Source: a virus
Lineage: Duplodnaviria; Caudoviricetes
DNA: 64,000 nucleotides
Direction: 5' to 3' (one strand)
Virus record (IMG/VR): IMGVR_UViG_3300037466_003648
Location: 1 to 64,000 of that record
Shown: positions 1-64,000 of the stretch, in pieces
How positions within the stretch are numbered: position 1 is the first letter of the stretch
Layout: each line of letters begins with the position of its first letter
Position numbers and translations under genes: made by a program
Notes under the pieces: generated by a model
Seen by the model: only the letters and a program-made list of their open reading frames with translations
Databases searched by the model: none
What the model was told of the DNA's origin: nothing

Positions 1-561
1 GACCGCGCGGAGAACAACTGGACCGAGAACGACTCCGTCGGCCTGTCCTACCAAGTGGAGGGTGACCTGGACGCCCAGCTCGATCGCGACGCCAAGGCGT
101 TCGCTGGCTGGTACGTCGAGCAGCACACCGCGCGGTTCGCCTCGCTGGGCAGCGCCAAGCGCTTCGCCCGGAGCGTGACCCGCGACGAGTCGCCCGCCCG
201 CATCCAGCGCAAGCGCGTCGACTACACGGTCGGCTTCGCGCCCTGCGCCACCTGGTCGCAGGGGCGCAGCTGGCGGCTGCACCGCTACGAGTTCGTGGTC
301 ACCTACACGACCCGCGTGTGCTACGCGGTCGAGGGCGACTACGACTTCGTGCCCGAAGAGCGCGTCGTCGAGTACGACTGCAGCGGTCCCGCGTACGTGG
401 AGGCGCCGCACTGGGACGTCGACTTCAGCTCCTACCCGGAGTGGGAGCCGATCGCCCACGCGCCTGCCGACTGGTCGGCCAGCTACCTGGCTGCGGGTCG
501 CGCGCACGTCAAGTGCGCCGCGCAGCACACCACGGGCGCCTGCACGGTGTGCGGGCGCTAA
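1..561 (+). CDS. hypothetical protein, 5'-truncated by the window edge
   Basis: Frame is open from base 1 to TAA at 559-561; high-GC3 codon usage like neighbouring genes. Confidence 0.7.
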   Translation, partial: DRAENNWTENDSVGLSYQVEGDLDAQLDRDAKAFAGWYVEQHTARFASLGSAKRFARSVTRDESPARIQRKRVDYTVGFAPCATWSQGRSWRLHRYEFVVTYTTRVCYAVEGDYDFVPEERVVEYDCSGPAYVEAPHWDVDFSSYPEWEPIAHAPADWSASYLAAGRAHVKCAAQHTTGACTVCGR

Positions 562-570
562 TTCAACCCC

Positions 571-600
571 AGGGCGATCGCCGCGGATGGCGATCGCCCT
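571..600. terminator. perfect 12-bp inverted repeat (AGGGCGATCGCC-N6-GGCGATCGCCCT), no U-tract
   Basis: Directly visible just after the first stop codon; each arm contains GCGATCGC. Confidence 0.45.
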
Positions 601-787
601 AAAGCCCATGGGTGCGTGGGTGCCCTGTTCGTGCTGCAGCACGAAGACGCCCACCCACGCACCCCGAACTCAGCCAGCGTCACTCTGCCACGCTGGTGCG
701 AACTGCTGCCCGCACTCGCGCCAAGCCCTGGAGCTTCGCCAACGAGTTCACTTGTTAGACACCTTGTTAGTTGAGAGGAGCCACACC

Positions 788-1171
788 ATGTCCATCACCG
801 TCATCATCAACGGCCAGCGCGTCCAAGCCCGTGACCTCGCCCACGCGCGCGAGCTGTCCGGCGTCAAGCCCGCTGCTGCACCCACCAACGGCCAGCGCAC
901 CAACCCGTGGGGCGACGAGTCCGATGGCCGCTGCAACCGCTGCCACGGCACGGGCTTCTGGGGCACCCGCGAGAAGGGTGGCGCGTGCTTCCGCTGCGAC
1001 GGCAGTGGCATCGCGCCCGGCTACAAGAAGAGCACGGTCGCCGAGGTGCAGGCGGCGCGCGAGGCGGAGCTGGGTCCGTCCGGTCCTGGCTACACCAAGC
1101 TGGTGACGCCGCGTCGTGAGGCCAAGAAGGCGCACAAGGCCATCGTGCGCGGCGGTCGCAAGCGTGCCTAG
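788..1171 (+). CDS. small protein with two DnaJ-like CxxCxGxG zinc-knuckle motifs
   Basis: SD GAGAGGAG before ATG 788; CNRCHGTG and CFRCDGSG. Confidence 0.75.
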   Translation: MSITVIINGQRVQARDLAHARELSGVKPAAAPTNGQRTNPWGDESDGRCNRCHGTGFWGTREKGGACFRCDGSGIAPGYKKSTVAEVQAAREAELGPSGPGYTKLVTPRREAKKAHKAIVRGGRKRA

Positions 1172-1181
1172 CGTCGGCTGC

Positions 1182-1310
1182 ATGATGTTCTGCCCCGCGT
1201 GCAAGCGGGGCACCTGGCACACCATCCACACCGAGAGTGGGTGGACGTTCTACACCTGCCGTGGTCGGAAGCCCAACTGCGGCAGGACTCACCGCGTCAA
1301 GTACCACTAG
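1182..1310 (+). CDS. small Cys/His-rich zinc-ribbon-like protein
   Basis: CPAC...H...C...C...H pattern; fills the gap between genes. Confidence 0.5.
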   Translation: MMFCPACKRGTWHTIHTESGWTFYTCRGRKPNCGRTHRVKYH

Positions 1311-1330
1311 CCGAGAGGAGACAGCATACC

Positions 1331-1597
1331 ATGCTCAACGCCTATCGTAAGCTCCACCCCAAGTCGCGCCGCGATCTGCTCCTCGCGATCGCCGTCGGCA
1401 TCGCGCCGATGATCGGCTGGCTCACCGGCTTCGTGATCGGCGACCCCATCGCCGAGCGCGCCGCGCGCCAGCACAACCTCACCGTGATCGCGACGGTCGA
1501 GTGCGCCGCCAAGAACTACTCGCGGGTCGGCGCTCCGCGTGACCACGGTCCCGGCTCGCTCATCCCGATGAGCGACCTCGACGACTACTACCGCTAG
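1331..1597 (+). CDS. hypothetical membrane protein
   Basis: SD GAGAGGAG; one hydrophobic stretch (LLLAIAVGIAPMIGWLTGFVIG). Confidence 0.7.
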   Translation: MLNAYRKLHPKSRRDLLLAIAVGIAPMIGWLTGFVIGDPIAERAARQHNLTVIATVECAAKNYSRVGAPRDHGPGSLIPMSDLDDYYR

Positions 1598-1606
1598 GAG
1601 GCGCCC

Positions 1607-1747
1607 GTGATCAAGGTCCAGTTCATCAACGTGCTCACCGGCTGGTCGGCCAGCAACGGTGAGCACCGCTTCTACGGTGACACCGCCACAGAAGCACGGC
1701 GTCGGTTGCGCGCCTTCCTCCGCAACCAGTTCAAACCCAAGCACTAG
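1607..1747 (+). CDS. hypothetical protein (46 aa, below the ORF-track cutoff)
   Basis: SD AGGAGG, GTG start, TAG stop, typical codon usage. Confidence 0.55.
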   Translation: MIKVQFINVLTGWSASNGEHRFYGDTATEARRRLRAFLRNQFKPKH

Positions 1748-1763
1748 CCAAAAGGAGCAACCG

Positions 1764-2117
1764 ATGCACACCACCAAGCGCACCATCCAAGTCCTGACCG
1801 AGGTCGAGTCCAAGGTCATCTACGCCGCCTTGATGGCGGTCATACCCAAGCTGCCCGAGTTCTACCACGCGACCTGCATCCACACCGTGATGTGCGACGT
1901 CAGCCGCACGGTCAGCCTGGACTTCCAGCACTGCTGCCCGTACAGCGTCAGCCTGGCGATCTCCCAGCTGGAGCTGGTCAGCATCGCGATCGACGATCCC
2001 ACGCGCCAGGATCGGCCCAAGCCGGTCGAGGCGCAACTGCTGGAGGTCTTGGACCTCTGTCTTCCCATCCTGCGTAAGGCCAACACCGAGTACCAAGAGC
2101 AGCGCGATCGCCGCTAG
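1764..2117 (+). CDS. hypothetical protein
   Basis: SD AAAGGAG then CCG-ATG. Confidence 0.7.
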   Translation: MHTTKRTIQVLTEVESKVIYAALMAVIPKLPEFYHATCIHTVMCDVSRTVSLDFQHCCPYSVSLAISQLELVSIAIDDPTRQDRPKPVEAQLLEVLDLCLPILRKANTEYQEQRDRR

Positions 2118-2132
2118 AAGGAGACCACACCG

Positions 2133-2462
2133 ATGTCCCACCAGTCGTTCAACCCGTCCATGCACACCACGATCGAGTGCACCACCTGCAAGTCGCTCCA
2201 GAGCGGGCGCGAGGTGCTGTTGGCGATCGTCACGCGCCTGGGCGTCTCGTTCACCCTGGACACCGTCTGCCTCACCTGCGGCACGACCGAAGCCAACGGC
2301 AAGCTGCCGCCGGAGGCCAGCGAGACGTTCTTGCTGCCCAGCGCCGCGGGCTACCAGCACGGCTTCGAGTGCGTGCCTCACAAGACGCGCACACACGATG
2401 CGGCGTACCTGCGCGATCGCCAGCAGCACCGCGGTCCCGACCTGCCCTTCGGGTCGCGCTAG
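2133..2462 (+). CDS. hypothetical Cys-containing protein
   Basis: SD AAGGAG; CTTC and CLTC pairs. Confidence 0.7.
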   Translation: MSHQSFNPSMHTTIECTTCKSLQSGREVLLAIVTRLGVSFTLDTVCLTCGTTEANGKLPPEASETFLLPSAAGYQHGFECVPHKTRTHDAAYLRDRQQHRGPDLPFGSR

Positions 2463-2549
2463 CACTGCCGTCTGGAAGTTGTCCCGTTGGGATCTGATGG
2501 TCTTCGATTGACCGGTTGGGTTCCGTTACTTGAGAGGAGCTAAACACCC

Positions 2550-2711
2550 ATGGAAGAGCAAGTCTGCACCTACCCTTTGTGCCCGGATCACCACCCGGAC
2601 GAGAACGAGATCGCGTACCACGAGAGCGGGGCGATGTACGACAGCACCTTGGAAGACTACCAAGAGAGTCACCGCACGCGTTGCACCGCCCCCGAAACCG
2701 TCACCCACTAG
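2550..2711 (+). CDS. hypothetical protein (53 aa)
   Basis: SD GAGAGGAG, ATG 2550, TAG 2709-2711. Confidence 0.55.
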   Translation: MEEQVCTYPLCPDHHPDENEIAYHESGAMYDSTLEDYQESHRTRCTAPETVTH

Positions 2712-2732
2712 CCGAGAGGAGCCTACACACCG

Positions 2733-3530
2733 ATGTTCAAGAACGCTGACAACCTGTCCAAGCTCGCCGCGCCGCCGATCGCGCCCGTGGTCGAGCCCTT
2801 CAAGCCCACGGTTGTGCCCGCTGGGTTCGCGGGTGTCCACACGTTGGCGATCCAGATCGCCATCACCCAGTGGCGCGGCAAGCTCACGGGTGCCTTCCCC
2901 AACACGATGAACGGCAAGGCGCACCGCCTCGACGTCTCGCGGATGGTGGCCTTCGATGACTGCACCGAAGACGCCTTCGCCTGGCTCAAGACGCGCCTGG
3001 GGCCGAAGCACGAAGACCGCACGCTGCGGCCGGACGATCGCCACTCGCTGGTGATGTACCGCGGCGGTCCGCACGGGCTCAAGGATCTCAAGCCCTGGTT
3101 CCTGATGTACAAGGAGGTCAGCGAAGCGATCGCCTGGTGCCAGGAGCAAGTGGTCATCAGCCGCGGGCAGGATCACTTCGCGCTGGTGATGCTGGTCAGC
3201 ACCAGTGATTGGGACCTCAAGAAGCCGGGCAACCCCAACTTCGACCCCTTCTACGAGGCGGTGCTTCGTGGAATCTCCGACTTGGAGGTGGTGAAGTTGT
3301 CCCCGGAACCCAGCATCGAGCTGCCGGATGGCTTCCCCGAGAAGGAGCTGGTGCAACCGGTAGAGACGCCCAAGCCGCGCATCATCGTGAGCGCGGCGGA
3401 GCAGGTGCGCCGCAAGATCGACACCAGCCACGAACAGCCGGTCGCACCCGGCGCCAAGCCCGAGTACGTCGACAGCAAGGAACGTCCTGGCGTGGTCGAC
3501 GAGCTGATCGCCGACTTCGTCGAGCGCTAG
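2733..3530 (+). CDS. hypothetical protein immediately upstream of the RNAP genes
   Basis: SD GAGAGGAG; 265-aa ORF, 15 nt before the beta-like gene. Confidence 0.8.
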   Translation: MFKNADNLSKLAAPPIAPVVEPFKPTVVPAGFAGVHTLAIQIAITQWRGKLTGAFPNTMNGKAHRLDVSRMVAFDDCTEDAFAWLKTRLGPKHEDRTLRPDDRHSLVMYRGGPHGLKDLKPWFLMYKEVSEAIAWCQEQVVISRGQDHFALVMLVSTSDWDLKKPGNPNFDPFYEAVLRGISDLEVVKLSPEPSIELPDGFPEKELVQPVETPKPRIIVSAAEQVRRKIDTSHEQPVAPGAKPEYVDSKERPGVVDELIADFVER

Positions 3531-3545
3531 AGGAGAACACAACCG

Positions 3546-5510
3546 ATGTCCAACGAATCCAACATCAAGCACGTCCTGGTGATCGGCCAGCCGACCCAGA
3601 TGGTGGAGGACTTGTTCCCTCACCTGGACCCCAACGAGCCCAAGGCGCCCGACGAGGTGTTCAAGCGCTTCGGTGGCTTCACCTACGTGGATGCGCCCAG
3701 CGAGTTGGTCGACCCTAACAACTGGACGATGATGGGTGGGCAAGGCGACGTGGACGTGCTCACGGACACGCTGCTCTGCTTCGTCAAGAAGGGTGGCGTG
3801 ATCTACCTGGGCAGCGCCCTGGAGCGCACCAGCGATGACCACAAGGCGCTCGTCCAGCTCGACGAGGTCTGCCCCAACGCCATCCTCGACGAGGCCATCG
3901 AGCTGCTCAAGTTGCAGCTGGGCAAGGCGATCGCCGACCCGCTCGACTTCGAGACCGCGGTCATCGAGGCGATGGACGTCCACAACGTCGCGGGTGAGAA
4001 GGTGATCTTCGCCGGTGCCGAAGAGGACAACGTGGCCGCCTTCCACGCGCCGCTGCGTGCCAGCAAGACGCACACGCTCAAGTGGTGCCCGGACGGCACG
4101 ATCGAGCTGGACGGGGCGATTCTCCGGCGCACGGCGCTGATGGGGATCGGCCACCTCAAGACCGAGGTGCTGGGCGGTCGCGTGCTGGAGCCCGGCGAGG
4201 TCGTTGGCTTCATCGCCAACCGGATGGCGCTCAACGGCGTCGACGACCTGGTGGGCTACGGTCGCGCCTTCGGTCCCGGCAAGGAGGACCACACCAACGC
4301 CACCCTCACGGACGAGGGGCGGCAGTTCCGTGCGCACGGGATCGTGGGCGTGGTGAGCGTGCACGGCAACTTCGTGTCGAAGGCCAAGCCCGCGATGGTG
4401 GAGCTGGTGGCGCAAGCGCTGCACCAGCTGGACCCCAAGCAGCCCTTGTTCCTGCACCAGCAGGTCAAGGAGATCTACGAGGGTGAGGAGGCGATGAAAG
4501 CCTTCCGCGCCCAGATGGAGAAGGACGGCCGCGTCACGCTTTTCGGCAAGAGCACCAAGCACACGCGCGTGGACGCGGGCGCTTACTGCCTCTACACCGA
4601 GGATGGGACGGGCACGCTCACCCGCAAGGCGGTGATCGGTAACTTCGAGGTGGGCAACGATGGGTCTATCTACGCTCCCAAGAGCCTGATGGACGGCATC
4701 GCGGGCTACCTCAAGGAGTCGGTGGTTGCCAAGCGTGACTTCGGCACGATGAGCGAGGACTTGCTGTCCCGCTACTACAACGCCGAGGTCGTGGTCAAGG
4801 AGGGCGATCGCCTGCTGCCGGGCGACGTGGTCTTCACCATCGACGGCATTCCGCACACCTGGGAGTCCAAGGCGGACTACGGGATCGTGACGGGTGTGAC
4901 CGACACGATCAGCACCAAGCTGGTGCACTGCGAGGTGCGCATCGACGCCTGGTTCGAGGGCGACTGCAAGATGCGTGGCTTCGGCAAGGGCTTGATCGCC
5001 CCGATGGAAGCCTGCGGCATCACCTGCAACGTCAAGGACGCCATCATCATCGGTGCCGCGGGCATCATCAAGGACAGCGCGGCTGCGAAGTCCAAGATGA
5101 GCAACGAGCGCCGCGAGCGTGTGGTGGTCACCATCGAGTACTGCGAGCGTGACTTCGAGCTGGCGATCGCCAAGCACAACCCCGAGTGGGACGAAGACAC
5201 GCACCAGACGGGTTGTATGACCAAGGTCTACCCGGATCTGTGCGTGATGAGCTTCGACTGCGGCAACCGCACGGTCACCATCATCGACGAGAACGCGCTG
5301 GTGGCCGATGTGACCTTCATGATCGAAGCGTCACCGGTGGGACAGGCGGTCGGGTCGTCTTCGATGACCTTGCCGCAGATGGGCTTCCTGTCCAGCTTGC
5401 CCACCGGCAACGCCTGGCTCAACCAGGAGGCACTGCCCGGCGTCGTGCGCCGCGTGGATGCGCTCACCTACCTGCACGCCGTCAGCAACGGCATCCCTGT
5501 CGAGTTGTAA
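3546..5510 (+). CDS. divergent RNA polymerase beta-like subunit (double-psi beta-barrel carrying the two catalytic-centre lysines)
   Basis: GNDGSIYAPKSL aligns by eye to RpoB YNFEDSILVSER; VKEGDRLLPGDVV to the VxGGDILV region; GDCKMRGFGKGLIAPME (nt ~4959-5006) to GDKMAGRHGNKGVISKI; DAIIIGAAGI to DIVLNPLGV. Confidence 0.8.
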   Translation: MSNESNIKHVLVIGQPTQMVEDLFPHLDPNEPKAPDEVFKRFGGFTYVDAPSELVDPNNWTMMGGQGDVDVLTDTLLCFVKKGGVIYLGSALERTSDDHKALVQLDEVCPNAILDEAIELLKLQLGKAIADPLDFETAVIEAMDVHNVAGEKVIFAGAEEDNVAAFHAPLRASKTHTLKWCPDGTIELDGAILRRTALMGIGHLKTEVLGGRVLEPGEVVGFIANRMALNGVDDLVGYGRAFGPGKEDHTNATLTDEGRQFRAHGIVGVVSVHGNFVSKAKPAMVELVAQALHQLDPKQPLFLHQQVKEIYEGEEAMKAFRAQMEKDGRVTLFGKSTKHTRVDAGAYCLYTEDGTGTLTRKAVIGNFEVGNDGSIYAPKSLMDGIAGYLKESVVAKRDFGTMSEDLLSRYYNAEVVVKEGDRLLPGDVVFTIDGIPHTWESKADYGIVTGVTDTISTKLVHCEVRIDAWFEGDCKMRGFGKGLIAPMEACGITCNVKDAIIIGAAGIIKDSAAAKSKMSNERRERVVVTIEYCERDFELAIAKHNPEWDEDTHQTGCMTKVYPDLCVMSFDCGNRTVTIIDENALVADVTFMIEASPVGQAVGSSSMTLPQMGFLSSLPTGNAWLNQEALPGVVRRVDALTYLHAVSNGIPVEL

Positions 5511-5524
5511 GGAGAGTATCACCG

Positions 5525-7039
5525 ATGTCCAACACCAGCCTGCTGACCGAGTCCACGGTCACCATCCACTACATCGGCCACGAGGCCCTCAACCTGCCCA
5601 CGGTCGGGCTCACCGACCACGAGCTGCTCAAGGAAGCGGCCAAGGAGTTCCCCAAGGGGCTGAACCTGATGGGCAGCAACCTGGGTCCGGTGTGGGTGCA
5701 CCCCACGATGCTGCTCAACCTGGCGCAGCCCGACGGCTTCGGCCTGGAGCTGCAAGGGCTGGCCCACAGCGCGGCGGAGCTGCTGCGCTTGGCGGCCGAC
5801 CCGGAGAAGGCCGACGAGCTGACCGGCAAGGGGATCGACCGCATGATCGCCCTGTTCGCGGCGCAAGCCCACGGGCAGGCGATCGCCAAGCGTCCCAACC
5901 AGCTGCACGCGCACCGCTGGGGTGCCGCGGCCAAGGTGGCCGGTGCCGACCGCGTCACGCCCGGTATGCTGGAGATTCACCCCGAGGGCAACGTGGCCGC
6001 ACGCCTCGCCCAGCTCTTCGGCTGCGTGCCTGGTGCCACGGGCGGTTGGGCCGACCTGGAGGGCCGCCAGCTGATGCTGCTGCGTCACCCGTTCATCCTG
6101 GGCTACGTGGTCACGATCGGGTTCAACGAGAACCTGACCAAGAACCTCACCCTGGTCAACCGCCTGGATGGCCGCCGCGCCACCGGCATGGACTTCGACG
6201 GTGATCAGGTGTTCCTGTTCGCCATCAAGAGCCGCATCATGGCGGCGATGATCGACGCCGAGATCAAGGCAGTCGTGCCGGACAACGACGCCACCAAGCT
6301 CGTGTTGGGCAAGCCCTGCGAGGAGCCCGGCGGCGAGTGGTGGGGCGAGTTGTTGGAGAAGTCCACCGAGCAGAAGCTCGACCAGCACTTCACCAAGACC
6401 ATCGGCGAGTGGATCAACTCCCACATCACAATGGGCGACTACGCCAACAAGTTCACGCCCTTCGCGTATCGGATCTCCGACATTGGTGGCGCCATGGCTG
6501 CCGTGGGCATCCCTGGTGCGCGCGAGATGTCGCTGATCGGCGCCACGATCGAGGAGACCTTCTACCTGGGGCTGTCTGGCGGTCCCAAGGAGCTGGACGA
6601 GGCCATGGAGACCTGGTTCCGCAAGAAGATGAGCGCTGCCAACCAGCGCATCCTCTTCGCGGGGCTGCGCACCGTGGTCAACCCGGACCTGCTCGCCAAC
6701 GCGGATGTCCGCACGGCAATCGCCCGCGGGTCGGCCATCAACGGCGGTCGCTTCGACGACTGCAACCCGCAAGAGCTGCTGGTCCATACCGCCTTCCTGG
6801 TCGGCAAGGGCAAGCTCACCCTGGGCAGCGGCGTGCTGCTCGACCAGCTGGCCCTGATCGCCAGCGAGCCGACGCTGTCGGCCGAGCTGCGCGAGTCGTT
6901 CGTCGCGCGGATGCTCTTCCACGCGGCGCGCAAGCTGCACCAGGTGGTGGGCAAGGGCAATCCCATCGTGGGCGAGACCCCGAGCGACGACTACGAGGCC
7001 GATGGCTTCGAGGAGTACACCTCCGACTTCGAGGAGTAA
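5525..7039 (+). CDS. divergent RNA polymerase beta-prime-like subunit (catalytic DFDGD)
   Basis: SD AAGGAG, ATG 5525; MLLRHP equivalent to RpoC LLNRAP; GMDFDGDQV (DFDGD at nt 6191-6205) equivalent to NADFDGDQM; adjacent to the beta-like gene. Confidence 0.88.
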   Translation: MSNTSLLTESTVTIHYIGHEALNLPTVGLTDHELLKEAAKEFPKGLNLMGSNLGPVWVHPTMLLNLAQPDGFGLELQGLAHSAAELLRLAADPEKADELTGKGIDRMIALFAAQAHGQAIAKRPNQLHAHRWGAAAKVAGADRVTPGMLEIHPEGNVAARLAQLFGCVPGATGGWADLEGRQLMLLRHPFILGYVVTIGFNENLTKNLTLVNRLDGRRATGMDFDGDQVFLFAIKSRIMAAMIDAEIKAVVPDNDATKLVLGKPCEEPGGEWWGELLEKSTEQKLDQHFTKTIGEWINSHITMGDYANKFTPFAYRISDIGGAMAAVGIPGAREMSLIGATIEETFYLGLSGGPKELDEAMETWFRKKMSAANQRILFAGLRTVVNPDLLANADVRTAIARGSAINGGRFDDCNPQELLVHTAFLVGKGKLTLGSGVLLDQLALIASEPTLSAELRESFVARMLFHAARKLHQVVGKGNPIVGETPSDDYEADGFEEYTSDFEE

Positions 7040-7050
7040 GCCGGTCGATG

Positions 7051-7074
7051 CCCCAACTGGTCCGCCGGTTGGGG
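7051..7074 (+). terminator. 10-bp hairpin with UCCG (UNCG-type) loop after the beta-prime-like gene
   Basis: CCCCAACTGG-TCCG-CCGGTTGGGG; no U-tract. Confidence 0.45.
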
Positions 7075-7370
7075 CGCCTGCGGCGCCGGTTGCCCCACCC
7101 GCCTTCCCCCGTTTGATCTTCTTTTGGTTGGCCCACCCTCTGACCCCCGTTTGGCGGTGGTGGGGTTGGGCTGGATGGACATCGGTTGGTCCACCTGGGC
7201 GGTTGTCCGGGTGGGCCAGTCGGACATCGGTTGCGCTGGCCGGGTGGCCGGGGCGGTTGCCAGTTGGCGATCGCCCCGGTTGGCCGGTTGGGGCGGTAGG
7301 ACATTGGTTGTCCCCGTTGGCCCGTTGGGTCCGTTGGGACAGGGTTGACCAGAGCGGTTGACCCCGGCTG
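7075..7370 (+). repeat. non-coding, strand-biased (C/G)GTTG(G) simple-repeat tract
   Basis: Roughly 15 GGTTG/CGTTG units counted by eye in a ~300-bp intergenic region. Confidence 0.6.
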
Positions 7371-7441
7371 TCGCTTGCACTCCTACGCTGGAGTGAGCGG
7401 CACCACAGACAGGCACGACCCGTGCCAAGGAGACCATTCCC

Positions 7442-7963
7442 ATGACCACTCGTGTGACGAACGTCAAGCGCGACGAAGAGCAGCCCACCGAGGGCGCGAC
7501 CCCGGAGACCACGGCCGAAGCCAAGACCGAAGTGGTCGCTTCCGACGAGTTCCCGGTCCAGGGCCGCATCGCGGTGCGCGGCGACGGTGGCCCGCAGGCC
7601 AGCTACAACCTCCTGGTGCTCAGCACCGAGTCGGTCTTCGCGCTGGAAGCGCTCAAGGCCGAGTACCCCGACATGGAGTTCACCGACAACCAGGGCCAGC
7701 CCTGGATGCAGGTGACCATCGACCCGGCCGGTAAGGCCAAGCTGCGTCAGGCTGCCCGCCAGGGCGCCACCAAGCTCGTGGTCGAGGGCATCGTGACGGT
7801 GGTCGACCTCGTCAACGGCAAGCCGCAGGGCTTCATGCGCGTCACCAGCGCGCGTGCGGCGACGCTCAAGGACGGCGGCCGGGTCATCCAGCGCGAGAGC
7901 CGCGAAGCGGCGCCCGTGGCTTCGATGCCCGCGTTGAGCCTGCGTCGCCAGGCTCGCGCCTAA
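7442..7963 (+). CDS. hypothetical protein, possibly OB-fold/SSB-like
   Basis: SD AAGGAG; acidic N-terminal extension and beta-strand-rich core; fold is a guess. Confidence 0.75.
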   Translation: MTTRVTNVKRDEEQPTEGATPETTAEAKTEVVASDEFPVQGRIAVRGDGGPQASYNLLVLSTESVFALEALKAEYPDMEFTDNQGQPWMQVTIDPAGKAKLRQAARQGATKLVVEGIVTVVDLVNGKPQGFMRVTSARAATLKDGGRVIQRESREAAPVASMPALSLRRQARA

Positions 7964-7980
7964 CCCGTTGACGACCTGCT

Positions 7981-8004
7981 GGGAGCTAGCGTAAGCTAGC
8001 TCCC
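7981..8004 (+). terminator. perfect 10-bp hairpin with GUAA (GNRA) loop
   Basis: GGGAGCTAGC-GTAA-GCTAGCTCCC, 17 nt after the stop; no U-tract. Confidence 0.55.
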
Positions 8005-8040
8005 GGTTCTGCCGAAAGGAGCCGATCGGTGCCTAACACC

Positions 8041-8196
8041 GTGACCAACAACGCGCCGCACCCCGTGAAGTCCAACGACGACGTGTTCACGCAGAGTGCG
8101 CAAATCGACAGCCTGTGCCAGTCCCAGATCTTCCAGGTCTGCATGGCCCAGGTCAACTGCACCACCTGCCCCGGCAAGATGGTGTGCCCGCTGTGA
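8041..8196 (+). CDS. small Cys-rich protein (51 aa)
   Basis: GTG start downstream of GAAAGGAG; CQ..C..CTTC..C; GTGA overlap with the next gene. Confidence 0.45.
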   Translation: MTNNAPHPVKSNDDVFTQSAQIDSLCQSQIFQVCMAQVNCTTCPGKMVCPL

Positions 8197-8792
8197 GGCA
8201 CGCGGGCTGGGCCGTGGTGGGATTGGCCTTCTTCGGACTCACGTTCGCCGTGGGTCACCAACCCGTTGCCCAGCCCACCCACTGGGTCCAGGGCAACGAC
8301 CTGCTCGACGAGCACAGCACCCACGGCGAGGGCAACCTCCAAGCCGTGCGCGGTACCGTGGACCGGGTGGGCACCAAGGTGACGGGCAGCCGCACCATCC
8401 ACCTGATTGCCGATGATGGTGCGCCCATCCTGATCAGCGTACCACCCACCGTAAGCGTGCGGATGCCCAAGAGCGGCGATCGCATCGGTGTGGTGGGCAG
8501 CGTCATCACGCCCGGCACGCTCACCCTCAACGGTCGCGATCAGCTGCAGTTCCTGCCGCCCGCCACCAACAGCTCGCGCCGCCGCGAGTACTTCGCCCAG
8601 CTGGAGAACATCGAACGTCTCCCGTCGGGTGCGCACCGCGCCACGGTGGTAGGCGTGCACGGCGAGTTCGTGACGACCGCCCTGATCCAGGCTGGCATCG
8701 CGATTCCCCACAAGAAGTGGGCCGACTCCGGCTACATGATGAAGGGCTACGTCGGCAGCGACGGCACCTACGTGGTGGAGTCGCTGGAATGA
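8193..8792 (+). CDS. membrane-anchored protein with N-terminal hydrophobic segment and possible OB-fold-like domains
   Basis: GWAVVGLAFFGLTFAV at the N-terminus; ATGA overlap with the next gene. Confidence 0.65.
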   Translation: MRHAGWAVVGLAFFGLTFAVGHQPVAQPTHWVQGNDLLDEHSTHGEGNLQAVRGTVDRVGTKVTGSRTIHLIADDGAPILISVPPTVSVRMPKSGDRIGVVGSVITPGTLTLNGRDQLQFLPPATNSSRRREYFAQLENIERLPSGAHRATVVGVHGEFVTTALIQAGIAIPHKKWADSGYMMKGYVGSDGTYVVESLE

Positions 8793-10027
8793 TCGCCCTC
8801 GTCCTGGCCGCGGCCTTCGGTACGCTCGCAGGACTGCTGTCCGCGCTGCCGGGGCTGCACATCTCCATCCTGCTCATCGGGGCGTTGCCCCTGCTGGGTG
8901 TCAACGGGCCAGTGGGTGCCGTGGTGTTGGTCACGGCCATCGGATCGGGTCTGATCGCGAGCAACCTCGCCAAGACCTTTCACCCGGCCACGGCCGACAC
9001 CATCCGCTCGGCCACACCCGAGCAAATTCTTGCATATCGGGGGGACGGTCTCAAAGCGGTGGGCATCCAGCATCAGGCGGTGTGGGCAGGCGTCCTCACC
9101 GTTCTGATGCTGGCCGCTGTTTTGCTGCCGTTGCGCACCCTGATCGGGACCGGCTTCGCTGCCGTGATCACCATGGTCACCGGCTGGTTGGTCCTGCCCC
9201 TGCTGCTCCTGTTCACGGGGCTGGTCGTGCGCCAGGCGAAGCACAAACTTCCCACGGTGGCGGTCATCATCCTGGCAACAGGGCTGGGGTTCTACACCCT
9301 CAACTGTGCTGCCCTCACGGGCAACCACAACGCGCTCGCCCCTCTTTTGGGTGGCGGCTTCGCGCTTCCCGCGCTTGCGATGGTCGTGCTCCATCGCGGA
9401 AGGGTCCAACCCTTCCCCAAACAGCGTGTGGTCAACAGCGCTGCGAAGCCTGCCCCCGAACAAGTGTGGGGCGCGCTCGGTGGGATCGCGACGGCGCTGA
9501 CCGCGGGCTTGGGCTCCGGCGGCGCCGTCTCGGTCTTCGCCGACCAGGTCAACCACGAAGAGTACCTGGGCATGCACACCGCATCGGAAGCCGCGAACCA
9601 TGTGTTCGCCGTGCTCCTCTTCATCCTGGTTGGGACGACCCACTCGGGTACCGGCGTTGCCTTGCGGCAACAACTGGTGAGTCCCGGCCTCGCCATGAGC
9701 TTGCTGCTCCTCGTCGCGCTGGCGTTGAGCACGTTCGTGGCGCACTACGTTGCACAACAAGTAGTAGGGAGGTACGTATCATGCATTGGTAGGATTCCCC
9801 AACGGTCGGCCGCGATGGTCATCACCGTTGTGACCTTGGCACTGCTCTTCACCGAGACCGGCCTGGCAGGGATCGCTGTTGCGATCGCCGCTGCCGCGTT
9901 GGGCTGGTGTGCCAAGACAAACTTCGTTCCGAACCAGGCGATGACTTTCACCCTCACGGGTCCGGTCCTCGTCTACCATCTGGGTCTCTCCGGGTGGCTG
10001 GCATCGGTTCTCCACGTCCTCCATTGA
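8789..10027 (+). CDS. TctA-family (tripartite tricarboxylate transporter large subunit, COG1784-like) polytopic membrane protein
   Basis: About 10-12 hydrophobic helices; PGLH near the N-terminus; TIRSATPEQILAYRGDGLKAV, LAPLLGGGFAL and EEY...AANHVFAVLLFILVGTTHSG resemble TctA conserved blocks. Confidence 0.72.
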   Translation: MIALVLAAAFGTLAGLLSALPGLHISILLIGALPLLGVNGPVGAVVLVTAIGSGLIASNLAKTFHPATADTIRSATPEQILAYRGDGLKAVGIQHQAVWAGVLTVLMLAAVLLPLRTLIGTGFAAVITMVTGWLVLPLLLLFTGLVVRQAKHKLPTVAVIILATGLGFYTLNCAALTGNHNALAPLLGGGFALPALAMVVLHRGRVQPFPKQRVVNSAAKPAPEQVWGALGGIATALTAGLGSGGAVSVFADQVNHEEYLGMHTASEAANHVFAVLLFILVGTTHSGTGVALRQQLVSPGLAMSLLLLVALALSTFVAHYVAQQVVGRYVSCIGRIPQRSAAMVITVVTLALLFTETGLAGIAVAIAAAALGWCAKTNFVPNQAMTFTLTGPVLVYHLGLSGWLASVLHVLH

Positions 10028-10146
10028 GCGACAAGCGAGTATTAAACCGATCCGCACCAACGCGTCCAAGACGTGAGACCAGGAGCACGTAACAACAGGT
10101 GCTCTCCAAATGGCTGTGCAAGCGCGGTGAGATGCCGTGCAACCTT

Positions 10147-10180
10147 GGTTGGGTGGTTGGGTAGGTTGGGCCGTGGTTGG
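10147..10180 (+). repeat. four GGTTGG units (G-quadruplex-like or promoter-like tract)
   Basis: GGTTGGGTGGTTGGGTAGGTTGGGCCGTGGTTGG in an intergenic region. Confidence 0.6.
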
Positions 10181-10245
10181 CCTCTTGTAGGGCGATCCCA
10201 TCGGAGGGGTCGGCCACGCGGCGAGATGCCGTTACGGGAGACACC

Positions 10246-10635
10246 ATGACCAACCAGCAACCCTTCATCCCGGCGGTGTTGGTAAACACTGCCAAGCTGC
10301 GCGAGTTAGCTCTTGAGCGAGCTGGCACAGTTGCCGATCAGCCGGTGACCCTGCTCGAACGAGTGGTGGTTGCGATCTTGGTGAACCGAGAAGTCAAGAG
10401 CCCGACGCATCCCTTGATGGATACCATGCGCGAGGACTTGCAGACCTGGAACATCCCCAAGTACACGGCCCTGGTGGGTTGGTTGGCTCCCTACTCGCTG
10501 GTCTCCCAGTACCCGTCTGCGGTCAGCCGCGTTGCCCAGTACCTGCTGGGCACGACACGGGATCTGGAGCACGCCAGCATCGACTGGGAAGCCGTCCGGT
10601 ACCACTACCCTCAACTCAAGCCGCCCATCTGGTAG
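10246..10635 (+). CDS. hypothetical protein
   Basis: SD GGGAG, ATG 10246. Confidence 0.65.
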   Translation: MTNQQPFIPAVLVNTAKLRELALERAGTVADQPVTLLERVVVAILVNREVKSPTHPLMDTMREDLQTWNIPKYTALVGWLAPYSLVSQYPSAVSRVAQYLLGTTRDLEHASIDWEAVRYHYPQLKPPIW

Positions 10636-10691
10636 GTGGGCGCACTTGTCACGTCGGTTACATCCCTCCGATGCTCGAAAGGAGCTACCCC

Positions 10692-11252
10692 ATGACCACG
10701 CGTTCCACCCGCACCGCCAACACCGGCACCGAGATCGTCAAGGAGTCGGCCGAGAACATCGAGGCTGCCCCTGCCACCGACGGCCAGGTTGCCGCCACCG
10801 AGAAGGACGCCGAGAAGAAGGCGCCCGGCCCCAACGCCTACGTGGGCAACATCATGCACCTCAAGCGCGAGACCAAGTCCACCGGCAAGGCGTACGCCTT
10901 GGTGATGGTGCGCTTCGTCAACGGCCAGGAGATCGCGCAGAAGGCCGTGCAGGTCTTCCCGCGCACCGAAGGCTTCACCAGCCAGGTCGGCGACATGTTC
11001 GGCTTCGAGGCCAAGCGCCTCGTGGAAGCCTACGACAACGACGACAAGCCGATGAAGCTGGAGGACGGCACGCCCGTCTACCGCGCGTCCGGCGTGGGTC
11101 CCGAGCTGAAGCACTTCACGGTGCGGGCGACCGGCAAGGCCGCCAGCGTGGAGCCGACCGGCGAGATCAAGTCCAACGGCTTGCGCGAGCGCCTGGCGAA
11201 GGCGTCCCCGCTCATGGCCAAGTTCTTGGGTGTCAAGTTCGAGAACTCGTAA
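10692..11252 (+). CDS. hypothetical protein, possibly SSB/OB-fold-like
   Basis: SD GAAAGGAG; very strong codon bias; fold is a guess. Confidence 0.75.
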   Translation: MTTRSTRTANTGTEIVKESAENIEAAPATDGQVAATEKDAEKKAPGPNAYVGNIMHLKRETKSTGKAYALVMVRFVNGQEIAQKAVQVFPRTEGFTSQVGDMFGFEAKRLVEAYDNDDKPMKLEDGTPVYRASGVGPELKHFTVRATGKAASVEPTGEIKSNGLRERLAKASPLMAKFLGVKFENS

Positions 11253-11262
11253 GCTCCACCTT

Positions 11263-11292
11263 GAGTAGGGTCGTGGTAACATGACCCTACTC
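11263..11292 (+). terminator. 13-bp hairpin with GUAA tetraloop before the tRNA array
   Basis: GAGTAGGGTCGTG-GTAA-CATGACCCTACTC. Confidence 0.55.
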
Positions 11293-11302
11293 TCCTCTTC
11301 AA

Positions 11303-11374
11303 GCCTGGCGAGTCAGTGAGGAACGACATGCGGTTGAAACCCGCAGGGACCACGTTCGAGTCGTGGGCCAGGCA
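11303..11374 (+). tRNA. trnF: tRNA-Phe(GAA), CCA not encoded
   Basis: Acceptor GCCTGGC/GCCAGGC, D-stem GTC/GAC, anticodon arm TGCGG-TTGAAAC-CCGCA, T-arm CCACG-TTCGAGT-CGTGG; G instead of U at position 8. Confidence 0.8.
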
Positions 11375-11380
11375 CTAGAT

Positions 11381-11433
11381 CACTCTGTACCAACTAATCT
11401 CCTTCGGGAGGGCAGGTGGGCTCCTACAGAGTG
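11381..11433 (+). ncRNA. 53-nt long hairpin with cUUCGg apex between tRNAs
   Basis: CACTCTGTA/TACAGAGTG basal stem; TCTCC-TTCG-GGAGG apex. Confidence 0.45.
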
Positions 11434-11445
11434 GTCGACCTTCAT

Positions 11446-11521
11446 GGGTAGGTGGTCCAGTAAGCAGGACGCGAGTGTGAAAAGCTCGGGGCACCGTGTG
11501 CAATTCCGGTCCTACCCACCA
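11446..11521 (+). tRNA. atypical tRNA, anticodon GAA (Phe), with encoded CCA
   Basis: Acceptor GGGTAGG/CCTACCC-A-CCA, D-stem GTCC/GGAC, CGAGT-GTGAAAA-GCTCG; G32 and a non-canonical T-arm (ACCGTGTGCAATTCCGGT). Confidence 0.6.
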
Positions 11522-11524
11522 TTT

Positions 11525-11598
11525 CCTCGGGACGCCGAAGGTCGGCAGGCGCTACCAGAACATGCGCCCTCTAGGTGGTTCGATTCCATCCCCGAGGA
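11525..11598 (+). ncRNA. tRNA-like RNA with an expanded 11-nt anticodon loop
   Basis: Acceptor CCTCGGG/CCCGAGG-A, D-arm GCCG-AAGGT-CGGC, stem GGCGC/GCGCC around TACCAGAACAT, T-arm GGTGG-TTCGATT-CCATC. Confidence 0.65.
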
Positions 11599-11612
11599 CT
11601 TACACAACTCAC

Positions 11613-11783
11613 GGGCGTGTCAGCACCCTATCCGGCGGGTGCACCCGTGTCGTGACCCTAGCAGGATGACACCCTGCGAAGGTCTAAGCTACACTGTCCC
11701 AGGCGGTGTGAAAGCCGTGTTCTGGGGTGTTAACAGCGTAGTGATGGCACGGGAGGTGGCGGGTTCAAATCCCGTCGCGCCCA
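11613..11783 (+). ncRNA. tRNA-like RNA whose anticodon loop is replaced by a ~90-nt two-hairpin domain
   Basis: Acceptor GGGCGTG/CGCGCCC-A, 6-bp D-stem GCACCC/GGGTGC, 10-bp stem CCCGTGTCGT/ATGGCACGGG, variable AGGTG, T-arm GCGGG-TTCAAAT-CCCGT. Confidence 0.7.
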
Positions 11784-11792
11784 CCCCTTTCT

Positions 11793-11941
11793 CTGGAAGT
11801 AGCTCAGCGGTAGAGCACGCGCATTTCGCCCATAGCTCAGTGGTAGAGCGCACCCCAGTTAAGGGTGAGGTCCCCGGTTCGAATCCGGGTGGGCGAGCCA
11901 ACGGCGCGCGGGGCGGTGGTTCAAGTCCATCCTTCCAGACC
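11793..11941 (+). ncRNA. split (outer) tRNA body enclosing tRNA-Asn in its anticodon loop
   Basis: 5' half CTGGAAG-TA-GCTC-AGCGGTA-GAGC-A-CGCGC (11793-11822); 3' half GCGCG-GGGC-GGTGG-TTCAAGT-CCATC-CTTCCAG-A (11906-11939); all stems pair across the insert. Confidence 0.7.
11826..11900 (+). tRNA. trnN: tRNA-Asn(GTT) with encoded CCA; A instead of U at position 33
   Basis: Acceptor TCGCCCA/TGGGCGA-G-CCA, D-arm GCTC-AGTGGTA-GAGC, CACCC-CAGTTAA-GGGTG, T-arm CCCGG-TTCGAAT-CCGGG. Confidence 0.9.
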
Positions 11942-12051
11942 TTTTGAACCTTGGGGGTTGAGAGCCCCGAGCGTGCGGCTGCAGCGTCACGAAGCGGCAA
12001 GTCCGCTGGTCACCGAGATCTCTAGGTGGACCAGCACCAGGACGGCAACGG

Positions 12052-12093
12052 GGTGGGGAGTGCCCAGACGTGGGTCCCCACCGCTTTGTTTTT
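12052..12093 (+). terminator. intrinsic terminator ending the tRNA transcript
   Basis: GGTGGGGA...CCCA-GACG-TGGG-TCCCCACC followed by GCTTTGTTTTT. Confidence 0.55.
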
Positions 12094-12247
12094 CGGGCGG
12101 CGCGCCATCGATACAGTCACGACCTGTGCCAGTGTCACCGGTGCAGCGATGGGCTTCTTTTGTGTGGCTTCGAGCCTTTAATGTGCTTCTAGCGTGCATC
12201 TACAGGCTCGATCCGTGTCAGAAGAGCCTTGTTGCTGCAGGGGTGGG

Positions 12248-12267
12248 CTAGTGTCATTTGACACTAG
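12248..12267. promoter_or_regulatory. operator/iteron-like inverted repeat CTAGTGTCA-TT-TGACACTAG
   Basis: Perfect 9-bp arms; same TGACA core as the neighbouring repeats. Confidence 0.55.
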
Positions 12268-12296
12268 CTTTGGCACTGCCAAGTATGGTAGACTCG

Positions 12297-12332
12297 AAAA
12301 AGAAGAGCGATCCCGTTGCCGCGGGATCGCTC
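12297..12332 (-). terminator. intrinsic terminator oriented for minus-strand transcription
   Basis: GAGCGATCCCG-N6-CGGGATCGCTC preceded on + by AAAAAGAA, which is the U-tract on the minus strand. Confidence 0.5.
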
Positions 12333-12370
12333 GGTGACAGAACCTACCTCGGACGAACAAGGTGACCTTG

Positions 12371-12934
12371 ATGCTACCACAGAACAACAGGGGTGACAAG
12401 CCCTATGACGTTCCACGGAACCTGCAGTCCAACTACACCAACATCCACTGGGACAAGTTGCCTCCGGGAGCTGTGGCGGTGTTGTCACTGGGTAGTGACA
12501 CTGCTAACTTCGAGACGTTGTACTACTTGGCAGCGTGTATGGCACGTCTACCAGGTCGACACCGACCCCGTGTCGAAGCTGCATTGGATCTTTGGGTAGC
12601 GGGCAACAAACGCCTCGAACCCCTAGTGACACCTGCAGTACGTCGTGCGTTCGAGACGGTCTTCGCCAACAGCAAAGGAGCACCCCCTGTGTCCAAGAAT
12701 CTCACCGCTAATGAGAAACGTATCTTCGCGGCCCTGACTAATCTTCAGCCATCGCCCCACGAGATCTTCGAGGTTAGCTATAAGCAAATCGCGGAAGAAT
12801 CTGGTGTTCCCATAAGGAGCGTGATTAGGTCCGTCAAGAAGATGGCAGAGGTGCGGGGTGCCATCGAGATGGCTCCACCAGAACCCGGTAATCCGCACGC
12901 CAGCAACGCTTACAGGATTCCCGAGGAAAAGTAG
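12371..12934 (+). CDS. winged-HTH DNA-binding protein, replication-initiator-like
   Basis: C-terminal SYKQIAEESGVPIRSVIRSVKKMAEVRGAIE followed by a wing ending SNAYRI; lower GC than flanking genes; start could be GTG 12362. Confidence 0.65.
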   Translation: MLPQNNRGDKPYDVPRNLQSNYTNIHWDKLPPGAVAVLSLGSDTANFETLYYLAACMARLPGRHRPRVEAALDLWVAGNKRLEPLVTPAVRRAFETVFANSKGAPPVSKNLTANEKRIFAALTNLQPSPHEIFEVSYKQIAEESGVPIRSVIRSVKKMAEVRGAIEMAPPEPGNPHASNAYRIPEEK

Positions 12935-13009
12935 CAGTGACAAAGCCAGTGTCATTTGACAGAGGGGGTTTGTGAAGACCCCTTAACTTTGACACTGGCT
13001 TTGTCACTG
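12935..13009. repeat. cruciform: perfect 20-bp inverted repeat with 35-nt spacer
   Basis: CAGTGACAAAGCCAGTGTCA (12935-12954) is the exact reverse complement of TGACACTGGCTTTGTCACTG (12990-13009). Confidence 0.8.
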
Positions 13010-13178
13010 GGTAGCAGTCCTGGAGATCCTGTGTGGGTGCGGGCCTACAGGCTTAACTTGACAGAAATATGGGGTTGCATACAAGATCCCATTGGTAGCC
13101 GGAGGCGGTCTGTGGGAGAGGCAATGCTGTAACCCTGACCTAGGGATCGAACCTCCGGCACCCACCTGCCAACTTCTT

Positions 13179-13214
13179 AGAGCCCCTGACACTGCTGCTA
13201 GTGTCAGGGGCTCT
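13179..13214. repeat. perfect 15-bp inverted repeat with 6-nt loop
   Basis: AGAGCCCCTGACACT-GCTGCT-AGTGTCAGGGGCTCT. Confidence 0.8.
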
Positions 13215-13378
13215 CACTGTCTGTCACTACCCAACCACCGCCTCAATCTTGTAGATCCCGGCCAGATACCACTCACTTCCGTCCAACCCACGCCTACTGA
13301 CAGCATGTGCAAGTTCATGCGATCATGTGTCACATGTCGACGTTACCCCACTGCCAACCACCCAGAAAGGAATTGCTC

Positions 13379-13714
13379 GTGCTGACCGACCCCGAACGTG
13401 AAGCCATGGTCTACACGCTCGTCGCCGAGCACAAGTTCACCTTCAAGAAGGTAGCGAACCTCATGGGCTGCTCACCGCCTACTGCCAGCAGGCGCTACTT
13501 CGCTCACGTCACACGGCTAGCCGAACAGGAAGCACGAGAGAAGCGGGCAGAAGCCAGGCGCCTCCGCGAGCAACGCTTGGCAGACGCGCCGCTGACACCT
13601 GCCGAACTTCAGGAGCACATCCTCAAAGCCGACCTGGCCTTCGCACAGACCACGCTCAGGCAGGCAGCGTACATTCACCACTTCCTCACGGCAGCTACTG
13701 CCAAGTCAGACTGA
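13379..13714 (+). CDS. HTH protein (sigma-70 region-4-like)
   Basis: SD GAAAGGA; LTDPEREAMV...FTFKKVANLMGCSPPTASRRY. Confidence 0.6.
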   Translation: MLTDPEREAMVYTLVAEHKFTFKKVANLMGCSPPTASRRYFAHVTRLAEQEAREKRAEARRLREQRLADAPLTPAELQEHILKADLAFAQTTLRQAAYIHHFLTAATAKSD

Positions 13715-13823
13715 CTGTCACTGGTGCGCTCGCGGTCTATCAGGCTGGACCTAGACCTTGCTCACGGCGCGGCGGCAATCACGCCGTGCACCTGTTCGCG
13801 CAGGTGGAGCGCACCACTGACAG
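13715..13823. other. four-way cloverleaf inverted-repeat structure
   Basis: 16/17-bp closing stem CTGTCACTGGTGCGCTC/GAGCGCACCACTGACAG enclosing GGTCTA/TAGACC, CACGGCG/CGCCGTG and CACCTG/CAGGTG hairpins. Confidence 0.7.
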
Positions 13824-13861
13824 CCACTACCCAACTACCACCCCGCCGAAAGGAGCCACCG

Positions 13862-14113
13862 ATGTCCGACGCCTACAACTACCTGTTGCGGTTCCGTGAC
13901 CCCATCAACGGCGAACGTCTGGAGTTCAAGATTGGATCTGACCGCCAGGTCTGCACGAGTGAAGCCGTGCGCTTGAAGCTGGACCACGGTCATCCCTACA
14001 ACGATTCGTTGGTGTTCATCGGTGCCATCGGCGGTCCCGGCAGCACTGAGAAGCACATTGTCCTCCACGGGACCCTCATCGCCGACTCGACCCCAGTATG
14101 GTTGAACGAATAG
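13862..14113 (+). CDS. hypothetical protein
   Basis: GCCGAAAGGAGCC RBS, ATG 13862. Confidence 0.7.
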   Translation: MSDAYNYLLRFRDPINGERLEFKIGSDRQVCTSEAVRLKLDHGHPYNDSLVFIGAIGGPGSTEKHIVLHGTLIADSTPVWLNE

Positions 14114-14190
14114 GAGCCACCCATGCCTCGCCCCACGAGCCGTATGACCCGCGAGCAGTTCATCGAGAACCTGCACCAAAGGAGCAACCC

Positions 14191-14388
14191 GTGATCATCC
14201 ACCTCAAGACCCTCATCGATGTCGCCTGCGTCATAGCCGCCCTTGCTGGGCTTAGTTGGCTCACAGTAGGTCTCACCAGTGTAGGCGAGTATGGCTACAA
14301 GACGGCCATCTTCATCGGGATTGTCCTGTTGGGTGGGGCGTTCTTCGTGACGGCCTTAACGATGGGGATCATCACCTTCGTCTGGTAA
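14191..14388 (+). CDS. small two-TM membrane protein
   Basis: SD AAAGGAG, GTG start, two hydrophobic segments. Confidence 0.6.
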   Translation: MIIHLKTLIDVACVIAALAGLSWLTVGLTSVGEYGYKTAIFIGIVLLGGAFFVTALTMGIITFVW

Positions 14389-14421
14389 CCATCAGCATCC
14401 ACCGAAAGGAGCCCACCCACT

Positions 14422-14781
14422 GTGCCCACTCCCACCATTCCCCAACACAACCCCGAAGCTGTTCGCACCTGGCTGAAGGCCATCAAGACCGGCCTCTACA
14501 CCAAGCGCGACACCGAGCTGGTGGCCGACATCGACCCCACCGACCTGCGCTGCTGCAGCTTGGGCGTTGTCTACAAGGCGGGCTTGATGCCTACCACGCC
14601 TTTCAAGAACACCGCAGACCTGAACACGGACGGCTACACCAACATCCGGTACTACCTGGACATCACCAGCGACACGCTTTGCAGCATCATGCTCTACAGC
14701 GACAATACGGCCCGAACGTTCGAGGACGTGGTCGCCTTCTGTCGCAAGTTGTTCAATGTCCAACAAGGAGACTTGGTATGA
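14422..14781 (+). CDS. hypothetical protein
   Basis: CCGAAAGGAG RBS, GTG start. Confidence 0.7.
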   Translation: MPTPTIPQHNPEAVRTWLKAIKTGLYTKRDTELVADIDPTDLRCCSLGVVYKAGLMPTTPFKNTADLNTDGYTNIRYYLDITSDTLCSIMLYSDNTARTFEDVVAFCRKLFNVQQGDLV

Positions 14782-15035
14782 GCTTCCTGCGTGAGCAGTA
14801 CGACGCCCTTGCCAAAGAGCGAGCCAGCGTCATCCAGTTGCTGGAGCAGTCCGGTTGGAACCTAGAGGTCGTCACCCGCGGCAAACTGCGGGTCGAAGTC
14901 CATCTCTACTTCGGGCAGATGGGCATCGTCTGCGAGACGCTGGACGAGCTGCGCGTGTTCCTCTTCGCGTACGCCAACGGCCAGGATGACGGTCAGCGCG
15001 CAGTGCGCAAGCAAGCCCTGTTCGCAGGCACCTAG
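14778..15035 (+). CDS. hypothetical protein
   Basis: SD AAGGAG; ATGA overlap. Confidence 0.7.
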   Translation: MSFLREQYDALAKERASVIQLLEQSGWNLEVVTRGKLRVEVHLYFGQMGIVCETLDELRVFLFAYANGQDDGQRAVRKQALFAGT

Positions 15036-15056
15036 CCCACCAGGAGAACCCATCCA

Positions 15057-15143
15057 ATGCTACTCAAGAGCGGCAAGCAGTTCCCCAAGGAGATCTGGCG
15101 CTGGAATGGCAGCATGTGGGTCTTCTTCATGCGGCTGCCCTAG
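15057..15143 (+). CDS. 28-aa peptide
   Basis: SD AGGAG, ATG, TAG; fills the gap. Confidence 0.35.
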   Translation: MLLKSGKQFPKEIWRWNGSMWVFFMRLP

Positions 15144-15164
15144 TCAGGAAGGAGCCACACCACC

Positions 15165-15356
15165 GTGACTGTAGCCCAACTCATTGCGCTGCTTCAGCAA
15201 GCGCCGAACCAAGACCGCGAAGTGTGGGCCGACTTCACGACGGTCACCGACGATCCCAACAAAGCGTTGGGGGCCATCTTGGGTCTGCACATCGACGCGC
15301 GTGACACCGACGTCGTGCTCGTCACCAACGAGATGGCTGTCATCCACATCAATTAG
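15165..15356 (+). CDS. hypothetical protein
   Basis: SD AAGGAG, GTG start; MTVAQLIALLQQAP. Confidence 0.65.
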   Translation: MTVAQLIALLQQAPNQDREVWADFTTVTDDPNKALGAILGLHIDARDTDVVLVTNEMAVIHIN

Positions 15357-15372
15357 CCGAAAGGAGCCACCC

Positions 15373-16221
15373 ATGTCCATCAGCTACACCATCCAGACCG
15401 AAGGTCGTGCGGCCGAGTACCCCACCACCCATCCTCTGAGCGCCAGCCAGCGTGCCGCTTACGATGAGAGCAACCAAGAACTGGCCCGTGCCCAGTGCGC
15501 GTTCCACAGCCTCCGCCACACGCGCTGGAGCTGGTTGTACTGGAAGGACTTGAAGTCCTCCTACGAGAAGGTGATGGCGCTGCGCCAGATGCCCCATTAC
15601 ACCGACCCCGATCTGATCGACACGCTGTTGATCGCCGCCGAAGACATCCGCCAAGCCTGGATGAAGTACCGCCTCTTCGGCAAGCAGCTGGTCCCGTTCG
15701 ATGGCACCTACCGCATGGGTCAGGTCAACGCGGACGGGGCGCACATCGCGATGACCCAGCTGCGCGACACGGCCCACGCCAACGCGTTGCTCGCCTACCA
15801 AGAGCAGTTCAAGGGCGAACGCGCCCTGGACCTGTTCGCGGAGCCCAACCACAACCTGTCCTACAGCCCCAACCACGCCAAGTCCGATGGCAACGGGATC
15901 GAGCTGCAGGATGTCTTCATGGGTCGCCTCATCGGCATCCTGCTCCTCCCCATCTTGGTGCCTATGCAGTTGATCCTGCAGTCGCTGCCGGGGGTCATCA
16001 AGCGTACCGAAGACACGTTGGCGAAGGTCAACACGCGCTTGGAGGTCTACGACAGCCCGTTGATCTTCTTGCTGCACCTGCGCAACGAGTTCGGCACGCC
16101 CGAAGAGAAGACCAGCATCTCCAAGCAGGAAGAAGCCTGGCTGCGCACTATTCAGCCGCAGATGGTGCAGACCATCGAGAAGCTGAAGTGGCGTAAAGCC
16201 CACGGCATGTTCTGGTTGTAG
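15373..16221 (+). CDS. hypothetical protein with one late TM segment
   Basis: GCCGAAAGGAGCC RBS, ATG 15373. Confidence 0.75.
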   Translation: MSISYTIQTEGRAAEYPTTHPLSASQRAAYDESNQELARAQCAFHSLRHTRWSWLYWKDLKSSYEKVMALRQMPHYTDPDLIDTLLIAAEDIRQAWMKYRLFGKQLVPFDGTYRMGQVNADGAHIAMTQLRDTAHANALLAYQEQFKGERALDLFAEPNHNLSYSPNHAKSDGNGIELQDVFMGRLIGILLLPILVPMQLILQSLPGVIKRTEDTLAKVNTRLEVYDSPLIFLLHLRNEFGTPEEKTSISKQEEAWLRTIQPQMVQTIEKLKWRKAHGMFWL

Positions 16222-16223
16222 TC

Positions 16224-16637
16224 ATGACGACCACCAACCGTCTTATCGACCTTCGTACCAAGCTCTGGCCGCTCAGCAACGACCAGAGCAATCGTATCAT
16301 CCAGCGGCAAGTAGAGCTGATCCTTGCTCGGGTCGAGGACAATCTCCACTACCAGGAGAAGTTGGAGCAGCTGATCGAGAAGCACGGGCGACCATCACAG
16401 CTCAGGCACATCTACGTCATCCGTGCTAAGTTGGAAGCATGGATTATCAACCCCAAAACCACGACGCCCTATCCACAGATCAGCAAGATCGGTGAGTACG
16501 AGAGCCTGGATCGCGAGAGCACCCGCACCAAGCTCAATGAGATCGTGGACGTTGTGAACGGCCTGCTTCAGCGCGAATACGAACGCGATCTTGCTACCCA
16601 GCGTGGTTTGTCCCCGACCATCAACGGTAAGGACTAG
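16224..16637 (+). CDS. hypothetical protein
   Basis: ORF abuts the upstream stop. Confidence 0.65.
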   Translation: MTTTNRLIDLRTKLWPLSNDQSNRIIQRQVELILARVEDNLHYQEKLEQLIEKHGRPSQLRHIYVIRAKLEAWIINPKTTTPYPQISKIGEYESLDRESTRTKLNEIVDVVNGLLQREYERDLATQRGLSPTINGKD

Positions 16638-16668
16638 ATCCACACCGAGCCGAAAGGAGCCTAACTCC

Positions 16669-16914
16669 ATGCTGAATAAGCGTTACACCAACACCATCAC
16701 AGGTTACACCTCGGCTGTCAGCATCTTGCAGCTGGTGGCCGAGATCGTGATGGTCCTCGCTGCCTGGCACCACCAAGCCATCTGGTTGGTGATCGTCCTG
16801 CACTTCGTTCGCACCTCGTTCGAGGAGTGGGAGTGCCGCACGCGACTCACCAAGCTGGACCAGATGCACGCCGACGAGATGAATGAGCTGGACGAACAGC
16901 TCGCGCGGGGTTAG
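16669..16914 (+). CDS. hypothetical membrane protein
   Basis: GCCGAAAGGAGCC RBS; hydrophobic N-terminal half. Confidence 0.65.
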   Translation: MLNKRYTNTITGYTSAVSILQLVAEIVMVLAAWHHQAIWLVIVLHFVRTSFEEWECRTRLTKLDQMHADEMNELDEQLARG

Positions 16915-16917
16915 CCC

Positions 16918-17283
16918 ATGATGTACAGCTTCCAACAGTTCGACAAGACGTGGGACTTCGACATCGAGTTCGTCGGCCCCATCAAGCTGCCACGCTTCCG
17001 CGAGCGCATGATCGGCAACTACTACGCCACGCGTGGTCAGCCTATCCTCAGTCTCAAGGACCCGTTCGCCACCTACACCACTCGCAAGGTGCCACCGGCC
17101 AACCGCATCAACGTTCGGGGTCTCCCCGAGGTACTGGACCTCAAGGTGATGTTGGAGCGGACTTTCAGCGGTCAGCCCATCTACATCAAGGGCATGTGCA
17201 GCAAGCCGATGCGCTGGCGCCGCAAGGCACGCGCCCTTCTGGATGGGTTCGACAGCGACGGTACGATCTTCGTGTTGACCTAG
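16918..17283 (+). CDS. hypothetical protein
   Basis: ORF, codon usage. Confidence 0.65.
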   Translation: MMYSFQQFDKTWDFDIEFVGPIKLPRFRERMIGNYYATRGQPILSLKDPFATYTTRKVPPANRINVRGLPEVLDLKVMLERTFSGQPIYIKGMCSKPMRWRRKARALLDGFDSDGTIFVLT

Positions 17284-17365
17284 ACCCATGCTGGACAAGA
17301 ACCGCGAGACGCTGCTTCGCAACCTCGACATCGTTCGCCAGTTCAACAGCCGAAAGGAGTCTCCA

Positions 17366-17716
17366 ATGGAGCAAGTCCCCACCCCTAACACGGTGCCCAG
17401 CTACGATCGGGGCATTCTCCTGCGCGACGACGAGCTGACCCATAGCCGCAACCGTGTACCCAAGCTCTTCAAGTTGTTCATGCGCAGCTACCCCGGTGGT
17501 CCCGAGATCCAGCCCACGATCGTGATGGCGCTGAACATCACCCAGGCTCTCGCTCGCTACACCAAAGAGTACGATCTGGGCCATGTCTACAAGATCGAAG
17601 AGATGGAGGACGTGCAGGTGATGCTCTACCCAGACCCTGCGCTCATCGCCTGGGCCAGCAATGGTCGTCCCAAGAGCCTTCACACCTTGACTGATGAGCC
17701 GACCGACGAGGTGTGA
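17366..17716 (+). CDS. hypothetical protein
   Basis: GCCGAAAGGAG RBS before ATG 17366; in-frame upstream ATG 17288 also possible. Confidence 0.65.
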   Translation: MEQVPTPNTVPSYDRGILLRDDELTHSRNRVPKLFKLFMRSYPGGPEIQPTIVMALNITQALARYTKEYDLGHVYKIEEMEDVQVMLYPDPALIAWASNGRPKSLHTLTDEPTDEV

Positions 17717-17766
17717 CCAATTCCTCGTGTCCCTCCAAACCGTCTAGCCGAAAGGAATTTAACCCC

Positions 17767-18006
17767 ATGAACCATATGCGTATGTCTCTTGCTGCCGCCG
17801 CCCTGGTTGGCACCTCGATCGCCAGCGGCCCCGCTCCGCACTATGTGGAGCCGAAGAAGCCCCAACCCGAACCCAAGGTTGACTCCACGTACGAGCGAGC
17901 TTGGCGCAAGTCGTCTCTGCAGGCACGTAAGCCGGACTACACGCCGGGCAACGTGGGCAGCTTGCCCAAGAAGAAGCAGGCGAAGTACAAGCGCAAGAAG
18001 CGCTAG
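17767..18006 (+). CDS. small basic protein
   Basis: GCCGAAAGGA RBS; Lys/Arg-rich C-terminus. Confidence 0.6.
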   Translation: MNHMRMSLAAAALVGTSIASGPAPHYVEPKKPQPEPKVDSTYERAWRKSSLQARKPDYTPGNVGSLPKKKQAKYKRKKR

Positions 18007-18021
18007 GAGGAGCCACCCACC

Positions 18022-18402
18022 ATGAACCCCGAACTCCAGAAGCTCATCGATGTGGTGACCCAGCAACTGGGCATCGCCCGTGACCACTTCTATCCCATCT
18101 TCGTGCGACAGATCTACAACGAGGGTCTGTACTTCTTCATCATCACCTTGGTGGAGCTGTTCGCCTTCCTCACGTTGGCTGTGTGGGCATCCGGTAACGC
18201 CCGCCGCCTGTGGGCGAAGGCCAACGCGACCACGCACAAGGGCGATCCCTTCTACTTCCTGTCCGCGGGGTGTGCCGTGCTCACCCTTGCCGGGATCTTC
18301 GGCGTCTGGACCGAGATGATCGACCTCGTGCGCAATGCGCTGCTCATCGCCAACCCGGAGTACTACGCCGTCGAGCGTGTGCTGTCCCTCATCAAGCACT
18401 AA
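18022..18402 (+). CDS. two-TM membrane protein
   Basis: SD AGGAGGAG; two hydrophobic helices; ends NPEYYAVERVL. Confidence 0.75.
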   Translation: MNPELQKLIDVVTQQLGIARDHFYPIFVRQIYNEGLYFFIITLVELFAFLTLAVWASGNARRLWAKANATTHKGDPFYFLSAGCAVLTLAGIFGVWTEMIDLVRNALLIANPEYYAVERVLSLIKH

Positions 18403-18412
18403 GGAGCCATCC

Positions 18413-18820
18413 GTGCCCAGCTTGACCTTCCGCATTCACTATTCTCCCCTGCTGCCCAATGTGCAGCCCAACACCACCGAAGCGCAGTTGGCGCAGACCT
18501 TCGAGCACATCCAGAACCTCATTCGTGGGATCGCTGCGCTCGACAGCAACATCACCTGCGTTCAGCTCGAACGCTATGACGTGCACGAGCAGTTCATCAA
18601 CGACGAGCCGGCGATCACGGACTTCAGCGCGATGCTGAACGACGTGATGCTCTTGGGTCTCGTCCAGACCCACAACATCAAGCAGTTCATGACCGACCTG
18701 GGCGACGCCCTGCGTTGGCTCATCGAGGATGAGAACAACCCATTCGACGCCCTCCCCTTCAACGAGGAGGAGATCCAGCAGATCGTCGGCGCTTACCGGG
18801 AGCTGTACGGTGAAGGCTAA
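18413..18820 (+). CDS. hypothetical protein
   Basis: SD AAGGAG, GTG start. Confidence 0.7.
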   Translation: MPSLTFRIHYSPLLPNVQPNTTEAQLAQTFEHIQNLIRGIAALDSNITCVQLERYDVHEQFINDEPAITDFSAMLNDVMLLGLVQTHNIKQFMTDLGDALRWLIEDENNPFDALPFNEEEIQQIVGAYRELYGEG

Positions 18821-19163
18821 GTTCAAGGGGTGCACGCCACCCACCCGCCAACAACTGCTGGACGCGGGCTTCGATCCCAAGCGCCCCATCCAGTCCAGCA
18901 TCCAACGCTGGAACGACGAGAAGCACTGCACCTGGGTCTTCACCCAGGACGAGAAGCCCAAGTTCGACTACGACTACCGTCGTGCCGTGCGCAAGGTCTA
19001 CCCCAAAGCCGACGCCTACGACTACGGCGGGCGCGATGGTTGGTTGGTGCTGGTGCCCAGCGAGGACGACGACAAGCCCTCCGAAGCCATAGGGCAAGGC
19101 AACACCGCCGCGCTCGCGTGGCTCGACGCGTTCAACCAGTTGCCGAAGGAGAAGAAGTCATGA
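18810..19163 (+). CDS. hypothetical protein
   Basis: GTG start overlapping the upstream stop. Confidence 0.6.
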   Translation: MKAKFKGCTPPTRQQLLDAGFDPKRPIQSSIQRWNDEKHCTWVFTQDEKPKFDYDYRRAVRKVYPKADAYDYGGRDGWLVLVPSEDDDKPSEAIGQGNTAALAWLDAFNQLPKEKKS

Positions 19164-19519
19164 CCTTGGAGTGTAACCCCGCCCAACCCACGGAGCAGCT
19201 CTACACCATCTACTGCCGCGCTCAGCGGAGCCTGCAGGATGGTCACGGCCCCAGCTTCGCGGTCCAGATGGATCTGGCCGAGCATCGTGCCCCGAAGATG
19301 GGAGACCACCTCTTCCTGGACGGCAAGCTCCACCAGATCGAGAGCATCAAGGGCGCATTGCCTTCCACGGTTCCGTGGAGAAACGTGGAAGTGATCTACA
19401 GCTTCGACCCGCCCAAGTGGGGTCCAGACCCCAACCATTGGTTCGTGGACCTGCCTGACGTCATCCTGGTCTGCGTGCCCGTACGTGTGCCCAACGCCAC
19501 GAGCAAGTTCAACCGCTGA
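19160..19519 (+). CDS. hypothetical protein
   Basis: SD AAGGAG; ATGA overlap. Confidence 0.65.
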   Translation: MTLECNPAQPTEQLYTIYCRAQRSLQDGHGPSFAVQMDLAEHRAPKMGDHLFLDGKLHQIESIKGALPSTVPWRNVEVIYSFDPPKWGPDPNHWFVDLPDVILVCVPVRVPNATSKFNR

Positions 19520-19532
19520 AAGGAGCCAATCT

Positions 19533-19691
19533 ATGTTCGCTGCCTACCTCCGTGCGGAGGGATCGAGTCTCGGCCAGGAGTGGCTGTGGGTGGTGACCGC
19601 CCTGACCCTCTTCGGACACTGGATGGGTTACACCTGGGGCTCGTCCTTCCTGACCGCCCAGACCGTCGCCTACTTCATCACGCCGCGGTAG
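19533..19691 (+). CDS. small hydrophobic protein
   Basis: SD GAAAGGAG. Confidence 0.55.
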   Translation: MFAAYLRAEGSSLGQEWLWVVTALTLFGHWMGYTWGSSFLTAQTVAYFITPR

Positions 19692-19693
19692 CT

Positions 19694-19891
19694 GTGCGCG
19701 AGAAGTGCCCGCGCTGCTCGCGCCGCAACGAGCACAACGCCACCAAGTGCGTCGAGAACCTGCTGCAAGACTTCCGCAGTGCCCAGAAGACGATGGAGCG
19801 CGCCAAGCGTCAGCTCCAATCGTTCGGCGCTCAGGGTCTGTTTAGTGTTCAAGTTAAGGTCGCCCTCCAAGAGATGGGCGTGAGGGGGTAA
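19694..19891 (+). CDS. small zinc-ribbon-like protein
   Basis: CPRC...C; start uncertain. Confidence 0.45.
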   Translation: MREKCPRCSRRNEHNATKCVENLLQDFRSAQKTMERAKRQLQSFGAQGLFSVQVKVALQEMGVRG

Positions 19892-19894
19892 ACC

Positions 19895-20236
19895 ATGGAA
19901 GTTGTCATCGCGAGCCTGTCCCAACAGGACTACGACGGCGAGACGCTCGCCAACATGCGCATCGTCTTCGAGGGCGAGCCCACACCCATCGCGGTGCGTG
20001 AAGCCTTCCGGCAAGAAGCCGAAGACCAGCTCAAAGCGATCCCGTTTACGGACCCCCAGCGCGATGACTACATGCGGGGCTACGCGTTGTTGATGGATCG
20101 GTTGGGTGGGTTGTCGCCTGCGGCCGGTGAGATGTTCGCCGAGCACGATGACTGGTACCACAAGCAGCTGGACAGGTTCATCCTCTCGTTCACCAGGTGT
20201 CACACGTACCCCGCCAAGTTCAGAGACCACACATAG
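19895..20236 (+). CDS. hypothetical protein
   Basis: ORF, codon usage. Confidence 0.65.
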   Translation: MEVVIASLSQQDYDGETLANMRIVFEGEPTPIAVREAFRQEAEDQLKAIPFTDPQRDDYMRGYALLMDRLGGLSPAAGEMFAEHDDWYHKQLDRFILSFTRCHTYPAKFRDHT

Positions 20237-20247
20237 GAGCTACGCGT

Positions 20248-20982
20248 ATGTTCGACTACGGCGACGATCCTTGGGATGACCTGTTGGACTTCGCCGCCTA
20301 CGAGCGCGACCAACAGCTCTACCTCGACCTGGAGAACAGCCCCATCGACATGGAAGTTGATGTCGAAGACCGCATCTTCGACCAGTGGTTGGACGAGTGG
20401 TGGGGCGACTTTGACGAGAGCGACTACACCTACCGCGAGCCGCAGATGGACGATCCGTACCATCCGGCCGACGCGTTGGTCTACGTCGGTGGACCGATGA
20501 TCTTGCCTCGCCAGTTCATCAACCAACGAGATGTCAAAGGTCATCGACACCCCACACGCAGCAAGCGCAACCACCGGCGCCAGAACGGCCATTGGTTGTG
20601 GGTGTTCAACTACGAAGCTACGGTCGTCTTGCCGCACAGCCCTCGACGCCGCTGCTGGCAGCGGCGGCAAGACCAGCGCTTCAAGCACCGGAACGTCAAG
20701 TTCTACGCCGACGCGCCGGACTTCACGCCCGACCCGTACCAGGTGTGCTCGTTGTTCGGGTACAACACGCCGTCGCCTGAACACCGTGCGGACCTCAACC
20801 GTACCACCAGCTACGATCCCAGCGACTACGACGAGTACGCCTACGAGAACTACGACGGTTACTCGTACTACTACGACGAAGCCGAGGACTGGGCGGCGTT
20901 TCTGGGTCCCGAAGACGACCCGTACGAACGCGATCGTCAGTTCGACATCCTCTACGATCGCCTCATCTACGGCGAAGCCTAG
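20248..20982 (+). CDS. Asp/Tyr-rich acidic protein with a basic central segment
   Basis: SD AGGAG, ATG 20248. Confidence 0.7.
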   Translation: MFDYGDDPWDDLLDFAAYERDQQLYLDLENSPIDMEVDVEDRIFDQWLDEWWGDFDESDYTYREPQMDDPYHPADALVYVGGPMILPRQFINQRDVKGHRHPTRSKRNHRRQNGHWLWVFNYEATVVLPHSPRRRCWQRRQDQRFKHRNVKFYADAPDFTPDPYQVCSLFGYNTPSPEHRADLNRTTSYDPSDYDEYAYENYDGYSYYYDEAEDWAAFLGPEDDPYERDRQFDILYDRLIYGEA

Positions 20983-20999
20983 CCGAAAGGAGCCACACC

Positions 21000-21638
21000 A
21001 TGACCATCGGATCGTGGGAACCCAACGAAGAGCAGTTCCAGCTGGACCTGCGCAACATCATGGTCCGAGCCACGGACAACCCCGCACCCGATGCCAAGGA
21101 CGGCACCGCAATCGCCTACATGACACGTACGCGTGGTGACAAGGAAGTCGGCTTCACGATGTACTTCGAGGGTACGCCCACCCCCGACGAGATCAAGGAG
21201 ACCGCTCATCGTCTGATGAAGAGCGGCGCGTGGGGTGTCGACTACCATGCCATCAAGGTGCTGGTCCAGGCATTGAAGTTCAGTGCCAAGCAGTATGCCG
21301 AGTGGGACCGCAAGAAGTGGTTGCAGATGTGGGTCGACGACGGCTTCCAGGGCTACCACGTCGAGCCCATCAAGCTCGTCCCCACCGCCCAGGTGCAAGG
21401 GCAGTCGGAGAAGCCACCGTCCGAGGATGCGAAGTGCTACGCCTGTCGTCTCACCGGTCCGCTGTGTCCCGCGTGTGGCTTGCCCATCTTGCAGCACACC
21501 AGCCCCTACGAGAACTTCGCGACCTGTGCGGACACCATCAACTACCGCCTCAAGCGCGCGGCGGCGTACTGGGAAGAGAAGCGCGTCAACGACCTGGTGG
21601 AGATCTTCGAGAAGGCAGAGGAGAAGAAGGATGTCTGA
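21000..21638 (+). CDS. hypothetical protein with CxxC motifs
   Basis: GCCGAAAGGAGCC RBS; CYAC and CPAC. Confidence 0.75.
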   Translation: MTIGSWEPNEEQFQLDLRNIMVRATDNPAPDAKDGTAIAYMTRTRGDKEVGFTMYFEGTPTPDEIKETAHRLMKSGAWGVDYHAIKVLVQALKFSAKQYAEWDRKKWLQMWVDDGFQGYHVEPIKLVPTAQVQGQSEKPPSEDAKCYACRLTGPLCPACGLPILQHTSPYENFATCADTINYRLKRAAAYWEEKRVNDLVEIFEKAEEKKDV

Positions 21639-21873
21639 GGGCACGCCCTACACCCCGCGCAAGAGCGATCCCAAGCCCTGCAGCTACTGCGGCAAGGCAT
21701 TCCACCCGACGCTCGCCGCGGGGTGGGGCACCAACCTCGGTCCTGGCAAGCTGGACGACAGCCATTGCCCCGACCCCGAGTGCCGCGACAAGTCGCACGC
21801 GGCGTGGGATGCAGCGCTCAAGGAGTCCCGCACGGCGCACATGCGATCCCTCTTCCCGGAGTTCAAAGGCTGA
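21631..21873 (+). CDS. small Cys-rich protein
   Basis: SD GGAG; CSYC...CPDPEC. Confidence 0.65.
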   Translation: MSEGTPYTPRKSDPKPCSYCGKAFHPTLAAGWGTNLGPGKLDDSHCPDPECRDKSHAAWDAALKESRTAHMRSLFPEFKG

Positions 21874-22217
21874 TGGAGTATACCTACAGCGAACACGAGC
21901 ATGCCGACGAAGTGGAAGCCGTAGAGCAGTGTAGCACTTGTGGTTGTGGCGTTTACAGCTGCATCCATTGTGGTACACTCTACTGCCCCGCGCAGAGCGA
22001 GCGGTGCCCCGATCGGTGGAAGGCCAAAGCCAAGCGCTACGAGTCGGTGGTCTTCCACTACTCGCAGCCTGACGGTGTGCTACACCGCGAGGACTTCACA
22101 CCGGAAGAGCAAGTCGAGGTGGAAACCTTGGAGCGGGAGCTGGGCGAAGCCGTCTGTAAGCTCGTTCAGCAATTCGCGTCGTGGGACGACATCGAGGCAG
22201 CACGCAATGTACGGTAA
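21873..22217 (+). CDS. Cys-rich hypothetical protein
   Basis: TGATG overlap; CSTC, CIHC. Confidence 0.6.
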   Translation: MEYTYSEHEHADEVEAVEQCSTCGCGVYSCIHCGTLYCPAQSERCPDRWKAKAKRYESVVFHYSQPDGVLHREDFTPEEQVEVETLERELGEAVCKLVQQFASWDDIEAARNVR

Positions 22218-22354
22218 AGCTCTGGTCCCCATCTACAACGCGCTTGGACCCTTCTGGTACTTCGCGATGGTGGTTGTCCTGTTGGGTGGGGTTGCTTACC
22301 TCATACACAGGTATGACCGCTAAGTCTCATACCAGCCGAAAGGAGCCCATCCTC

Positions 22355-22594
22355 ATGAGCACAAAAGACATCGATGTCAGCACAACTTCGCAGCGTGCCG
22401 TACACATGAACCAAGTCGGCGATACCCTTGTGGTAAAAGAGACGTTGTATAACTGGCGAGGTCCCGATGTGACACAAACCGTCAATGTCACACCCCAGGA
22501 GTTGGCCTACATCGTGCTCTGCGCCTCCGGCCAGTTCGTCGAGGCGTTTGACGCCGAGATGGAACGGTTGATCAAGAACCACGGGAAGCGTTAG
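22355..22594 (+). CDS. hypothetical protein
   Basis: GCCGAAAGGAGCC RBS. Confidence 0.65.
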   Translation: MSTKDIDVSTTSQRAVHMNQVGDTLVVKETLYNWRGPDVTQTVNVTPQELAYIVLCASGQFVEAFDAEMERLIKNHGKR

Positions 22595-22927
22595 ATGTCG
22601 CCGCGCTACTACCAGTTCGAGGACGAAGACGAGACCCGCAGGAACGAAGAGAAGCAAGCACTTGCCGAACAGCGCTTCGCGGCAGCAGTCGATGCCTGCA
22701 AGCTCATGGCGCTTCAGAACGGCGAGGGCTCGACCCTACACATCGGGGTCGAGCAAGAGCGCTACTACGCGCGCGAAGGCACGCCGCCCACGCACATGGT
22801 GGCGATGTGCAACATGATCAGCGTCCTGCGTGATCCCAATGATCACGAGATGCGGTACCCCACCTGCAAGCTGTGCAACAGCAAGCACCGCAAAGCTCTG
22901 GAAGAGCGAGGAGATTCGTCGTGGTAG
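22595..22927 (+). CDS. hypothetical protein
   Basis: ATG directly after the upstream stop. Confidence 0.65.
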   Translation: MSPRYYQFEDEDETRRNEEKQALAEQRFAAAVDACKLMALQNGEGSTLHIGVEQERYYAREGTPPTHMVAMCNMISVLRDPNDHEMRYPTCKLCNSKHRKALEERGDSSW

Positions 22928-23379
22928 CCATTTCTTTCGTCGCCTACTGGATCGGCTTCATGGCCATCATCGCTGTCACGTTGATGGCGATCGTCGTGGG
23001 TGTGGGCTTCGTCACCTCCTTCCTCTCGAAGGCAGCCCTTGATGCCAGCGAGCGCGCCAACAACGTGGTGATCTTCGTGCACTTCCTGGCCTGGCGTGCC
23101 TGGCACCGCAAGGACTACCTGGAGCTGGAGAACGTCAACAACTTCATCGCCAAGGCGCGCAAGTTCGATGTTGTCGTCGCCAACCTCCAGAGCGCCTTGG
23201 AGTCCCTGATCGACGTCAACAACCAACCGCCCGGCTCGCTGCCCTACACCTGGGAGCAAGCCGAAGGCTGGGCGCGTCAGGCGCTGGCAGAGACCCGTGA
23301 CTTCTCCAAGTTCGCGCGTGCCCCGCGTCCCCGTCCGGCCAAGCTGTTGAAGGGTGCTCCCAAGAGCACGGAGGTGTAA
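22921..23379 (+). CDS. membrane-anchored hypothetical protein
   Basis: SD GAGGAG, GTG start, N-terminal TM. Confidence 0.6.
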   Translation: MVAISFVAYWIGFMAIIAVTLMAIVVGVGFVTSFLSKAALDASERANNVVIFVHFLAWRAWHRKDYLELENVNNFIAKARKFDVVVANLQSALESLIDVNNQPPGSLPYTWEQAEGWARQALAETRDFSKFARAPRPRPAKLLKGAPKSTEV

Positions 23380-23381
23380 CC

Positions 23382-23966
23382 ATGCGCGGCTTCCATTACA
23401 CCAGCTACCCGCACATCATCGCGGAGAACCGCAACCCCGGTCGTGAAGACGAGTCCCTCGTCATCCGGTACGACCCGGACGTTCACAACCGGCATCTACC
23501 CCACAGCGGAATGCGCGCCGACCCGATGAAGTTGGAGTCGCCTGCAGAGATCCGTTGGTTCATCAAGTCCCTGCAGGAGCTGCGCACGTATCTCCAGAGC
23601 GCCTCGCCGCGCAAGAAGAAGTTCGAGTTCAGTCGGGAGTGGATCAGTCCAGCCGGTCGCTACCCGAGCAAGGTTTACATCGGCTCCTCGCGCCACGGCT
23701 ACGCTGACGTTGCAGATCCGAACCGCATCTTCCTCGATTGGCACTGGGACCACATGTTGATCGACCAAGGGTGTCTGGACGTCATTCTCGATCAGCTCCT
23801 GCCGACGATCATCGTGCGGATGGAAGCCTGGGAGCGAGCAGAAGCCCAGCGTGTCTCCGAGGCTGCGGAGCAGTTGAAGAACGCACCGCCTGTCGAGACG
23901 GACCCTGAAGAAGACGTCCTGACCATCACCAAGAAACCCACCCGCCGCCGCAAGGTGGCTAGCTAG
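23382..23966 (+). CDS. hypothetical protein
   Basis: SD GGAGG. Confidence 0.75.
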   Translation: MRGFHYTSYPHIIAENRNPGREDESLVIRYDPDVHNRHLPHSGMRADPMKLESPAEIRWFIKSLQELRTYLQSASPRKKKFEFSREWISPAGRYPSKVYIGSSRHGYADVADPNRIFLDWHWDHMLIDQGCLDVILDQLLPTIIVRMEAWERAEAQRVSEAAEQLKNAPPVETDPEEDVLTITKKPTRRRKVAS

Positions 23967-23976
23967 GAGAGCCCAC

Positions 23977-24369
23977 ATGGCTGCCACAACCCCCGTGTAC
24001 AAAGTCGGCGACAAAGCCAAAGTCGTCAACGGTCTCTCGTACCACAACCAGGTCGGTGTCGTTCTCGACGTGACGGTTGGAGGCATTCTGCTAAAGCTTG
24101 CAGACAACTCGCTCTACTTCCCGTTCTCGGACGTGGAGCCGGTTGCTGCGACACAGCGAGTTGTGATCGTGCGTACTGATTGCCCCAGGACCAGCATTGA
24201 CTGGCCCGAAGGCAACTACAAGCCGTACGTCGGCATGATCCTGCTGAGCAAAACCAAGTCGAAGATCATCAAGGTCTACGAGGTCAAGGACATCCACTTC
24301 GATCCCGATTGGACGCCGGTCTTGCACCTGACCGAGCGCAGCAATTCCCCTGTGGAGGTGACCCTGTGA
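23977..24369 (+). CDS. KOW/SH3-like beta-barrel protein
   Basis: YKVGDKAKVVNG...GVVLDV. Confidence 0.6.
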   Translation: MAATTPVYKVGDKAKVVNGLSYHNQVGVVLDVTVGGILLKLADNSLYFPFSDVEPVAATQRVVIVRTDCPRTSIDWPEGNYKPYVGMILLSKTKSKIIKVYEVKDIHFDPDWTPVLHLTERSNSPVEVTL

Positions 24370-24593
24370 GCGCCGACATCCTCATCAACTACGATGACCA
24401 GTTCATCGCTCTCTACAACAACGTGCGGGGTAAGAACGACCCCGGCAGTCAGATGATCCTGGCTGCACTGCTGCAGGCGGATGCCAACCACCGCCTGGCG
24501 CAAGCGGTCAACGACCTGGTCACCAAGATCGCCGGGACGATTCCGGTCGAGATCGTGAACGCGCTCCGCATGGAGGTTCCCGATGGCAAGTGA
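24366..24593 (+). CDS. hypothetical protein
   Basis: SD GGAGG; GTGA overlap. Confidence 0.6.
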   Translation: MSADILINYDDQFIALYNNVRGKNDPGSQMILAALLQADANHRLAQAVNDLVTKIAGTIPVEIVNALRMEVPDGK

Positions 24594-24849
24594 AGGTGAT
24601 GTGTTCGCTTCGGGGATCTTGATCACCGTCCTCGCCGTGATGGTGGTAGGCGGCATCTTCCTCTTCGGGAATAGCCTAGGCGCTGGCCCCAATGCTGCCA
24701 TTCCCGGAGAGCTGCGTTGGTTGCAGACCTCTCAAGGTCACGCCTTTCTGGTAGAGAACGCCCACCACCAGCAGAAGATCGTGGTCGACTTCACCAACCA
24801 GCATGTCATCGTGGATGTGCCCGCCAGCACACCCGTCAGCCGACCTTGA
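24583..24849 (+). CDS. single-TM protein
   Basis: SD GGAGG; N-terminal hydrophobic helix. Confidence 0.65.
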   Translation: MASEGDVFASGILITVLAVMVVGGIFLFGNSLGAGPNAAIPGELRWLQTSQGHAFLVENAHHQQKIVVDFTNQHVIVDVPASTPVSRP

Positions 24850-24861
24850 AGGAGTACTGCC

Positions 24862-25221
24862 GTGTCCGACTTGACCCCCGAACAGGTAGCCCAACGCGAG
24901 CTGCGCCAAGACCGTCGGCTTGACGCGCTGAAGGTTGCAGGTTACATCGACCAGGACGACACCGATCCGGTCAACACACGGCGGTACATCATCGTCTACC
25001 ACGCCAGCATCATCGTGACGTGCTTCGGCGCGATCGATGCCGATACGCTCGAAGAGGTGGGCAAGGTCATCGAGCAGATCGACATCCAGCAAGGCAGCAT
25101 CAAGAAGGTGATCGACCTGGACACCAACCAGCCGGTCAAGTTCGTGATCAAGCGCAATGTCTGGGTTGAGTTCCCCGACGAAAAGTCCGATTCCTTGTCG
25201 GACACGGGGGTAGGCCAGTGA
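24862..25221 (+). CDS. hypothetical protein
   Basis: SD AAGGAG, GTG start. Confidence 0.7.
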   Translation: MSDLTPEQVAQRELRQDRRLDALKVAGYIDQDDTDPVNTRRYIIVYHASIIVTCFGAIDADTLEEVGKVIEQIDIQQGSIKKVIDLDTNQPVKFVIKRNVWVEFPDEKSDSLSDTGVGQ

Positions 25222-25445
25222 GCATCCCAGCCCATAAGGTAGGACGCCAATCCGATCCGTGCCGGGACTGCAGCAAGCCCATCGGCAATCAGGGACAGTG
25301 GTACCCCCACCCCTTCCACGGCCACAAGCCCTACGGCCGTTGTCCGTCCTGCGTGCAGGCGGTTTGGGAGAAGATGCTGGCCCAGGTGCCGCCAGCACCC
25401 CCGGAATCCTCACGGAACCAGCTGCAGGAAGGAGGCGAGGCGTGA
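25218..25445 (+). CDS. small Cys/His protein
   Basis: GTGA overlap; CRDC...CPSC. Confidence 0.55.
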   Translation: MSIPAHKVGRQSDPCRDCSKPIGNQGQWYPHPFHGHKPYGRCPSCVQAVWEKMLAQVPPAPPESSRNQLQEGGEA

Positions 25446-25831
25446 CCTCGACGGAAATCAATGAAGGTATAGAGAAGCTGGCGGATGGCCTCGACATGGG
25501 CGAGCCGGTAGCCATCAAGGGCTTGGAGATGACCGGCAAGGTCATCCCATACATTGGCTGGTACTGGCGCGAGGTGAACTTCGACAGTCCCATCACGCTG
25601 GGTCACTGTGGCCGCTTCGCCGGCTTCATGGAAAACAACAAGTGGGGGTACGACGAGCGGACGCTAACAGCCGAACAAAGCGCTGAGGTGCGCCGGCAGG
25701 CCGAGAACCTCGTGCGCCTGGCTGGTCTGGGCAATCCTATCGAGACGGAGTTACAGACCTTCTGCGATACCATCCAGGCGTCCTGGTCGGCATCCCAGCG
25801 GAAGCCGGAAGGAGAGAACGATGCCACGTAA
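25442..25831 (+). CDS. hypothetical protein
   Basis: SD AAGGAGG; GTGA overlap. Confidence 0.65.
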   Translation: MTSTEINEGIEKLADGLDMGEPVAIKGLEMTGKVIPYIGWYWREVNFDSPITLGHCGRFAGFMENNKWGYDERTLTAEQSAEVRRQAENLVRLAGLGNPIETELQTFCDTIQASWSASQRKPEGENDAT

Positions 25832-26030
25832 GCAGGCACAGAAGATGATCTGCGTCGGGTGCCACAAGCCCCTCCTGTGCGACCCGGACGACAATCCGAT
25901 CTGCTGGGACTGCGCTTCGACCGTGCTGGAAACCACGGACGCGGCGATGCCCCTGGACGTGATGCGCGAGGCCATCCGGCTTGGCGAGGCGAAGCGGGCG
26001 CAAGGCAGCGAGGTCCAGCCCAATGAGTGA
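25821..26030 (+). CDS. small zinc-binding protein
   Basis: SD AAGGAG; CVGC...CWDC. Confidence 0.6.
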   Translation: MPRKQAQKMICVGCHKPLLCDPDDNPICWDCASTVLETTDAAMPLDVMREAIRLGEAKRAQGSEVQPNE

Positions 26031-26376
26031 GCGTTTGCACGAGATCGCAAACCGGCTGAGCGCGGCAACTCCAGCCCCGTGGGAGGTGCGAGACATGCAC
26101 AGCACCTTCCATAGCGCCGTCGTGTTCCACGGTCGCCACGAGAAGAACCAGACCATCATCCAATGGCTCAATGGCTACAACCGGCCTGCCGACCTGGCCC
26201 TTGTTGTCAACGCGCCTGCCGACCTGGCGGATCTCGTCCGGGTAGCCAAGGCCGCCAAGGATGTTTGCTCCCAGGTGGCGGAGTTCGGCCAGGTCGTGGA
26301 CAGCGAGACGATGGATGCTCTGTTCAACGCGCTGGCCGCGCTGGACACCCCGGTAGCCAACAAGGACCGGCCCTGA
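26023..26376 (+). CDS. Ead/Ea22-like phage protein
   Basis: RLSAATPAPWEV...ADLALVVNAPADL pattern. Confidence 0.6.
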   Translation: MSERLHEIANRLSAATPAPWEVRDMHSTFHSAVVFHGRHEKNQTIIQWLNGYNRPADLALVVNAPADLADLVRVAKAAKDVCSQVAEFGQVVDSETMDALFNALAALDTPVANKDRP

Positions 26377-26591
26377 TGCCCCAAGCCTGCTACAAGTGCT
26401 ACCGATGCGGCAAGGACCTAGAGCCCGGCTATACGGGCTATTGCGGGATGCGCTGCTACAAGAAAGGACCTGTATTCATGGCCCCGTGGAACGCTGCGGT
26501 GATCGGCAAGGTGATGGACGACGAGCGACGGGCGGCCAATCCGTTCTGGGACCAGCACGGCCCGGTATCCACGCAGGACATGACCAAGTAA
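26376..26591 (+). CDS. small Cys-rich protein
   Basis: TGATG overlap; CYRC...CGMRC. Confidence 0.55.
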   Translation: MPQACYKCYRCGKDLEPGYTGYCGMRCYKKGPVFMAPWNAAVIGKVMDDERRAANPFWDQHGPVSTQDMTK

Positions 26592-26614
26592 CCACAGCCG
26601 AAAGGAGCCCTTTC

Positions 26615-27280
26615 ATGACCCATCTCCAGGAAGTCACCCACCCGCTCTGGTTCCATCACGGTAACACGACAGGTACCGAGTTGTTGACCATCCGGTACCC
26701 CGCTCTCGACAAGTGCCCAGCCTTCGCCCGGTCGTTCCAAGCAGTGACGTTCACGGGTGAAGAGCACATTCTGCGGCTGTTGACCGCCGTGGATGCGTTG
26801 TTCTCCTACGCGACGAAGTACCCGAACGCGCAGGCTACGCACGAAGGTACCTGGGGATCGGTCACCAGCAAGAACGATGGCCTCTTCTACCTCCAGGACA
26901 ACCAGAAGAATGTGTTCCCGGTCAACCTGTTCGGGCTGTACCACATCGTGGACAGCTTCTGTACGGGTGAACACTCAACAATGCAGCGGCTTACCAGGGT
27001 GGTCAACGCCCGTCAGGAGCGCGCGCTGTACCCACCTACCCAGCAGTTAATCGACCAACTCGTGAAGGTGACCGAGGATGTGGGTGCTCGTCTGAACGGC
27101 GTGAGGTTGCGCGCCGACTTCGCTGATACCACGGCGCGTTTGATCGAACGCGCGGGTCAGCTCGACTCGCTCAATCGTGGGTTGCTGGACCTGATCGAGG
27201 CTTACGGGCTCAAGCCTTCACCCAAGTACAACAACTACGATGCCTGGCGCATCTCCAAGATCATCGCGGAGGCCAAATGA
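26615..27280 (+). CDS. hypothetical protein
   Basis: GCCGAAAGGAGCC RBS, ATG 26615. Confidence 0.7.
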   Translation: MTHLQEVTHPLWFHHGNTTGTELLTIRYPALDKCPAFARSFQAVTFTGEEHILRLLTAVDALFSYATKYPNAQATHEGTWGSVTSKNDGLFYLQDNQKNVFPVNLFGLYHIVDSFCTGEHSTMQRLTRVVNARQERALYPPTQQLIDQLVKVTEDVGARLNGVRLRADFADTTARLIERAGQLDSLNRGLLDLIEAYGLKPSPKYNNYDAWRISKIIAEAK

Positions 27281-27738
27281 GTGTTCACCTGATCGCGGAG
27301 TTCAAAGGGAAGTACCACTTCCTGAGCAACTTCTACATCGCGCCGGTTACCCTCTGGCACCCGCTGTTCGGCGAACAGCGTTACCCCACGACCGAGCACG
27401 CCTACCAGGCAGCGAAGTGCGAGAACCGCGAAGGCCACGATCTGATCCAAGTGGCGGGCACACCGGGCAATGCCAAGCGCATGGGTGCCATTGCCAAGCT
27501 GCGACCGGACTGGGAGCAGATCAAGGACAACGTCATGACGGCGGTCGTCGGGGCCAAGTTCGCCCAGCACGATGCGCTGCACGCGCAGCTACTCGCAACC
27601 GGTGATGCCTACCTGATGGAAGGCAACGAGCACGGCGATAAGATCTGGGGCTGCGTGGAGCACGTCAGCGGCGAATGGATAGGCGAGAACCGACTGGGTC
27701 GGATTCTCATGAAGCTGCGGAAGGAGCTGCGCGGATGA
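27277..27738 (+). CDS. NADAR (YbiA-like) family ADP-ribose/N-glycosidase
   Basis: FLSNFY, YPTTEHAYQAAK, KFAQH..L..QLLATG, DKIWG, GENRLGRILM. Confidence 0.9.
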   Translation: MSVHLIAEFKGKYHFLSNFYIAPVTLWHPLFGEQRYPTTEHAYQAAKCENREGHDLIQVAGTPGNAKRMGAIAKLRPDWEQIKDNVMTAVVGAKFAQHDALHAQLLATGDAYLMEGNEHGDKIWGCVEHVSGEWIGENRLGRILMKLRKELRG

Positions 27739-28064
27739 ACGATCAAGTGGTCCTCCTGGGGTGTTACCATCCCTCTTGTCGGGGTGTCACCCCGGTCGCC
27801 ATCCACAACACGGACCACGCCGAATGGACCTGCGTGGCGTGCGGTTGGTACAACTACCACGACACCGCCTTCAATCGGTTCTACGCCCTCGACCCCAACG
27901 AGGACGCGAAGAAGGACTTCCCTAACGCCACCTGGTCCAGCGAAGCCGTCGTGGCGCAGGTCGAGTCCCACCCGGCCAAGACCCGAAGGGTTGTCCATGG
28001 GGTAGGACTGGTCTTGCTGATCGCAATGTTCCTGCTACTATGGAGGAATGGTTGGGTTAAGTAG
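27735..28064 (+). CDS. Cys-rich protein with C-terminal TM
   Basis: SD AAGGAG; ATGA overlap. Confidence 0.6.
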   Translation: MNDQVVLLGCYHPSCRGVTPVAIHNTDHAEWTCVACGWYNYHDTAFNRFYALDPNEDAKKDFPNATWSSEAVVAQVESHPAKTRRVVHGVGLVLLIAMFLLLWRNGWVK

Positions 28065-28083
28065 GAACGACGCAGGAGGTTTC

Positions 28084-28410
28084 ATGTCACTACCGGCACC
28101 TCGCTTGGAAAAGCGGGACGAGGTTCAGGTCATCGCGGGTGACCAAATCGGCCTCACGGGCAAGGTCATCAACATTCTCCAAGGTGCTGGTAGCAGGATC
28201 GTCGTACAGTTCGGTCCTGCCGTGTTTGGTACTTTCACCAGCAACGAACTCAAACGCGTGTCGAAAGGAGCCGTCGTTGTCCAACCTCAAGTTGTTGAAA
28301 CTGCACAAGTCGAAGAATGCTCTGTTGGAGGATCTTCGGCGCTTGGTGCAGGCGGGAATCACGCCGAAGTCCGGCCCCTGGAACTCCGAAACCTTAGGCT
28401 GGACCCGTGA
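28084..28410 (+). CDS. KOW-motif protein
   Basis: RDEVQVIAGDQIGLTGKVINI; tail overlaps the next gene. Confidence 0.55.
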   Translation: MSLPAPRLEKRDEVQVIAGDQIGLTGKVINILQGAGSRIVVQFGPAVFGTFTSNELKRVSKGAVVVQPQVVETAQVEECSVGGSSALGAGGNHAEVRPLELRNLRLDP

Positions 28411-29386
28411 CACCTGGAATCGCGCCCAAGAACTGGACATCCAGCTCCTCTCGCGCAATCTCTACTCCGAGCGGTTGGGTCCGCTGCGCGAGGTTGTGAA
28501 GCAGCTGCATCTCGAAGAAGGGGTGCCTCACGCGGGCTTCGCCAAGGTCAGCTTGGGCGGCGATGCCCAGGACATGATCAAAGACCTCGCGATCTTCTAC
28601 CTCGTGTACCGGTATTTCCCGGAGCGCGACAAGGCGAACCAAGGTCGAGGTGGGTGGAGTCTGTCTACCATCCGCTGTGCCAAGAACAGCGGCATCTCGC
28701 TTGCGAGCGTGACCAAGTACAAGTACTGGTTCGGCAGCGTCGACGAAGCCGAGCAGCTGGCACTGCAGCTCATCCGCCACGGCTACAACGGTAACCAACC
28801 CGTGACGGGCATCATGTCGCAGCTGAACTTCGTTCCGCCGCACGTCAACAAGCGCAGCTTCATCAACTTCATCCAGCAACACCCACGTTGGAACCTCAAA
28901 CCCAATCAACCTCTACCCATCCCCGTGCTCGCCGCCCCCGAGGAGGAGCCCACCGTGGACCCGACCCCAACCAGCCCCTTCGCTGGCTTGACCAAGCTGT
29001 TCGACCAACCCAAGGAGACCTCACCCGTGGACTACTCGACCGCGAGCAGCCCTGCGCCCGCACCAACTCCCCAACCCACCGAGATGCCTGCTCAGTTGAC
29101 GCCGAAGTACCTGCCTGGCACGATCGTGTTGGTCAGCTACAATCCGGGACAGTGGACGCTTGCTCAGGTGGATGAAGTGGTCGTGCGCTGGACGCGCACC
29201 GGGACTTCCGAGTTCGCCTACAAGGTGACCGACTCGAACGGTACGCAGGAGACCATGACCAAGCGCTCCAGCATCATCAGCCCTGACGAGTTTGTCGACC
29301 AGCTCGCGAGTCTTGCCCAGTTGGCAGAGAAGCGCGAACTGCCGCTCAACGAGTGGCGCGACGAGCACCCTCTTACCAGTACCTAG
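28277..29386 (+). CDS. hypothetical multidomain protein with Pro/Thr-rich linker
   Basis: SD GAAAGGAG, TTG start 28277. Confidence 0.7.
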   Translation: MSNLKLLKLHKSKNALLEDLRRLVQAGITPKSGPWNSETLGWTRDTWNRAQELDIQLLSRNLYSERLGPLREVVKQLHLEEGVPHAGFAKVSLGGDAQDMIKDLAIFYLVYRYFPERDKANQGRGGWSLSTIRCAKNSGISLASVTKYKYWFGSVDEAEQLALQLIRHGYNGNQPVTGIMSQLNFVPPHVNKRSFINFIQQHPRWNLKPNQPLPIPVLAAPEEEPTVDPTPTSPFAGLTKLFDQPKETSPVDYSTASSPAPAPTPQPTEMPAQLTPKYLPGTIVLVSYNPGQWTLAQVDEVVVRWTRTGTSEFAYKVTDSNGTQETMTKRSSIISPDEFVDQLASLAQLAEKRELPLNEWRDEHPLTST

Positions 29387-29416
29387 GCGGGTCTCCGCCT
29401 CGAAAGGACGTGACCC

Positions 29417-29803
29417 TTGACCAGCAACGTGACCAACATCATCGCCTTCAGCCACCGTCTCCACATCGAGGCGGAGAGCCGCTTGGCGAAGTTGTACCCC
29501 GGCGCCGTCTTCCACGAGATGCTGTACCACTGCGAGGACCGCAACGCGCTGGAGACCGACATCGACCGCATCATGGGCGAACTCAAGGCCAAGGGCGCGC
29601 TCGATGGCCGGGTCGTCATCACACCGCCCAGCCTTTCCGCCGCGGCGTCGCTGTTGATCATCGCGATCTTCCGCGAGACCGGCCACTTCCCCGACATCGT
29701 CAACCTCATGCAGACCGGCGCGGTGTACGTGCCTGGCTACAAGACGCCAGTGTTCCGGGGTCAGGCGTTCGGCGATCGTAGGCGCCGCGCACGCGCATCC
29801 TAG
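29417..29803 (+). CDS. Csx15-like protein (CARF-like, type III CRISPR-associated family), stand-alone
   Basis: IIAFSHRL resembles Csx15 ILNFSHPL; VVITPPSLSAAASLLIIAIFRETGHFPDIVNL resembles ILVNPPSL...LLAELHGRMGYFPxILRL; size (128 aa) is also typical. Confidence 0.62.
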   Translation: MTSNVTNIIAFSHRLHIEAESRLAKLYPGAVFHEMLYHCEDRNALETDIDRIMGELKAKGALDGRVVITPPSLSAAASLLIIAIFRETGHFPDIVNLMQTGAVYVPGYKTPVFRGQAFGDRRRRARAS

Positions 29804-29818
29804 CGAGGATCGGCCACG

Positions 29819-30193
29819 ATGACCGACAACGACCTAGACGGCCTAATCCTACTGGCCGAAGCTGGTGTACTGTTTCTCCGTGAGGAAGGTCCGTACACCC
29901 TCTACCTGGATGGCAACGAACCATGGATGTATCTCTGGCTCGACAAGCCCAGCTTCGTCCTCAATTGGTATCGTTGGAAGCTCAGACCGGGCGGTAAGGA
30001 CAAGGGCTATCCCGGCCTGAGCCAAAAGAAACTCCGCAAGTTTGCCAAGGTGCTGCGTGCCGTTGCCAAGGACGCCCGCATGCACAGCCCGCTAAGCAAG
30101 TCGATTGCTGCGGCCGTTGAGCGCCACCAGCGCACCCAGATGGAACGTCTGTACGCTACGACCAAGGACGGTTCCAAGCAGGACGCGGTTTAA
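29819..30193 (+). CDS. hypothetical protein
   Basis: ORF, SD GAGG. Confidence 0.6.
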   Translation: MTDNDLDGLILLAEAGVLFLREEGPYTLYLDGNEPWMYLWLDKPSFVLNWYRWKLRPGGKDKGYPGLSQKKLRKFAKVLRAVAKDARMHSPLSKSIAAAVERHQRTQMERLYATTKDGSKQDAV

Positions 30194-30206
30194 CAAGGAG
30201 TTTTAG

Positions 30207-30503
30207 ATGCCTGGCTGTCCCAAGTTCGTTCAACTCAAGCACCTCCAACTCATCGACGTCCTGCGGGGTGCCGATGAGTTCCACCGCCTGCGCAACAAGG
30301 TCTCGATCGACGAGTACCTGCGCAAGCACTACCCTACGGTCCCGTGGAAGCTGATCAACCTCAAGATCGAGCGCGCCCACGATGAGGGCTACCTGGAATG
30401 CGGCGTCAGCGAACGCACCGGCTGGCTCACCTCCAAGGGGAAGGCCAAACTCCAGGAACTCGAAGAAGCCCAACTGCTGAAAGGAGCCCCCGATGCCGTG
30501 TAA
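30207..30503 (+). CDS. hypothetical protein, possible winged helix
   Basis: SD AAGGAG; KIERAHDEGYLECGVSERTGWLTSKG. Confidence 0.65.
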   Translation: MPGCPKFVQLKHLQLIDVLRGADEFHRLRNKVSIDEYLRKHYPTVPWKLINLKIERAHDEGYLECGVSERTGWLTSKGKAKLQELEEAQLLKGAPDAV

Positions 30504-30972
30504 CATCGTTCTCGCGATGTACGATGCCGATCATCCCGTTGCCAAGGATGCCCAGAAGTGCACGGGCGTCACGGACACCTGCCCCGATCAAGAGTGCCTG
30601 GCGTGCAGCGTGCGGGAGTGTCCCAGCTGCGAACCGCTGCACTTCCACCACGATGGCTGTCCTGCCTGTATTCGCCAGCACGAGATGGCGATGAAGAAGC
30701 TGGACGCCGAGGTCAACCAAGCCGTGTTCCCCGGTGCGGTGAGCCTGGGTAAGTACACGTCGCCGTCCACCGACATCGAGGCGGCGATGCTCGTCCTGTG
30801 CAAGGTTCGTGGCAACCTGGACTTCCTGATCGGCAACACGCCGGAGGGGCAGTACTATTGCTACATCGCCCTCACCAGCAACTACGGCAAGAAGGGCATC
30901 GGCGACACCATCTCCGAAGCCATCTGCCGCTGCGCGCTGCTGGTGATGGAGTCTGGCTTGGTGAAGCTGTGA
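30493..30972 (+). CDS. Cys-rich N-terminus plus phage ABA-sandwich-like domain
   Basis: SD GAAAGGAG; STDIEAAMLVL...TISEAICRCALLV. Confidence 0.6.
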   Translation: MPCNIVLAMYDADHPVAKDAQKCTGVTDTCPDQECLACSVRECPSCEPLHFHHDGCPACIRQHEMAMKKLDAEVNQAVFPGAVSLGKYTSPSTDIEAAMLVLCKVRGNLDFLIGNTPEGQYYCYIALTSNYGKKGIGDTISEAICRCALLVMESGLVKL

Positions 30973-31358
30973 TCCGCGACGACATCAAGATCGAGCTGGA
31001 GGACATTGGCGAAGGTCAGTGCGGTGATTACGATCCCGAAGACCCTGACGATACGCCTCTTCTCCGCTTCTCCTGCTACGTCAAGGGCAAGCTGCGTCAG
31101 CAGATCTTGAAGGATCGTTCGTTCGATCTGGAAGACCTTACCGAGTCGAGCACGATCACCTGGGTGGCGGTCAACAACGCCTCGTTCTGCACGCAGCTGC
31201 CTGCTACCATGGACGCAGCCGATCAAGCCCGAGCCGAAGAGTTGCTGATGAACAAGCTCTACGAGCCCATCACCTCCGGTACCGACTTGAAGCGCACTCT
31301 CGAAGAGGCCAGTTGGATCGATCCAACGTGGCTGTCACCCAGAACAAACCCACTCTAA
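30969..31358 (+). CDS. hypothetical protein
   Basis: GTGA overlap; LEDIGEGQCGDYDPEDPDDTPLLRF. Confidence 0.7.
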   Translation: MIRDDIKIELEDIGEGQCGDYDPEDPDDTPLLRFSCYVKGKLRQQILKDRSFDLEDLTESSTITWVAVNNASFCTQLPATMDAADQARAEELLMNKLYEPITSGTDLKRTLEEASWIDPTWLSPRTNPL

Positions 31359-31374
31359 GCAAGGAGTCTGCACG

Positions 31375-31677
31375 ATGAAGAGCGATCTGCTTCCCCTCAC
31401 CAGCTTGGAGTTGGGAGACATCTTCGAGTTCGAGACCGAACCGACCACGCTCGACGACCACAACGAACTGCACTTCGCCTGGCATCGGCTCGACTACATC
31501 GACCTCAAGCACTCCACGATGGAGTACACCACCCTGGCGCAAGCCGGTGATGGGGTGACCCTGCGCAAGCGCAACACACTCAACAGCACGTTCTTGGCGG
31601 AGTACCAGGTCGTCCGGCGTAGTCTGGACGACAACCCGCTACAGATCGCGCTGGAAAGCCGAAAGGAGCCTTCATGA
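31375..31677 (+). CDS. hypothetical protein
   Basis: SD AAGGAG. Confidence 0.65.
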   Translation: MKSDLLPLTSLELGDIFEFETEPTTLDDHNELHFAWHRLDYIDLKHSTMEYTTLAQAGDGVTLRKRNTLNSTFLAEYQVVRRSLDDNPLQIALESRKEPS

Positions 31678-32327
31678 ACCCTTTGGAAGAGATCCAGCTG
31701 ACCGCCCAAACGATCTACCAGCGTGAGCGGGCTCTGGAGAGCGAGTACTATACTGCCCTGCTGCAGCTCACGCTGGCGGGGCTGAAGCGCTTCAAGTTCA
31801 AGCTGCCCGTGGCCGAAGAGTTGCCTCACCAGGGCGATTGGTCGAGCAAGAACAAGGACACCATTACCCTGGTCGAAGACGAGCAGGGCGTCATACAAGC
31901 CACCTGGTTCGTCTACGACCACAGTGGCGCGACCGAAGGCAGGCGCTACAAAGGTCCGCTGTTCGACATGCCACCCGAGGTGCAGGCGCGCACGTTCAAG
32001 TTGCTCTACTACAAGCACATGGCGCTCATGAGCGAGATACTGGGTCGCATCCGCCATGAGGTTAGCAGCGCCTCGCGCGCCGTCGAGACCGCTCGGGAAG
32101 CTCGGCAACGCGACAAGAACCTGGAGGAGCCAAAGCCGTGCACATCAACCTCATCGTCAACGCCTACTACACCTGCAACCTCGGCCGACAAACCGACATC
32201 CAGGTCGAGAACGACAACGGCCAAGTCCGCCCGCTCTGGAGCGGCTACACCCAAGAGCGCAACGCCGTCGCCGCGGCGCAAGGCTGGGCAGACTTCTTCG
32301 GCGTCGAAGTTAGGCGCCAGTCGCTGA
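31674..32327 (+). CDS. hypothetical protein (low-complexity tail overlaps the next gene)
   Basis: GCCGAAAGGAGCC RBS; ATGA overlap. Confidence 0.65.
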   Translation: MNPLEEIQLTAQTIYQRERALESEYYTALLQLTLAGLKRFKFKLPVAEELPHQGDWSSKNKDTITLVEDEQGVIQATWFVYDHSGATEGRRYKGPLFDMPPEVQARTFKLLYYKHMALMSEILGRIRHEVSSASRAVETAREARQRDKNLEEPKPCTSTSSSTPTTPATSADKPTSRSRTTTAKSARSGAATPKSATPSPRRKAGQTSSASKLGASR

Positions 32328-32368
32328 ACGCACCCTACCCGCCCGTAGCCGAAGGAGCGTCGTACTGA
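32138..32368 (+). CDS. hypothetical protein
   Basis: SD GGAGGAG, GTG start. Confidence 0.6.
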   Translation: MHINLIVNAYYTCNLGRQTDIQVENDNGQVRPLWSGYTQERNAVAAAQGWADFFGVEVRRQSLNAPYPPVAEGASY

Positions 32369-32583
32369 TGCCGCTGCCATGTAAGCGCTGCGGCGGTGAG
32401 ACGTTCAACCACTACCACCAAGTGCTCTGCCGGAAGTGCACGCAGTGTCAGAGCTGTGAGTGCTGTCCGTGCGAGCAGATTGGTTGCCCCGATTGTCCAG
32501 CGGGTGGTCGCCGTGAAGGCGAAGACTCGCTGGACTACTTTGCACGTCGTATGTTCGGCGAGGAGACACAAGATGGCAAGTAA
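32368..32583 (+). CDS. small Cys-rich protein
   Basis: SD AAGGAG; ten Cys residues. Confidence 0.6.
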   Translation: MPLPCKRCGGETFNHYHQVLCRKCTQCQSCECCPCEQIGCPDCPAGGRREGEDSLDYFARRMFGEETQDGK

Positions 32584-32797
32584 ACGGTGTCTCCGGCGTA
32601 AGTCCTGCGAGAGCAAGAAGCGCTTCGAGACGATGGAGATCGCCATCCAAATGAGCGGGCAGCGCATGCGGCAAACACAAGGTAAGTCCGGCACCCTGCA
32701 CGCTTACAAGTGTCAGTTCTGCAGTGGCTACCACATGGGCCACCCACCGGGTTCGGCTAGCACCAAACCCAAACCCAAGATTTGGAGAACACGATGA
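32573..32797 (+). CDS. small zinc-finger protein (AYKCQFCSGYHMGH)
   Basis: SD GAGGAG; C...CxxC...H pattern common in phages. Confidence 0.65.
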   Translation: MASKRCLRRKSCESKKRFETMEIAIQMSGQRMRQTQGKSGTLHAYKCQFCSGYHMGHPPGSASTKPKPKIWRTR

Positions 32798-33006
32798 ACC
32801 TGTGGATTCGCGTCTCACGCCTCTACAAGGAGCAGAATGACCTGGTCATGTTCGGACCTGGCGGCATCACCGCGTTGGAAAAGACCGACGACGGCGAGTT
32901 GACCATCCTGCGTGGTAAGGACAGTCCTGCAGATGGGTGGGAAGTCGAGGATTCGATCAACACCCTGGAGGCCCATATCACCATCGCGATGAGGGGGAAG
33001 TCATGA
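32794..33006 (+). CDS. hypothetical protein
   Basis: SD GGAG; ATGA overlap. Confidence 0.6.
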   Translation: MNLWIRVSRLYKEQNDLVMFGPGGITALEKTDDGELTILRGKDSPADGWEVEDSINTLEAHITIAMRGKS

Positions 33007-33479
33007 GCACCGGGTTGCCCTGCCTCTATTGTCACGCCGACCCCTGCCGCGGCGCTCCCAACTGGTGTTGCCAGGCGCTCAAGGACGTCGTCGAAGCGAA
33101 CGAAGAGACCAACCGTCTCAAGAACACCGGCATCCCGACGATCCTGTTCTGCCCGGAGTGCAAGTACCAGCACGTCGACCGCGGCGAGTGGGCCACCAAG
33201 CCCCACCGTACACACCTGTGTGAGATCTGCGGTCATCTCTGGCGTCCCTTCGAGGTCGCCACCTACGGCACCACAACCCAAGACATCTTCGTGCCCGAGG
33301 TACTCGCCTCCGTCAAGAACACACCACCCTACAAGACTCTTGGCAAGTTCATGGCCGAGGGCTACTGCCCGCACAAGCTGTTCGGCGAGGCTTGGTGGAA
33401 GACCCGTACGGCCGAATACGTCAACACCCACGGCTGCGACATCTGCCGTGTGGCTTCACGGAGGGAGCGGCCCTTCTAG
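33003..33479 (+). CDS. Cys/His-rich hypothetical protein
   Basis: IPTILFCPEC..QHVD...PHRTHLC..CGHLW. Confidence 0.7.
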   Translation: MSTGLPCLYCHADPCRGAPNWCCQALKDVVEANEETNRLKNTGIPTILFCPECKYQHVDRGEWATKPHRTHLCEICGHLWRPFEVATYGTTTQDIFVPEVLASVKNTPPYKTLGKFMAEGYCPHKLFGEAWWKTRTAEYVNTHGCDICRVASRRERPF

Positions 33480-33487
33480 GAGATCCC

Positions 33488-33700
33488 ATGAGCACCGTTC
33501 TCAGTCCCACCCACCAGTGCGCCTACGTGGTCATGCAAGAGCCCGTGACCTCGTGCAACGCACCCTGCTTCTCGTGGAGCTTCACCGGCCCCAACGGTCC
33601 GTGGGTCTCCCTCTGCCTGGATCACATCCCGTTCTGGCCGTTCAAGGGATCGGGCGAGTTCGCGCCGCTGATTCGCCTCCCGGAGGACACCAAGTCATGA
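33488..33700 (+). CDS. hypothetical protein
   Basis: SD AGGAG. Confidence 0.6.
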   Translation: MSTVLSPTHQCAYVVMQEPVTSCNAPCFSWSFTGPNGPWVSLCLDHIPFWPFKGSGEFAPLIRLPEDTKS

Positions 33701-34071
33701 CCGGCACGCACACCCATCTCTACTGCCTGAACTGCAAGGCAGTCACACAACACGACGACGCGGGCGACTTCCAGTGGTCCTGTGTGGGCTGTCAGCGTCT
33801 CATCCACGCACCGGACGGCGCCCATCTGCAGGAGGTCTTCAGCGAGGTCAAGATCGCATTGATGATCGCTTGCGAGTTGCCGATCGCACGTCGCTACGAG
33901 CGCTGCCGTCTTCAGCAGCTGAATGACCCTGACGGGATCATCGCAGTCTGGAACGACATCATGCAGCCTGTCGTGTATGTCAACCGCCTGCGAGCAGAGT
34001 TGCTGCCCGATCGTGTCCTGCACACCCTCTTCACCAACGCGTTGATCGACATGGTCAACACCCGTCCGTGA
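33697..34071 (+). CDS. zinc-ribbon hypothetical protein
   Basis: SD GGAGG; CLNC...CVGC. Confidence 0.6.
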   Translation: MTGTHTHLYCLNCKAVTQHDDAGDFQWSCVGCQRLIHAPDGAHLQEVFSEVKIALMIACELPIARRYERCRLQQLNDPDGIIAVWNDIMQPVVYVNRLRAELLPDRVLHTLFTNALIDMVNTRP

Positions 34072-34269
34072 GCGCGGAGCAGGCACGCCGCGTCGGCGTT
34101 GGTTTGGTGGGCATCGTTGACACGCTCTTGGCGCTTGACGATGCCCGTTTTCTTGCCGCTCTCCAGGAACTGCCGGAGACCGCCCTAAACGGGCTGTTGA
34201 CTGGTTGGAGGGGCGGTGCATTCACCCGCCGTTACACCGATCTGGTTCTCGAAAGGAGCCCTTCCGCCC

Positions 34270-35421
34270 ATGAGCACCCCCACCATCGTTGACAACAAGG
34301 TCGAGGTCCGCGTCTGCTTCGACACGACGGGATCTATGTCCCCGTGCATCATGCAAGTGCGGCGCGTGGCCCGCGAGATGCTGACCCGCCTTGCCAAGGA
34401 CGTCCCCGGCATCCGCATGGGCATCACCGCGCACGGCGACTACTGCGACGATCCGGCGAGCGCCAGCGGTTACTACAGCCGTGGCAGCTACGTCACCAAG
34501 CACTCCGCCATGACCAGCGACATCAACTCGATCGTCAGCTTCATCGACAACGTGGGCAACACCGGCGGCGGCGACTCCGACGAGTGCTACGAGCTGGTGC
34601 TGAAGGAAGTCCAGGACCCCGCGATGGGCTGGACGCCTGGCTACAAGCACATCCTCGTCATGATCGGCGACGCCGAGCCGCACGAGCCGGGTTACCGCTA
34701 CGGCGGCAAGACCTACGACATCAACTGGCGCCACGAGGCCAAGAAGCTGGCCGACCAGGGCGTCAAGATCTACTCCGTCCAGGCGATGAGCTACAGCCGC
34801 TCGCGCAACTTCTGGTCGGAGATCGCGAAGATCGGTGGCGGCCACCACATCACGCTGGACCAGTTCGCCTACATCACGGACATGTTGCTCGCGATCTGCT
34901 ACCAGCAGCAAGGCCCCGAGGCGCTCTCCAAGTTCGAGACCGAGCTGCGTACGGCGGGTCGCTTGGGTCGCAACATGGCCACCGCGATCGGCACGCTCGC
35001 CGGGCGGTCGGTCGAGGCCATCAAGGAAGCCACCACCAAGACCTTCGGCGATCCCGGTAAGCTGCGTGCTTGCGACCCCAGCCGCTTCCAGGCGTTGGAG
35101 ATCGACGCGGATGTCCGCATCGACCAGTTCGTCGAGGGCAACGGCATCCCGTTCATCAAGGGCCGCGGCTTCTACGAGTTCATGAAGCGCGAGGAGATCC
35201 AGTCCTACAAGGAAGTCATCCTGATGGACAAGGCGTCCGGCGACCTCTTCGAGGGCGACGTGGCGCGCGAGATGCTGGGCCTCCCCAAGGACAAGACCGT
35301 CAAGCTCAGCCCGAAGGAAGTGGACCTGGGCAAGTACACGGCCTACATCCAGTCGACCAGCTACAACCGCAAGCTGATTGGCGGGACAAAGTTCCTGTAC
35401 GAGGTTGACCGCACGCGCTAA
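34270..35421 (+). CDS. von Willebrand factor A (vWA) domain protein
   Basis: SD GAAAGGAG; MIDAS-type FDTTGSM, GDYCD, GGGDSDECY, MIGDAEPH. Confidence 0.85.
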   Translation: MSTPTIVDNKVEVRVCFDTTGSMSPCIMQVRRVAREMLTRLAKDVPGIRMGITAHGDYCDDPASASGYYSRGSYVTKHSAMTSDINSIVSFIDNVGNTGGGDSDECYELVLKEVQDPAMGWTPGYKHILVMIGDAEPHEPGYRYGGKTYDINWRHEAKKLADQGVKIYSVQAMSYSRSRNFWSEIAKIGGGHHITLDQFAYITDMLLAICYQQQGPEALSKFETELRTAGRLGRNMATAIGTLAGRSVEAIKEATTKTFGDPGKLRACDPSRFQALEIDADVRIDQFVEGNGIPFIKGRGFYEFMKREEIQSYKEVILMDKASGDLFEGDVAREMLGLPKDKTVKLSPKEVDLGKYTAYIQSTSYNRKLIGGTKFLYEVDRTR

Positions 35422-35508
35422 GCGTCACCAACGTGTCGGCGGAGAGGCTTCTCCGTCGACACGTCCACACATCTTGTCGATCCCATCGACACGCCGAAAG
35501 GAGCCACC

Positions 35509-35802
35509 ATGCGATTAGGAGATACGACGGGTTCCAAGCCTGTCTACGTACACGATTGCAAACGTTGCGTCTACTTGGGTACCACACTGGTCCCACCCAA
35601 CAAAAGCGGCAAGGAAGGCTACACACCTGCCGACTGGTATGGCTGCAACAACCACGACAACGCGATCATCATCACGCGCCACAGCAGCGAGCCCAGCGAC
35701 AACCGGACGATCGATGCCCGTGACATCGGCCCCGCCTACGACTCGTTCAGCATGCTGCGGGCAGGTTTCGCGGCGCTGTACGCCGAACTGCGGGCATCCT
35801 AG
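35509..35802 (+). CDS. hypothetical protein
   Basis: GCCGAAAGGAGCC RBS. Confidence 0.65.
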   Translation: MRLGDTTGSKPVYVHDCKRCVYLGTTLVPPNKSGKEGYTPADWYGCNNHDNAIIITRHSSEPSDNRTIDARDIGPAYDSFSMLRAGFAALYAELRAS

Positions 35803-35914
35803 ATGCCCGGCCGCAGTCTGGAAGACATGGAAGAGCGCGCTCATGATGGGTACGCCGATCCCGAGGATGTTCTGACCCTGGTGGGCTGGATTCGCCAGCT
35901 CACGAAGCCGAAGG

Positions 35915-36403
35915 ATGATGCCCATGCAAGCGACGATTAACAAGCGCACGCCCTTGGTTCGGGTTCACATGGTACGCGAAACCATGGTAGAGTACCCCAT
36001 CGGCGAGCTGATGTCCGGTCCTCGCTACATCGGTCACGCTGCAAAGGTCATCCTCGACACCTACGACCGAGAAGCCTTCTTGGTTGCACACCTCAACGCC
36101 AAGCACAAGCTCATCTCGATGGAGGTGGTCGCGGTCGGCACCATCAATGCCACCCTGGTCCATCCTCGCGAGGTGTTCAAGGGAGCCGTGCTCGCCAATG
36201 CGGTCTCGGTCTGCCTGGTGCACAATCACCCCTCCGGTGATCCCACACCCAGCGCTGACGACATCGCACTCACAAAACAGCTCCTGGAAGCCGGGGAGAT
36301 CCTGGGTATCCGGGTCCTCGATCACCTCGTGTTGGGGTACGACCGTTCGGTCAGCCTCCGCGAAAACACCTCGCTGTGGCGAGAGCAATCCTTCCACCGC
36401 TAG
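35915..36403 (+). CDS. radC: RadC/JAB-domain protein
   Basis: REAF...GTINATLVHPREVF...HNHPSGDPTPS.DD...VLDH. Confidence 0.9.
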   Translation: MMPMQATINKRTPLVRVHMVRETMVEYPIGELMSGPRYIGHAAKVILDTYDREAFLVAHLNAKHKLISMEVVAVGTINATLVHPREVFKGAVLANAVSVCLVHNHPSGDPTPSADDIALTKQLLEAGEILGIRVLDHLVLGYDRSVSLRENTSLWREQSFHR

Positions 36404-36413
36404 GAGGTAGCCC

Positions 36414-36854
36414 ATGCAACTCGAACGCGTGAACATGTGGGACAGGCACCAGTGGGCGGGCGTCTACGTTGCCACCACGACCAACAGCATGATCAAGGCC
36501 AATGGTCGGGCGGCCATGGGCAAGGGCAACGCACTCGAAGCTTCCCAGCGCTTCCCCAAACTCGCCACCGGGCTGGCCGAATTGCTCAAGCTGCGGGGCA
36601 ACCACGTCTTCTACTTCCCGGACTACAAGCTCTTCACCTTCCCCACGAAGCACAACAACCCGTGGGCCAATTCGGACCTCGCGCTCATCGAGCAGTCCGC
36701 TCAAGAGCTGCGTATGTTCCTGGATGCCTACTCCCAGGTCAAGACCGTCTACCTACCCCAGCCGGGGTGTGGCAACGGTCGCCTCGACTGGAAGGACGTC
36801 GAACCCGTCCTGGATCGCCACCTCGATGACCGCGTGATCGTGGTCTACCAGTAA
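36414..36854 (+). CDS. macrodomain (DarG/Appr-1-p-like ADP-ribose processing) protein
   Basis: TTNSMIKANGRAAMGKGNA, FPTK, YLPQPGCGNGRLDW. Confidence 0.8.
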   Translation: MQLERVNMWDRHQWAGVYVATTTNSMIKANGRAAMGKGNALEASQRFPKLATGLAELLKLRGNHVFYFPDYKLFTFPTKHNNPWANSDLALIEQSAQELRMFLDAYSQVKTVYLPQPGCGNGRLDWKDVEPVLDRHLDDRVIVVYQ

Positions 36855-36882
36855 CCCTCCCTCTGCTGAAAGGAGCCTCATC

Positions 36883-38937
36883 ATGGCCTCGATCTCCACG
36901 TCCCTGGACTTCCTGCCCTTCAAGCTCGCGGTCGCCGCCCAGTTCAAGAAGATGCAGGCGCACCCGATGCTCCGCATGACCGCCACCAAGGATGGCATGT
37001 GGGAGACCTACCTGGGCAGCTTCCCCGTGGGCACCGACCCGATCTTCCGCGAGCGCACGGAGCACAACTGCAACTGCTGCCGCTCGTTCATCCGCCACAT
37101 CGGCAACACCGTCGCCATCGTCGACGGTCAGCTCGTCTCGATCTGGGACAACCTCCAGAGCATCGACCCCGCCTACGCGACGGTCGCCGCCGCGATGTCG
37201 GCGTACGTGAAGGCCCAGGCGATCGACAACCTGTTCCTGCACAACGAGCACCGCATCGGCACGGACAAGAACTTCGAGCAGATCATGAACTCCGCGAAGG
37301 AGTGGCAGCACTTCTACGTGGACCTGCCGAAGGAGCTGGTCGTGGAGAAGGGCAAGACTGTCGAGGCGGCGCTGTCCGACCCGCGTGCCACCCACGACGT
37401 CATGCTGCGCGGCTTGAAGGAGCTGACCATGGACGCCGTGGACACGGTCCTGCAGCTGATGGCGCAGGGCTCGCTGTACCGTGGCGACGAGTTCAAGTGG
37501 GCGGTCGCCGAGTTCAAGAAGCTCAAGACCGACTTCGACAAGCTCACCACGGACCTGGATCGCGAGATCTTCGTCTGGTCGCGCGTCAAGAGCGTCAACC
37601 AGGCGGTCTCGCGCATCCGTAACTCCGCGATCGGCACCTTGCTCGTGGACCTGTCGGAGAACCCCGGTCTCCTGGAAGAGGCGGTGGGCTGCTACGAAGC
37701 CAAGGTTGCCCCGGTGAACTACAAGCGCACCACCGCGCTCGTGACGCCCAAGATGCTGGAGTTGGCGAAGCAGGAGATCGAGAAGTTGGGCCTCATGTCC
37801 GCTTTGGATCGCCGCTTCGCGCACTTGGAGGACATCACGATCAACAACGTGCTGTTCGCCGACCGCTCCAGCAAGGCCAAGATGGCGGGCAACATCTTCG
37901 ACGAGCTGGCCGCCAAGGCGAACACCACGCCGAAGAACCTCGACAAGGTCGAGGAGGTCACGATCGAGAAGTTCATGACCGACATCCTGCCCACGGCGCA
38001 GTCCCTGGAGATCATGGTGGAGAACCGCCATGTGCCCAACCTGATGACGCTGATCACCGCCGCCAACCCGACGGCCGGTCAGCTCTTCAAGTGGGGCAAC
38101 AACTTCTCCTGGGACTACAACGGTGGCGTCACCGACGCCATCAAGGAGCGCGTCAAGAAGGCGGGCGGCAACGTCGAGGGCGAGCTGTCCTGCCGCCTGG
38201 CGTGGAGCAACACGGACGACCTGGACTTCCACATGATCGAGCCGGGCGGCTACGAGATCGCGTTCCCCAACAAGGGTCGCAAGTCCCCTAACGGGGGCAT
38301 GCTCGACGTCGACATGAACGTGTCCGGCGAGAGCACGACCCCGGTGGAGAACATCTTCTACACCAACCGGAACCAGATGCGCGAAGGCGTCTACACGCTC
38401 AACGTGCACCAGTACACCCTCCGCAACCCGAACAAGAACGTCGGCTTCCAGGTGGACATCGACTTCTTGGGGACGGTCCACAGCTTCGTGTACCCCAAGA
38501 CGGTACGCCAAGGCGAGACCATCACCGTGGCGCGGATCGAGTACAGCAAGAAGGACGGCGTGAAGTTCCTGCCGGGTGGTCTGGACTCCAGCCAGGCGAC
38601 CAAGACGGTCTGGAACGTGCCGACCCAGACCTTCCAGAAGGTCAACGTCGTGTCGCTCTCGCCCAACCACTGGGACGGCGAGGGCATCGGGGCCAAGCAC
38701 TACTTCTTCTTCATCGATGGTTGCCTCCACGAGGGCGACGCGCGGGGCGTCTACAACGAGTTCTTGAAGAACGAGTTCACGCCGCACCGCAAGGCGTTCG
38801 ACCTGGTGGGCTCGAAGATGGTGACCGGCCAGTCCGATCGCCAGCTCTCCGGCCTGGGCTTCTCCAGCACCGTGCGCAACGACGTGCTCGTGCGCGTCGG
38901 CGGCGTGTTCACCCGGACCCTCAAGGTCACCTTCTAG
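36883..38937 (+). CDS. conserved large phage protein with C-terminal DUF2135/YfaP-like region
   Basis: HNCNCCRSFIR near the N-terminus; LAWSNTDDLDFHMIEPGG...GGMLDVDMN; very strong codon bias. Confidence 0.8.
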   Translation: MASISTSLDFLPFKLAVAAQFKKMQAHPMLRMTATKDGMWETYLGSFPVGTDPIFRERTEHNCNCCRSFIRHIGNTVAIVDGQLVSIWDNLQSIDPAYATVAAAMSAYVKAQAIDNLFLHNEHRIGTDKNFEQIMNSAKEWQHFYVDLPKELVVEKGKTVEAALSDPRATHDVMLRGLKELTMDAVDTVLQLMAQGSLYRGDEFKWAVAEFKKLKTDFDKLTTDLDREIFVWSRVKSVNQAVSRIRNSAIGTLLVDLSENPGLLEEAVGCYEAKVAPVNYKRTTALVTPKMLELAKQEIEKLGLMSALDRRFAHLEDITINNVLFADRSSKAKMAGNIFDELAAKANTTPKNLDKVEEVTIEKFMTDILPTAQSLEIMVENRHVPNLMTLITAANPTAGQLFKWGNNFSWDYNGGVTDAIKERVKKAGGNVEGELSCRLAWSNTDDLDFHMIEPGGYEIAFPNKGRKSPNGGMLDVDMNVSGESTTPVENIFYTNRNQMREGVYTLNVHQYTLRNPNKNVGFQVDIDFLGTVHSFVYPKTVRQGETITVARIEYSKKDGVKFLPGGLDSSQATKTVWNVPTQTFQKVNVVSLSPNHWDGEGIGAKHYFFFIDGCLHEGDARGVYNEFLKNEFTPHRKAFDLVGSKMVTGQSDRQLSGLGFSSTVRNDVLVRVGGVFTRTLKVTF

Positions 38938-38946
38938 GAGAATGTC

Positions 38947-39126
38947 ATGAGTGAGATCAACTTCCTGCTCACGGCGCACATCGAAGGTGACGTCGAGGAC
39001 ATTCCTACCTTGAAGGAGAACATCTTGGCAGCGTTGGAGCGGACCCGCTCCAACGATGGCATCTCCTCCGATAAGGAAGCCCATGGCTACGTCATGGGCT
39101 TCAGCGCCCGACACATCGACACGTAG
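38947..39126 (+). CDS. hypothetical protein (59 aa)
   Basis: SD AGGAG, ATG, TAG. Confidence 0.55.
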   Translation: MSEINFLLTAHIEGDVEDIPTLKENILAALERTRSNDGISSDKEAHGYVMGFSARHIDT

Positions 39127-39134
39127 GAGAATCC

Positions 39135-39542
39135 ATGGCTCAGACCATCATCCCGGCGGGGTACCGCATCCACGTCACGTCGTGGGAGAACGACGCTGAC
39201 AACTACCAAACCAAGACGCTCGAAGGGGTTGTGAAGGAGCACATCCCCTTCATCTTGGCTGCTTGTGATCTGCTGGACGACTCCTGCAACAACAGCAGCA
39301 AGTTTGGCAACATCTACGAGGGCAGCCTCGACGGGTTGCGCGAAGCTCTCGACGACCTCCTCAAGGAGTACCCCGACCGCCCAGCGGGGTGCGACTCTGG
39401 TGAAGCCATTGTCGAGGGTCTGTTGAGCAGCCTGGGACTCACCTACACAGGTGAGTTCACGACCCGTGTCTTCGATAACGTCAAGATCGAGTACGTTCCC
39501 CAGGAGATCCTCCTGGAAGACGTCACCTCCCAGTTCATCTAA
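39135..39542 (+). CDS. hypothetical protein
   Basis: SD AGGAG; IPAGYRIHVTSWENDADNY. Confidence 0.75.
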   Translation: MAQTIIPAGYRIHVTSWENDADNYQTKTLEGVVKEHIPFILAACDLLDDSCNNSSKFGNIYEGSLDGLREALDDLLKEYPDRPAGCDSGEAIVEGLLSSLGLTYTGEFTTRVFDNVKIEYVPQEILLEDVTSQFI

Positions 39543-39579
39543 TCCCCACCCCACGATCAGAAAGGATCGGTTCAACACC

Positions 39580-40002
39580 ATGGCCAACGAGAACATCTTC
39601 GAGCAGGCGTCCCGCATCAAGCTGCGTTTCGCCACGTCCAGCGCCAAGGGCTCTGGCGTCGTCTCCGTCGAGGACTTGTGGGATCTGCCCCTCAAGTCCG
39701 AGGCGGGTCGCCCCAACCTCTACGACATCGCCACCGCGCTGAACAAGCAGGTGCAGTCGGTGGGCGACGTGCCCGCCTTCCTGCAGGACGAAGCCAAGCC
39801 CGCCGACACCCAGGCGGCGCTGGCGCTGGACATCATCAAGCGCGTCATCGAGGTCCGCAAGGCCGAGGCGCTGGAGCGCAGCCAGGCTGCCGACAAGGCG
39901 GCCCAGAAGCAGAAGATCCTGGCGCTCATCAACGAGAAGGACGACGAGTCCCTCAAGACGAAGAGCAAGGAAGAGCTGATGCTGGAGCTGGCGAAGCTCT
40001 AG
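39580..40002 (+). CDS. conserved phage helical protein
   Basis: SD GAAAGGA; IFEQASRIKLRF...SVEDLWDLPL; strong codon bias. Confidence 0.8.
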   Translation: MANENIFEQASRIKLRFATSSAKGSGVVSVEDLWDLPLKSEAGRPNLYDIATALNKQVQSVGDVPAFLQDEAKPADTQAALALDIIKRVIEVRKAEALERSQAADKAAQKQKILALINEKDDESLKTKSKEELMLELAKL

Positions 40003-40009
40003 TCCGGTT

Positions 40010-40037
40010 GGGGCGGATGGCTTCGGCTGTCCGCCCC
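40010..40037 (+). terminator. 12-bp hairpin with cUUCGg loop
   Basis: GGGGCGGATGGC-TTCG-GCTGTCCGCCCC; no U-tract. Confidence 0.55.
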
Positions 40038-40062
40038 GCTTCATGTAGAAAGGAGCCGCCCC

Positions 40063-40284
40063 GTGGACGTCGCCAAAGACTTTGCTCGTGCCAAGAGGCA
40101 CTTGCAGGAAGCTTACAAACAAGTCATCCAGGACTGCCAGGCCAACTTGGAACGGCTGGAGTCTGCGCCTAAAGGTGACAAGCGTCCGTGGGATCTGATC
40201 CCGTTGGAGGGTAAGATCGGCAACGTGATCGTCTGTCAAGCCAAGTACCAGATTCTGGCAGAGGTCTCTACTACCAAGAACTAG
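40063..40284 (+). CDS. hypothetical protein
   Basis: SD GAAAGGAG, GTG start. Confidence 0.65.
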   Translation: MDVAKDFARAKRHLQEAYKQVIQDCQANLERLESAPKGDKRPWDLIPLEGKIGNVIVCQAKYQILAEVSTTKN

Positions 40285-40301
40285 CCGAAAGGAGCCGCCC
40301 C

Positions 40302-40505
40302 GTGGGTCTTTATCAATCCTTGTTCTTCAAGTCGTGGTCTGTGGTCGTGAAAGACGTCCGCGAGGCCAGCCAACCCCACATGCCGACCCACACGTTGCGG
40401 CGGATCGTTACCGCCAACACAGCCGAGGCGGCCATCGACAAAATGAAGCAGTACCTCACCAACGAGGGCTTCATGTTCGGTGTTGTCACGGCAGAGCTGG
40501 GCTAA
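40302..40505 (+). CDS. hypothetical protein
   Basis: GCCGAAAGGAGCC RBS, GTG start. Confidence 0.6.
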   Translation: MGLYQSLFFKSWSVVVKDVREASQPHMPTHTLRRIVTANTAEAAIDKMKQYLTNEGFMFGVVTAELG

Positions 40506-40507
40506 CC

Positions 40508-40678
40508 ATGCGTCCCAGCGAACTAAGAGACATGCAGGACTACCTGCAGATCGCGGTCGATGTACCGCTACCCGCTCGTGACGCCATGTACCGCCTCATC
40601 GATGAGGTGAAGCGTTTGGCGAACCGCCTGGCAAAAGTCCAAGGACTGCCAGAGCTACCCTATCCACCCAACAGCTGA
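40508..40678 (+). CDS. small hypothetical protein
   Basis: ATG after the upstream stop. Confidence 0.5.
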   Translation: MRPSELRDMQDYLQIAVDVPLPARDAMYRLIDEVKRLANRLAKVQGLPELPYPPNS

Positions 40679-40689
40679 AGGAGACTCCC

Positions 40690-41418
40690 GTGAGCAAGCC
40701 CATGATCAACCTCAAGAAGACCGAGGTTGAAGACCTTCGCAAGTTCTCCGTCGAACCTGTTCTCACCAACATGAAGGTGCTGGACGTAGTGTGCAACGTC
40801 GTGTTGGTGTTGGACGACTCCGGCTCGATGGAGCACGAGTACGAAGAGGGCCACGTCCAGCTCGTCGCCGAGCGTGCGCTCGCCCTGGCCATGGTCTGGG
40901 ACGCCGACCAGAAGGTCGACATCTTCACCCTCAACCGCGGCTTCATCGGCACGATGTCCCCCGACTCGTTCAAGGGCTGGGTCGGTCGCAATATCCGTGC
41001 ATTCGGCGGGACCCCGTACTCGACCGTCATCCGCCAGATCGTGGAGCGCTACGGTCAAGTCTTCCTAAAGGGCTTCTTCGCCAAGTTGCGCACCCTCTTC
41101 GGCGCCAAGGAAGCTCCCGTACTCCCCACCTACGTCCTCTTCGTGACGGACGGTGACTGTACCGACCAACCCGAAACGACCTCGATGATCGCCCAGCTCA
41201 TTGGCGGTCCCATCTTCATCCAGTTCGTGGGCTTGGGTGAAACCACCTTCTCGTACCTCAAGACCATGGACCGCCGCAACACCAGCTTCTTCATCCTCCC
41301 CTGCGAGGAAGAAGACGCGGTCGTGGACGATGGCTGGCTCTACCAGAACCTCGCCCGCGGCTTCAGCAACTGGCTGAAGAACCGTCAGGGCACGGGCAGT
41401 GTGGTCGGGAAGGACTAA
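40690..41418 (+). CDS. vWA domain protein (TerF/ter-cluster-associated type)
   Basis: VLVLDDSGSM, GGTPY, LFVTDGD, IFIQFVGLG. Confidence 0.8.
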   Translation: MSKPMINLKKTEVEDLRKFSVEPVLTNMKVLDVVCNVVLVLDDSGSMEHEYEEGHVQLVAERALALAMVWDADQKVDIFTLNRGFIGTMSPDSFKGWVGRNIRAFGGTPYSTVIRQIVERYGQVFLKGFFAKLRTLFGAKEAPVLPTYVLFVTDGDCTDQPETTSMIAQLIGGPIFIQFVGLGETTFSYLKTMDRRNTSFFILPCEEEDAVVDDGWLYQNLARGFSNWLKNRQGTGSVVGKD

Positions 41419-41421
41419 CCG

Positions 41422-41874
41422 ATGTCCGACCTGTCCCCCTCCTTGAACAACGTTCCTGCGGGTGGTGACGCACCCGCGCTGGGTTTCCGTCCGACCGATC
41501 TGCCCAAGCTGTGGGCGGAGGGTGACGAGCTACCGCACCGCGACGTCAAGCGGAGTCATCGTGACCCCGAACCCGAACCGAAGGTTGGCATGGGTGTCAC
41601 AATGGGCTACGGTTCCGACTGTTATCCCGGCACGATCGTCAAGGTGTCGCCGTCCGGCCACGCCGTCTGGGTGGTGGACGACCGGCACACCTATACGGGT
41701 CCGCCGCGGCCCTACGGCGATCCCGGCAAGGACGAGGACTGGCACTACTTCCGCACCGCCGACAACGAGGGCAAGAAGGCCACCCGTCGCCAGAATGGAC
41801 GCTACGCGTTCGTGGGCAGTCACCAAGCTCTCAACTTGGGTGCCCGCCGCTACTACCAAGATCCCCACTTCTAG
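41422..41874 (+). CDS. hypothetical protein
   Basis: PKVGMGVT...GSDCYPGTIVKV. Confidence 0.75.
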   Translation: MSDLSPSLNNVPAGGDAPALGFRPTDLPKLWAEGDELPHRDVKRSHRDPEPEPKVGMGVTMGYGSDCYPGTIVKVSPSGHAVWVVDDRHTYTGPPRPYGDPGKDEDWHYFRTADNEGKKATRRQNGRYAFVGSHQALNLGARRYYQDPHF

Positions 41875-41888
41875 CCGAAGGAGCTACC

Positions 41889-42290
41889 ATGTCCACCAAG
41901 ACCGTTACCGTCAGGGAAACTTACGTTGCCCGCTTCTTTACGGAGACCACTCGCACCGAGGTCGAGGGCCGCGACGTAGCTGCTGCCGTAGCTGCCTTGC
42001 AGCCCTACGAGATGGGCTTCTCGTTCTTCGACCAGCAGGTGGAGACCCACAAGACCACCTGGGGCGAAGAGAAGACGGACTATGGTCCCAGGCTCGATGA
42101 AACCGGCATCTACTACCCTGGCGGCACCCTCTACATGCGAGATCAAGTGCTCGATCCCACCGGTGAATTTGCTGGTGAGAGCTTCGACATCTTGCGTAGC
42201 AACGTCGAAAACAACAACGTCCAGGCACTCGTCAAGACGCGCTCTGGCAACCTCATCCAGTTCCACCCCGATCGCGACCACATCATCTAG
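41889..42290 (+). CDS. hypothetical protein
   Basis: GCCGAAGGAG RBS. Confidence 0.75.
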   Translation: MSTKTVTVRETYVARFFTETTRTEVEGRDVAAAVAALQPYEMGFSFFDQQVETHKTTWGEEKTDYGPRLDETGIYYPGGTLYMRDQVLDPTGEFAGESFDILRSNVENNNVQALVKTRSGNLIQFHPDRDHII

Positions 42291-42304
42291 CCGAAGGAGC
42301 AACT

Positions 42305-42583
42305 ATGTCCTACCAACCGCCCCACAAGCGAGGTACCCACAGGTTCGACCGTCCCCGCTGCGTCGCGTGCAACGGTTCCGGTTATGCCGAGTTCCCACGC
42401 GCCGTCGAGCGGGTCGAGGTGATGTTGGGTGACAGTGGTCTCTCCGTCACGCGCACCGTCTACGAGGGCGTGCGTCAGATCGGCACGGGCGCCTACATCA
42501 AGTTCAGCGGCAAGCACGTCGCCGTGAAGAAGGTGGACGGCAAGTGGGTTACCGAAAACCCGGAAGAGGCGGTGGTCAGGTGA
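42305..42583 (+). CDS. hypothetical protein with CVACNGSG motif
   Basis: GCCGAAGGAG RBS. Confidence 0.65.
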
Positions 42584-43206
42584 GTCGCGCGTTCCTGAAC
42601 AACGAGATCTACATCAGCGTCGATGTCGAGACCGACGGCCCCATCCCCGGCCCCAACTCGATGTTGTCGCTGGGCGCCGCCGCGTATCGGATCGAGATCG
42701 TCAATGGCAAACTCGTGCCCGTGCTGCTGGACACCTTCAGCATGAACATCGAGCAGCTGTGGGATGCCAAGCCCGATCCCGAGACCGAAGCCTGGTGGAA
42801 GACCCAACCTGCTGCTTGGGAAGCTTGTCGCAAGGACCCACAGAAGCCTGGTGTCGTCATGAAGCTGTTCAGCCAGTGGGTCGAAGAGACCTCGAAGGAA
42901 GCTAATGCGAAGCCCGTCTTCGTGGGCTACCCTGCGGGCTTCGACTTCCTCTTCGTCTACTGGTACCTGATCCGCTTCGTGGGTAAGAGCCCCTTCTCGT
43001 TCTCCGCGCTGGACGTCAAGACGTTCGCCATGGCCGTGTTGGGCACCGAGTACCGCAACTCGACGAAGCGCAACATGCCCAAGGGATGGTTCCCCAAGGT
43101 CCGCCACAACCACATCGCGGTCGATGATGCCGTGGAGCAGGGCGAGTTGTTCTGCAACATGTTCATCGACAACTACCGCCGCCGTAAGCCCAACACGACC
43201 CTTTAG
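42580..43206 (+). CDS. DEDDh 3'-5' exo(ribo)nuclease (Rv2179c/RNase AS-like)
   Basis: SVDVETDGP (ExoI), AGFDF (ExoII), HIAVDDA (ExoIII). Confidence 0.85.
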
Positions 43207-43215
43207 GAGGTCTCC

Positions 43216-44025
43216 ATGCTACTTGGTTGTCCCTACTGTCGGACCGTGCTCACCAAGCACTGGTTGTTCCGCACGCTGAAGTGCCCCACGCACGGCAAGA
43301 TCGAGCCGTACCGCGCGATCAACCTCGCGACCACGCCACCGCCCAAGCCGCCCGCGGCTCCGATCAGCAAGACGGCGCCTGTACCCACCCCGCGCCCGCC
43401 GCAGCCCTCGCGGACCCACCACAACCCGCCGCCCCCGGCTAGCCGCCCGGCTCCTCCTCGTGGTGTCCAGCATGTCCACCACGAGCACGAACACCACGAG
43501 CATCACCACCACACCTACATCCAGCCTTCGCCGCCACCCGTGGTCATCGAAGACCTCGGTGTTACGGCCAGCGGCAACTGGGGCACGGACACCCTGGCCC
43601 CTGCTGACAGCGGCGTGACCGCCAGTGATAGCTGGGGCACGACGGGTGCGGCAGGTGGTAACGGTGGTACGCCGGACAACTCTGGTTCTGGTGTGGACGC
43701 CAGCGGCAGCTGGGACACGGGCAACACGTACAGCCCGCCTCCCCCGCCTCCGCCGCCGTCCTACGAACCCAGCTACAGCCCGCCTACGCCGCCTCCTCCG
43801 GCTTCGGATTACAGCTACAGCCCGCCGCCTCCTCCCCCGCCTCCGCCGTCGTCGGACTACGGTTCGTCTTCGTCTTCCTACGACTCCGGCAGCTCCAGCA
43901 GCTCGTACGACTCCGGCAGCTCCAGCAGCTCGTACGACTCCGGCAGCTCCAGCAGCTCGTACGACTCCGGCAGCTCCAGCAGCTCGTACGACTCCGGCGG
44001 ATCGTCGGGCGGCGGGGACTGGTAA
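43216..44025 (+). CDS. zinc-ribbon plus Pro/Ser-rich intrinsically disordered protein
   Basis: SD AGGAGG; CPYC...CPTH; SPPPPPPP and YDSGSSSSS repeats. Confidence 0.75.
   Translation: MLLGCPYCRTVLTKHWLFRTLKCPTHGKIEPYRAINLATTPPPKPPAAPISKTAPVPTPRPPQPSRTHHNPPPPASRPAPPRGVQHVHHEHEHHEHHHHTYIQPSPPPVVIEDLGVTASGNWGTDTLAPADSGVTASDSWGTTGAAGGNGGTPDNSGSGVDASGSWDTGNTYSPPPPPPPPSYEPSYSPPTPPPPASDYSYSPPPPPPPPPSSDYGSSSSSYDSGSSSSSYDSGSSSSSYDSGSSSSSYDSGSSSSSYDSGGSSGGGDW
43879..43998 (+). repeat. 27-bp in-frame tandem repeat x4.4 (TACGACTCCGGCAGCTCCAGCAGCTCG)
   Basis: Four exact copies plus a 12-nt partial copy; no spacers. Confidence 0.95.
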
Positions 44026-44026
44026 G

Positions 44027-44353
44027 ATGCCGACCATCGTCAAGCAGCCTTGGGCTGAGTACGACGCGTGGTCGGGCTGCAAGCCGGATGGCTACTCGGT
44101 TCACCTCAGTGAGTCGGATCGAGTAGCCTTCGTTGATGGGTTCGACAAGACCTTCAACAACGAGGCGCAGGTCCCAGACAACTATGACAAGGCAGTTGGC
44201 AACCCCACGGTGATCGACGTTCCCGATCACGTACATCAGGCGCTGGTCGCGGTCCGGGAGGACAAGACGCACGACTACCCTTGGCGTGCATTTGGGATCT
44301 TCGTCCCCAACGACGCCGCGATCATGAAGTTGGGCATCAACCCCAACCCATAA
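44027..44353 (+). CDS. hypothetical protein
   Basis: ATG 1 nt after the upstream stop. Confidence 0.7.
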   Translation: MPTIVKQPWAEYDAWSGCKPDGYSVHLSESDRVAFVDGFDKTFNNEAQVPDNYDKAVGNPTVIDVPDHVHQALVAVREDKTHDYPWRAFGIFVPNDAAIMKLGINPNP

Positions 44354-44363
44354 GGAGTCCGCC

Positions 44364-44615
44364 ATGGACGCCGAATCCGCCTGGGCGATGGATCGTCACT
44401 GGGACGCGCCACCGCCCGAACCTCACTACAACTTGGGGATGTTGATCCTGTTCGTGGGTAGTTCGGTCCATCAAGCAGAGTCGCGATTGGCCGAAGCGAT
44501 TGCCAAGGCACCTGAAGGCGACATCAAGAACCGCCTTGCTGCTTGGGGCGAGCAGTTGAAGATCCTGGCTCAAGATCTTGACACCATACAATCCCTAGAA
44601 TCCCCCTTTAAATAA
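44364..44615 (+). CDS. hypothetical protein
   Basis: SD AAGGAG. Confidence 0.6.
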   Translation: MDAESAWAMDRHWDAPPPEPHYNLGMLILFVGSSVHQAESRLAEAIAKAPEGDIKNRLAAWGEQLKILAQDLDTIQSLESPFK

Positions 44616-44626
44616 GGAGCACCGCC

Positions 44627-45748
44627 ATGAGCACCGTCCGCACCACCATCGAGCGTCTGGTCAACGTCCGGCCGCACACCAACTCTGACAACCTGAACCT
44701 CGCCATCGTGCGTGGCTGGCAAATGGTCATGAACGACCGCAACGCGGAGAACCCGCGTAAGACCGGCGACCTGGTCGTTTACTTCGAGGCGGGCACCGTG
44801 CTTCCGTTGAAGTGGGCCGAGAAGTTCGAGGTCGTCAACTACCTCTCCAACAAGACGGACATCGAGGGCAACAAGGTCTTGGTGGTCGGCAAGGTCCGCT
44901 TGCGGGGCGAGCCCAGCTTCGGTCTCACGGTTCCCGTCGCCGAGGCGCTGGCCCTGATGGACGAGCCGGACACCGCGGTTCTGTTCGAGGGCGACGACGT
45001 GTCGCACCTCTTCGGCACCAGCAAGTACCGGCCGCCGGTCAAGGCGAGCGCGGGTGACGCCGAGGAGGATCACCCGCACTTCCAGCCCTACACCGACATC
45101 GAGAACCTGCGCAACTTCCCCAACATCATCGAGGAAGGCGAAGAGGTCACCTACCGCGAGAAGCTGCACGGCACGAACTGTCGCGTGGGCTTCGTGCGCT
45201 GTGACGAAGATCCCAACTGCATCGTCCGCATGGCGGGCTCGCGCGAACTGCGGCGCAAGGCGCCCAAGACCGACGACGAGATGGCCGCCAACACCTACTG
45301 GTTCCCGTGGACGCTGGAGTCGGTCAGCTTGATGCTCAGCCACCTGGGTATTCAAGGTAACCAGAGCGCGACGCTGTACGGTGAGGTCTACGGTGGTGGC
45401 GTCCAGAAGGGCTTCGACTACGGCCACAAGCGTCCGCAGTTCCGCGCCTTTGACCTGTCGGTCAACGGCAAGTACCTGGACGATCCCGAGTTCGAGGCGC
45501 TGTGCCAGGAGTTCGGTATCGAGGTGGCGCCGCTCGCGTACCGCGGTCCCCACAACATGGCCAAGCTCAAGGAGCTGGCTGAAGGCAAGACGGCCATCGA
45601 GGGTGCCACGCATATCAGCGAGGGCATCGTCGTAACCCCCACCAAGGAGCGTGTCCACCCGCAGGTGGGTCGCGTGATCCTCAAGTACGTGTCGGATGCC
45701 TACCTCTTCCGCAAGGGCGGGGATGACGACGACACGACCGACGTGTAA
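44627..45748 (+). CDS. ATP-dependent RNA ligase, DRB0094/Rnl2-type
   Basis: N-terminal HTNSDNLNLAIVRGWQ and GDLVVYFE; ligase motifs EKLHGTN (I), YGEVYG (III), FRAFDL (IIIa), EGIVV (IV), ILKYVS (V). Confidence 0.88.
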   Translation: MSTVRTTIERLVNVRPHTNSDNLNLAIVRGWQMVMNDRNAENPRKTGDLVVYFEAGTVLPLKWAEKFEVVNYLSNKTDIEGNKVLVVGKVRLRGEPSFGLTVPVAEALALMDEPDTAVLFEGDDVSHLFGTSKYRPPVKASAGDAEEDHPHFQPYTDIENLRNFPNIIEEGEEVTYREKLHGTNCRVGFVRCDEDPNCIVRMAGSRELRRKAPKTDDEMAANTYWFPWTLESVSLMLSHLGIQGNQSATLYGEVYGGGVQKGFDYGHKRPQFRAFDLSVNGKYLDDPEFEALCQEFGIEVAPLAYRGPHNMAKLKELAEGKTAIEGATHISEGIVVTPTKERVHPQVGRVILKYVSDAYLFRKGGDDDDTTDV

Positions 45749-45755
45749 TCACCAA

Positions 45756-45779
45756 GGGGCCAGCCTTCGGGTTGGCCCC
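45756..45779 (+). terminator. 10-bp hairpin with cUUCGg loop
   Basis: GGGGCCAGCC-TTCG-GGTTGGCCCC; no U-tract. Confidence 0.55.
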
Positions 45780-45797
45780 TCGCCGAAAGGAGCCACT

Positions 45798-46259
45798 ATG
45801 CCCCGCCCCAGCCGACGTACCCCGGAACGGGTCGTGGGTCGCGCCCACAAGGAACAATGCTTTGAACTGGCTCGGCAGCTGGCCACCGAGTTCAAGTTCA
45901 CGATGCCCTACTACAACGAGAAACAGTCTCTCTACCCGGAGACGTACTACGCCCAGCGGTTCATCGTGGTCAAGCGTCACACCATCTACAACAACGATGA
46001 CGACGGCCACGGCGCATCGGTCAAGGACGAGAACGCTTACGGCGAGTGGGCGGCTACTCCTGAAGACGCTGTCGAGAAGGTCCGTGAGGAGCTGAAGCAC
46101 TACGGCTACCGCCACGTCGAGGTCTACGATGTCGAGCGCCAAGAACAGTGCGACATCGACTTTGCCATCGTGTTGAAGTACAACGCGGTGGTGACCCAGG
46201 TGGCAGTGGCAGGCGGTGAGTACCTGGGCAACGCGCCCACAGTGAAAGGCAAAGACTAA
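45798..46259 (+). CDS. hypothetical protein
   Basis: GCCGAAAGGAGCC RBS. Confidence 0.7.
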   Translation: MPRPSRRTPERVVGRAHKEQCFELARQLATEFKFTMPYYNEKQSLYPETYYAQRFIVVKRHTIYNNDDDGHGASVKDENAYGEWAATPEDAVEKVREELKHYGYRHVEVYDVERQEQCDIDFAIVLKYNAVVTQVAVAGGEYLGNAPTVKGKD

Positions 46260-46732
46260 TGGGCATGTTCGATTCGTTCTTCGCACCGATCACCTGCCCG
46301 CGCTGCAAGCAGCATTTCCCGAACGGCGAACTGCAGACCAAGCACGGTGTCTGCCACCTGGAGAAAGTGCGCATCGGCGAGTCCTCTCGCAAGATCGACA
46401 GCGGATTGCAGACCGGTGTGATCGACGACATTCTCTGGTTCTGTCCCAACGACGCGTGCCGCAAGGCCACCGCCTGGAAAGACACCCCGCGTGTCAAGGT
46501 CTTCATCCGCGACTTCGTGTTCATGGGAGCCAAGGTCGAGGACCAGACCAACCCCGACGACGACTTCGCAGACTCGCCGGTACCGTTCCGCGTAGAAGTT
46601 GCCCCGAAGGACAACTACGTGGAGCAGCTGGAGCAGGTCATCGCGCGCGTCAAGGACGCCTTCGAGAATGGCGACTACAGCAAGGTCTACGACGAGTTGA
46701 AGGACTACGGACACCTGTCCGTGAAGGAGTAA
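46259..46732 (+). CDS. hypothetical protein with N-terminal zinc ribbon
   Basis: MGMFD...CPRC...QTK..VC pattern; TAATG overlap. Confidence 0.75.
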   Translation: MGMFDSFFAPITCPRCKQHFPNGELQTKHGVCHLEKVRIGESSRKIDSGLQTGVIDDILWFCPNDACRKATAWKDTPRVKVFIRDFVFMGAKVEDQTNPDDDFADSPVPFRVEVAPKDNYVEQLEQVIARVKDAFENGDYSKVYDELKDYGHLSVKE

Positions 46733-46734
46733 CG

Positions 46735-47193
46735 ATGCACACTCAGATCCGCGAACTGGCCGAAGCTCTGCTGAACCGCCGGAATGGTGGTGGCGGTGAA
46801 CTAGATGGCCCCGTGCGTAATCTGCTAGCAGCAATCGCCGAAGAGCACACGGAGTTCGCTGACATCATCTACGAGTACCTGCCGGACATTGTCACCGGTA
46901 CCTACGATCGTCGCTTCGAGCTGGTTGAGATCAAGGAGGGCGACTTGCCGCGGCTAACGGTCGCCACCAACCGCATTTCGCTCAAGATGCCCAAGGGGTC
47001 GTCTCAAGCGATGATCGACCATTACACCAGCTTGGCACATACCATTGCTGATCAGGTCGACAACCCGCACACGGTGCGCGGCACGTTCATCGGAACAGGT
47101 ATCCGCCTACGCGACGTTAAGAACAAGACGTACGGCCGCTTCGATGAGAACGGTCAGCGCAAGGTGCCCGATGTTCAACCCGACGAGGCGTGA
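46735..47193 (+). CDS. hypothetical protein
   Basis: SD AAGGAG. Confidence 0.65.
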   Translation: MHTQIRELAEALLNRRNGGGGELDGPVRNLLAAIAEEHTEFADIIYEYLPDIVTGTYDRRFELVEIKEGDLPRLTVATNRISLKMPKGSSQAMIDHYTSLAHTIADQVDNPHTVRGTFIGTGIRLRDVKNKTYGRFDENGQRKVPDVQPDEA

Positions 47194-47197
47194 CACG

Positions 47198-47842
47198 ATG
47201 CCGGACCGCATGCAAGACCTGGGGGACCTGCGAGACGCCTGCATGGGTTGTCGCAACTGCGATCTAGCAATTGCTAGAACCAACGTGGTCTTCGCTCGCG
47301 GCAACCCCTACGCACACGCGATGATCGTGGGCGAGGCGCCCGGCGCCGACGAAGACGCCACGGGCAAGCCCTTCGTCGGGCGCGCCGGTCAGCTCCTCGA
47401 CCGGATGTTCAAGTCCGTGGGGCTGGACACCGAGGAGCACTTCTACCTCACTAACACCGTGCGCTGCCGTCCGCCGGGGAACGCCAAGCCCACGCCCGAC
47501 CAAACTGCCGCCTGCAAGTACTGGCTCATCGACCAGATCCATCTGCTGCAGCCGCGCTTCATCGTGGCCGTCGGCGGCGTCGCCACAAGCTGGTTCAAGG
47601 GCGAGGAGGCCAAGATCACGCACCTCCGCGGACGCTGGTTCACCTGGAGCCCGCCGGACAGTTCGCTGGTCATCCCGGTCTTCCCCATCCTGCACCCCGC
47701 GTATCTGCTGCGCCAGAACGACCCACGTTGGGAAGACCCGACATCGCCGCACAGCTTGACCTTCCGGGACATGAAAGCCATCCGTCGTGCCTACCAGAAT
47801 CGCGGGCTCATCAACACCGCCGACCTTCCCGCAGAGGAGTGA
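47198..47842 (+). CDS. uracil-DNA glycosylase, family 4 (Fe-S)
   Basis: CMGCRNC, GEAPG, FVGRAGQLL, CRPPGN, HPAY. Confidence 0.93.
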   Translation: MPDRMQDLGDLRDACMGCRNCDLAIARTNVVFARGNPYAHAMIVGEAPGADEDATGKPFVGRAGQLLDRMFKSVGLDTEEHFYLTNTVRCRPPGNAKPTPDQTAACKYWLIDQIHLLQPRFIVAVGGVATSWFKGEEAKITHLRGRWFTWSPPDSSLVIPVFPILHPAYLLRQNDPRWEDPTSPHSLTFRDMKAIRRAYQNRGLINTADLPAEE

Positions 47843-47845
47843 TCC

Positions 47846-48037
47846 ATGCAGAAACCCAACTACGACAACCTGACACCTAATGAGAAAGCAGCATTTCTCG
47901 CGGGCATGCAGTACGGCGCCGATCGCGTTGGTAGCGAGATCAGTGACAACGCTCTGCACTACTTCGATGCTGCCTACAAGCTCGTGGAGAACGAGATCGA
48001 GGAAAGTCAAGCCGAGCTGAACAAGGAGCAGAGGTAG
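47846..48037 (+). CDS. hypothetical protein
   Basis: SD GAGGAG. Confidence 0.6.
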   Translation: MQKPNYDNLTPNEKAAFLAGMQYGADRVGSEISDNALHYFDAAYKLVENEIEESQAELNKEQR

Positions 48038-48039
48038 TC

Positions 48040-48498
48040 ATGGGTCAGAAACTGCAAGAGCACTGGATCGAGCCGCCCATCCAGATCGCCTCCGAGATGG
48101 CGTCCAGCGTCCACTGGTTCCAGGTGGGCATCGCCAAGGATAACCGCGACGAGAAGCCGTACCTCCGCATCAGCATCTGGCAGAAGGTCTTCCGCCTCGA
48201 CAACCACGAAGCGATCGCCGCCGTCGCCAAGGTCGCCTTGCGGTGGGTGGAACTGTACACCCCGAAGAAGGAAACGATCGGCGTCGACCTCTGGCGGGAA
48301 GGTTTCTCCATGACGGGGGAGTCCGGTACGGCCGAGTTTCTGGGGCACTACCCGGAAGCCAAGACCGTGCGGGAAGCAGCGGACGCTCACGCAGCGGCGA
48401 ACCCCCAATTCGCCAAGCTGTACAAGCCCGAGCACCTTACCTACTGGGGTTGCCGCTTGTACGACAACGAGGCCGATGCACGCAAGAGCTTCGGTTAG
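48040..48498 (+). CDS. hypothetical protein
   Basis: ORF; ends YWGCRLYDNEADARKSFG. Confidence 0.7.
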   Translation: MGQKLQEHWIEPPIQIASEMASSVHWFQVGIAKDNRDEKPYLRISIWQKVFRLDNHEAIAAVAKVALRWVELYTPKKETIGVDLWREGFSMTGESGTAEFLGHYPEAKTVREAADAHAAANPQFAKLYKPEHLTYWGCRLYDNEADARKSFG

Positions 48499-48559
48499 TT
48501 GACGACGTCCCGGTCTTTTGACCAGTTGGGTTGGTTGTCCACTGCTGAAAGGAGCCCCC

Positions 48560-49009
48560 ATGCACACGCTTACGGCTGCCCCGCTTACCATCACCTTCGG
48601 GAAGCATGCTGGCATCCCGATCACCCGCGTCCCGCCGGACTTCCTCGTCTGGCTTGCCAGCAAGAGCGAGTTCGTCATGGACGGCATCGAGTGGGTCGCG
48701 ATCGCCGAAGCCGAGTTAAAGCGCCGCGGCACCCGGCGGGAGGGTATCCTACCCAGCCACCACGCCATCGACCGCTTCAGCCAGCGACACCTGGACAAGT
48801 TCCTCCAGCGGGAGAACCCCGACGAGGGCTTGTCCAGCTTCGTCGGCCGCTTGGCAACCACCGCGTGGGAGCTGGGCGAGGTCATCAACTACGAGGAGAT
48901 CGGTGACATGATGACCGTCGTCAAGGCGCTGGGCAACATGGGCTTCGTGTTCGCCTGCACCTCCGAACCGCGACCGCTCACGGTCAAGACCGTCTTGGTT
49001 CTGGAGTAG
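48560..49009 (+). CDS. DUF3820-like N-terminal domain protein
   Basis: SD GAAAGGAG; ITFGKHAGIPITRVPPDFLVWL. Confidence 0.65.
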   Translation: MHTLTAAPLTITFGKHAGIPITRVPPDFLVWLASKSEFVMDGIEWVAIAEAELKRRGTRREGILPSHHAIDRFSQRHLDKFLQRENPDEGLSSFVGRLATTAWELGEVINYEEIGDMMTVVKALGNMGFVFACTSEPRPLTVKTVLVLE

Positions 49010-49018
49010 GTGGCGTAG

Positions 49019-49231
49019 ATGGAAGTTTATGTCTACGCGGGCAATGCTCCGCTGGGTCAGGAGCCCTTGGGCACTGAAGGACGGCACATTTGGCGGGATC
49101 TCACCACCCTTAAGGGAGCCATTCAACGCGCCCGTGCGTTGTACCCCAGCGATGGGTTCATGGTCTACACCTTCACCAACTTCTTCAACGACGCGACGTT
49201 CAAGCTCCAGCACAGGGAGCCGGGCTTGTAG
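49019..49231 (+). CDS. hypothetical protein
   Basis: ORF; EPLGTEGRHIW. Confidence 0.6.
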   Translation: MEVYVYAGNAPLGQEPLGTEGRHIWRDLTTLKGAIQRARALYPSDGFMVYTFTNFFNDATFKLQHREPGL

Positions 49232-49254
49232 GATCGTTACATGCGTGGTAAGGT
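49226..49254 (+). promoter_or_regulatory. sigma-70-type promoter with extended -10
   Basis: TTGTAG-17 nt (ending TGG)-TAAGGT. Confidence 0.5.
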
Positions 49255-49278
49255 ACATGTACTTCCAAGGAGGTACAT

Positions 49279-49572
49279 ATGGCTCCCCGTTGTCATCACT
49301 GCCTGTTGCTCGCCCAGGCAGTCATTGCGATCCCAGGTCAGAAGATCTACACCTGCCCACGGCACGGTAGGATCACAACCATCGTCGAGATGGACGCTCC
49401 CGAACCGGTCCCGGTAGAGGACGAAGGTGATGACGAGGAGCTGGGCGCCTACCGTCGTGTGGTTGCCCAAGCTTACCCGAACGCGCAGCCTGTCGCGAGC
49501 GACGAGCCCGAAGGTTACGAGACCTTCTCCCACATCCCTGGATACACCCGCTTTACGAGGAACAGTGCCTAA
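49279..49572 (+). CDS. small Cys/His protein
   Basis: SD AAGGAGG. Confidence 0.6.
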   Translation: MAPRCHHCLLLAQAVIAIPGQKIYTCPRHGRITTIVEMDAPEPVPVEDEGDDEELGAYRRVVAQAYPNAQPVASDEPEGYETFSHIPGYTRFTRNSA

Positions 49573-50201
49573 TGGCTGGCAAGAAGCACACCGGGTTCGC
49601 CCACGAAGATCGCCGTGCCAAGAAGCACGAGTGGGGAACCCCTGCCACGATCTTCGAGTTGCTGAACATCATGTTCGATCTGGACCCGTGCCATCCCCAG
49701 ATCGCCTACTCCATTCCCATCGACAACTGGTGCCACGCCTGGTACACCAAGGAGGATGATGGGCTCAAGTCGCCGTGGTTCGGGCGGGTCTTCATGAACC
49801 CGCCCTACGGTGACGGCATCATCCACTGGATGGCGAAGATGCACGAGCACGCGAACGGCATCGCGCTCGTGTTCGCCCGCACAGACGTCAAGTGGTACCG
49901 ACAGTACGCGCTCCAGGCTGACGCGATCCTGTACCTCAAGACCCGCTTGAAGTTCATCGACATGAACGACGACAAGGACGAAGAGAAGGCGAAGAACGGC
50001 GCGGGCGCCGGGTCGATGCTCGTTGCCTGGGGCGACGACAACGTGGCTGCCCTTGCCAACCTCGCCCATTTGGGCGACTTTAGGGATCTCCGCATCGAGC
50101 GTCTGTTCAAGTCCTACGCCGGTAAGCCCCTCAACGCGCTCACGACCGCTGCTGCCAAGCTGTTGATCGGGGCGGCAGTCGAGAACTGCGTAGCCGCCTG
50201 A
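49572..50201 (+). CDS. phage DNA N6-adenine methyltransferase (Dam-like)
   Basis: EWGTP, FDLDPC, DDGL..PW.GRVFMNPPYG, ARTD..W. Confidence 0.88.
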   Translation: MAGKKHTGFAHEDRRAKKHEWGTPATIFELLNIMFDLDPCHPQIAYSIPIDNWCHAWYTKEDDGLKSPWFGRVFMNPPYGDGIIHWMAKMHEHANGIALVFARTDVKWYRQYALQADAILYLKTRLKFIDMNDDKDEEKAKNGAGAGSMLVAWGDDNVAALANLAHLGDFRDLRIERLFKSYAGKPLNALTTAAAKLLIGAAVENCVAA

Positions 50202-50217
50202 CAGAAAGGAGCACCCC

Positions 50218-52431
50218 TTGTCCTGCGAGATTCGCCTTCGCACCGACATCTATGACGAGCCCATGGCCGCCTTCTTTAGGATGGTCCCGGCCGTTCACAA
50301 ACAGAACCTGCCAGATGGTCGGCTCATGTACACGTTCTACGGCGACGAGGGTTACCGGGTCTTCGTAGATACCGCCAACTGCCAGATCCAGGTCTGGGAG
50401 CAGTCACAAGAGTTCGATGATGACGACTTCGGCGCCCACATGAGGCGCAAAGACCCTTGGAGCTTCTCGTTCACCAGTATCTCGGCCGACGAGATCGTGA
50501 AGCGTCTGCGCAAGACGGCGCACGAGCTGATCTCCGACACCATCAAGAGCGAGCTGAACCTCGATCCCAAGTTGGGCACCGTCCAGATCACCATGGACAT
50601 CCCCTATGAAGTGGGGACCTGGCTCAAGCGCGGTATGGCGCCTTCCCTCGCAGGTCGCATGACGGGTGATGCTCGCAACGAGGACATCTACAGGTATCTG
50701 GTACCCAAGTGGGTGGCCGAAGGTGCCGTCAACTTCGCCCAGGAGATGCGACACTCGCGTTACAGCTACAGCCTGGCGGTCCTGAACTTCTACTGGGCGC
50801 ATCACGAGGTCATCAAGGAGATCAAGACCAAGTACCCTCGGCTCTACAAGTACCTGCCCGAGTACCTGTCCAACGGGCACGAACGCGCGGGTGTGACGCA
50901 GGCAGAGAAAGACGCTGCCCGCCAGAACTGGGACCGCAAGCGCAAGTCTCTGATCACGGAGCTGCGCAACTACGTGATGTGGAAGTGCAAGCTCACCAAG
51001 AGCGAGTTGGCCGAGTGGTTGGAGCTGGACGAGCAGAAGTTCGTCTGGATGACCAAGTACGGCGCCGACATGGGTTACGGCGTGGCGCTGGACGTGATCC
51101 GGGCAACCGGTCGCACTCCTGCCATGACGGGTCTCGATACCCTCAACCGCTTCTGGCGTGACGTGCACCACCGCTACACCATCGTGGACTCCGCTTTCTT
51201 GCGGCAGCTCTTCGTCGAGGCGCTGAAGCAGTCCATCAAGCGGCGCCACCGCATGGGCATCGCCCAGTGGCTGGAGCTGGAGTGGGGCCAGGTCGCCGAC
51301 TGGTACCGCGCGGCGGGACGGGCATTCCGTCCCGACAAGAACCAGAAGGGCGCCAAGTGGAGCTGGTTCGTCCGTCACTCCGAAGAGTGGCACGACCAGC
51401 AAGCCATCGCCAAGATGGACGCCAGCACGCCCACCGACGAGTGGACGTCGCTGATTCCCCAGCACGTCGCGGGCGACTTCCTGTTCGTGCCGATGCTCTC
51501 CAACAAGGATCTCCACATCGAGGGCGAATCGCAGGCGCACTGCGTCGGCGGATCGACCTACGTGGAAGGCTCCAAGCGAGGCGACATGTTGATCTGGTCG
51601 ATCCGCACGCGCGAGAACAACCGCGTCGCGACACTCCAGCTCAACAAGCGCGTCGACAAGGTCAAGGTGAAGGACGAGAACGGTCAGGACAAGGAGGTCG
51701 ACAAGATCGTCTGGCTCCGCGGCCAGTGCCTCGGTAAGCGCAACTCCCAGATCGAACCGGCTACCAGTGCGGCAGCCGACGACCTGATCAAGCGCTACAA
51801 CCAGCACCAGAGCATCGACTGGGAAGCCGAGCGCGAGCGCGATCAGCTTGCCTACGAAGCCAAGAAGAAGGCAGCCGTCGAGAAGGCACGCAAGGCGGCG
51901 AAGCACACCAAGCGCGTCGAGAAGCTGCTGAAAGAAAACCCGCTGATGCCGCTGGACCAGGCACGTCAGCTCGCAGCCGAGCAGATTGCCACGGAAGAGC
52001 GCGAGAAGGCGGAGAAGGAGCGCAAGAAGGTGGACGATCAGGGCCGTGTGCTCTCGATCGTGGACAGCGAGACCGACGAGGTTCCGCCGCCCATCACCGA
52101 CGCCGAGCCCGGTTGGGTTTGTCCCGGTGTCGAGCCTCCCGAACAGCTCACGCAAGCCGCCCAGGAGTTCCAGGAAGCCGTCGTGGCGCTCGAAGCTCCT
52201 CCGGCACCCCCGGAGGTCGAGGACACCCCGGACGACGTTCCTGACGGCTTTCAACGGCTAGTAGAACAGGCGTTGGGGGACGAGCCCGAACTCGAACTGC
52301 CGCCCGCGCCTGAACGGACCATGGACGAGATGATCGCCCGACACAACGAACAACTCGCCGAAGCGCTGGATGCGCCTACAGCATTGGTTAACCATCCCCA
52401 AGATCCCCAACCGGTTGATGCCGCGGCCTAG
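50218..52431 (+). CDS. PcfJ-domain protein with acidic C-terminal tail
   Basis: SD GAAAGGAG, TTG start; LHIEGESQAHCVGG...IWSIR...VATLQL...QCLGKRN. Confidence 0.75.
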   Translation: MSCEIRLRTDIYDEPMAAFFRMVPAVHKQNLPDGRLMYTFYGDEGYRVFVDTANCQIQVWEQSQEFDDDDFGAHMRRKDPWSFSFTSISADEIVKRLRKTAHELISDTIKSELNLDPKLGTVQITMDIPYEVGTWLKRGMAPSLAGRMTGDARNEDIYRYLVPKWVAEGAVNFAQEMRHSRYSYSLAVLNFYWAHHEVIKEIKTKYPRLYKYLPEYLSNGHERAGVTQAEKDAARQNWDRKRKSLITELRNYVMWKCKLTKSELAEWLELDEQKFVWMTKYGADMGYGVALDVIRATGRTPAMTGLDTLNRFWRDVHHRYTIVDSAFLRQLFVEALKQSIKRRHRMGIAQWLELEWGQVADWYRAAGRAFRPDKNQKGAKWSWFVRHSEEWHDQQAIAKMDASTPTDEWTSLIPQHVAGDFLFVPMLSNKDLHIEGESQAHCVGGSTYVEGSKRGDMLIWSIRTRENNRVATLQLNKRVDKVKVKDENGQDKEVDKIVWLRGQCLGKRNSQIEPATSAAADDLIKRYNQHQSIDWEAERERDQLAYEAKKKAAVEKARKAAKHTKRVEKLLKENPLMPLDQARQLAAEQIATEEREKAEKERKKVDDQGRVLSIVDSETDEVPPPITDAEPGWVCPGVEPPEQLTQAAQEFQEAVVALEAPPAPPEVEDTPDDVPDGFQRLVEQALGDEPELELPPAPERTMDEMIARHNEQLAEALDAPTALVNHPQDPQPVDAAA

Positions 52432-52449
52432 CGGCGAGGAGGACCCACC

Positions 52450-53946
52450 ATGGCAAATGCCACGGACGAGAAGTACAAGCGAGCGCGTGACATCGTTGCC
52501 GCGTACCAGAAGGGCGGCATCTACCGCGCCAAGGACGCGATGACGCAGCAGAACCGTGACACGGAGCTGATGTTCGAGTACACCGCGCACCTGCAGTCCG
52601 AGCTGGACCAGCTGGAGCTGCAGGACGGCGACAGCGGCGGCAAGATCGTCGCCTTCACCGGCATCGCGCCTTCGGACAACAGCCCCGAGATCGCCGAGCT
52701 GCAGACCAAGCTCGACGAGGCGCAGGAGACCATCATGCAGCTTCAGCTGAAGCTGCAGGGTGAAGGCAACAGCGCCGAGACCGACGAGCTGAAGCAGAGG
52801 CTGGCCGATGCCGAGGCGGCGGCGGGCACCAGCGAGAACGCGGACATCTACGACATCCTCAAGACCACCCGTGTCTCGCTCAACAGCACCAAGATCGAGC
52901 TGGCTGGCGCCACGACGAACATCAAGGCGCTGCACGAGCAGCTGGAGACGGCTCGCCAGGAGCTGGACAAGACCATGACCGAGCTGTCGTCCACCAAGGG
53001 CGCCCTCGCGGCCAAGGAGACCCAGCTGACCGAAGCGCTCGACTCGGCCAACAAGTCGATCGGGGACCGCAACACCCAGATCGAGACGCTCACGGACACG
53101 ATCACGAAGCTGGAGTTCCAGCTGAACGAGGCCAAGTCCGCGGTGCCCACGGCTCCTGCGCCCCTCGCGACGCCGCATTCTCACGAGGTGTACCCGCGCG
53201 AAGTCTCGCCGACGCAGCTGCGCGAGATCTTGGCGCTGGTCAATCAGGGCCGCAAGATCGACGCGTTGAAGCTGCACCGCGAGATCACCGGTCTCGGTCT
53301 CAAGGAGGCGAAGGACTTCATCGACAAGCTGGTCTCGTCCAGCGAGATGCAGAACGCGGCCACCTTGGGCGTCGTTTCGCCAGACTCGATCCGGTTCATG
53401 CACGGCGGGACGGAGATGACCCTGACCGCCTGGATGAACGACGTCGACAACAAGCTCAACGGCTTGGGCAAGTACGGCGTGTCCGAGATCCAGGCGATCG
53501 TTCCTCCCAAGGAGGTTACGGGCATCGTCATCGCCGATGGGACCCTCGACTCGATGACGCTGGGTGTCGATCCCGCCGTTGAGAGCGGTGACACCACCAG
53601 CATCTCGATCGTGGACCGCATGCCCGAGGCGGTCTCCCAGCACTTGCCGGAAGCGGTGGAGTCCGTGGACGAAGACGAGGACGAGGTCGATGAAGCGCCC
53701 GAGCTGGCGGTGAAGGCGACCGAGCCCGAAGACAAGAAGCCGAAGACCGGCGACTGGCTCTTCACGTCGGACCTCTTCAAGGCGCTGGGCGGCGACCCCA
53801 AGGACACCTCGTCCAAGGTCACGTTCGGTGGCAAGACCCTGACGTACAAGGCGTTCCGCCAGCAGGAGAACTCCTTCTTCACGAAGGCTGGCCTGAAGGT
53901 GGACACCAAGCGTCAGAGCAAGAAGGAGCCCTGGCTGCAGCGCTAG
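52450..53946 (+). CDS. long coiled-coil protein with an embedded ribosomal bL12 C-terminal-domain-like module
   Basis: Heptad-rich residues ~75-230; KIDALKLHREITGLGLKEAKDFID resembles bL12 KIxVIKxVRxITGLGLKEAKxLV. Confidence 0.75.
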   Translation: MANATDEKYKRARDIVAAYQKGGIYRAKDAMTQQNRDTELMFEYTAHLQSELDQLELQDGDSGGKIVAFTGIAPSDNSPEIAELQTKLDEAQETIMQLQLKLQGEGNSAETDELKQRLADAEAAAGTSENADIYDILKTTRVSLNSTKIELAGATTNIKALHEQLETARQELDKTMTELSSTKGALAAKETQLTEALDSANKSIGDRNTQIETLTDTITKLEFQLNEAKSAVPTAPAPLATPHSHEVYPREVSPTQLREILALVNQGRKIDALKLHREITGLGLKEAKDFIDKLVSSSEMQNAATLGVVSPDSIRFMHGGTEMTLTAWMNDVDNKLNGLGKYGVSEIQAIVPPKEVTGIVIADGTLDSMTLGVDPAVESGDTTSISIVDRMPEAVSQHLPEAVESVDEDEDEVDEAPELAVKATEPEDKKPKTGDWLFTSDLFKALGGDPKDTSSKVTFGGKTLTYKAFRQQENSFFTKAGLKVDTKRQSKKEPWLQR

Positions 53947-53963
53947 GGTAGTACACCCAACAC

Positions 53964-53989
53964 AGGGGCGGGGCTTCGGCTCCGCCCTT
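53964..53989 (+). terminator. 11-bp hairpin with cUUCGg loop
   Basis: AGGGGCGGGGC-TTCG-GCTCCGCCCTT. Confidence 0.55.
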
Positions 53990-54011
53990 GCTTCAGCCGA
54001 AAGGAGCCAAC

Positions 54012-54416
54012 ATGACCGTCGAGTACAACGACGACCTCTCCCATGAGGACCAGGTCGACGCGGAAGAGGGCATTGCCCACATCATCCACGCGTTCGAGTA
54101 CGGCGAGAATGCCGAGATGCGTCCCTCCGAAGAGGACTGCGCCGAGTTGGGTCGCCAGATCCTCCTGTTCGTGCTGGAGAAGTTCCGGCCGGACTTGGTG
54201 GACGGTGGTGAAGAGCCCGTCGCCGAAGAATCCGAGGGCGGAAGCTTCGAGTGCAAGCGGTGCGAGACCGAGTTCCACTTCCCCGCGGAGGAGTACACGC
54301 CAGAAGAGGTTGATGACCAGCTTGCGCAGCATCTGTGCGATGCTCATGACATCAACCTCTCGACAAGCGCGTTCGAGTCGGAGCGGTCGCACTACTTTAA
54401 GCGGATCAACTCGTAG
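54012..54416 (+). CDS. acidic protein with C2H2-like motif
   Basis: GCCGAAAGGAGCC RBS; CKRC...HLCDAH. Confidence 0.7.
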   Translation: MTVEYNDDLSHEDQVDAEEGIAHIIHAFEYGENAEMRPSEEDCAELGRQILLFVLEKFRPDLVDGGEEPVAEESEGGSFECKRCETEFHFPAEEYTPEEVDDQLAQHLCDAHDINLSTSAFESERSHYFKRINS

Positions 54417-54418
54417 GG

Positions 54419-54447
54419 TTGCGATCCTGTACCACATCTGGTACACT
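54419..54447 (+). promoter_or_regulatory. sigma-70-type promoter with extended -10
   Basis: TTGCGA-17 nt (ending TGG)-TACACT. Confidence 0.6.
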
Positions 54448-54490
54448 CCTACCTGCTAAGGAACAACTACGCCGGGGCAAGAGGAGCACC

Positions 54491-55084
54491 ATGACCCAAC
54501 CCATCGAGTCCGAGCTGTACCTGCTCGTCGGCCCCAGTGGTGCCGGTAAGACGTCCGTGATGGACGAGTTGTACCGCGAGGGCACCCTGATCAAGGCGAC
54601 CTCTCACGCCACGCGCCCCATGCGGGAAGGCGAGTCCCAGGGCAACCCGTACCACTTCATCTCGGTGAACGAGTACAAGGGGTTGGATCTCGAAGGCCAG
54701 TTCATCGAGAAGATCGAGTACAACGGCAACCACTACGGCTTCACCCGCGGCGAAGTGCTGAACGCGTTGGAGCGGGGTGACGTTGGTCTGATCGTCGAGG
54801 GTCACGGTGCGGCGCAAATTCGCAAGCTCTTCCCCGGCCGGGTCACCACCATCTTCCTGGACCCGCCACCCCGCGAAGAGCTGGTGCGTCGGATGCGTCA
54901 GCGCAAGAACACCCAGGCGGAGATCGAAGAGCGTCTAGCGCTCATGGTGGACGAGATGAAGTTCGGTCCCGAGGCCGACTACCACGTCGACACCAACGAC
55001 TCGTTCGACCACGTTCTTACCAAGGTGCGCACGATCATCAAGATCACCCGTGCTCGCCGTCAGAACAAGGCGGAGGGTCTGTAA
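54491..55084 (+). CDS. gmk: guanylate kinase
   Basis: GPSGAGKTS P-loop; SHATRPMREGESQGNPYHFIS; YNGNHYG. Confidence 0.9.
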   Translation: MTQPIESELYLLVGPSGAGKTSVMDELYREGTLIKATSHATRPMREGESQGNPYHFISVNEYKGLDLEGQFIEKIEYNGNHYGFTRGEVLNALERGDVGLIVEGHGAAQIRKLFPGRVTTIFLDPPPREELVRRMRQRKNTQAEIEERLALMVDEMKFGPEADYHVDTNDSFDHVLTKVRTIIKITRARRQNKAEGL

Positions 55085-55085
55085 G

Positions 55086-55526
55086 ATGACGTCGCCCAAG
55101 CTCATCTTCGTCGCCTCGCCCCTGCGCCCCTTCATCCCGCCACACGTCCTGCAGATGTTCCCCGACCCGGATTGTTGGCAGCGTCAACAGTACTACCACG
55201 AGGTGTTGCAGAAGAACCTGCAGCACGCACGGGAGTGCTGTCAGAAGGTGCTGGCCGAGGGCCACACACCCATCGCGCCGCACCTGATCCTGCCGCAGCT
55301 TCTGGACGACGCCGACCCCGCCCAGCGCGAGCAAGGCATCAACGGTGGTTTGGTCTACCTGACCCGTGCCGACGAGCTGTGGTACTGGGACGACCCCACG
55401 GAAGGGATGATCAAGGAGATCCAGACGGCGTACCGCTTGGGCATTCCGGTGGTCTATATGGGCAACGTCCCCCTCACCCGCGTCATCCCCCAGGCCACTT
55501 CTACCGGCCAACTCAAGGAGTCCTAG
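55086..55526 (+). CDS. nucleoside-deoxyribosyltransferase-like (DUF4406-type) protein
   Basis: IFVASPL...PIAPHL...LDD...R..G....L.RADELW...TEGM..EI..A..LGIPV. Confidence 0.65.
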   Translation: MTSPKLIFVASPLRPFIPPHVLQMFPDPDCWQRQQYYHEVLQKNLQHARECCQKVLAEGHTPIAPHLILPQLLDDADPAQREQGINGGLVYLTRADELWYWDDPTEGMIKEIQTAYRLGIPVVYMGNVPLTRVIPQATSTGQLKES

Positions 55527-56468
55527 ATGTTCGAGCGGTACACCGAGAACGCCATTAAGGCGATCATGCTCGCCCAGGAAGAGGCTCGCCGTCTCGGCCA
55601 CAACTACGTCAGCACGGAGTTTGTCCTGTTGGGATTGATCGGTTTGGGTGAGAACAGCCCGGTCTACCGCGCCTTGGTGAAGTTGGGCGTCAGCTCGCCT
55701 CTCAAGACTGCGCGTCTTTTGGTCGAGCAGAGGGTCGGCAAGGGCTCCGGCTTCGTTGGGGTCGAGCTGCCCTTCACGCCACGCATGAAGCGCTCGATCG
55801 AAGTCTCGTGGAACACCGCCCGCGAGCTGGGCCACAACTACATCGCGCCGTTCCACGTCCTGTTCGCCATCATCGCGGAGGAAGAGAGTACAGCGCGTGC
55901 CGTGCTGTTCGATATGGGCATCATCGACCTGGAGACGTTCAAGTCGCTGGTCGTGGACGAGGCTTCGCGTGCTGCAGTTGCCAAGACCGACAGCATCTTG
56001 CAGGCGGTCAACGAGAAGCGTACCGCCGACGAGCGTCGGAACGAGAAGCAGCGTGCGTGGGACAAGAGCTACATGGCGATGGCCCATATCATCGCTGGTC
56101 ACTCTCACGACCCCAAGTTCAAGGTCGGTGCCATCGTCGTCAACGACCTCAACGGCGCCATCGTCGGTCTCGGCTACAACGGTCGCGGCAAGGGTCGTCC
56201 CAACGACCGTCTCTCGATGGAAACGGGCCAGAGCGGCTTCGTCCATGCCGAGATGAATGCCATTGCCCGTGTCTCGTGGGAGATGACGTGTACCTACACG
56301 CTCTACACCACCCTGGCGCCCTGCATGGTCTGCGCGGGTCTGGTTCTGAACAACCCCATCAAGCGGGTCGTCTACGGCCAGATCTACAACGATGACAAGA
56401 CCGGCGTCGAAGAGCTGATTGGCGGCTTGGGGGCGCATCTCGTCCACCATTGTCCGCACCATTCCTAA
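55527..56468 (+). CDS. fusion of a ClpC-type N-terminal (Clp repeat) domain and a dCMP deaminase
   Basis: [26 protein letters not shown]...[14 protein letters not shown]...ARELGHNYI; then [26 protein letters not shown]. Confidence 0.88.
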   Translation: [313 protein letters not shown]

Positions 56469-56480
56469 AGGAGCACTCCC

Positions 56481-56591
56481 ATGAAAGTTTGGCATGTTCT
56501 CGCTGGTATGGCGGGTTTGTTTACCGCCGGTCTCGCTGTTTGGGATGGTATCGGCTATGTGGCCTGGCACTTCATTCACAAGCTGTGGTAG
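56481..56591 (+). CDS. 36-aa membrane peptide
   Basis: SD AAAGGAG; hydrophobic. Confidence 0.5.
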   Translation: MKVWHVLAGMAGLFTAGLAVWDGIGYVAWHFIHKLW

Positions 56592-56627
56592 TCAGCTGAA
56601 GCACACGCTGCTTCATTTCTTCCACCG

Positions 56628-57263
56628 TTGGCAGTGGGCGCTGGCCGCCCTCTTGGATGCGCTGTGCTAGAACCGATCATCATCGACCATGACGCGAGCA
56701 TCTCGTTCACCGGCTACTGGCAGGCGGACGAGATGTACCGGCTCGTGATCGCGCGTAAGCCGGTCACCGGACCGGTCCTTGCGAGCTTGTTGATGGGATC
56801 GACTGGCACGCGCCGTTCCAACTTCCAGGTGCTCAAGACCCCACCAGGCACCAGCCCGGTAGTTCAAGCGATGGGGCTCAACCGGATGTTTGCGATGCCC
56901 CTGGAAGCGCCTGGTGAGCGCAAACCCACCAAGGCGTTCTCGGTGTACGTGTTCGACGGGAACGACACCGAGGGTAGGGGCCGCTTTTCGTGGCTGACGA
57001 GTCTGAACGTCTACCGCTGTGATTGGATGCTAGATGTCCAAAAACAGCGGATGCTCGATCAGATGGATGAAGCCTACGATCGCTGGTTCGTCATGATCGA
57101 CCACCAACTGCACAAGTTGCCGTTTGGGCGCGAAGAGGTCGGATTGTCCAAAGCGTGCGAAAACTGCCCACACCAGTTTTCGTGCATGGCGGGCAATACG
57201 CCCGGTTACCTCATTGGCGACGATCTGCCCGAAAGTGCCCGTCCGCCCCAAAAGCAGGTTTAG
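56628..57263 (+). CDS. hypothetical protein with C-terminal CX2CX5C motif
   Basis: CENCPHQFSCMAG; start uncertain. Confidence 0.6.
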   Translation: MAVGAGRPLGCAVLEPIIIDHDASISFTGYWQADEMYRLVIARKPVTGPVLASLLMGSTGTRRSNFQVLKTPPGTSPVVQAMGLNRMFAMPLEAPGERKPTKAFSVYVFDGNDTEGRGRFSWLTSLNVYRCDWMLDVQKQRMLDQMDEAYDRWFVMIDHQLHKLPFGREEVGLSKACENCPHQFSCMAGNTPGYLIGDDLPESARPPQKQV

Positions 57264-57268
57264 CCAAC

Positions 57269-57958
57269 ATGGACTTTGACGCCCTTTTTGACGCCCAAGC
57301 CAAAGGCACCGTGAACGTCAATGTGAACACCACGCGCCCCGAGGGCTTCTGGTTCGAGCCAGACCCCGAGTGGGACGGTGAGTGGTTGTTGTGGTTCAAG
57401 TGCGGCACCGATGTCGCCTTCCAGCTCATGAGCGACGCGAAGGGCAACCAGCTCGACTACACGGTCACGCTCAAGATGCGCACCAAGACAGGCAAAGACG
57501 CTCCTCGCCGAGCGGTCGTCCGTACGATCGAGAAGACCAACGACAGGGGTGAAACGCAGCAAGTGGCCTACCCCACAATCGTCAACTACTTCGATGTTTC
57601 GTTGATGGAGTCGATTCGGGAGGTCATCGTACGCCAACCCGGTCTGGGCGGCGCCATTCTGTCTCGTGGAAGCGACTACGAGATCGAAGGTACGACGCTG
57701 GTCACGCTCCAGGAGCTGAACGACGAAGCGTACCTGGAGATCGAAGGCAAGGGTTGGGGCTTCGAGCGGGCCATGACGCACAACGGCAAGATGCCGTCTA
57801 ACTTCTCATTCCCCACCACCGAGGTCAAGCGCGGCACCAAGGCCATCTGCGATGTCTGCCCGAACCAGTTCGCCTGCCTCGCCGGACAGCAGAAGATGTT
57901 CGGCATGGAGGAGTACAAGGTGGCGAAATTGATGAAGGGTGGCGATCCCTTCAAGTAG
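57269..57958 (+). CDS. hypothetical protein with C-terminal CX2CX5C motif
   Basis: CDVCPNQFACLAG. Confidence 0.7.
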   Translation: MDFDALFDAQAKGTVNVNVNTTRPEGFWFEPDPEWDGEWLLWFKCGTDVAFQLMSDAKGNQLDYTVTLKMRTKTGKDAPRRAVVRTIEKTNDRGETQQVAYPTIVNYFDVSLMESIREVIVRQPGLGGAILSRGSDYEIEGTTLVTLQELNDEAYLEIEGKGWGFERAMTHNGKMPSNFSFPTTEVKRGTKAICDVCPNQFACLAGQQKMFGMEEYKVAKLMKGGDPFK

Positions 57959-58044
57959 GTGCAAGTACACCTACTTTGGATCTCAGTTTTTCGTCGTCGT
58001 AATTTTTCAAATTCGAGATCCGTGTTTCACAAGGGGCAAGGCCA

Positions 58045-58380
58045 ATGACAACCGACGACGAGACCACACCCGACCCGCTGACCTTGTGGCAGCCGGTCGT
58101 CGAGAACCCCAACGTCCTTCCGTCCAAAGTCAACTACAAGGCGAAGGGCCGTGTCCAGGAATGGCCGTGCTACAAGTACGCCAACTGGGCGCTCGGCAAC
58201 GACGCGGCCTACGTCCGCATCCGTCAGGGTTACAGCCGTGACAGCTTCGTCAAGGTCCCCACAAAAGCCGATCAGATCGGTACTTCGGAGGTCTGCAACC
58301 ACTGCTCTCAGCAGTTCGCGTGCCTGGCAGGCAATGTCACGTCGTTGACGTCTCGCACCCTCCTCTTACCTCCCCCTTAG
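58045..58380 (+). CDS. small protein with C-terminal CX2CX5C motif
   Basis: CNHCSQQFACLAG. Confidence 0.65.
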   Translation: MTTDDETTPDPLTLWQPVVENPNVLPSKVNYKAKGRVQEWPCYKYANWALGNDAAYVRIRQGYSRDSFVKVPTKADQIGTSEVCNHCSQQFACLAGNVTSLTSRTLLLPPP

Positions 58381-58381
58381 C

Positions 58382-58410
58382 TTGTCCACGGACGAGGTTC
58401 GTGGTATAAC
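58382..58410 (+). promoter_or_regulatory. sigma-70-type promoter with extended -10
   Basis: TTGTCC-17 nt (ending TGG)-TATAAC. Confidence 0.55.
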
Positions 58411-58426
58411 CCATAAGGATCAAACC

Positions 58427-58840
58427 ATGAGCAAGCGTTCAGTAGATCCCGTGAAGCCGATTGACGGGTACCAGACCCTTCCGGCGGACCCCGGACCCGG
58501 CACCTACGAGGTGGACATCGAGGTCACACACCGTATTGATGATGTCGTGACTCCCCTGCACAAGGAGACCGTCACCGTCGAGACTGCCTACGGGCGACCC
58601 CAAGCCAGCGCCAGCGCCCAGCTCCAGCTGTGTAAGACGCACCCCGAATTTGCCCGTGAACACGTCTACACCCAAGTAATGGAGGCTCGTCATGTCGCTG
58701 GACCCGCTCAACCCGTCCCCGCTGCAGCCGTCGAGCCAGGCAGTGCTGGAGAACCTGTGGTCGATCCTGAACGCCTCGAAGACGGAGACGAGCACCCCGA
58801 CTACGACTACAACTTCGACAAGCCCTTCGACATCTACTGA
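58427..58840 (+). CDS. hypothetical protein
   Basis: SD AAGGA, ATG 58427. Confidence 0.65.
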   Translation: MSKRSVDPVKPIDGYQTLPADPGPGTYEVDIEVTHRIDDVVTPLHKETVTVETAYGRPQASASAQLQLCKTHPEFAREHVYTQVMEARHVAGPAQPVPAAAVEPGSAGEPVVDPERLEDGDEHPDYDYNFDKPFDIY

Positions 58841-59354
58841 CGAAGGGTCGGTTAGCTACGCGATCACTGTCGGCCCGCCACCTACGGTCGAGGGTTTCAG
58901 GAACGAGATCCTGATGCGCCAGGCGGAGGTGCTGGGCACGGTCGAGGTGTTGACGTCGCAGGTTCATAACCTGCTCGAATCCGTCAGCCGTGAAGTCAGC
59001 TTCCGCACCCAGATGCCCAAGACACTCGCGTTCGGCGACCCTTTGGACCTGCCCGTCACACCGCCTTCGCGGGTACCGGCAGAGTTCATGCGTCCCACCT
59101 CCGCGGCGCACTTCCTGGCGGCACACACGGGCCACAAGTGGACCAACCCCAAGCTGCACGACCTCGCCAAGCGTCTGGGATGGCGGCCCGCCGATGTCAA
59201 GTACGACATGGAGCGCTCCGACCATCGCTACTTCACTGTGGTCACAACGCGTGAAGGGTTCGACTTCGGTGTCTATACCCCCAACGCGCTCGACTACGTC
59301 CTGGATCGGCCTGACGAGTGCTGGCAGATCGCAACCAGCAAGGAGACTCGATGA
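58692..59354 (+). CDS. hypothetical protein (true start probably downstream of 58840)
   Basis: C-terminal two thirds show coding bias; N-terminus overlaps the upstream gene. Confidence 0.55.
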   Translation: MSLDPLNPSPLQPSSQAVLENLWSILNASKTETSTPTTTTTSTSPSTSTDEGSVSYAITVGPPPTVEGFRNEILMRQAEVLGTVEVLTSQVHNLLESVSREVSFRTQMPKTLAFGDPLDLPVTPPSRVPAEFMRPTSAAHFLAAHTGHKWTNPKLHDLAKRLGWRPADVKYDMERSDHRYFTVVTTREGFDFGVYTPNALDYVLDRPDECWQIATSKETR

Positions 59355-60427
59355 GCATGTCTACCACCCCCAACACCACGGCGCTGACCACCCGCTCGGC
59401 CGTCGGCTGGACGGGTGAGCATGCTCGCGTGCGTGTCAAGCAGTACTACGAGGCGACCGGTTTCTTCCCGGAGACGGCCGGTAAGCCCTGGTGGAACGAC
59501 TACACCCGTGCGATGGCCGACCGCCATGGCATCGTGCTTCCGCCCTACCAGGTCGTGCTCACGACCGGCGGGTTGCTGCAACTCAAGAACACCATCCTCG
59601 CAGAAGTGGCCGCGATGCCCCGTGTCGAAGACGAAGTGCTCGCGACCACGACGGCACCGCTCGTGACCGATGCCAGCGTGCCGATTGCCCCGTGCGGGAT
59701 GGTTCACCGACAGAAGGCTATCGAGGCGTACGCGCACATCTCCGAGCGCATCCTGCGGGCGGTCGACCAGGAGCATCGCACGCTGTCAAGTGTGGCGGTC
59801 GAATTGAACGGAGAGGGCATGACAACCCGCACGGGCAGCAAGTTCACCTCCAAAACGATCGGCAACATCTACCGGCGCGCCAAGGGTCTGCCCTCCTATG
59901 AGCAGCTGTTGCTTGCCCGTGTTGGTACACCCCTGCCTACGCTCCCCGACGCCGTGCGCGAGCCGCAGGCGGTCGAGGCGGAGCTGGTCACGGACGACGA
60001 CACGCCGACGAGCATCTTGACCCAGGCGCCCGACTACTCGCACAGCCCACCGCAGATGATCGAAGACGAGCCCCCTGCGTCCCCAGCACCAGTGCTTTCT
60101 GGTCGTCTCGTCGAGGTGCCCGCCGACCAGTTGCAACAGGCGTTGGAACTGGCCTCTCAGGCAGCCGCGGCTCAGGCGAAGGTCGCCCAGTACGAAGCGG
60201 TGATCGCCCAGTACGACGAGAAGTCCAAGGCACTGCTCACCCAGGTCGAGCGCGCTCAGACCATCGTGCAGGAGAACGTCAACCTGCGTGTTCAGGTCCA
60301 GGATCTGAAAGATCAGCTCCAGCAGCTGGAGTTCCGTAACGCGCACTGGCTCAACACCAAGGAGTTGATCCAGGAAGCGTTGAAGAGTGCCCCTTACCCC
60401 CTCCCCCTCCAGAAGAAGGAGTCCTAG
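59351..60427 (+). CDS. protein with serine-recombinase DNA-binding (Recombinase-domain-like) helix and C-terminal coiled coil
   Basis: SD AAGGAG; TLSSVAVELNGEGMTTRTGSKFTSKTIGNI; no resolvase catalytic domain seen. Confidence 0.65.
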   Translation: MSMSTTPNTTALTTRSAVGWTGEHARVRVKQYYEATGFFPETAGKPWWNDYTRAMADRHGIVLPPYQVVLTTGGLLQLKNTILAEVAAMPRVEDEVLATTTAPLVTDASVPIAPCGMVHRQKAIEAYAHISERILRAVDQEHRTLSSVAVELNGEGMTTRTGSKFTSKTIGNIYRRAKGLPSYEQLLLARVGTPLPTLPDAVREPQAVEAELVTDDDTPTSILTQAPDYSHSPPQMIEDEPPASPAPVLSGRLVEVPADQLQQALELASQAAAAQAKVAQYEAVIAQYDEKSKALLTQVERAQTIVQENVNLRVQVQDLKDQLQQLEFRNAHWLNTKELIQEALKSAPYPLPLQKKES

Positions 60428-60429
60428 TC

Positions 60430-61299
60430 TTGCCCGAGTCTGCTATCGTTCTTGCCGACAGCATCAGCCCCAACGGTGTGCGTTTGACCACCTTGCAGGT
60501 CACCTTCGCGCGCATCGTGTTGGCGGAGGTCAACACGCACCGCCAGTTCACCCGCAGCTCGGCCAGCTCGCGAGCTATCCCCGTCGAGAAGATGATCCAG
60601 CGCTGCATCGACGACCCCTTCATCCCCGATGCGTTCGGTAAGAACCGGGCGGGCATGCAAGCCAGCGAGAACCTGAACGACCGGGACGCGCAGGTGGCCC
60701 AGCAGATCTGGCTTGAAGCGCGCGACCAAGCCGTGCGTTCGGCGAGGGCGCTGCTCAACACCGGTGTGCATAAACAGATCACCAACCGTCTGTTGGAGCC
60801 CTTCATGTGGCACACCGCGATCATCACCGCCACGGAGTTCTCCAACTTCTTCGCGCTGCGCTGTCACCCCGACGCCCAGCCCCAGATCCGGGCAGCAGCG
60901 GAGTTGATGCGTGAGGCGATGGCGAACTCGACACCCGTGCACGTCAACCATGGCGAGTGGCACTTGCCTTTGGTTAGTGGTGTCGATCTGCACGAGCTGT
61001 TGGCGGAGGGCTACGCGATGGAGCAGATCGTGCGCATCAGCGCCGGTCGCTGCGCGCGGGTCAGCTACCTCACCCACGACGGCAAGCGCGAGCCCGTCAA
61101 GGACATCGAGCTGTGCGACCGCCTGGTTACGAGCGGTCACATGTCTCCGTTGGAGCATGTCGCCACGCCGGGTGTCTTCCACAACAACGGGGAGACGAAC
61201 GAGCAGGTGCCTTTCATCGGCAACTTCAAGGGCTGGCTCCAGTTGCGCAAGACCATCCCCAACGAGCACGACTTCAGCCTGATCAAGTCGGCTGTGTAG
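60430..61299 (+). CDS. thyX: FAD-dependent thymidylate synthase
   Basis: THRQFTRSSASSRAIP, HKQITNRLLEPF, LRCHPDAQPQI, SAGRCARVSY, HMSPLEH. Confidence 0.9.
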   Translation: MPESAIVLADSISPNGVRLTTLQVTFARIVLAEVNTHRQFTRSSASSRAIPVEKMIQRCIDDPFIPDAFGKNRAGMQASENLNDRDAQVAQQIWLEARDQAVRSARALLNTGVHKQITNRLLEPFMWHTAIITATEFSNFFALRCHPDAQPQIRAAAELMREAMANSTPVHVNHGEWHLPLVSGVDLHELLAEGYAMEQIVRISAGRCARVSYLTHDGKREPVKDIELCDRLVTSGHMSPLEHVATPGVFHNNGETNEQVPFIGNFKGWLQLRKTIPNEHDFSLIKSAV

Positions 61300-61327
61300 T
61301 AGGAGGCGCGGCTTCCGAGGAGTTCTT

Positions 61328-62353
61328 ATGGCCGCACACCTCTCGCGCACGGCGATCGCACTGACCCAGGTACCCACCCCCGACCAGCGTAGTCACATCA
61401 TGGCGACGCTGGACGTGGTGTTCCGTCAGGAGCTGGGCATCTACGTCAGCACGGAGATCAGCCGGATGGCGTGCCACCCCAACATCAACGTCGCGCTGAC
61501 CAAGGCGGGACGGGTGCCCTGGTCCTACGAGTTCACCATTTACAAGATGGGCTTGGAGATCAAGGGCATCTTCAGCCCGTTGTGGGAGCCCACCCAGGTA
61601 ACGGGTAAGCGCGGTGGTGTAAAGGTCGAGCACTTCCTGGTTGATTGGCTCGTCACGGTCTACACGGTCAGCTCCAGCTGGACGGACTTCACCCCGTCCG
61701 ACATGGCCTGGGCCAGCGGTTCGCTGCTGCGCCACATCGAATCCGATCGGCTCAAAGGCTTCGAGTTCGAGTTGACCACCGAGAAGGAGCGGGACGCGCA
61801 AGGTCGAGAGATCAGTGTCCCCCGCTACCGGATCAAGAAGGTGTTCCAGTTCCAGCTGGGGCACCTGCTGAAGGCCGACAGCGAAGAGCCGGACCCCGAC
61901 CTCCAGAACATCGACCACTGGATCTGGTCGCTGGGGTCGCGTGCTGACTCGTTCGTCGTGGACGACCTGATCGATGTCTCGCCCGAGGTGCAGCTCTTGC
62001 TGCCCAGCAAGTTCATGCTTCAGCATCGCACCCAGCGCGTGACCTACAAGGACACGAACGGCAAGGATGCCGAGGAGAACGTGGACTTCACCTTGGTCTG
62101 GATGAAAGACAACTTGACCACTTGGCGCAACAAGCTGTCCACCCCTTGTCCTTACGCTCACCAAGGGGGCTTCCACGACATGAACACCACGCTTACCGAG
62201 GCGATCCTGTTCTGGAATAACAAAGTGTTGGGCAACCGCGAGCTGTGTGCGGGTTGTACCAACGAGTTCACCTGTATGGCACGGGAGTACCGTGGCGGTG
62301 GTAGCAAGTTGGAGTACCCATTGCAACTTCTGGAGCCACCCTTGGCACAGTAG
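61328..62353 (+). CDS. hypothetical protein with C-terminal CX2CX5C motif
   Basis: SD GAGGAG; CAGCTNEFTCMA. Confidence 0.75.
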   Translation: MAAHLSRTAIALTQVPTPDQRSHIMATLDVVFRQELGIYVSTEISRMACHPNINVALTKAGRVPWSYEFTIYKMGLEIKGIFSPLWEPTQVTGKRGGVKVEHFLVDWLVTVYTVSSSWTDFTPSDMAWASGSLLRHIESDRLKGFEFELTTEKERDAQGREISVPRYRIKKVFQFQLGHLLKADSEEPDPDLQNIDHWIWSLGSRADSFVVDDLIDVSPEVQLLLPSKFMLQHRTQRVTYKDTNGKDAEENVDFTLVWMKDNLTTWRNKLSTPCPYAHQGGFHDMNTTLTEAILFWNNKVLGNRELCAGCTNEFTCMAREYRGGGSKLEYPLQLLEPPLAQ

Positions 62354-62370
62354 GTCCCTTGTGGTAATGT
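62342..62370 (+). promoter_or_regulatory. sigma-70-type promoter with extended -10
   Basis: TTGGCA-17 nt (ending TGG)-TAATGT. Confidence 0.55.
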
Positions 62371-62406
62371 AGGATCGTCACCCACCTCAGAGGGAGAAGC
62401 GATCCA

Positions 62407-62775
62407 ATGAGCCAGAAGAACAACAAGAAGACCTACAGCCCCGGCGATCCGAACTTCGACGCCTTCAAGTTCGGGCCGACGGCCCAGCCCCTGACTCCCA
62501 TGGTGTTCCACGGTGACTGCGTCTGCGGCCAGCGCATCTTCACCGTCAGCGGCTTCGGCATGGCCATCGACGTGCCCATCGGCATGGATCTGGTCTGTCG
62601 CTGCAAGTGCGGTCGCGAGTACTCTGCCAACCTGCAGAGCGCCGCGGCGCTGGAGAAGCTGAAGGCCCAGCAGGCCGGTCAGGCGCCTGCCGAAGGACAG
62701 CCCCCGGTGGACAGTGCGCCTGCTGCACCGGCCGAGGCTCCCGTCGACCCGCAGGCTGCGAACAAGACGATGTAG
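62407..62775 (+). CDS. zinc-ribbon protein
   Basis: SD GGGGAG; CVCG...CRCKCG. Confidence 0.7.
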   Translation: MSQKNNKKTYSPGDPNFDAFKFGPTAQPLTPMVFHGDCVCGQRIFTVSGFGMAIDVPIGMDLVCRCKCGREYSANLQSAAALEKLKAQQAGQAPAEGQPPVDSAPAAPAEAPVDPQAANKTM

Positions 62776-62777
62776 CC

Positions 62778-63200
62778 ATGGCAGAGGGGCGGTGCCAAGC
62801 CTGCCCTCACGAAGGTAAACTGACCAAGCACCACATCATCCCCCGTAAGGTGGGTGGACCGGATCGGCGGTGGAACATCGCCTACCTGTGCATGGACTGT
62901 CACGCCCTCGTCGAGCGCTACTACTGGCGTCAGCTCTCTCGCCGTCAACCGCTGGCAGCACGCACGATCAAGGAGATCGCCAACGCCTTCAAGGCCAAGC
63001 GCATTCCCATCGAGTGTGTTGCCGAAGCGCAGAACCGGCAGCAGCGAGCCTGGCGCAAGATCCTGGAACGACCGGCCCCTTGGGTCGACTGGTACAAGGA
63101 AGCTTGCGCTTGGATCACAACGGTCGAGATCACCGAACACAAGCACGTCGCGGACGCCATCACGAGCAAGCCGTGGTGGCATGACAAGAAAGAGGCATAG
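62778..63200 (+). CDS. HNH endonuclease
   Basis: CQAC...HHIIPRKVGGPD..WN...LCMDCH. Confidence 0.8.
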   Translation: MAEGRCQACPHEGKLTKHHIIPRKVGGPDRRWNIAYLCMDCHALVERYYWRQLSRRQPLAARTIKEIANAFKAKRIPIECVAEAQNRQQRAWRKILERPAPWVDWYKEACAWITTVEITEHKHVADAITSKPWWHDKKEA

Positions 63201-63201
63201 C

Positions 63202-64000
63202 GTGGGACTCCTGGTACAAGCCGTCATCTTTGATCTGGATGACACCTTGATCGAGACGGCGGTCGTCTACCAGGCCACGCTGCGCGAGGCCATCGCCTTG
63301 TGCGCCTCGGCGGGGTTGGACATCAGCACCGCCCACGATGTGTTCCGGGACATCGAGATCGAGATGATCGACCAGTTGGGCTTCGCCAAGGAGCGCTACC
63401 CGCTCTCCTTGGCGCGGCTCGGCACGACGCTGGCCGAGCAACAGAACAAGACCCTCGACCCCGCGCTGGTCAAGCGCCTGGGGCAGCTGGGTTGGGACCT
63501 TTACGAGTTTGACCACGAGGTGAAGGTAGGTGCCGAGCGAGTGCTGCGTGTGCTGCGCTTCGCCGACTACCGGCTTATCCTGGTGACCAAGGGAGACGAA
63601 GAGATCCAGCGTGCCAAGCTGATCCGCAGTGGCCTGGCCGAACTCTTCCACGAAGTCTACGTGCTGGCCGACAAGACGCCCGAGACCTGGGCGGAGGTCG
63701 CCCGCGTCGCCGAACTGCGACCCCACGAGTGCTTCGTGATTGGCGACTCCGTGCGCAGCGACATCAACGCCTCGATCGCCGCGGGCTTCAACGCCATCCA
63801 TATTCCACCGCCCAGCGAGTGGTTCTTCGAGAAGGCCGAACCGCACGCCGCTGCAGTCGTGAAGACCCACCTCGACGATCTGTTGGACGTGTTCCGCGTG
63901 CAGCACCTGGTCCGTGCCGAATGGACCTATCGCAACCAGCCCGAGCGCGATCTCATGCGCGCCACCAACGACGACCGCATGACGATGGTGCAGCATCATC
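63202..64000 (+). CDS. HAD-superfamily hydrolase (nucleotidase-like), 3'-truncated by the window edge; absent from the ORF track
   Basis: GTG 63202 frame reads VIFDLDDTL (I), LVTKGD (II), K (III), IGDSVRSDI (IV); open to the end of the window. Confidence 0.85.
   Translation, partial: MGLLVQAVIFDLDDTLIETAVVYQATLREAIALCASAGLDISTAHDVFRDIEIEMIDQLGFAKERYPLSLARLGTTLAEQQNKTLDPALVKRLGQLGWDLYEFDHEVKVGAERVLRVLRFADYRLILVTKGDEEIQRAKLIRSGLAELFHEVYVLADKTPETWAEVARVAELRPHECFVIGDSVRSDINASIAAGFNAIHIPPPSEWFFEKAEPHAAAVVKTHLDDLLDVFRVQHLVRAEWTYRNQPERDLMRATNDDRMTMVQHH

Follow-up and report, generated by a model that had tools for sequence, protein, structure and literature searches.

How small a cellular-type RNA polymerase (RNAP) can become is the question raised by this locus. 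The cellular enzyme is a machine of ~400 kDa, in which the bacterial beta and beta-prime subunits together make up ~2,750 aa, and it is an open question in the field which minimal beta/beta-prime portion can sustain promoter-dependent transcription. Work on this has relied on the YonO, crAss, and P23-45 enzymes, which belong to a different clade, and on a yeast killer-plasmid enzyme that is hard to express. The window analyzed here (64,000 nt from the genome of a 205-kb soil jumbo phage) contains two neighboring RNAP-like genes, at 3546–5510 and 5525–7039 on the plus strand, coding for 654 and 504 aa. A previous sequence-only reading had described them as a minimal two-subunit, two-barrel polymerase of ~1,160 aa, and the open reading frames bear this size out (1,158 aa in total). 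Judging from sequence and structure models, we regard the pair as a genuine new family and architecture inside the known two-barrel kind of RNAP, and both proteins probably form a transcription enzyme of less than half the usual size. Taken as a whole, the explanation that we consider likely is that the products of the two genes would be the catalytic core of a highly compact, DNA-dependent RNAP of the double-psi beta-barrel kind, an obligate heterodimer that arose by fission.

The beta-like gene (P0001) ends in TAA. A spacer of 14 nt (5511–5524) that holds the ribosome-binding site AGGAG separates it from the beta-prime-like gene (P0003), whose ATG lies 8 nt after the AGGAG and in a different reading frame, so arranged that both chains would be translated from one operon. 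The motifs picked out in the sequence-only reading were all recovered by translation at their exact coordinates. In the 654-aa protein these are NDGSI (N371–I375, 4656–4670), which we take, partly from established knowledge, to be the counterpart of the NFEDSI segment of Escherichia coli beta, GDRLLPGD (inside 4803–4838), and KMRGFGKG (K475–G482, 4968–4991), which corresponds to the pair of lysines in the active site of beta. The 504-aa protein has LLRHP (6077–6091), the equivalent of LLNRAP in beta-prime, and the metal-binding triad DFDGD (D223, D225, and D227, 6191–6205). The motifs are no accidental strings: among ~20 homologues of each protein, with 36–71% identity, E368, N371, G373, K475, R477, and K481 of the first protein are invariant and D372 is conserved in at least 90%, while in the second protein R187, P189, D223, D225, G226, and D227 are invariant.

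None of the libraries searched has a name for this family. Neither protein matched any Pfam family at E ≤ 10 or any PHROG, sequences in the PDB gave only chance matches (E > 0.1, phmmer and profile searches), and a collection of 50,697 phage records yielded nothing by blastn or tblastn. Known RNAPs being out of reach of sequence profiles, homology rests on predicted structure together with the short motifs. The literature that we searched, with incomplete coverage, held no description of such an RNAP family, which does not by itself prove novelty. Six-frame searches of the whole genome with PF00623 and PF00562 (Rpb1_2 and Rpb2_6) were also empty, all 14 controls being detected, and no canonical RNAP domain, alpha subunit, or sigma region 2 was found in the genome. 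The DFDGD of the 504-aa gene is the only DxDGD within a high-GC3 open frame in the 205 kb.

The AlphaFold2 models of the two proteins (pLDDT of 80.7 and 82.8) resolve a double-psi beta-barrel in each, of the beta and beta-prime type that had been proposed from the motifs. The barrel of the 654-aa protein (aa 357–596, 4614–5333) has conserved basic residues and is interrupted by a flap-like sandwich-barrel-hybrid (SBHM) insert (aa 386–471, 4701–4958) that holds GDRLLPGD, whereas that of the 504-aa protein (aa 132–255, 5918–6289) bears the DxDxD triad. After the latter there is a helix of 34 residues (aa 293–326) with invariant W296, H300, T311, P312, Y315, and R316. When each model was compared by Foldseek with the PDB, Swiss-Prot, and Atlas, as the earlier reading had suggested, the matches were almost exclusively RNAP beta and beta-prime chains, with low TM-scores over whole chains (0.2–0.57), and the VIA Z of the beta-like chain was middling (7.5–8.8). 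Residues 131–467 of the 504-aa model align structurally to 422–1256 of beta-prime, a correspondence at the level of the fold and not residue by residue. The 654-aa protein would then be a reduced beta that carries the flap-like insert and whose barrel supplies K475, R477, and K481, and the 504-aa protein a reduced beta-prime providing the Mg-binding DFDGD triad, with the helical region after its barrel aligned with the part of beta-prime/Rpb1 that goes from the bridge helix to the C-terminus.

Docking of the two chains had been proposed as a check, and a complex was indeed predicted with high confidence, with the catalytic motifs (K475 and 481–483 of the 654-aa chain, 223–227 of the 504-aa chain) at its interface. 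The ipSAE was 0.87, against 0.30 for the best of three controls, and passed a mark that 58 out of 80 solved complexes, and 2 out of 110 mismatched pairs, also attained, although the run used purpose-built alignments and a Mg ion and the pass may partly mirror the likeness to solved RNAPs. The docking runs have at least 90% of their contacts in common and the partner pLDDT was 86–87. In this prediction the barrels face each other as one active center, and relatives in which both chains are fused support the joint function. The interface is very large and the two barrels would form one active center, as in cellular RNAP, the pair working as an obligate heterodimer. We infer that the pair is a polymerase that would synthesize RNA from phage DNA, probably for classes of genes that lack host-type promoters and with the help of a phage-encoded specificity factor.

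An exhaustive profile search gave a family of only 34 clusters, at least 15 of which consist of one chain of 1,081–1,382 aa. It is here that the earlier reading needs correcting, since it had taken the two-subunit state as an architecture apart from single-chain enzymes. The beta-like part comes first and the beta-prime-like part second in all 13 fused clusters tested with both profiles. In one of them (P0046), residues 13–649 share 43% identity with the 654-aa protein, and the beta-prime profile matches residues 661–1143. GDxDGD and K-x-R-x3-K are kept in all distant fused relatives checked except one, P0066, which has GDxDGD only. These fused chains act as a Rosetta stone that supports the joint function of the two proteins. 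The split is conserved, with gaps of 4–27 nt between the genes, in L002–L006, and the tree nests the split form within a clade whose deeper branches are fused. This order of branching makes the split look like gene fission, and the two-gene form is probably derived from a single-chain enzyme of ~1,150 aa.

The surroundings of the pair bear on how complete the enzyme is. Gene "U" (2733–3530, plus strand, 265 aa, of no recognized family) is co-oriented and ends 15 nt before the beta-like gene, and it might be a partner from the same operon or an accessory factor. Its product had no match in Pfam or PHROGs, and an Atlas search returned scores of 0.80 at most, for an Atlas model with pLDDT 0.33. 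Homologues (33–55% identity across L006, L004, and L002/L003) directly precede the RNAP genes in L006 and L004 and are separated from them by a short open reading frame in L002/L003, and beside the fused forms a gene of 199–268 aa takes the same place, without similarity to gene "U" by tblastn. The neighbors gave no RNAP signal with Pfam or PHROGs, and the conserved downstream gene (412 aa) encodes a TctA-like membrane protein. Downstream of the RNAP genes there is also a non-coding array (7051–7370) of ~15–20 (C/G)GTTG units on the same strand, the densest in the genome (15 units in 300 nt, against a mean of 1.2), and similar arrays separate the RNAP genes from the next conserved gene in L006 (13 units), L004 (8), and L018 (7). 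Any link between the array and the RNAP is tentative. Enrichment of k-mers upstream of genes recovered only ribosome-binding sites and a faint GGTTGTCC/CGGTTG signal, seen in 15 of the 87 regions tested versus 1 control and with no consistent second element, and we claim no promoter. Sites closely resembling the sigma-70 type (10 or more of 12 positions matching) were seen only at 65–132 kb, a confinement that is at most suggestive of a division of labor. Among public sequencing runs, no RNA data set was listed. Early entry of the RNAP genes into the cell was considered and dropped, since the terminal repeat of the contig is only 127 nt and its start is probably arbitrary.

With these data it can be asked whether the pair works by itself. 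A previously unrecognized cellular-type lineage cut down to ~1,150 residues and self-sufficient as one or two chains, with no need of alpha, omega, or canonical sigma, appears doubtful to us, whereas we find it quite plausible, if a little short of an even prospect, that the pair is only the catalytic center of a larger holoenzyme that depends on further proteins of the phage or the host to assemble, to recognize promoters, or to be processive. Candidates for such partners are the 265-aa upstream protein, the small sigma-region-4-like helix-turn-helix proteins at ~12.4–13.7 kb, whose open reading frames lie at ~12362–12934 and ~13.3–13.7 kb, and the alpha, omega, or sigma subunits of the host. 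The retained SBHM domain points in this direction, the bacterial flap being the docking place of sigma region 4 (PMC7824862), as do the extra subunits of the phiKZ, AR9, and killer-plasmid enzymes (PMC7598289, PMC6211774), the gene of 199–268 aa found before the RNAP gene(s) in every relative examined, and two sub-threshold Sigma70_r4_2 matches 5–6 kb downstream, in the small helix-turn-helix open reading frames just mentioned. However, everything recognizable is packed into one chain of 1,081–1,382 aa in the fused relatives, the upstream protein is not detectably conserved between split and distant fused genomes, and the synteny may merely reflect that related genomes are collinear; moreover, the conserved downstream genes look like membrane proteins, and the genome searches described above gave no other RNAP subunit or domain.

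Two further alternatives touch the activity itself. That the two barrels serve another purpose, either as a primase-like or RNA-dependent RNA polymerase of the QDE-1/RdRP type or as a DNA polymerase similar to archaeal PolD, we hold to be improbable. Over their whole length the models match beta and beta-prime of DNA-dependent RNAPs rather than QDE-1 or PolD, RdRP/YonO-type enzymes are reported to have no SBHM flap insert (PMC7824862), and a family-A DNA polymerase and a DnaG-type primase are already present in the phage. Both proteins are so far removed from every known RNAP that inactive relics or structural proteins that kept the fold also come to mind, but the metal-binding aspartates and basic active-site residues are invariant in relatives with identities down to 36%, the active-site motifs are kept by every fused member checked except one, and both genes have a strong codon-position bias (GC3 of 0.83–0.92), making this the least credible of the readings, with a very slight chance of being right.

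This family provides a cellular-type core of ~130 kDa with a flap-like domain, coming from viruses of bacteria. The natural occurrence of both fused and split versions of such a compact core makes a minimal beta/beta-prime enzyme directly testable. If the self-sufficient enzyme of ~1,150 residues were real, it would be the smallest known of the beta/beta-prime type and a natural experiment in which the junction between both subunits is freely fused or split. A compact enzyme of this kind, likely insensitive to rifampicin, could also serve as an orthogonal transcription tool.

The family also shows that jumbo phages described as having no RNAP may carry polymerases that were missed by sequence models. 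A further hint in this direction is the viral protein that the beta-like model matches best in structure, an uncharacterized protein of 798 aa (A0A172Q0S6) from Acinetobacter phage vB_AbaM_ME3 (Foldseek BFVD, E 5.9e-9, 600 columns, TMq 0.32). It is probably encoded by the ME3 open reading frame at 224453–226849 (minus strand), which has the same length and is followed by others of 243 aa (223574–224305) and 333 aa (222114–223115), the last one with DVDGD. Profile searches of the ME3 genome and hhalign against the three candidate frames gave no signal, and we treat the match as a lead and not as a relationship.

A comparably reduced cellular-type enzyme is the RNAP of yeast killer plasmids, eukaryotic and cytoplasmic, which works with a capping enzyme and a helicase and consists of K2ORF6p (982 aa), which joins beta to most of beta-prime, and K2ORF7p, a fusion described as essential with its break inside beta-prime (PMC6211774). 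It has the same beta-then-beta-prime order as the fused phage relatives, but the break in the phage falls exactly between beta and beta-prime. Residues 299–593 of P0001 align by Foldseek to residues 302–595 of P05472 (E 3.8e-5), but no sequence similarity of the pair to the killer-plasmid RNAP was detected, and no equivalent of the small C-terminal beta-prime subunit of that enzyme was identified. In phiKZ and AR9, both beta and beta-prime consist of separate N- and C-terminal parts (4–5 polypeptides), usually in virion and non-virion sets (PMC7598289, PMC4666361), while the phage studied here has one set of two short chains, each aligned along the full length of Rpb2 or Rpb1. An enzyme of that type with more pieces nearby was considered and rejected, there being one DxDGD gene, neighbors free of RNAP signal, and a TctA-like product for the 412-aa gene; the earlier distinction from phiKZ/AR9 therefore stands, also given the absence of any PHROG or Pfam RNAP match.

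Compared with the multisubunit core of cells (including those of NCLDV and poxviruses), the pair has 1,158 instead of ~2,750 aa, no Pfam RNAP model matches it, and the phage encodes no alpha or omega; the lobe and protrusion of beta must be absent for the most part, as must much of the clamp and jaw of beta-prime. It resembles that core in the order of the genes, beta then beta-prime, in the single double-psi beta-barrel of each chain, with DFDGD(Q) and a pair of basic residues, in the SBHM flap inserted in the beta barrel, and in a structural alignment that spans the entire length of both chains. The enzymes YonO (SPbeta), gp66 of crAss-like phages, and gp64/gp96 of P23-45 are single-chain two-barrel RNAPs (PMC5467207, PMC10770324) of a second clade, one that is akin to RdRPs and in which the SBHM insert is reportedly missing (PMC7824862, PMC10770324). 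YonO was missing among the best 30 Swiss-Prot structural matches of both models, which does not amount to an exclusion. In contrast to the YonO type, the barrels here lie in two chains, the SBHM insert is present, and the matches reach far past the barrels into beta and beta-prime.

The phage record is 205,180 bp long (GC content 63%) and graded complete by CheckV; the window covers its first 64 kb, and the start of the contig is probably arbitrary, given that the terminal repeat is merely 127 nt. This phage is a jumbo myovirus, with tail sheath, portal, protease, and large terminase genes on the minus strand at 132–200 kb and its own replication and RNA genes (family-A DNA polymerase, helicases, DnaG-type primase, and RNA ligase). 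Near-identical DNA is present in soil and rhizosphere metagenomes. A 3,972-aa ORF (132704–144622, minus strand, outside the window) adjoins the large terminase gene, and in related contigs the region 5' of the RNAP gene encodes proteins of at least 1,480 aa (the largest >2,900 aa, truncated by the ends of the loci).

Gene A (3546–5510, plus strand) encodes the 654-aa beta-like protein P0001, and its stop lies 14 nt before the ATG of gene B (5525, plus strand), which is preceded at 8 nt by AGGAG and encodes the 504-aa beta-prime-like protein P0003. The sequence-only reading had proposed here a minimal two-subunit, two-barrel phage RNAP, and upon translation every motif it had claimed was located to exact coordinates. 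About 20 homologues were obtained for each protein among 5.8 billion proteins, all of them metagenomic, unnamed, and lacking a Pfam domain; K475, R477, K481, E368, N371, and G373 are invariant in the gene A product, as are D223, D225, G226, D227, R187, and P189 in that of gene B. Neither protein matched Pfam, PHROGs, PDB sequences (single or profile searches), or phage genomes, and none of the curated RNAP models recognizes the family.

The evidence for their identity comes from predicted structure (AF2 models, pLDDT 80.7 for P0003 and 82.8 for P0001), which indicates that they are reduced homologues of beta-prime and beta. The top Foldseek matches of P0003 in PDB (E from 4e-4) are largest RNAP subunits from bacteria, archaea, Pol I/II/III, plastids, and phiKZ, save one designed double-psi beta-barrel protein, and Rpb1-type clusters lead the best ten rows of its ESM Atlas shape search (top TM 0.57 over 415 of 504 residues). 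P0001 matched 130 PDB chains at E ≤ 1e-3 (best E 6e-7), and all 50 of the matches listed are second-largest RNAP subunits. The barrel of P0001 contains a flap-like sandwich-barrel-hybrid insert (aa 386–471) of the type described as common to cellular, killer-plasmid, and phiKZ-type beta subunits and missing from RdRPs, YonO, and NCgl1702-like enzymes (Iyer et al., PMC7824862), which assigns the family, within the two-barrel superfamily, to the cellular-type side. Hypothetical phage proteins make up two other ESM Atlas clusters (583 aa, 104 members; 980 aa, 53 members) that show a resemblance to the beta-prime-like model (TM ~0.40 over 270–290 residues). Many of their members have HTH_23, Sigma70_r4_2, or HTH_7 domains, and the clusters may represent additional, so far unrecognized RNAP-like proteins of phages with fused DNA-binding domains.

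Very probably, P0001 and P0003 form one two-barrel polymerase, as predicted from gene order, fused relatives, and docking. Both genes adjoin, with gaps of 4–27 nt, in every relative whose contig was examined. When 1.84 billion cluster representatives were searched exhaustively with HMMER profiles, 34 clusters in all were recovered, at least 15 of them single chains (1,081–1,382 aa) whose C-terminal half contains the beta-prime-like module; in 13 single-chain clusters, the beta-like profile was matched by the N-terminal half, and residues 13–649 of the fused protein P0046 are 43% identical to P0001. All fused relatives checked retain GDxDGD and all except P0066 retain K-x-R-x3-K, and these single chains argue that the recognizable core is complete in ~1,150 aa. 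Docking of aa 127–650 of P0001 with aa 9–470 of P0003 (user-made alignments, one Mg) gave an ipSAE of 0.87; the highest of three controls scored 0.30. In a calibration run without user alignments or ligands, the mark passed here was attained by 58 of the 80 solved complexes and by two of the 110 mismatched pairs. At least 90% of contacts are shared among the three runs (partner pLDDT 86–87), and the confident predicted interface has >400 contacts, including K475, residues 481–483, and DFDGD residues 223–227. Part of this result may stem from the model's memory of solved RNAPs.

The family occurs both fused and split, at ~1,150 aa, which is a new architectural point, and the same syntenic slot holds either form in related jumbo-phage contigs of 48–63% GC. 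A maximum-likelihood phylogeny computed on beta-prime module sequences (39 rows after removal of fragments and of the four remotest matches, midpoint root only) separated one clade of nine fused and two truncated members (support 98/93) from another (99/96, n = 27) of 24 split and three fused ones, namely P0046 and the pair P0049 and P0050; P0066, fused and on a very long branch, falls outside both. Since the split state is restricted in this midpoint-rooted tree to the clade holding our phage, the simplest reading would be fission with later re-fusions.

There is no second DxDGD gene in the 205-kb genome, and domain models found no Rpb1_2, Rpb2_6, or sigma region-2 domains in it. Upstream of gene A by 15 nt lies a gene for a 265-aa protein, conserved among split genomes, with no homologue detected in the distant fused ones. 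The conserved downstream genes show no RNAP signal; their products have 173 aa, ~200 aa (a membrane helix is predicted), and 412 aa (a TctA-like membrane protein). The last (8789–10027) is very hydrophobic and resembles tripartite tricarboxylate transporters, which is unusual in phages; every related phage contig has it 3' of the RNAP genes (28–71% identity). Retention of the flap-like domain makes it plausible that a small HTH protein acts as specificity factor; two small ORFs at ~12.4–13.7 kb, with sub-threshold Sigma70_r4_2 matches (12758–12823, E 2e-3; 13391–13498, E 8e-4), are candidate minimal specificity factors for a flap-bearing polymerase. Strong sigma-70-like promoters (≥10/12 consensus matches; seven of eight intergenic) are confined to 65–132 kb and absent from both the first 64 kb and the structural module, a distribution compatible with host and phage polymerases dividing the labor. 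The search for a phage promoter motif yielded no convincing candidate. A non-coding array of ~15–20 same-strand (C/G)GTTG units (7051–7370, behind gene B; also 2476–2527) reaches the maximum density of the genome (15 per 300 nt vs. a mean of 1.2). In relatives, comparable arrays separate the RNAP gene(s) from the conserved gene that follows (contigs L006, 12101–12400, 13 units; L004, 5701–6000, 8; L018, 13501–13800, 7). The array may serve as iterons, as an origin, or in regulation.

Among known enzymes, phiKZ/AR9 RNAPs come in 4–5 pieces and two sets (PMC7598289, PMC4666361); YonO, crAss gp66, and P23-45 gp64/gp96 are single chains of another clade (PMC5467207, PMC10770324); and mReC phage RNAPs are full-size and detected with standard HMMs (PMC7481178). 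No description of the P0001/P0003 family was found in the literature searched, and it is new to the libraries searched. Jumbo phages outside group 1 of Iyer et al. (2021) were stated there to encode no RNAP, save two YonO-bearing phages, and this phage clade is an exception unreported in that analysis. Among viral proteins, the beta-like model is best matched in structure by an uncharacterized 798-aa protein of Acinetobacter phage vB_AbaM_ME3 (BFVD E 5.9e-9). On the minus strand of that genome (KU935715), an ORF of this length (224453–226849) is followed by ORFs of 243 aa (223574–224305) and 333 aa (222114–223115), the latter with DVDGD; no sequence-level link to our family was found, and this cultured jumbo phage may hold an unrecognized split two-barrel RNAP. 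The nearest architectural analogue is the yeast killer-plasmid enzyme, itself a structural match of P0001 (E 3.8e-5), which consists of a 982-aa beta/beta-prime fusion, termed unique in 2018, and a small subunit (PMC6211774).

What the first reader, a model, noticed from the sequence alone, without database searches (positions are those of the whole stretch)
11263..12093. The tRNA array as a system: every member has a remodelled anticodon loop, and an RNA ligase and exonuclease are encoded elsewhere in the window
Seen: six tRNA bodies in about 640 nt, delimited by a GNRA hairpin and an intrinsic terminator. Their anticodon loops are near-normal (Phe), G32 (Phe-2), 11 nt, ~90-nt insert, tRNA insert, and A33 (Asn). 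A DRB0094-type RNA ligase (44627) and a DEDDh exonuclease (42580) lie in the same window. Established: host anticodon nucleases (PrrC, PARIS/AriB, VapC and others) cut anticodon loops, and phage tRNAs and ligases counter them. Inference: a combined anticodon-nuclease evasion, decoy and repair module.
Basis: inference. Interest (0 to 1): 0.8.

Follow-up and report, generated by a model that had tools for sequence, protein, structure and literature searches.

The report
Operon of odd tRNA-shaped phage RNAs
A 205-kb soil phage that already has a full set of normal tRNA genes also carries a separate small operon of six abnormal tRNA-shaped RNAs, one of them a tRNA sitting inside another tRNA; the proposed tie to the phage's RNA ligase is plausible as a splicing step, but the proposed role against host tRNA-cutting enzymes is untested.

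Summary
Six tRNA-framed bodies lie at 11303-11939, between a GNRA hairpin and an intrinsic terminator. They sit apart from a normal array of about 32 tRNAs at 84-88 kb that covers all 20 amino acids. Only the inner tRNA-Asn (A33, with encoded CCA) scores as a good tRNA. The others deviate in the loop or the core: an 11-nt loop, a 98-nt Y-shaped insert, and a body split by the tRNA-Asn. All 91 helix positions checked pair.

The nested pair is an atypical member of a recurrent class. My IMG/VR census found 66 acceptor-closed, CCA-ended inserts in tRNA anticodon loops. Exact removal restores a 3-base anticodon in 64; here it leaves an 8-nt loop. This scan has flagged the class on other phage DNA before.

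Near-complete phages with such inserts carry an ATP-dependent RNA ligase somewhat more often than controls (25/29 against 14/25, relatedness not corrected). Four lack one.

This phage has one Rnl5-type ligase 33 kb away. It has no end-healing kinase, Rnl1 or RtcB. That fits sealing of 3'-OH/5'-P ends better than T4-style repair. The exonuclease sits among DNA-metabolism genes.

No relatives and no RNA data exist, so decoy and evasion roles remain untested.

The parts
11263..11292 (+). 13-bp hairpin with GUAA (GNRA) loop, directly after the stop codon of the upstream gene; marks the 5' edge of the RNA operon
   Evidence: sequence; MFE -24.3 kcal/mol
11303..11375 (+). b1: cloverleaf with anticodon GAA (Phe) and a normal 7-nt loop UUGAAAC; 3-bp D stem, 4-nt variable region, no encoded CCA
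   Evidence: ARAGORN; not reported by Rfam tRNA model at E<=10; fold
11381..11436 (+). structured spacer: long hairpin closed by CACUCUGUA/UACAGAGUG with an inner UUCG-capped stem; not tRNA-like
   Evidence: fold of 11376-11445, -28.3 kcal/mol
11446..11521 (+). b2: second GAA tRNA; loop GUGAAAA (G32), G55 in the T loop, bulged T stem, encoded CCA
   Evidence: Rfam RF00005 43.9 bits with alignment
11525..11598 (+). b3: tRNA frame with all four stems perfect and canonical T loop UUCGAUU, but an 11-nt anticodon loop UACCAGAACAU
   Evidence: sequence and fold; not called by ARAGORN even after trimming the loop
11613..11783 (+). b4: tRNA frame (7-bp acceptor, 6-bp D stem, canonical T arm). Its anticodon stem runs on for 10 bp into a three-way junction bearing two hairpins (insert 11650-11747). 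Hairpin 1 is a 5-bp stem with 7-nt loop AUGACAC. The hairpin 2 apex GUGAAA resembles the b2 loop.
   Evidence: fold; helix check; no Rfam family in the insert
11793..11825 (+). b5 5' half: acceptor strand, D arm, anticodon-stem strand CGCGC, loop bases AUU
   Evidence: ARAGORN calls a tRNA for every tested removal of the inner tRNA; the halves cofold as a nicked cloverleaf, -29.8 kcal/mol
11826..11900 (+). b6: complete tRNA-Asn(GUU) with A33 and encoded CCA, nested in the anticodon loop of b5
   Evidence: ARAGORN; Rfam 63.6 bits
11901..11939 (+). b5 3' half: loop bases ACGGC, stem strand GCGCG, variable GGGC, T arm, acceptor strand, discriminator A
   Evidence: exact removal of 11826-11900 leaves the 8-nt loop AUUACGGC
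11943..12049 (+). structured trailer between the last tRNA body and the terminator; it varies between strains (11944-12083 is replaced in near-identical soil variants)
   Evidence: fold; contigs of runs X5 and X6
12050..12093 (+). intrinsic terminator: GC-rich hairpin then GCUUUGUUUUU. In the strain variant a different GC-rich hairpin precedes the same T run.
   Evidence: sequence and fold, tables 5c and 8
44627..45748 (+). the phage's only RNA ligase; Rnl5 (DraRnl/NgrRnl) architecture; possible sealer of the nicked outer tRNA
   Evidence: PF21189 + PF09414; NgrRnl 5cot E 4.7e-9; single PF09414 hit in the genome
42544..43206 (+). DEDD-type 3'-5' exonuclease; membership in the system is doubtful
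   Evidence: PF16473; 7t2s E 7e-21; PHROG 'exonuclease' / 'DNA polymerase exonuclease subunit'

Best explanation
The stretch 11263-12093 is a self-contained, co-transcribed operon. It uses the tRNA frame (acceptor stem, T arm, D/T elbow) as a chassis for six small RNAs.

Inferred processing: host RNase P and RNase Z-type 3' processing recognise each frame and cut the transcript into separate stable RNAs. Host CCA addition follows where CCA is not encoded.

At most three of the six could decode: two deviant GAA (Phe) tRNAs and an Asn tRNA with A33. All three duplicate normal tRNAs of the main array. Two (b3, b4) have no usable anticodon and display other RNA where the anticodon loop should be.

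The last unit is an atypical member of a recurrent phage class in which a tRNA-shaped, CCA-ended insert sits in a tRNA anticodon loop. Releasing the inner tRNA-Asn would leave the outer body as a base-paired cloverleaf nicked in its loop, with 3'-OH and 5'-phosphate ends. The phage's single ATP-dependent (Rnl5-type) ligase could seal those ends without any end healing.

Shown: the anatomy, the perfect helices, the recurrence of the nested design, the ligase type and the absence of healing enzymes. Inferred: the processing, the sealing and the purpose. The likeliest purpose is supply of non-standard tRNA-shaped RNAs in the conflict over tRNAs.
For: - Tight same-strand packing between a hairpin and a terminator.
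- The phage's other ~32 tRNAs sit in one canonical array covering all 20 amino acids. The mini-array is therefore not needed for ordinary decoding.
- 91 of 91 designated helix positions pair, six of them G-U. T loops are canonical in b1 and b3-b6. This argues for selection on shape.
- The bodies are not recent copies of main-array tRNAs: at most 70% identity, which is background level.
- Removing 11826-11900 yields an ARAGORN tRNA in every register tested. The two halves cofold at -29.8 kcal/mol, against -6.3 and -9.5 alone.
- Census of IMG/VR: 61 loci and 66 events share the design. The insert is acceptor-closed and NCCA-ended, and the junction lies mostly just after nt 34-36. Exact removal gives a 3-base anticodon in 64 of 66.
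- Inner elements in that census are mostly non-decoding. That makes A33 in b6 unsurprising.
- ATP-dependent ligase families are enriched in near-complete genomes with such inserts: 25/29 against 14/25. RtcB, tested in the first batch only, was in 0/14 against 2/12.
- The phage has exactly one RNA ligase and no RtcB, Rnl1 or Pnkp-like kinase.
- Near-identical strains in other soil samples keep all six bodies, while the trailer has been swapped.
- Precedent: Lak megaphage tRNA introns, one of which 'may encode a tRNA' (PMC6784885).
Against: - No RNA evidence of any kind for this phage.
- No relatives, so no covariation and no conservation beyond strain level.
- Exact excision leaves an 8-nt loop (AUUACGGC), not the canonical 7 nt seen in 64 of 66 class members. 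The outer body may be decayed or never resealed.
- Rnl5-type enzymes are known, from my own knowledge of the DraRnl and NgrRnl work, as sealers of nicks in duplexes. An unpaired anticodon loop is Rnl1's speciality.
- The ligase is 33 kb away, among DNA-metabolism genes.
- Four complete genomes with nested inserts have neither ligase family.
- The enrichment is modest and not corrected for relatedness.
- A clean insertion into an intact gene would also look restorable on removal. Restoration alone therefore does not prove splicing.
- One strain SNP (11676 G>A) breaks a pair in b4 hairpin 1.
Confidence: 0.45

Rival explanations
1. The array plus ligase (plus exonuclease) is a counter-defence module against host anticodon nucleases. 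On this view b2 (G32) and b6 (A33) are cleavage-resistant Phe and Asn tRNAs. b3, b4 and b5 are decoys that soak up nucleases or sensors. The ligase repairs cut tRNAs.
For: - Phage tRNAs with anticodon-loop changes that escape host tRNases are documented (PMC10264068). So are phage tRNAs that rescue infection from retron and PARIS effectors (PMC11555353, PMC12409363, abstracts).
- The duplicates of Phe and Asn differ from the main-array copies exactly in the loop: CUGAAAA against GUGAAAA or UUGAAAC, and CUGUUAA against CAGUUAA.
- GAA appears in apical loops of b1, b2, b3 and b4.
- Every body keeps the acceptor/T-arm/elbow surface that many tRNA-binding proteins read.
- The position, 11 kb from the genome end and next to the phage RNA polymerase genes, would suit early expression.
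Against: - Nothing tests it. The host and its nucleases are unknown.
- There is no end-healing kinase or phosphatase, no Rnl1 and no RtcB. Breaks of the PrrC or colicin type (2',3'-cyclic phosphate and 5'-OH) could therefore not be repaired. Only 3'-OH/5'-P breaks could.
- In jumbo phages ATP-dependent ligases normally travel with such healing enzymes when used for repair (PMC7824862).
- The ligase and exonuclease are not near the array, and the exonuclease looks DNA-related.
- A33 is equally explained by relaxed constraint on an inner, intron-like tRNA.
- The GAA recurrence is a post hoc observation.
Confidence: 0.2
2. The array is a graveyard of tRNA-derived relics: old duplicates and insertion-disrupted genes that are no longer needed, because the main array supplies every tRNA. 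They survive only because they are harmless.
For: - Full redundancy with the main array.
- b1 fails the Rfam model, and b2 has lost U55 and part of the D-loop GG.
- b3 and b4 are not called as tRNAs even after loop trimming.
- b5 ends up with an 8-nt loop.
- No partner +1 frameshift site was found that would give that loop a use.
- A strain SNP breaks a pair in b4.
Against: - Zero mismatches in 91 helix positions, and canonical T loops in five of six bodies. Decay should hit stems as often as loops.
- The unit has its own terminator, and a strain that replaced the hairpin kept the terminator function.
- Phage genomes are under pressure to lose useless DNA.
- According to earlier, unchecked notes of this scan, similar arrays of anticodon-less tRNA frames are conserved in many phage lineages.
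Confidence: 0.15
3. The resealed outer tRNA (8-nt loop, four-base anticodon UACG) is a dedicated quadruplet decoder. It would read CGUA at a programmed +1 frameshift site in some phage gene.
For: Exact excision gives an 8-nt loop, which ARAGORN reads as anticodon 'tacg'. Earlier notes of this scan describe matched quadruplet tRNA and frameshift pairs next to PTH2 genes in other phages.
Against: Only one candidate CGTA +1 junction exists in the genome. The mean is 3.9 candidates per quadruplet, and 201 of 244 quadruplets have at least one. The phage has no PTH2 gene.
Confidence: 0.03

Closest known systems
'Enigmatic' introns of Lak megaphage tRNAs (Devoto et al. 2019, PMC6784885)
   Same: A phage tRNA gene is interrupted in the anticodon loop by a short insert far too small for a group I intron. 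For tRNA-Thr(UGU) the authors note that the insert 'itself may encode a tRNA'. My census shows the same design in at least 61 IMG/VR loci.
   Different: Here the insert is a full, high-scoring tRNA-Asn with CCA rather than a reduced tRNA-like element. The outer body is redundant with a normal array. Exact removal leaves 8, not 7, loop bases. No splicing mechanism has been shown for either case.
T4 PrrC / Pnkp / Rnl1 tRNA restriction-repair system
   Same: A phage ATP-dependent RNA ligase acts on a tRNA broken in its anticodon loop.
   Different: T4 needs Pnkp to heal the 2',3'-cyclic phosphate and 5'-OH ends, and uses Rnl1. This phage has no detectable Pnkp-type kinase or Rnl1, and its ligase is Rnl5-type. 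The break proposed here is made by tRNA processing enzymes, not by a defence nuclease.
Phage tRNAs with anticodon-loop substitutions that evade host tRNases (van den Berg et al. 2023, PMC10264068)
   Same: Extra phage copies of tRNAs differ from a canonical copy in the anticodon loop (b2 G32, b6 A33).
   Different: Those tRNAs are otherwise normal decoders, and their changes map to known nuclease recognition sites of a known host. Here the host and nucleases are unknown, b2 is also abnormal in its core, and b6 is nested inside another tRNA.
Non-decoding stable RNAs in phage tRNA clusters (T4 species 1 and 2 RNAs, rnaC and rnaD; from my own knowledge) and engineered 'tRNA scaffold' RNAs
   Same: tRNA-like processing signals give stable small RNAs that do not decode. 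In b4 a foreign folded domain replaces the anticodon loop, as in engineered tRNA scaffolds.
   Different: The T4 RNAs lie inside the normal tRNA cluster and their function is also unknown. Here the odd RNAs form their own operon, far from the normal array.
Group I introns in bacterial and phage tRNA anticodon loops
   Same: Position of the interruption.
   Different: The inserts of 75 and 98 nt are too short. No Rfam intron family matches. No self-splicing fold is apparent.

Membership tests
tRNA-shaped (tRNA-in-tRNA) anticodon-loop inserts of large phages | The insert lies within the anticodon loop, with the junction just after nt 34-36 of the outer tRNA | tested here: met
   The 5' exon ends AUU, so the junction is after loop position 3 (nt 34). 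The census junctions fall after nt 34/35/36 in 60 of 66 events.
tRNA-shaped (tRNA-in-tRNA) anticodon-loop inserts of large phages | The insert runs from the first base of a 7-bp acceptor-like stem to an NCCA 3' end and contains a T arm | tested here: met
   b6: UCGCCCA/UGGGCGA, discriminator G, CCA at 11898-11900, T loop UUCGAAU
tRNA-shaped (tRNA-in-tRNA) anticodon-loop inserts of large phages | Exact removal of the insert restores a canonical 7-nt anticodon loop | tested here: not met
   Removal of 11826-11900 gives the 8-nt loop AUUACGGC. 64 of 66 census events restore a 3-base anticodon; 2 behave like this one.
tRNA-shaped (tRNA-in-tRNA) anticodon-loop inserts of large phages | The outer exons form a complete cloverleaf | tested here: met
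   ARAGORN calls a tRNA in all removal registers; all four stems are perfect
tRNA-shaped (tRNA-in-tRNA) anticodon-loop inserts of large phages | The insert is removed and the exons rejoined at the RNA level | not testable with these tools
   No RNA run is listed for this DNA. This has not been shown for any member, to my knowledge.
Canonical tRNA (Rfam RF00005) | Score at or above the gathering threshold (29 bits) | tested here: inconclusive
   Met by b6 (63.6) and b2 (43.9). b1, b3, b4 and b5 are not reported as tRNA even at E<=10.
Rnl5 RNA ligases (DraRnl DRB0094 / NgrRnl) | N-terminal OB domain followed by a nucleotidyltransferase domain; sequence similarity to NgrRnl | tested here: met
   PF21189 (residues 6-104) plus PF09414 (172-355); 5cot_A E 4.7e-9 over residues 7-210
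Rnl5 RNA ligases (DraRnl DRB0094 / NgrRnl) | Seals 3'-OH RNA / 5'-phosphate nicks | not testable with these tools
   Needs an enzyme assay
T4-type tRNA break-repair system (Pnkp + Rnl1, or RtcB) | An end-healing polynucleotide kinase/phosphatase beside the ligase, or an RtcB ligase | tested here: not met
   No RtcB and no Rnl1. The only AAA_33 hit is a guanylate kinase. The ligase's neighbours have no such domains.
Nuclease-evading phage tRNAs (loop-substituted isoacceptors) | The loop substitution removes the recognition site of a host anticodon nuclease | not testable with these tools
   The host and its nucleases are unknown. Only the loop differences from the phage's own canonical copies are shown.
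YrlA / bacterial Y RNA | Rfam RF02553 at gathering score; permuted tRNA-like module on a Ro-binding stem | tested here: not met
   19.9 bits against 69. The match joins the T arm of b4 to the D arm of b5 and is an artefact of adjacent tRNAs.
Quadruplet-decoding (+1 frameshift suppressor) tRNA with a matched site | 8-nt loop plus a gene that needs a +1 shift at the matching four-base codon | tested here: not met
   The loop is 8 nt, but CGTA has 1 candidate site against a mean of 3.9 per quadruplet. There is no PTH2 gene.

The most novel reading that the evidence does not exclude
The nested pair is a working two-for-one gene that needs neither a splicing endonuclease nor a ribozyme. Ordinary tRNA end-processing (RNase P at 11825/11826 and a cut after the inner CCA) releases tRNA-Asn. 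The same cuts leave the outer tRNA nicked with ligatable ends, which the phage Rnl5 ligase seals. The neighbouring anticodon-less frames would then be further products of the same chassis-and-process logic. This would be a protein-only tRNA splicing route not known in bacteria or their viruses, tied to a dedicated operon.
Probability: 0.3. Interest if true: 0.8.

Novelty: new variant of a known kind. Interest (0 to 1): 0.55.

Why it matters
If the nested pair is processed and resealed as proposed, phages would have a third way to splice tRNAs. The known ways are self-splicing group I introns and the archaeal/eukaryal endonuclease pathway. The new route would be built only from RNase P, 3' processing and an RNA ligase. 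It would also give phage RNA ligases a housekeeping role beyond repair of defence damage.

The rest of the operon adds to growing evidence that phages use the tRNA frame as a chassis for non-decoding small RNAs. The targets of these RNAs are unknown; candidates include tRNA-cutting defences, modification enzymes and sensors of uncharged tRNA.

This window is a compact test bed. In 640 nt it holds a deviant decoder, an expanded loop, a scaffolded domain and a tRNA-in-tRNA, each next to the others and all absent from the normal array.

Tried and rejected
- **Relatives.** I searched phage GenBank records by DNA. I searched IMG/VR with the upstream protein and with the RNA-polymerase-like protein. 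I searched the 5.8-billion-protein collection with the upstream protein. Only the phage itself came back. Array architecture across relatives, covariation and direct array-ligase co-occurrence therefore could not be tested.
- **RNA evidence.** No RNA holder was listed.
- **Laying DNA contigs of four soil runs.** This gave only near-identical strains: three listed SNPs, of which 11539 lies in the b3 D loop and 11676 breaks a pair in b4 hairpin 1, plus a replaced trailer. Foreign tRNA-Asn contigs swamp 11808-11903, so up to three further differences there are hidden.
- **Recent duplication from the main array.** Rejected: at most 70% identity.
- **Known RNA families in the inserts or spacers.** None. 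The YrlA and tRNA-Sec hits are far below threshold.
- **ARAGORN on b3 and b4 after deleting parts of the loop or insert.** No call in any register. These two are tRNA-shaped but not near-tRNAs.
- **Quadruplet decoding by b5.** Rejected ([timed out], 65). PTH2 is absent.
- **Healing enzymes and other tRNA enzymes in the phage.** No RtcB, Rnl1, CCA-adding enzyme or Pnkp-type kinase. The ligase's neighbours are uninformative or DNA-related.
- **Ligase co-occurrence.** The first batch looked absolute (14/14). The second batch brought it down to 25/29. An early check on four loci from the D-arm scan was uninformative because the records were fragments.
- **Cultured phages.** Two nested elements from the census found no counterpart in cultured phage records.
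Full report
**Context**

The window is the first 64 kb of a complete 205,180-bp IMG/VR phage record with direct terminal repeats. The phage is GC-rich (about 62%). Its DNA is found in soil and rhizosphere metagenomes.

The phage has a large canonical tRNA array at 83.9-87.8 kb. It holds about 32 tRNAs, covers all 20 amino acids, and includes Phe(GAA) with loop CUGAAAA and Asn(GUU) with loop CUGUUAA. Most of these genes lack an encoded CCA. The stretch under review is a second, separate cluster about 72 kb away from that array. It lies just downstream of the phage's RNA-polymerase-like genes and an orphan gene.

**Observation**

- A 13-bp hairpin with a GUAA loop (11263-11292) follows the stop codon of the upstream gene.
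- A GC-rich hairpin plus GCUUUGUUUUU (12050-12093) closes the unit.
- Six tRNA-framed bodies lie between them on one strand, mostly separated by 3-14 nt. The exception is a 70-nt structured spacer after the first body.

The six bodies:
- **b1 (11303-11375).** An ARAGORN-only Phe(GAA) with a normal loop (UUGAAAC), a 3-bp D stem and a 4-nt variable region. Rfam's tRNA model does not report it even at E<=10.
- **b2 (11446-11521).** Scores 43.9 bits. Its loop is GUGAAAA (G32) and it has an encoded CCA. It also has G55 in place of the universal U55, a bulged T stem and an altered D loop.
- **b3 (11525-11598).** Four perfect stems and a canonical T loop, but an 11-nt anticodon loop.
- **b4 (11613-11783).** A 6-bp D stem. 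Its anticodon stem continues for 10 bp into a three-way junction with two hairpins, a 98-nt insert.
- **b5 (11793-11825 plus 11901-11939).** A complete cloverleaf interrupted in its anticodon loop by b6.
- **b6 (11826-11900).** A 63.6-bit tRNA-Asn(GUU) with A33 and an encoded CCA.

All 91 helix positions that I designated in these bodies pair; six are G-U.

The ligase at 44627-45748 has the Rnl5 architecture, and its closest solved relative is Naegleria NgrRnl. The exonuclease at 42544-43206 is Rv2179c-like.

Still, each member is abnormal somewhere.

**What the nested pair is**

I searched IMG/VR for sequence signatures that ordinary tandem tRNAs cannot give. One signature was two D arms 8-30 nt apart. 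The other was two T loops separated by 12 nt, then CCA, then 14-20 nt.

For each hit I looked for a 7-bp acceptor-like closure of the insert. I then removed the insert from its first base to its CCA and asked ARAGORN whether a tRNA now spanned the junction.
- Of 341 loci from the T-loop scans, 61 carry such an insert, giving 66 events with inserts of 38-129 nt.
- In 64 of the 66, exact removal gives a tRNA with a three-base anticodon.
- The junction lies after nt 34, 35 or 36 in 60 events.
- The outer tRNAs are strongly biased to U34 anticodons: Lys UUU 22, Ile UAU 15, Gln UUG 7, Glu UUC 4, Gly UCC 4 and Thr UGU 3, plus Asn GUU 4.
- The inner elements keep the acceptor stem and T arm but mostly lack a usable anticodon arm. 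They behave as tRNA-shaped inserts rather than decoders. That makes A33 in b6 unremarkable.

Literature and earlier work. Devoto et al. 2019 (PMC6784885) reported 'enigmatic' introns in Lak megaphage tRNAs and remarked that one 'may encode a tRNA'. Earlier notes of this same scan describe the class repeatedly on other phage DNA. I used them as leads only.

The b5/b6 pair meets the class definition in position, closure, CCA end and completeness of the outer cloverleaf. It fails one feature: exact removal leaves an 8-nt loop, AUUACGGC. Only two census events behave like this. A 7-nt loop would need a cut one base off on either side, which would give Arg ACG or UCG. I cannot decide this by computation.

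**The ligase link**

RNase P leaves a 3'-OH on what lies upstream of a tRNA, and an endonucleolytic 3' cut leaves a 5'-phosphate on what lies downstream; this is established enzymology. Releasing b6 would therefore leave the two b5 halves with exactly the ends an ATP-dependent ligase joins, with no healing needed. The halves are predicted to stay together as a nicked cloverleaf: -29.8 kcal/mol together, against -6.3 and -9.5 alone.

The phage has one RNA ligase. It has no RtcB, Rnl1, CCA-adding enzyme or Pnkp-type kinase. The one weak P-loop hit is a guanylate kinase.

The phage has no relatives, so I tested co-occurrence on the class instead. I compared records at least 79% complete.

| Set | Records | PF09414 or PF09511, E<=1e-5 | Over the curated cut-off |
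|---|---|---|---|
| With a nested insert | 29 | 25 | 21 |
| Controls from the same scans, no nested insert | 25 | 14 | 11 |

- Fisher's exact test gives p 0.017 for any hit and p 0.052 for hits over the cut-off.
- Median genome size is similar: 170 kb for the nested set and 179 kb for the controls.
- RtcB, tested in the first batch only, was in 0 of 14 against 2 of 12.

The enrichment is real but modest. Several records are related to each other. Four complete genomes have nested inserts and neither ligase family. A first batch that looked absolute (14 of 14) did not hold up.

Two points also count against the link in this phage. From my own knowledge of the DraRnl and NgrRnl work, Rnl5 enzymes are duplex-nick sealers, while the nick here lies in an unpaired loop. 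And the ligase sits 33 kb from the array, between a vWA-TerF-like gene, the exonuclease and a uracil-DNA glycosylase.

**The repair, evasion and decoy reading**

T4-style repair needs end healing. Iyer et al. (PMC7824862) note that in jumbo phages ATP-dependent ligases generally travel with kinases and phosphoesterases for this purpose. I found none here. At best the ligase could mend 3'-OH/5'-P breaks, such as those made by metal-dependent nucleases.

Loop-substituted phage tRNAs that escape host tRNases are documented (PMC10264068). The b2 and b6 loops do differ from the phage's own canonical copies. But the host is unknown, b2 is also abnormal in its core, and b6's A33 has a simpler explanation.

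GAA occurs in the apical loops of b1, b2, b3 and b4 hairpin 2. This hints at a Phe-anticodon theme, but it was noticed after the fact. Nothing connects the exonuclease to the array. I therefore keep this reading as a rival at about 0.2.

**Other rivals**

- *Pseudogene graveyard.* Redundancy with the main array and the 8-nt loop favour it. The 91 of 91 paired helix positions, the canonical T loops and a dedicated terminator speak against it. A strain variant even replaced the terminator hairpin while keeping a hairpin before the same T run.
- *Quadruplet-decoding role for b5.* Tested and disfavoured.
- *Recent duplication from the main array.* Excluded.

**Limits**

No relatives were found in any collection, and no RNA data exist. 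Processing, resealing and function are therefore inferences.

The best-supported statement is structural. This is a dedicated operon of tRNA-framed RNAs. Most cannot decode, and one is an atypical member of the tRNA-in-tRNA class. The phage's lone ligase has the right chemistry, though perhaps not the ideal substrate preference, to reseal it.

Noticed in passing
G000:C1:85320-85398 and 86272-86426 (outside the window, in the main tRNA array): The canonical array also holds odd members. One is a CCA-ended tRNA frame whose anticodon arm is cut down to a GCG/GGAA/CGC mini-hairpin. Another is a tRNA-Ile(GAU)-like 5' part followed by a roughly 45-nt stem-loop insert and an aberrant T arm. A small ORF (about 86105-86260) sits in the same gap.
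   Followed up: no
IMG/VR loci L118, L120, L123, L129, L136 and many others: Most hits of the T-loop scan that were not nested show another recurring design. A complete tRNA ending in CCA is followed within about 15 nt by a free-standing acceptor/T-arm minihelix that also ends in CCA.
   Followed up: no
census of 66 nested inserts: The interrupted (outer) tRNAs are overwhelmingly those with U34 anticodons (Lys UUU, Ile UAU, Gln UUG, Glu UUC, Gly UCC, Thr UGU) plus Asn GUU. These are the same tRNAs that known anticodon nucleases and wobble-modification enzymes act on. The bias is unexplained.
   Followed up: partly
window 11944-12083: In near-identical phage strains from other soil samples (runs X5, X6), the 140 nt between the last tRNA body and the terminator T run are replaced by about 114 nt of unrelated sequence. 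That sequence ends in a different GC-rich hairpin. The six tRNA bodies differ by only two listed SNPs.
   Followed up: partly
window 11553-11563, 11476-11482, 11334-11340, 11708-11713: GAA, the Phe anticodon, appears in the apical loop of four of the six bodies. The b4 hairpin 2 apex (U-GUGAAA-GC) resembles the b2 anticodon stem-loop (U-GUGAAAA-GC).
   Followed up: no
window 40690-41418, 47045-47842, 54419-55084: Genes near the ligase include a vWA-TerF-like protein (PF10138), a uracil-DNA glycosylase superfamily protein and a guanylate kinase.
   Followed up: no
G000:C1:85626-85701 and 87698-87783: Two main-array tRNAs, Glu(UUC) with loop CCUUCAU and Ser(GGA) with loop UCGGAAG, have C33 instead of U33 in ARAGORN's register. 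Departures from U33 are therefore not confined to the mini-array.
   Followed up: no

What the first reader, a model, noticed from the sequence alone, without database searches (positions are those of the whole stretch)
11525..11598. tRNA-like RNA with an 11-nt anticodon loop
Seen: perfect acceptor, D, anticodon and T stems, but the loop is TACCAGAACAT (11 nt). It contains CCA but lacks the YU-anticodon-R geometry. Inference: it cannot decode normally, so it may be a decoy for anticodon nucleases or uncharged-tRNA sensors, a frameshift suppressor, or a precursor trimmed and religated to a 7-nt loop.
Basis: partly seen in the sequence, partly recalled or inferred. Interest (0 to 1): 0.6.

Follow-up and report, generated by a model that had tools for sequence, protein, structure and literature searches.

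The report
Phage tRNA-Phe mimic with oversized loop
A 205-kb soil phage carries a well-folded relative of its own phenylalanine tRNA whose anticodon loop has 11 bases instead of 7, so it almost certainly cannot read codons and looks more like a kept tRNA mimic than a decaying gene, but its job is untested.

Summary
Window 11525-11598 (+) folds as a cloverleaf (7/4/5/5-bp stems, one G-U, T loop TTCGATT, GG in the D loop) with a fully unpaired 11-nt loop, TACCAGAACAT. Independent metagenome assemblies carry the same loop, so it is not an assembly artefact. No 7-nt frame of the loop has U33. ARAGORN and the Rfam tRNA model both reject the element.

Its nearest relative is the phage's own canonical tRNA-Phe(GAA): 70% identity over 53 structural positions, 3.2 SD above the genome's other tRNAs. 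Every stem difference from that tRNA keeps pairing, and GAA and A73 are retained.

It is the third of six aberrant tRNA-shaped genes in one array downstream of a conserved OB-fold gene. Three related phage contigs carry Phe-type (GAA) tRNA-like genes at the same place. Two of them have loops reading CTGAACA; the target holds CAGAACA. None of the three has an orthologue of this element.

Best reading (0.4): a selected, non-decoding tRNA-Phe mimic or decoy. Main rival (0.25): a young, functionless paralogue. Frameshift suppression and trim-and-religate are unlikely.

This scan had already noted the neighbouring elements on this same DNA. I rate it a new variant of a known kind, interest 0.45.

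The parts
11525..11598 (+). The tRNA-Phe-derived tRNA-like gene, from acceptor 5' end to discriminator A
   Evidence: Sequence; MFE cloverleaf; minihelix scan; identical in independent assemblies
11553..11563 (+). 11-nt loop TACCAGAACAT. It contains GAA (11558-11560) within CAGAACA, and ACCA (11554-11557)
   Evidence: At least 97.8% unpaired per base; matches 6 of 7 bases of the CTGAACA loops of related phages
11548..11568 (+). Anticodon arm: stem GGCGC/GCGCC closing the 11-nt loop
   Evidence: the 5' strand with A26 (AGGCGC) is identical to the main-array tRNA-Phe
11574..11598 (+). T arm (GGTGG-TTCGATT-CCATC), acceptor 3' strand and discriminator A: an intact 'top half'
   Evidence: same T stem as the outer nested element 11793-11939
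11534..11546 (+). D arm GCCG-AAGGT-CGGC, a shrunken D loop with GG. It is preceded by A8 C9 (11532-11533). The only strain polymorphism in the element is at 11539 (A/T)
11303..11375 (+). Array member 1: tRNA-Phe(GAA), loop TTGAAAC
   Evidence: ARAGORN; orthologues in L003 and L010
11446..11521 (+). Array member 2: tRNA-Phe(GAA)-like with G32 (loop GTGAAAA) and encoded CCA. It ends 3 nt before the target
   Evidence: Rfam tRNA 43.9 bits; ARAGORN relaxed settings
11613..11784 (+). Array member 4: ~171-nt tRNA-shaped RNA with a large insert in place of the anticodon loop
11793..11939 (+). Array members 5 and 6: an outer tRNA-shaped gene with a whole tRNA-Asn(GTT)+CCA (11826-11900) inside its anticodon loop
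11263..11292 (+). 13-bp hairpin with a GUAA loop between the upstream gene and the array. A hairpin sits at the same place in L003, L010 and L011
12053..12094 (+). Terminator-like hairpin plus T run that closes the array. It is followed by a motif conserved in relatives: GGCGGCGCGC-N3-CGATACAGTCACGA
   Evidence: The simple terminator scan did not list it because its loop exceeds 8 nt
10692..11252 (+). Conserved 186-aa OB-fold protein gene directly upstream of the array
   Evidence: Homologues; model with pLDDT 77; OB-fold matches with Z up to 7.7 to class IIb aaRS anticodon-binding domains, SSB, RPA and PriB

Best explanation
The element is a paralogue of the phage's phenylalanine tRNA. It has kept a tRNA's 'top half' (acceptor stem, T arm, GG of the D loop, discriminator A73) and all four stems. 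It has lost the ability to decode: the anticodon loop grew from 7 to 11 nt, U33 and purine-37 are gone, U8 became A, and the D loop shrank.

Inferred steps, none of them shown. It is transcribed with the five other aberrant tRNA-shaped genes as one array, downstream of the OB-fold gene. Host RNase P and 3' processing enzymes cut it out, since they need only the acceptor/T minihelix. It accumulates as a stable tRNA-shaped RNA that displays GAA in an open loop. In that form it acts as a mimic of tRNA-Phe: a decoy or competitive binder for a factor that recognises the tRNA-Phe anticodon arm. The most likely such factor is a host tRNA-cutting defence enzyme.

What is shown: the fold, the Phe ancestry, the intact stems, the array context, and the failure to meet decoding requirements. 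What is inferred: expression, processing and the target of the mimicry.
For: 1. The element is real and reproducible. L002 and the Logan contigs carry the same loop.

2. The stable cloverleaf has a fully open loop, both alone and in the array context.

3. It fails decoding requirements. The loop has 11 nt with no U33 frame. ARAGORN and Rfam tRNA reject it. With a 7-nt loop substituted in silico, ARAGORN's default settings call it only if A8 or the D loop is also changed, although it is then called at a relaxed threshold.

4. It has Phe ancestry and a maintained fold. Core identity to the main-array tRNA-Phe(GAA) at genome 86614 is 70%, against a mean of 45% (sd 7.5) for 42 other tRNA or tRNA-like genes. 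Of the 21 stem pairs, 14 are the same, 6 changed on both sides and still pair, 1 went from G-T to G-C, and none is broken. GAA and A73 are retained.

5. The lineage context points to Phe. The related contigs L003, L010 and L011 (upstream protein 45-50% identical) carry GAA tRNA-like genes right after the same gene. L010 and L011 have loops reading CTGAACA, set in 9-nt loops in L011, plus hairpins inserted in D loops. The target loop holds CAGAACA, a 6-of-7 match. By my own estimate the chance of that is about 0.007 for five frames.

6. A decoder is redundant. The phage has a full array of 32 normal tRNAs, including tRNA-Phe.

7. tRNA damage is a plausible selective pressure. The phage encodes an RNA ligase (PF09414 plus the PHA02142 OB domain) and an Rv2179c-like exoribonuclease.

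8. There is published precedent. Phage tRNAs are proposed, and in some cases shown, to counter host tRNA nucleases through anticodon-loop changes (PMC10264068; PMC11555353, seen only as a title and abstract). A tRNA-Phe-specific antiviral anticodon nuclease exists in humans, SAMD9 (PMC10246899). A bacterial Schlafen cleaves anticodon arms, tRNA-Phe(GAA) among them (PMC13056530).
Against: - No orthologue of this particular element was found in any relative. L003 ends before the position; L010 and L011 have only two members. Selection on the 11-nt loop itself is therefore not demonstrated.
- The strains that carry the element are under 1% diverged and say nothing about constraint.
- There are no expression or processing data.
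- The host is unknown, and I know of no bacterial nuclease specific for tRNA-Phe.
- A8 and the 5-nt D loop may weaken the L-shape that a good mimic would need.
- Intact stems could simply reflect youth.
Confidence: 0.4

Rival explanations
1. A young, functionless paralogue. A duplicated tRNA-Phe gene suffered loop insertions plus changes at position 8 and in the D loop, and it has not yet had time to decay further. The array gains and loses members quickly, and this one is a passenger.
For: The element is lineage-specific. L010 and L011 have two members each, L003 has a different sequence after member 1, and more distant relatives (L012, L013) have no array. It carries several departures from tRNA consensus at once. 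tRNA finders do not recognise it.
Against: Its closest paralogue is only 70% identical in the structural core, yet none of its 21 stem pairs is broken and six changed on both sides. That is not what drift does. GAA, A73, the T loop and the GG of the D loop are all intact. All damage sits in the decoding half. Its neighbours in the array show the same pattern of intact bodies with remodelled anticodon regions, which looks like a theme rather than an accident.
Confidence: 0.25
2. A processing or stability module. The cloverleaf serves only as an RNase P / RNase Z recognition site, or as a folded spacer that punctuates the polycistronic array or protects the upstream mRNA. The loop content is irrelevant.
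For: The elements are packed tightly head to tail: the target starts 3 nt after the CCA of member 2, with U at position -1. The acceptor/T minihelix is intact while the anticodon half is free to vary. The array is bounded by a conserved hairpin and a terminator.
Against: Retention of GAA and the CNGAACA-like motif is not explained. The flanking tRNA-like genes bring their own processing sites, so an extra cloverleaf is not needed for punctuation.
Confidence: 0.12
3. A chargeable but non-ribosomal tRNA-Phe. PheRS still recognises GAA and A73 and aminoacylates it. The Phe-RNA then either feeds a non-ribosomal transfer reaction or ties up PheRS or phenylalanine.
For: The main PheRS identity elements are the GAA anticodon and A73 (my recollection of the aaRS literature). 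Both are kept, while the features needed for ribosomal decoding are lost. The top half needed for CCA addition and EF-Tu binding is intact.
Against: GAA sits in an 11-nt loop with a different geometry. No aa-tRNA-dependent transferase, PheRS or CCA-adding enzyme was found in the phage: PF01409 and PF01743 are absent. There is no direct evidence.
Confidence: 0.08
4. A real decoder of extended codons: a frameshift suppressor reading four or more bases, for example through a weak extra U-A pair that narrows the loop to 8 nt.
For: Enlarged anticodon loops are the hallmark of natural +1 suppressors (PMC9094753). Possible A2-U11 or U1-A10 closing pairs exist.
Against: Those closing pairs have only 1.5-2% probability. 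No frame has U33. From memory, Anderson et al. 2002 (the reference is confirmed) found decoding limited to loops of about 8-10 nt and codons of 3-5 bases. No programmed-frameshift target was identified.
Confidence: 0.03
5. A precursor whose loop is cut, trimmed by 4 nt and religated to a normal 7-nt loop by the phage RNA ligase and exonuclease.
For: The same window encodes an RNA ligase and a 3'-5' exoribonuclease.
Against: No removal of 4, 3 or 2 consecutive bases yields a loop that ARAGORN accepts, and none yields a U33-NNN-R37 arrangement. There is no bulge-helix-bulge or group I intron feature. No such editing pathway is known. The ligase lies 33 kb away.
Confidence: 0.03

Closest known systems
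Phage-encoded tRNAs with anticodon-loop substitutions that escape host anticodon nucleases (van den Berg et al. 2023, PMC10264068; Azam et al. 2024, PMC11555353)
   Same: It is phage-encoded and derived from a normal isoacceptor. The changes are concentrated in the anticodon loop. It sits in a tRNA-rich large phage that also carries an RNA ligase.
   Different: Those tRNAs keep a 7-nt loop and still decode. They replace cleaved host tRNAs. This element has an 11-nt loop without U33 or R37 and cannot plausibly decode, so it could act only as a mimic or decoy, a role not described there.
Natural and engineered +1 frameshift-suppressor tRNAs with enlarged loops (sufD-type; DeBenedictis et al. 2022, PMC9094753; Anderson et al. 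2002)
   Same: An otherwise normal cloverleaf with extra bases in the anticodon loop.
   Different: The suppressors have 8 nt, at most about 10 in selections, and keep the U-turn and a purine 3' of the anticodon. Here there are 11 nt and neither feature.
Odd insertions in tRNA genes of Lak megaphages ('enigmatic introns', one holding a tRNA; Devoto et al. 2019, PMC6784885)
   Same: tRNA genes of a very large phage with unexplained extra sequence at the anticodon loop. The same array here also holds a tRNA nested inside a tRNA.
   Different: The Lak inserts are tens of bases long and are treated as introns of otherwise typable tRNAs. Here there are only 4 extra bases, no excision that gives a canonical loop, and an unrelated phage lineage.
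Non-decoding tRNA-shaped RNAs encoded beside real tRNAs: T4 stable RNAs species 1 and 2, murid herpesvirus 68 vtRNAs, Bacillus cereus tRNA-Other (from memory, not checked here)
   Same: tRNA-like fold, location within a tRNA gene cluster, and likely maturation by tRNA-processing enzymes without a role in decoding.
   Different: There is no sequence relationship. Their functions are unknown or different (miRNA precursors, regulation). None is described with an 11-nt GAA-bearing loop.

Membership tests
Canonical elongator tRNA (Rfam RF00005) | Cloverleaf with a 7-bp acceptor stem, 3-4-bp D stem, 5-bp anticodon stem and 5-bp T stem | tested here: met
   The MFE structure is exactly this
Canonical elongator tRNA (Rfam RF00005) | T loop TTCRANY and GG in the D loop for the elbow | tested here: met
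   TTCGATT and AAGGT are read directly; minihelix scan
Canonical elongator tRNA (Rfam RF00005) | 7-nt anticodon loop with U33 and purine 37 | tested here: not met
   The loop has 11 nt and is fully unpaired. No 7-nt frame has U33. The GAA frame has A33 and C37.
Canonical elongator tRNA (Rfam RF00005) | U8 and a D loop of normal size (7-11 nt) | tested here: not met
   A8 and a 5-nt D loop. With a normal 7-nt loop substituted, ARAGORN's default settings call the element only after A8>T or after adding 2 nt to the D loop.
Canonical elongator tRNA (Rfam RF00005) | Score above the family's gathering threshold, or detection by ARAGORN | tested here: not met
   No RF00005 hit even at E <= 10; the only hit is tRNA-Sec at 17.8 bits, E = 3.8. 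ARAGORN finds nothing with default, relaxed or intron settings.
tRNA-Phe lineage (descent, not function) | Closest to tRNA-Phe in structure-aligned sequence; GAA in the loop; discriminator A73 | tested here: met
   70% core identity to the main tRNA-Phe, 3.2 SD above the other tRNAs. GAA lies at 11558-11560 and A at 11598.
+1 frameshift-suppressor tRNA | 8-nt loop (rarely 9-10) with a U-turn and an extended anticodon | tested here: not met
   The loop has 11 nt. Pairs that would narrow it have at most 2% probability. There is no U33.
Intron-containing tRNA (group I or bulge-helix-bulge) | An excisable insert that leaves a canonical 7-nt loop, with a ribozyme or BHB motif | tested here: not met
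   There are only 4 extra bases. No deletion of 2-4 nt gives a tRNA that ARAGORN calls. ARAGORN's intron mode finds nothing.
tmRNA tRNA-like domain | G3-U70 alanine identity pair, no anticodon arm, a tag reading frame | tested here: not met
   Pair 3-70 is T-A and a full anticodon arm is present. Rfam tmRNA gives no hit here.
Nuclease-resistant phage tRNAs (van den Berg 2023) | A phage tRNA whose anticodon loop differs from the canonical isoacceptor | tested here: met
   Compared with the phage's own tRNA-Phe loop CTGAAAA
Nuclease-resistant phage tRNAs (van den Berg 2023) | Still able to decode and so replace the cleaved host tRNA | tested here: not met
   It fails the structural requirements for decoding. 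Function itself cannot be tested with these tools.
Decoy or mimic of tRNA-Phe (proposed working mode, not a curated family) | A stable processed RNA in infected cells that binds or is cut by a tRNA-Phe-directed factor | not testable with these tools
   No RNA run holding the locus is listed. The host and the factor are unknown.

The most novel reading that the evidence does not exclude
The array is a dedicated anti-defence RNA locus, with this element as its most extreme Phe-type member. It would be a set of tRNA-Phe-derived decoys that present GAA in enlarged, nuclease-accessible or nuclease-trapping loops. Here GAA sits next to ACCA, the sequence of the tRNA-Phe 3' end. The decoys would soak up a bacterial tRNA-Phe-directed or tRNA-tail-directed immune nuclease, possibly together with the OB-fold protein encoded directly upstream. 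That would be the first RNA-decoy counter-defence built from a tRNA, and it would imply a bacterial counterpart of Phe-specific anticodon nucleases such as human SAMD9.
Probability: 0.12. Interest if true: 0.8.

Novelty: new variant of a known kind. Interest (0 to 1): 0.45.

Why it matters
Phage tRNAs are currently seen either as codon supplements or as nuclease-resistant replacements for host tRNAs. A phage gene that keeps everything a tRNA needs to be processed and recognised, yet has clearly given up decoding, points to a third use: tRNA mimicry. It sits in an array whose members all have remodelled anticodon regions, and relatives keep Phe-type members at the same place.

If the mimic is a decoy for a tRNA-directed defence, the array would be a handle for finding that defence in soil bacteria. 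It would also be a natural example of how far the anticodon arm can be remodelled while the rest of the tRNA stays intact.

If it is only a young dead paralogue, it still shows how fast such arrays turn over.

Tried and rejected
**Searches for relatives**
- The phages collection gave nothing near. In distant mode only the tRNA-Asn and neighbouring parts matched generic tRNAs, and nothing matched the target.
- tblastn of the RNA polymerase subunit and of the OB-fold protein against phages found nothing.
- IMG/VR scans found nothing: two proteins, one protein alignment and three DNA patterns.
- The metagenome scan gave two loci, both cut off before the array.
- The 3' half of the element has no exact match in 185,579 prokaryote genomes, so no parent host tRNA was identified.
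- The word-based protein search found the upstream protein only as itself. The exhaustive profile search gave 15 relatives.
- Contigs for P0024 and P0025 lack the array. The contig for P0035 and four Logan contigs could not be read because the sample files were too large.

**Expression**
- No RNA holder is listed among the sequencing runs.

**Antisense idea**
- The loop's complement, ATGTTCTGGTA, has no exact site in the phage apart from the loop's own opposite strand. It has 4 one-mismatch sites where about 3 are expected, and none is at a gene start.
- The loop's 8-nt complementarity to 11717-11724 is not used in the predicted array fold.

**Other checks**
- The apparent similarity of L003 17240-17260 to the loop is not in a tRNA-like fold and was dismissed.
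- A MAFFT alignment of the family misplaced the target, so I used structural positions taken from the files instead.
- The 'direct terminal repeat' is only 127 bp, so the element's position relative to a genome end means nothing.
- L002 is 0.2-0.8% diverged from the window, too little to test constraint.
- The 194-aa ORF across the array (11363-11947) was dismissed as spurious. It overlaps bona fide tRNA genes, and L010 and L011 have no gene called there.
- PF13671 gave only a sub-threshold P-loop hit at 54515.
- Complex prediction was not used, because the partner is an RNA.

Full report
**What is there.** The window is the first 64 kb of a 205,180-bp virus record from soil and rhizosphere metagenomes. 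At 11525-11598 (+) the sequence reads: acceptor CCTCGGG, then AC, D arm GCCG-AAGGT-CGGC, A, anticodon stem GGCGC, loop TACCAGAACAT, GCGCC, variable CTCTA, T arm GGTGG-TTCGATT-CCATC, acceptor CCCGAGG, discriminator A. RNAfold returns exactly this cloverleaf as the minimum-energy and centroid structure: -34.7 kcal/mol, 65% of the ensemble, z = -3.16. Each of the 11 loop bases is at least 97.8% unpaired. Both the cloverleaf and the open loop survive folding of the whole 848-nt intergenic array. A simple scan for a 5-bp T stem, a TTCRA-type loop and a 7-bp acceptor finds the element among the genome's tRNAs. Shuffled genomes give 0-3 such hits.

**Not an artefact.** A JGI contig from another assembly (L002) is identical across the element except for 11539 A>T in the D loop. 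Logan contigs of other soil and rhizosphere runs (X5, X6) cover 11240-11943 with five substitutions and no indels, and X8 contigs are identical. The loop length is therefore a property of the phage population.

**Not a working decoder.** ARAGORN does not call it with default, relaxed or intron settings, and the Rfam tRNA model gives no hit even at E <= 10. None of the five 7-nt frames of the loop has U33, and the frame centred on GAA has A33 and C37. Removing any 2-4 consecutive loop bases does not produce a gene that ARAGORN calls. With the phage's own tRNA-Phe loop substituted in silico, ARAGORN's default settings call it only if A8 is changed to T or the D loop is lengthened, although a relaxed threshold does call it. 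So the body is also off-consensus. Known frameshift-suppressor tRNAs have 8-nt loops (PMC9094753). From memory, selections reach about 10 nt and 5-base codons (Anderson et al. 2002).

**Where it comes from.** I compared 53 structure-defined positions (stems, positions 8, 9 and 26, the T loop, the discriminator) with every tRNA of the genome and with the array members of relatives. The best match is the phage's own canonical tRNA-Phe(GAA) at genome 86614, at 70%. The mean over 42 comparisons is 45% (sd 7.5). Next comes the outer shell of the nested element at 11793-11939, at 62%, with the same T stem. Against tRNA-Phe, 14 of the 21 stem pairs are unchanged, six changed on both sides and still pair, one went from G-T to G-C, and none is broken. 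The loop contains GAA and the discriminator is A, as in tRNA-Phe. The element is therefore a tRNA-Phe relative whose helices have been kept while its decoding parts were remodelled. That is hard to reconcile with simple decay, although it cannot exclude a young copy.

**Context in this phage.** The element is the third of six tRNA-shaped genes packed into 11303-11939:
- tRNA-Phe(GAA);
- a second GAA tRNA with G32;
- this element;
- a 171-nt tRNA-shaped RNA with a large insert in place of the anticodon loop;
- an outer tRNA shape with a complete tRNA-Asn inside its anticodon loop (these last two count as members 5 and 6).

A 13-bp hairpin precedes the array and a terminator-like hairpin with a T run follows it. 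The phage also has a separate, normal array of 32 tRNAs at 83958-87783, including tRNA-Phe, so no extra decoder is needed. The window encodes an RNA ligase (PF09414 plus the PHA02142 OB domain) and an Rv2179c-like 3'-5' exoribonuclease. No CCA-adding enzyme or PheRS was found.

**The upstream gene.** Gene 10692-11252 encodes a conserved 186-aa protein. Its model (pLDDT 77) has an OB fold. The matches are middling (Z up to 7.7) and include the anticodon-binding domains of class IIb aminoacyl-tRNA synthetases, SSB, RPA and PriB. This shows a nucleic-acid-binding fold and nothing more specific.

**Relatives.** No cultured phage or IMG/VR record is related. An exhaustive profile search with the upstream protein found 15 relatives, and their contigs were informative:
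- L003 (protein 50% identical) has an orthologue of array member 1 with compensatory stem changes, then unrelated sequence, and the contig ends before the target's position.
- L010 and L011 (45-48% identical) each have a roughly 650-nt gene-free gap at the same place. Each gap holds two tRNA-shaped genes, a similar terminator and the same downstream motif.
- All four of those genes have A73, a 4-nt variable loop and the loop sequence CTGAACA. That is GAA followed by a pyrimidine at position 37. In L011 it sits in 9-nt loops closed by 4-bp stems, and three of the four genes carry hairpins or extra bases in the D loop.
- More distant relatives (L012, L013) have the protein but no array.

So a Phe-type, anticodon-remodelled tRNA-like array is a feature of this sub-lineage. 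Its membership turns over, and no orthologue of the 11-nt-loop member was found. The target's loop holds CAGAACA, six of seven bases of the relatives' motif. By my own estimate the chance of that is about 0.007 for five frames.

**How it most likely works.** Shown: the fold, the Phe ancestry, the intact top half, the loss of decoding features, and the array context. Inferred: the array is transcribed as one unit, and host RNase P and 3' processing enzymes, which need only the acceptor/T minihelix (established tRNA biology), release a stable tRNA-shaped RNA. That RNA cannot enter decoding but still displays tRNA-Phe features. I think the most likely role is a mimic or decoy for a factor that recognises the tRNA-Phe anticodon arm, most plausibly a host tRNA-cutting defence.

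The published background supports the general idea. Phage tRNAs are proposed, and in some cases shown, to counter anticodon nucleases (PMC10264068; PMC11555353, seen only as a title and abstract). A Phe-specific antiviral anticodon nuclease exists in humans (PMC10246899). A bacterial Schlafen cuts anticodon arms, including that of tRNA-Phe(GAA) (PMC13056530).

I give this reading 0.4. The rivals are:
- a young, functionless paralogue (0.25);
- a processing or stability module (0.12);
- a chargeable non-ribosomal tRNA-Phe (0.08);
- an extended-codon decoder (0.03);
- a trim-and-religate precursor (0.03).

**Comparison with what is known.** The element is not a member of the canonical tRNA family: loop size, U33/R37, U8 and model scores were all tested and not met. 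It is also not a suppressor tRNA, an intron-bearing tRNA or a tmRNA domain. It works most like, but is not the same as, the nuclease-resistant phage tRNAs. It resembles the unexplained non-decoding RNAs found in other viral tRNA clusters, and the odd tRNA inserts of Lak megaphages (PMC6784885). I rate it a new variant of a known kind. The neighbouring elements of the same array had already been noted by this scan on this same DNA. I reached the nested and long-insert elements independently, and I used the earlier notes only as leads to the RNA ligase and the Lak paper.

Noticed in passing
L016:1521-1602 (genome 85320-85401, outside the window): An 82-nt element inside the main tRNA array starts GGGGGTA and ends TACCTCCACCA. 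It has a G3-T70 pair (the alanine identity pair) and an encoded CCA. Rfam's tmRNA model matches end to end at 43.2 bits (threshold 47) with the whole middle missing. It looks like a bare tmRNA tRNA-like domain or a mini tRNA-Ala mimic.
   Followed up: partly
L016:2473-2620 (genome about 86272-86420): The 5' half of a tRNA-Ile(GAT)-like gene with a normal anticodon arm (loop CTGATAA) is followed by a long hairpin insert. Rfam tRNA scores only 24.5 bits. This is another aberrant tRNA-like gene, this time in the main array.
   Followed up: no
window 10692-11252: A conserved 186-aa protein is encoded directly upstream of the array. It has a disordered N terminus, an OB-fold core (residues 46-148) and C-terminal helices. 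Structural matches have Z up to 7.7 to class IIb aaRS anticodon-binding domains, SSB, RPA and PriB. The genome has no Pfam SSB (PF00436), so this may be the phage's SSB, or an RNA-loop binder.
   Followed up: partly
L010:1996-2216 and L011:1157-1338: The tRNA-like genes of related phages all have the loop CTGAACA (GAA with C at position 37) and 4-nt variable loops. Three of the four carry hairpins or extra bases inside the D loop. In L011 the loops have 9 nt on 4-bp stems. A pyrimidine at position 37 is very unusual for any tRNA.
   Followed up: partly
window 11553-11563 and 11717-11724: The loop's CCAGAACA is perfectly complementary to TGTTCTGG in the next array member. About 0.05 such matches are expected by chance in the array. 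The predicted fold does not use this pairing.
   Followed up: partly
window 11554-11560: The loop reads ACCA immediately followed by GAA. That is the sequence of the tRNA-Phe 3' end (A73-CCA) next to its anticodon. Its reverse complement reads AUG-UUC-UGG. This is probably coincidence and remains unexplained.
   Followed up: partly
window 12097-12127; L010:2382-2412; L011:1534-1564: A motif GGCGGCGCGC-N3-CGATACAGTCACGA directly after the array's terminator is conserved between phages whose neighbouring protein is only 45-48% identical. Its function is unknown.
   Followed up: no
window 11943 onward: In the strains of runs X5 and X6 the sequence matches the window through the whole array (5 SNPs) and then diverges abruptly at about 11943, just after the nested element. 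Gene calls in those contigs imply a spacing about 26 nt shorter. This looks like a recombination or replacement boundary at the array's end.
   Followed up: partly
window 44627-45748 and 42544-43206: An RNA ligase (PF09414 plus the PHA02142 OB domain) and an Rv2179c-like 3'-5' exoribonuclease were confirmed by Pfam. No clear polynucleotide kinase was found; there is only a sub-threshold P-loop hit at 54515.
   Followed up: partly
genome ends (window 1-127): The record's 'direct terminal repeat' is an exact 127-bp overlap. That fits a circular or circularly permuted assembly better than long physical terminal repeats.
   Followed up: yes
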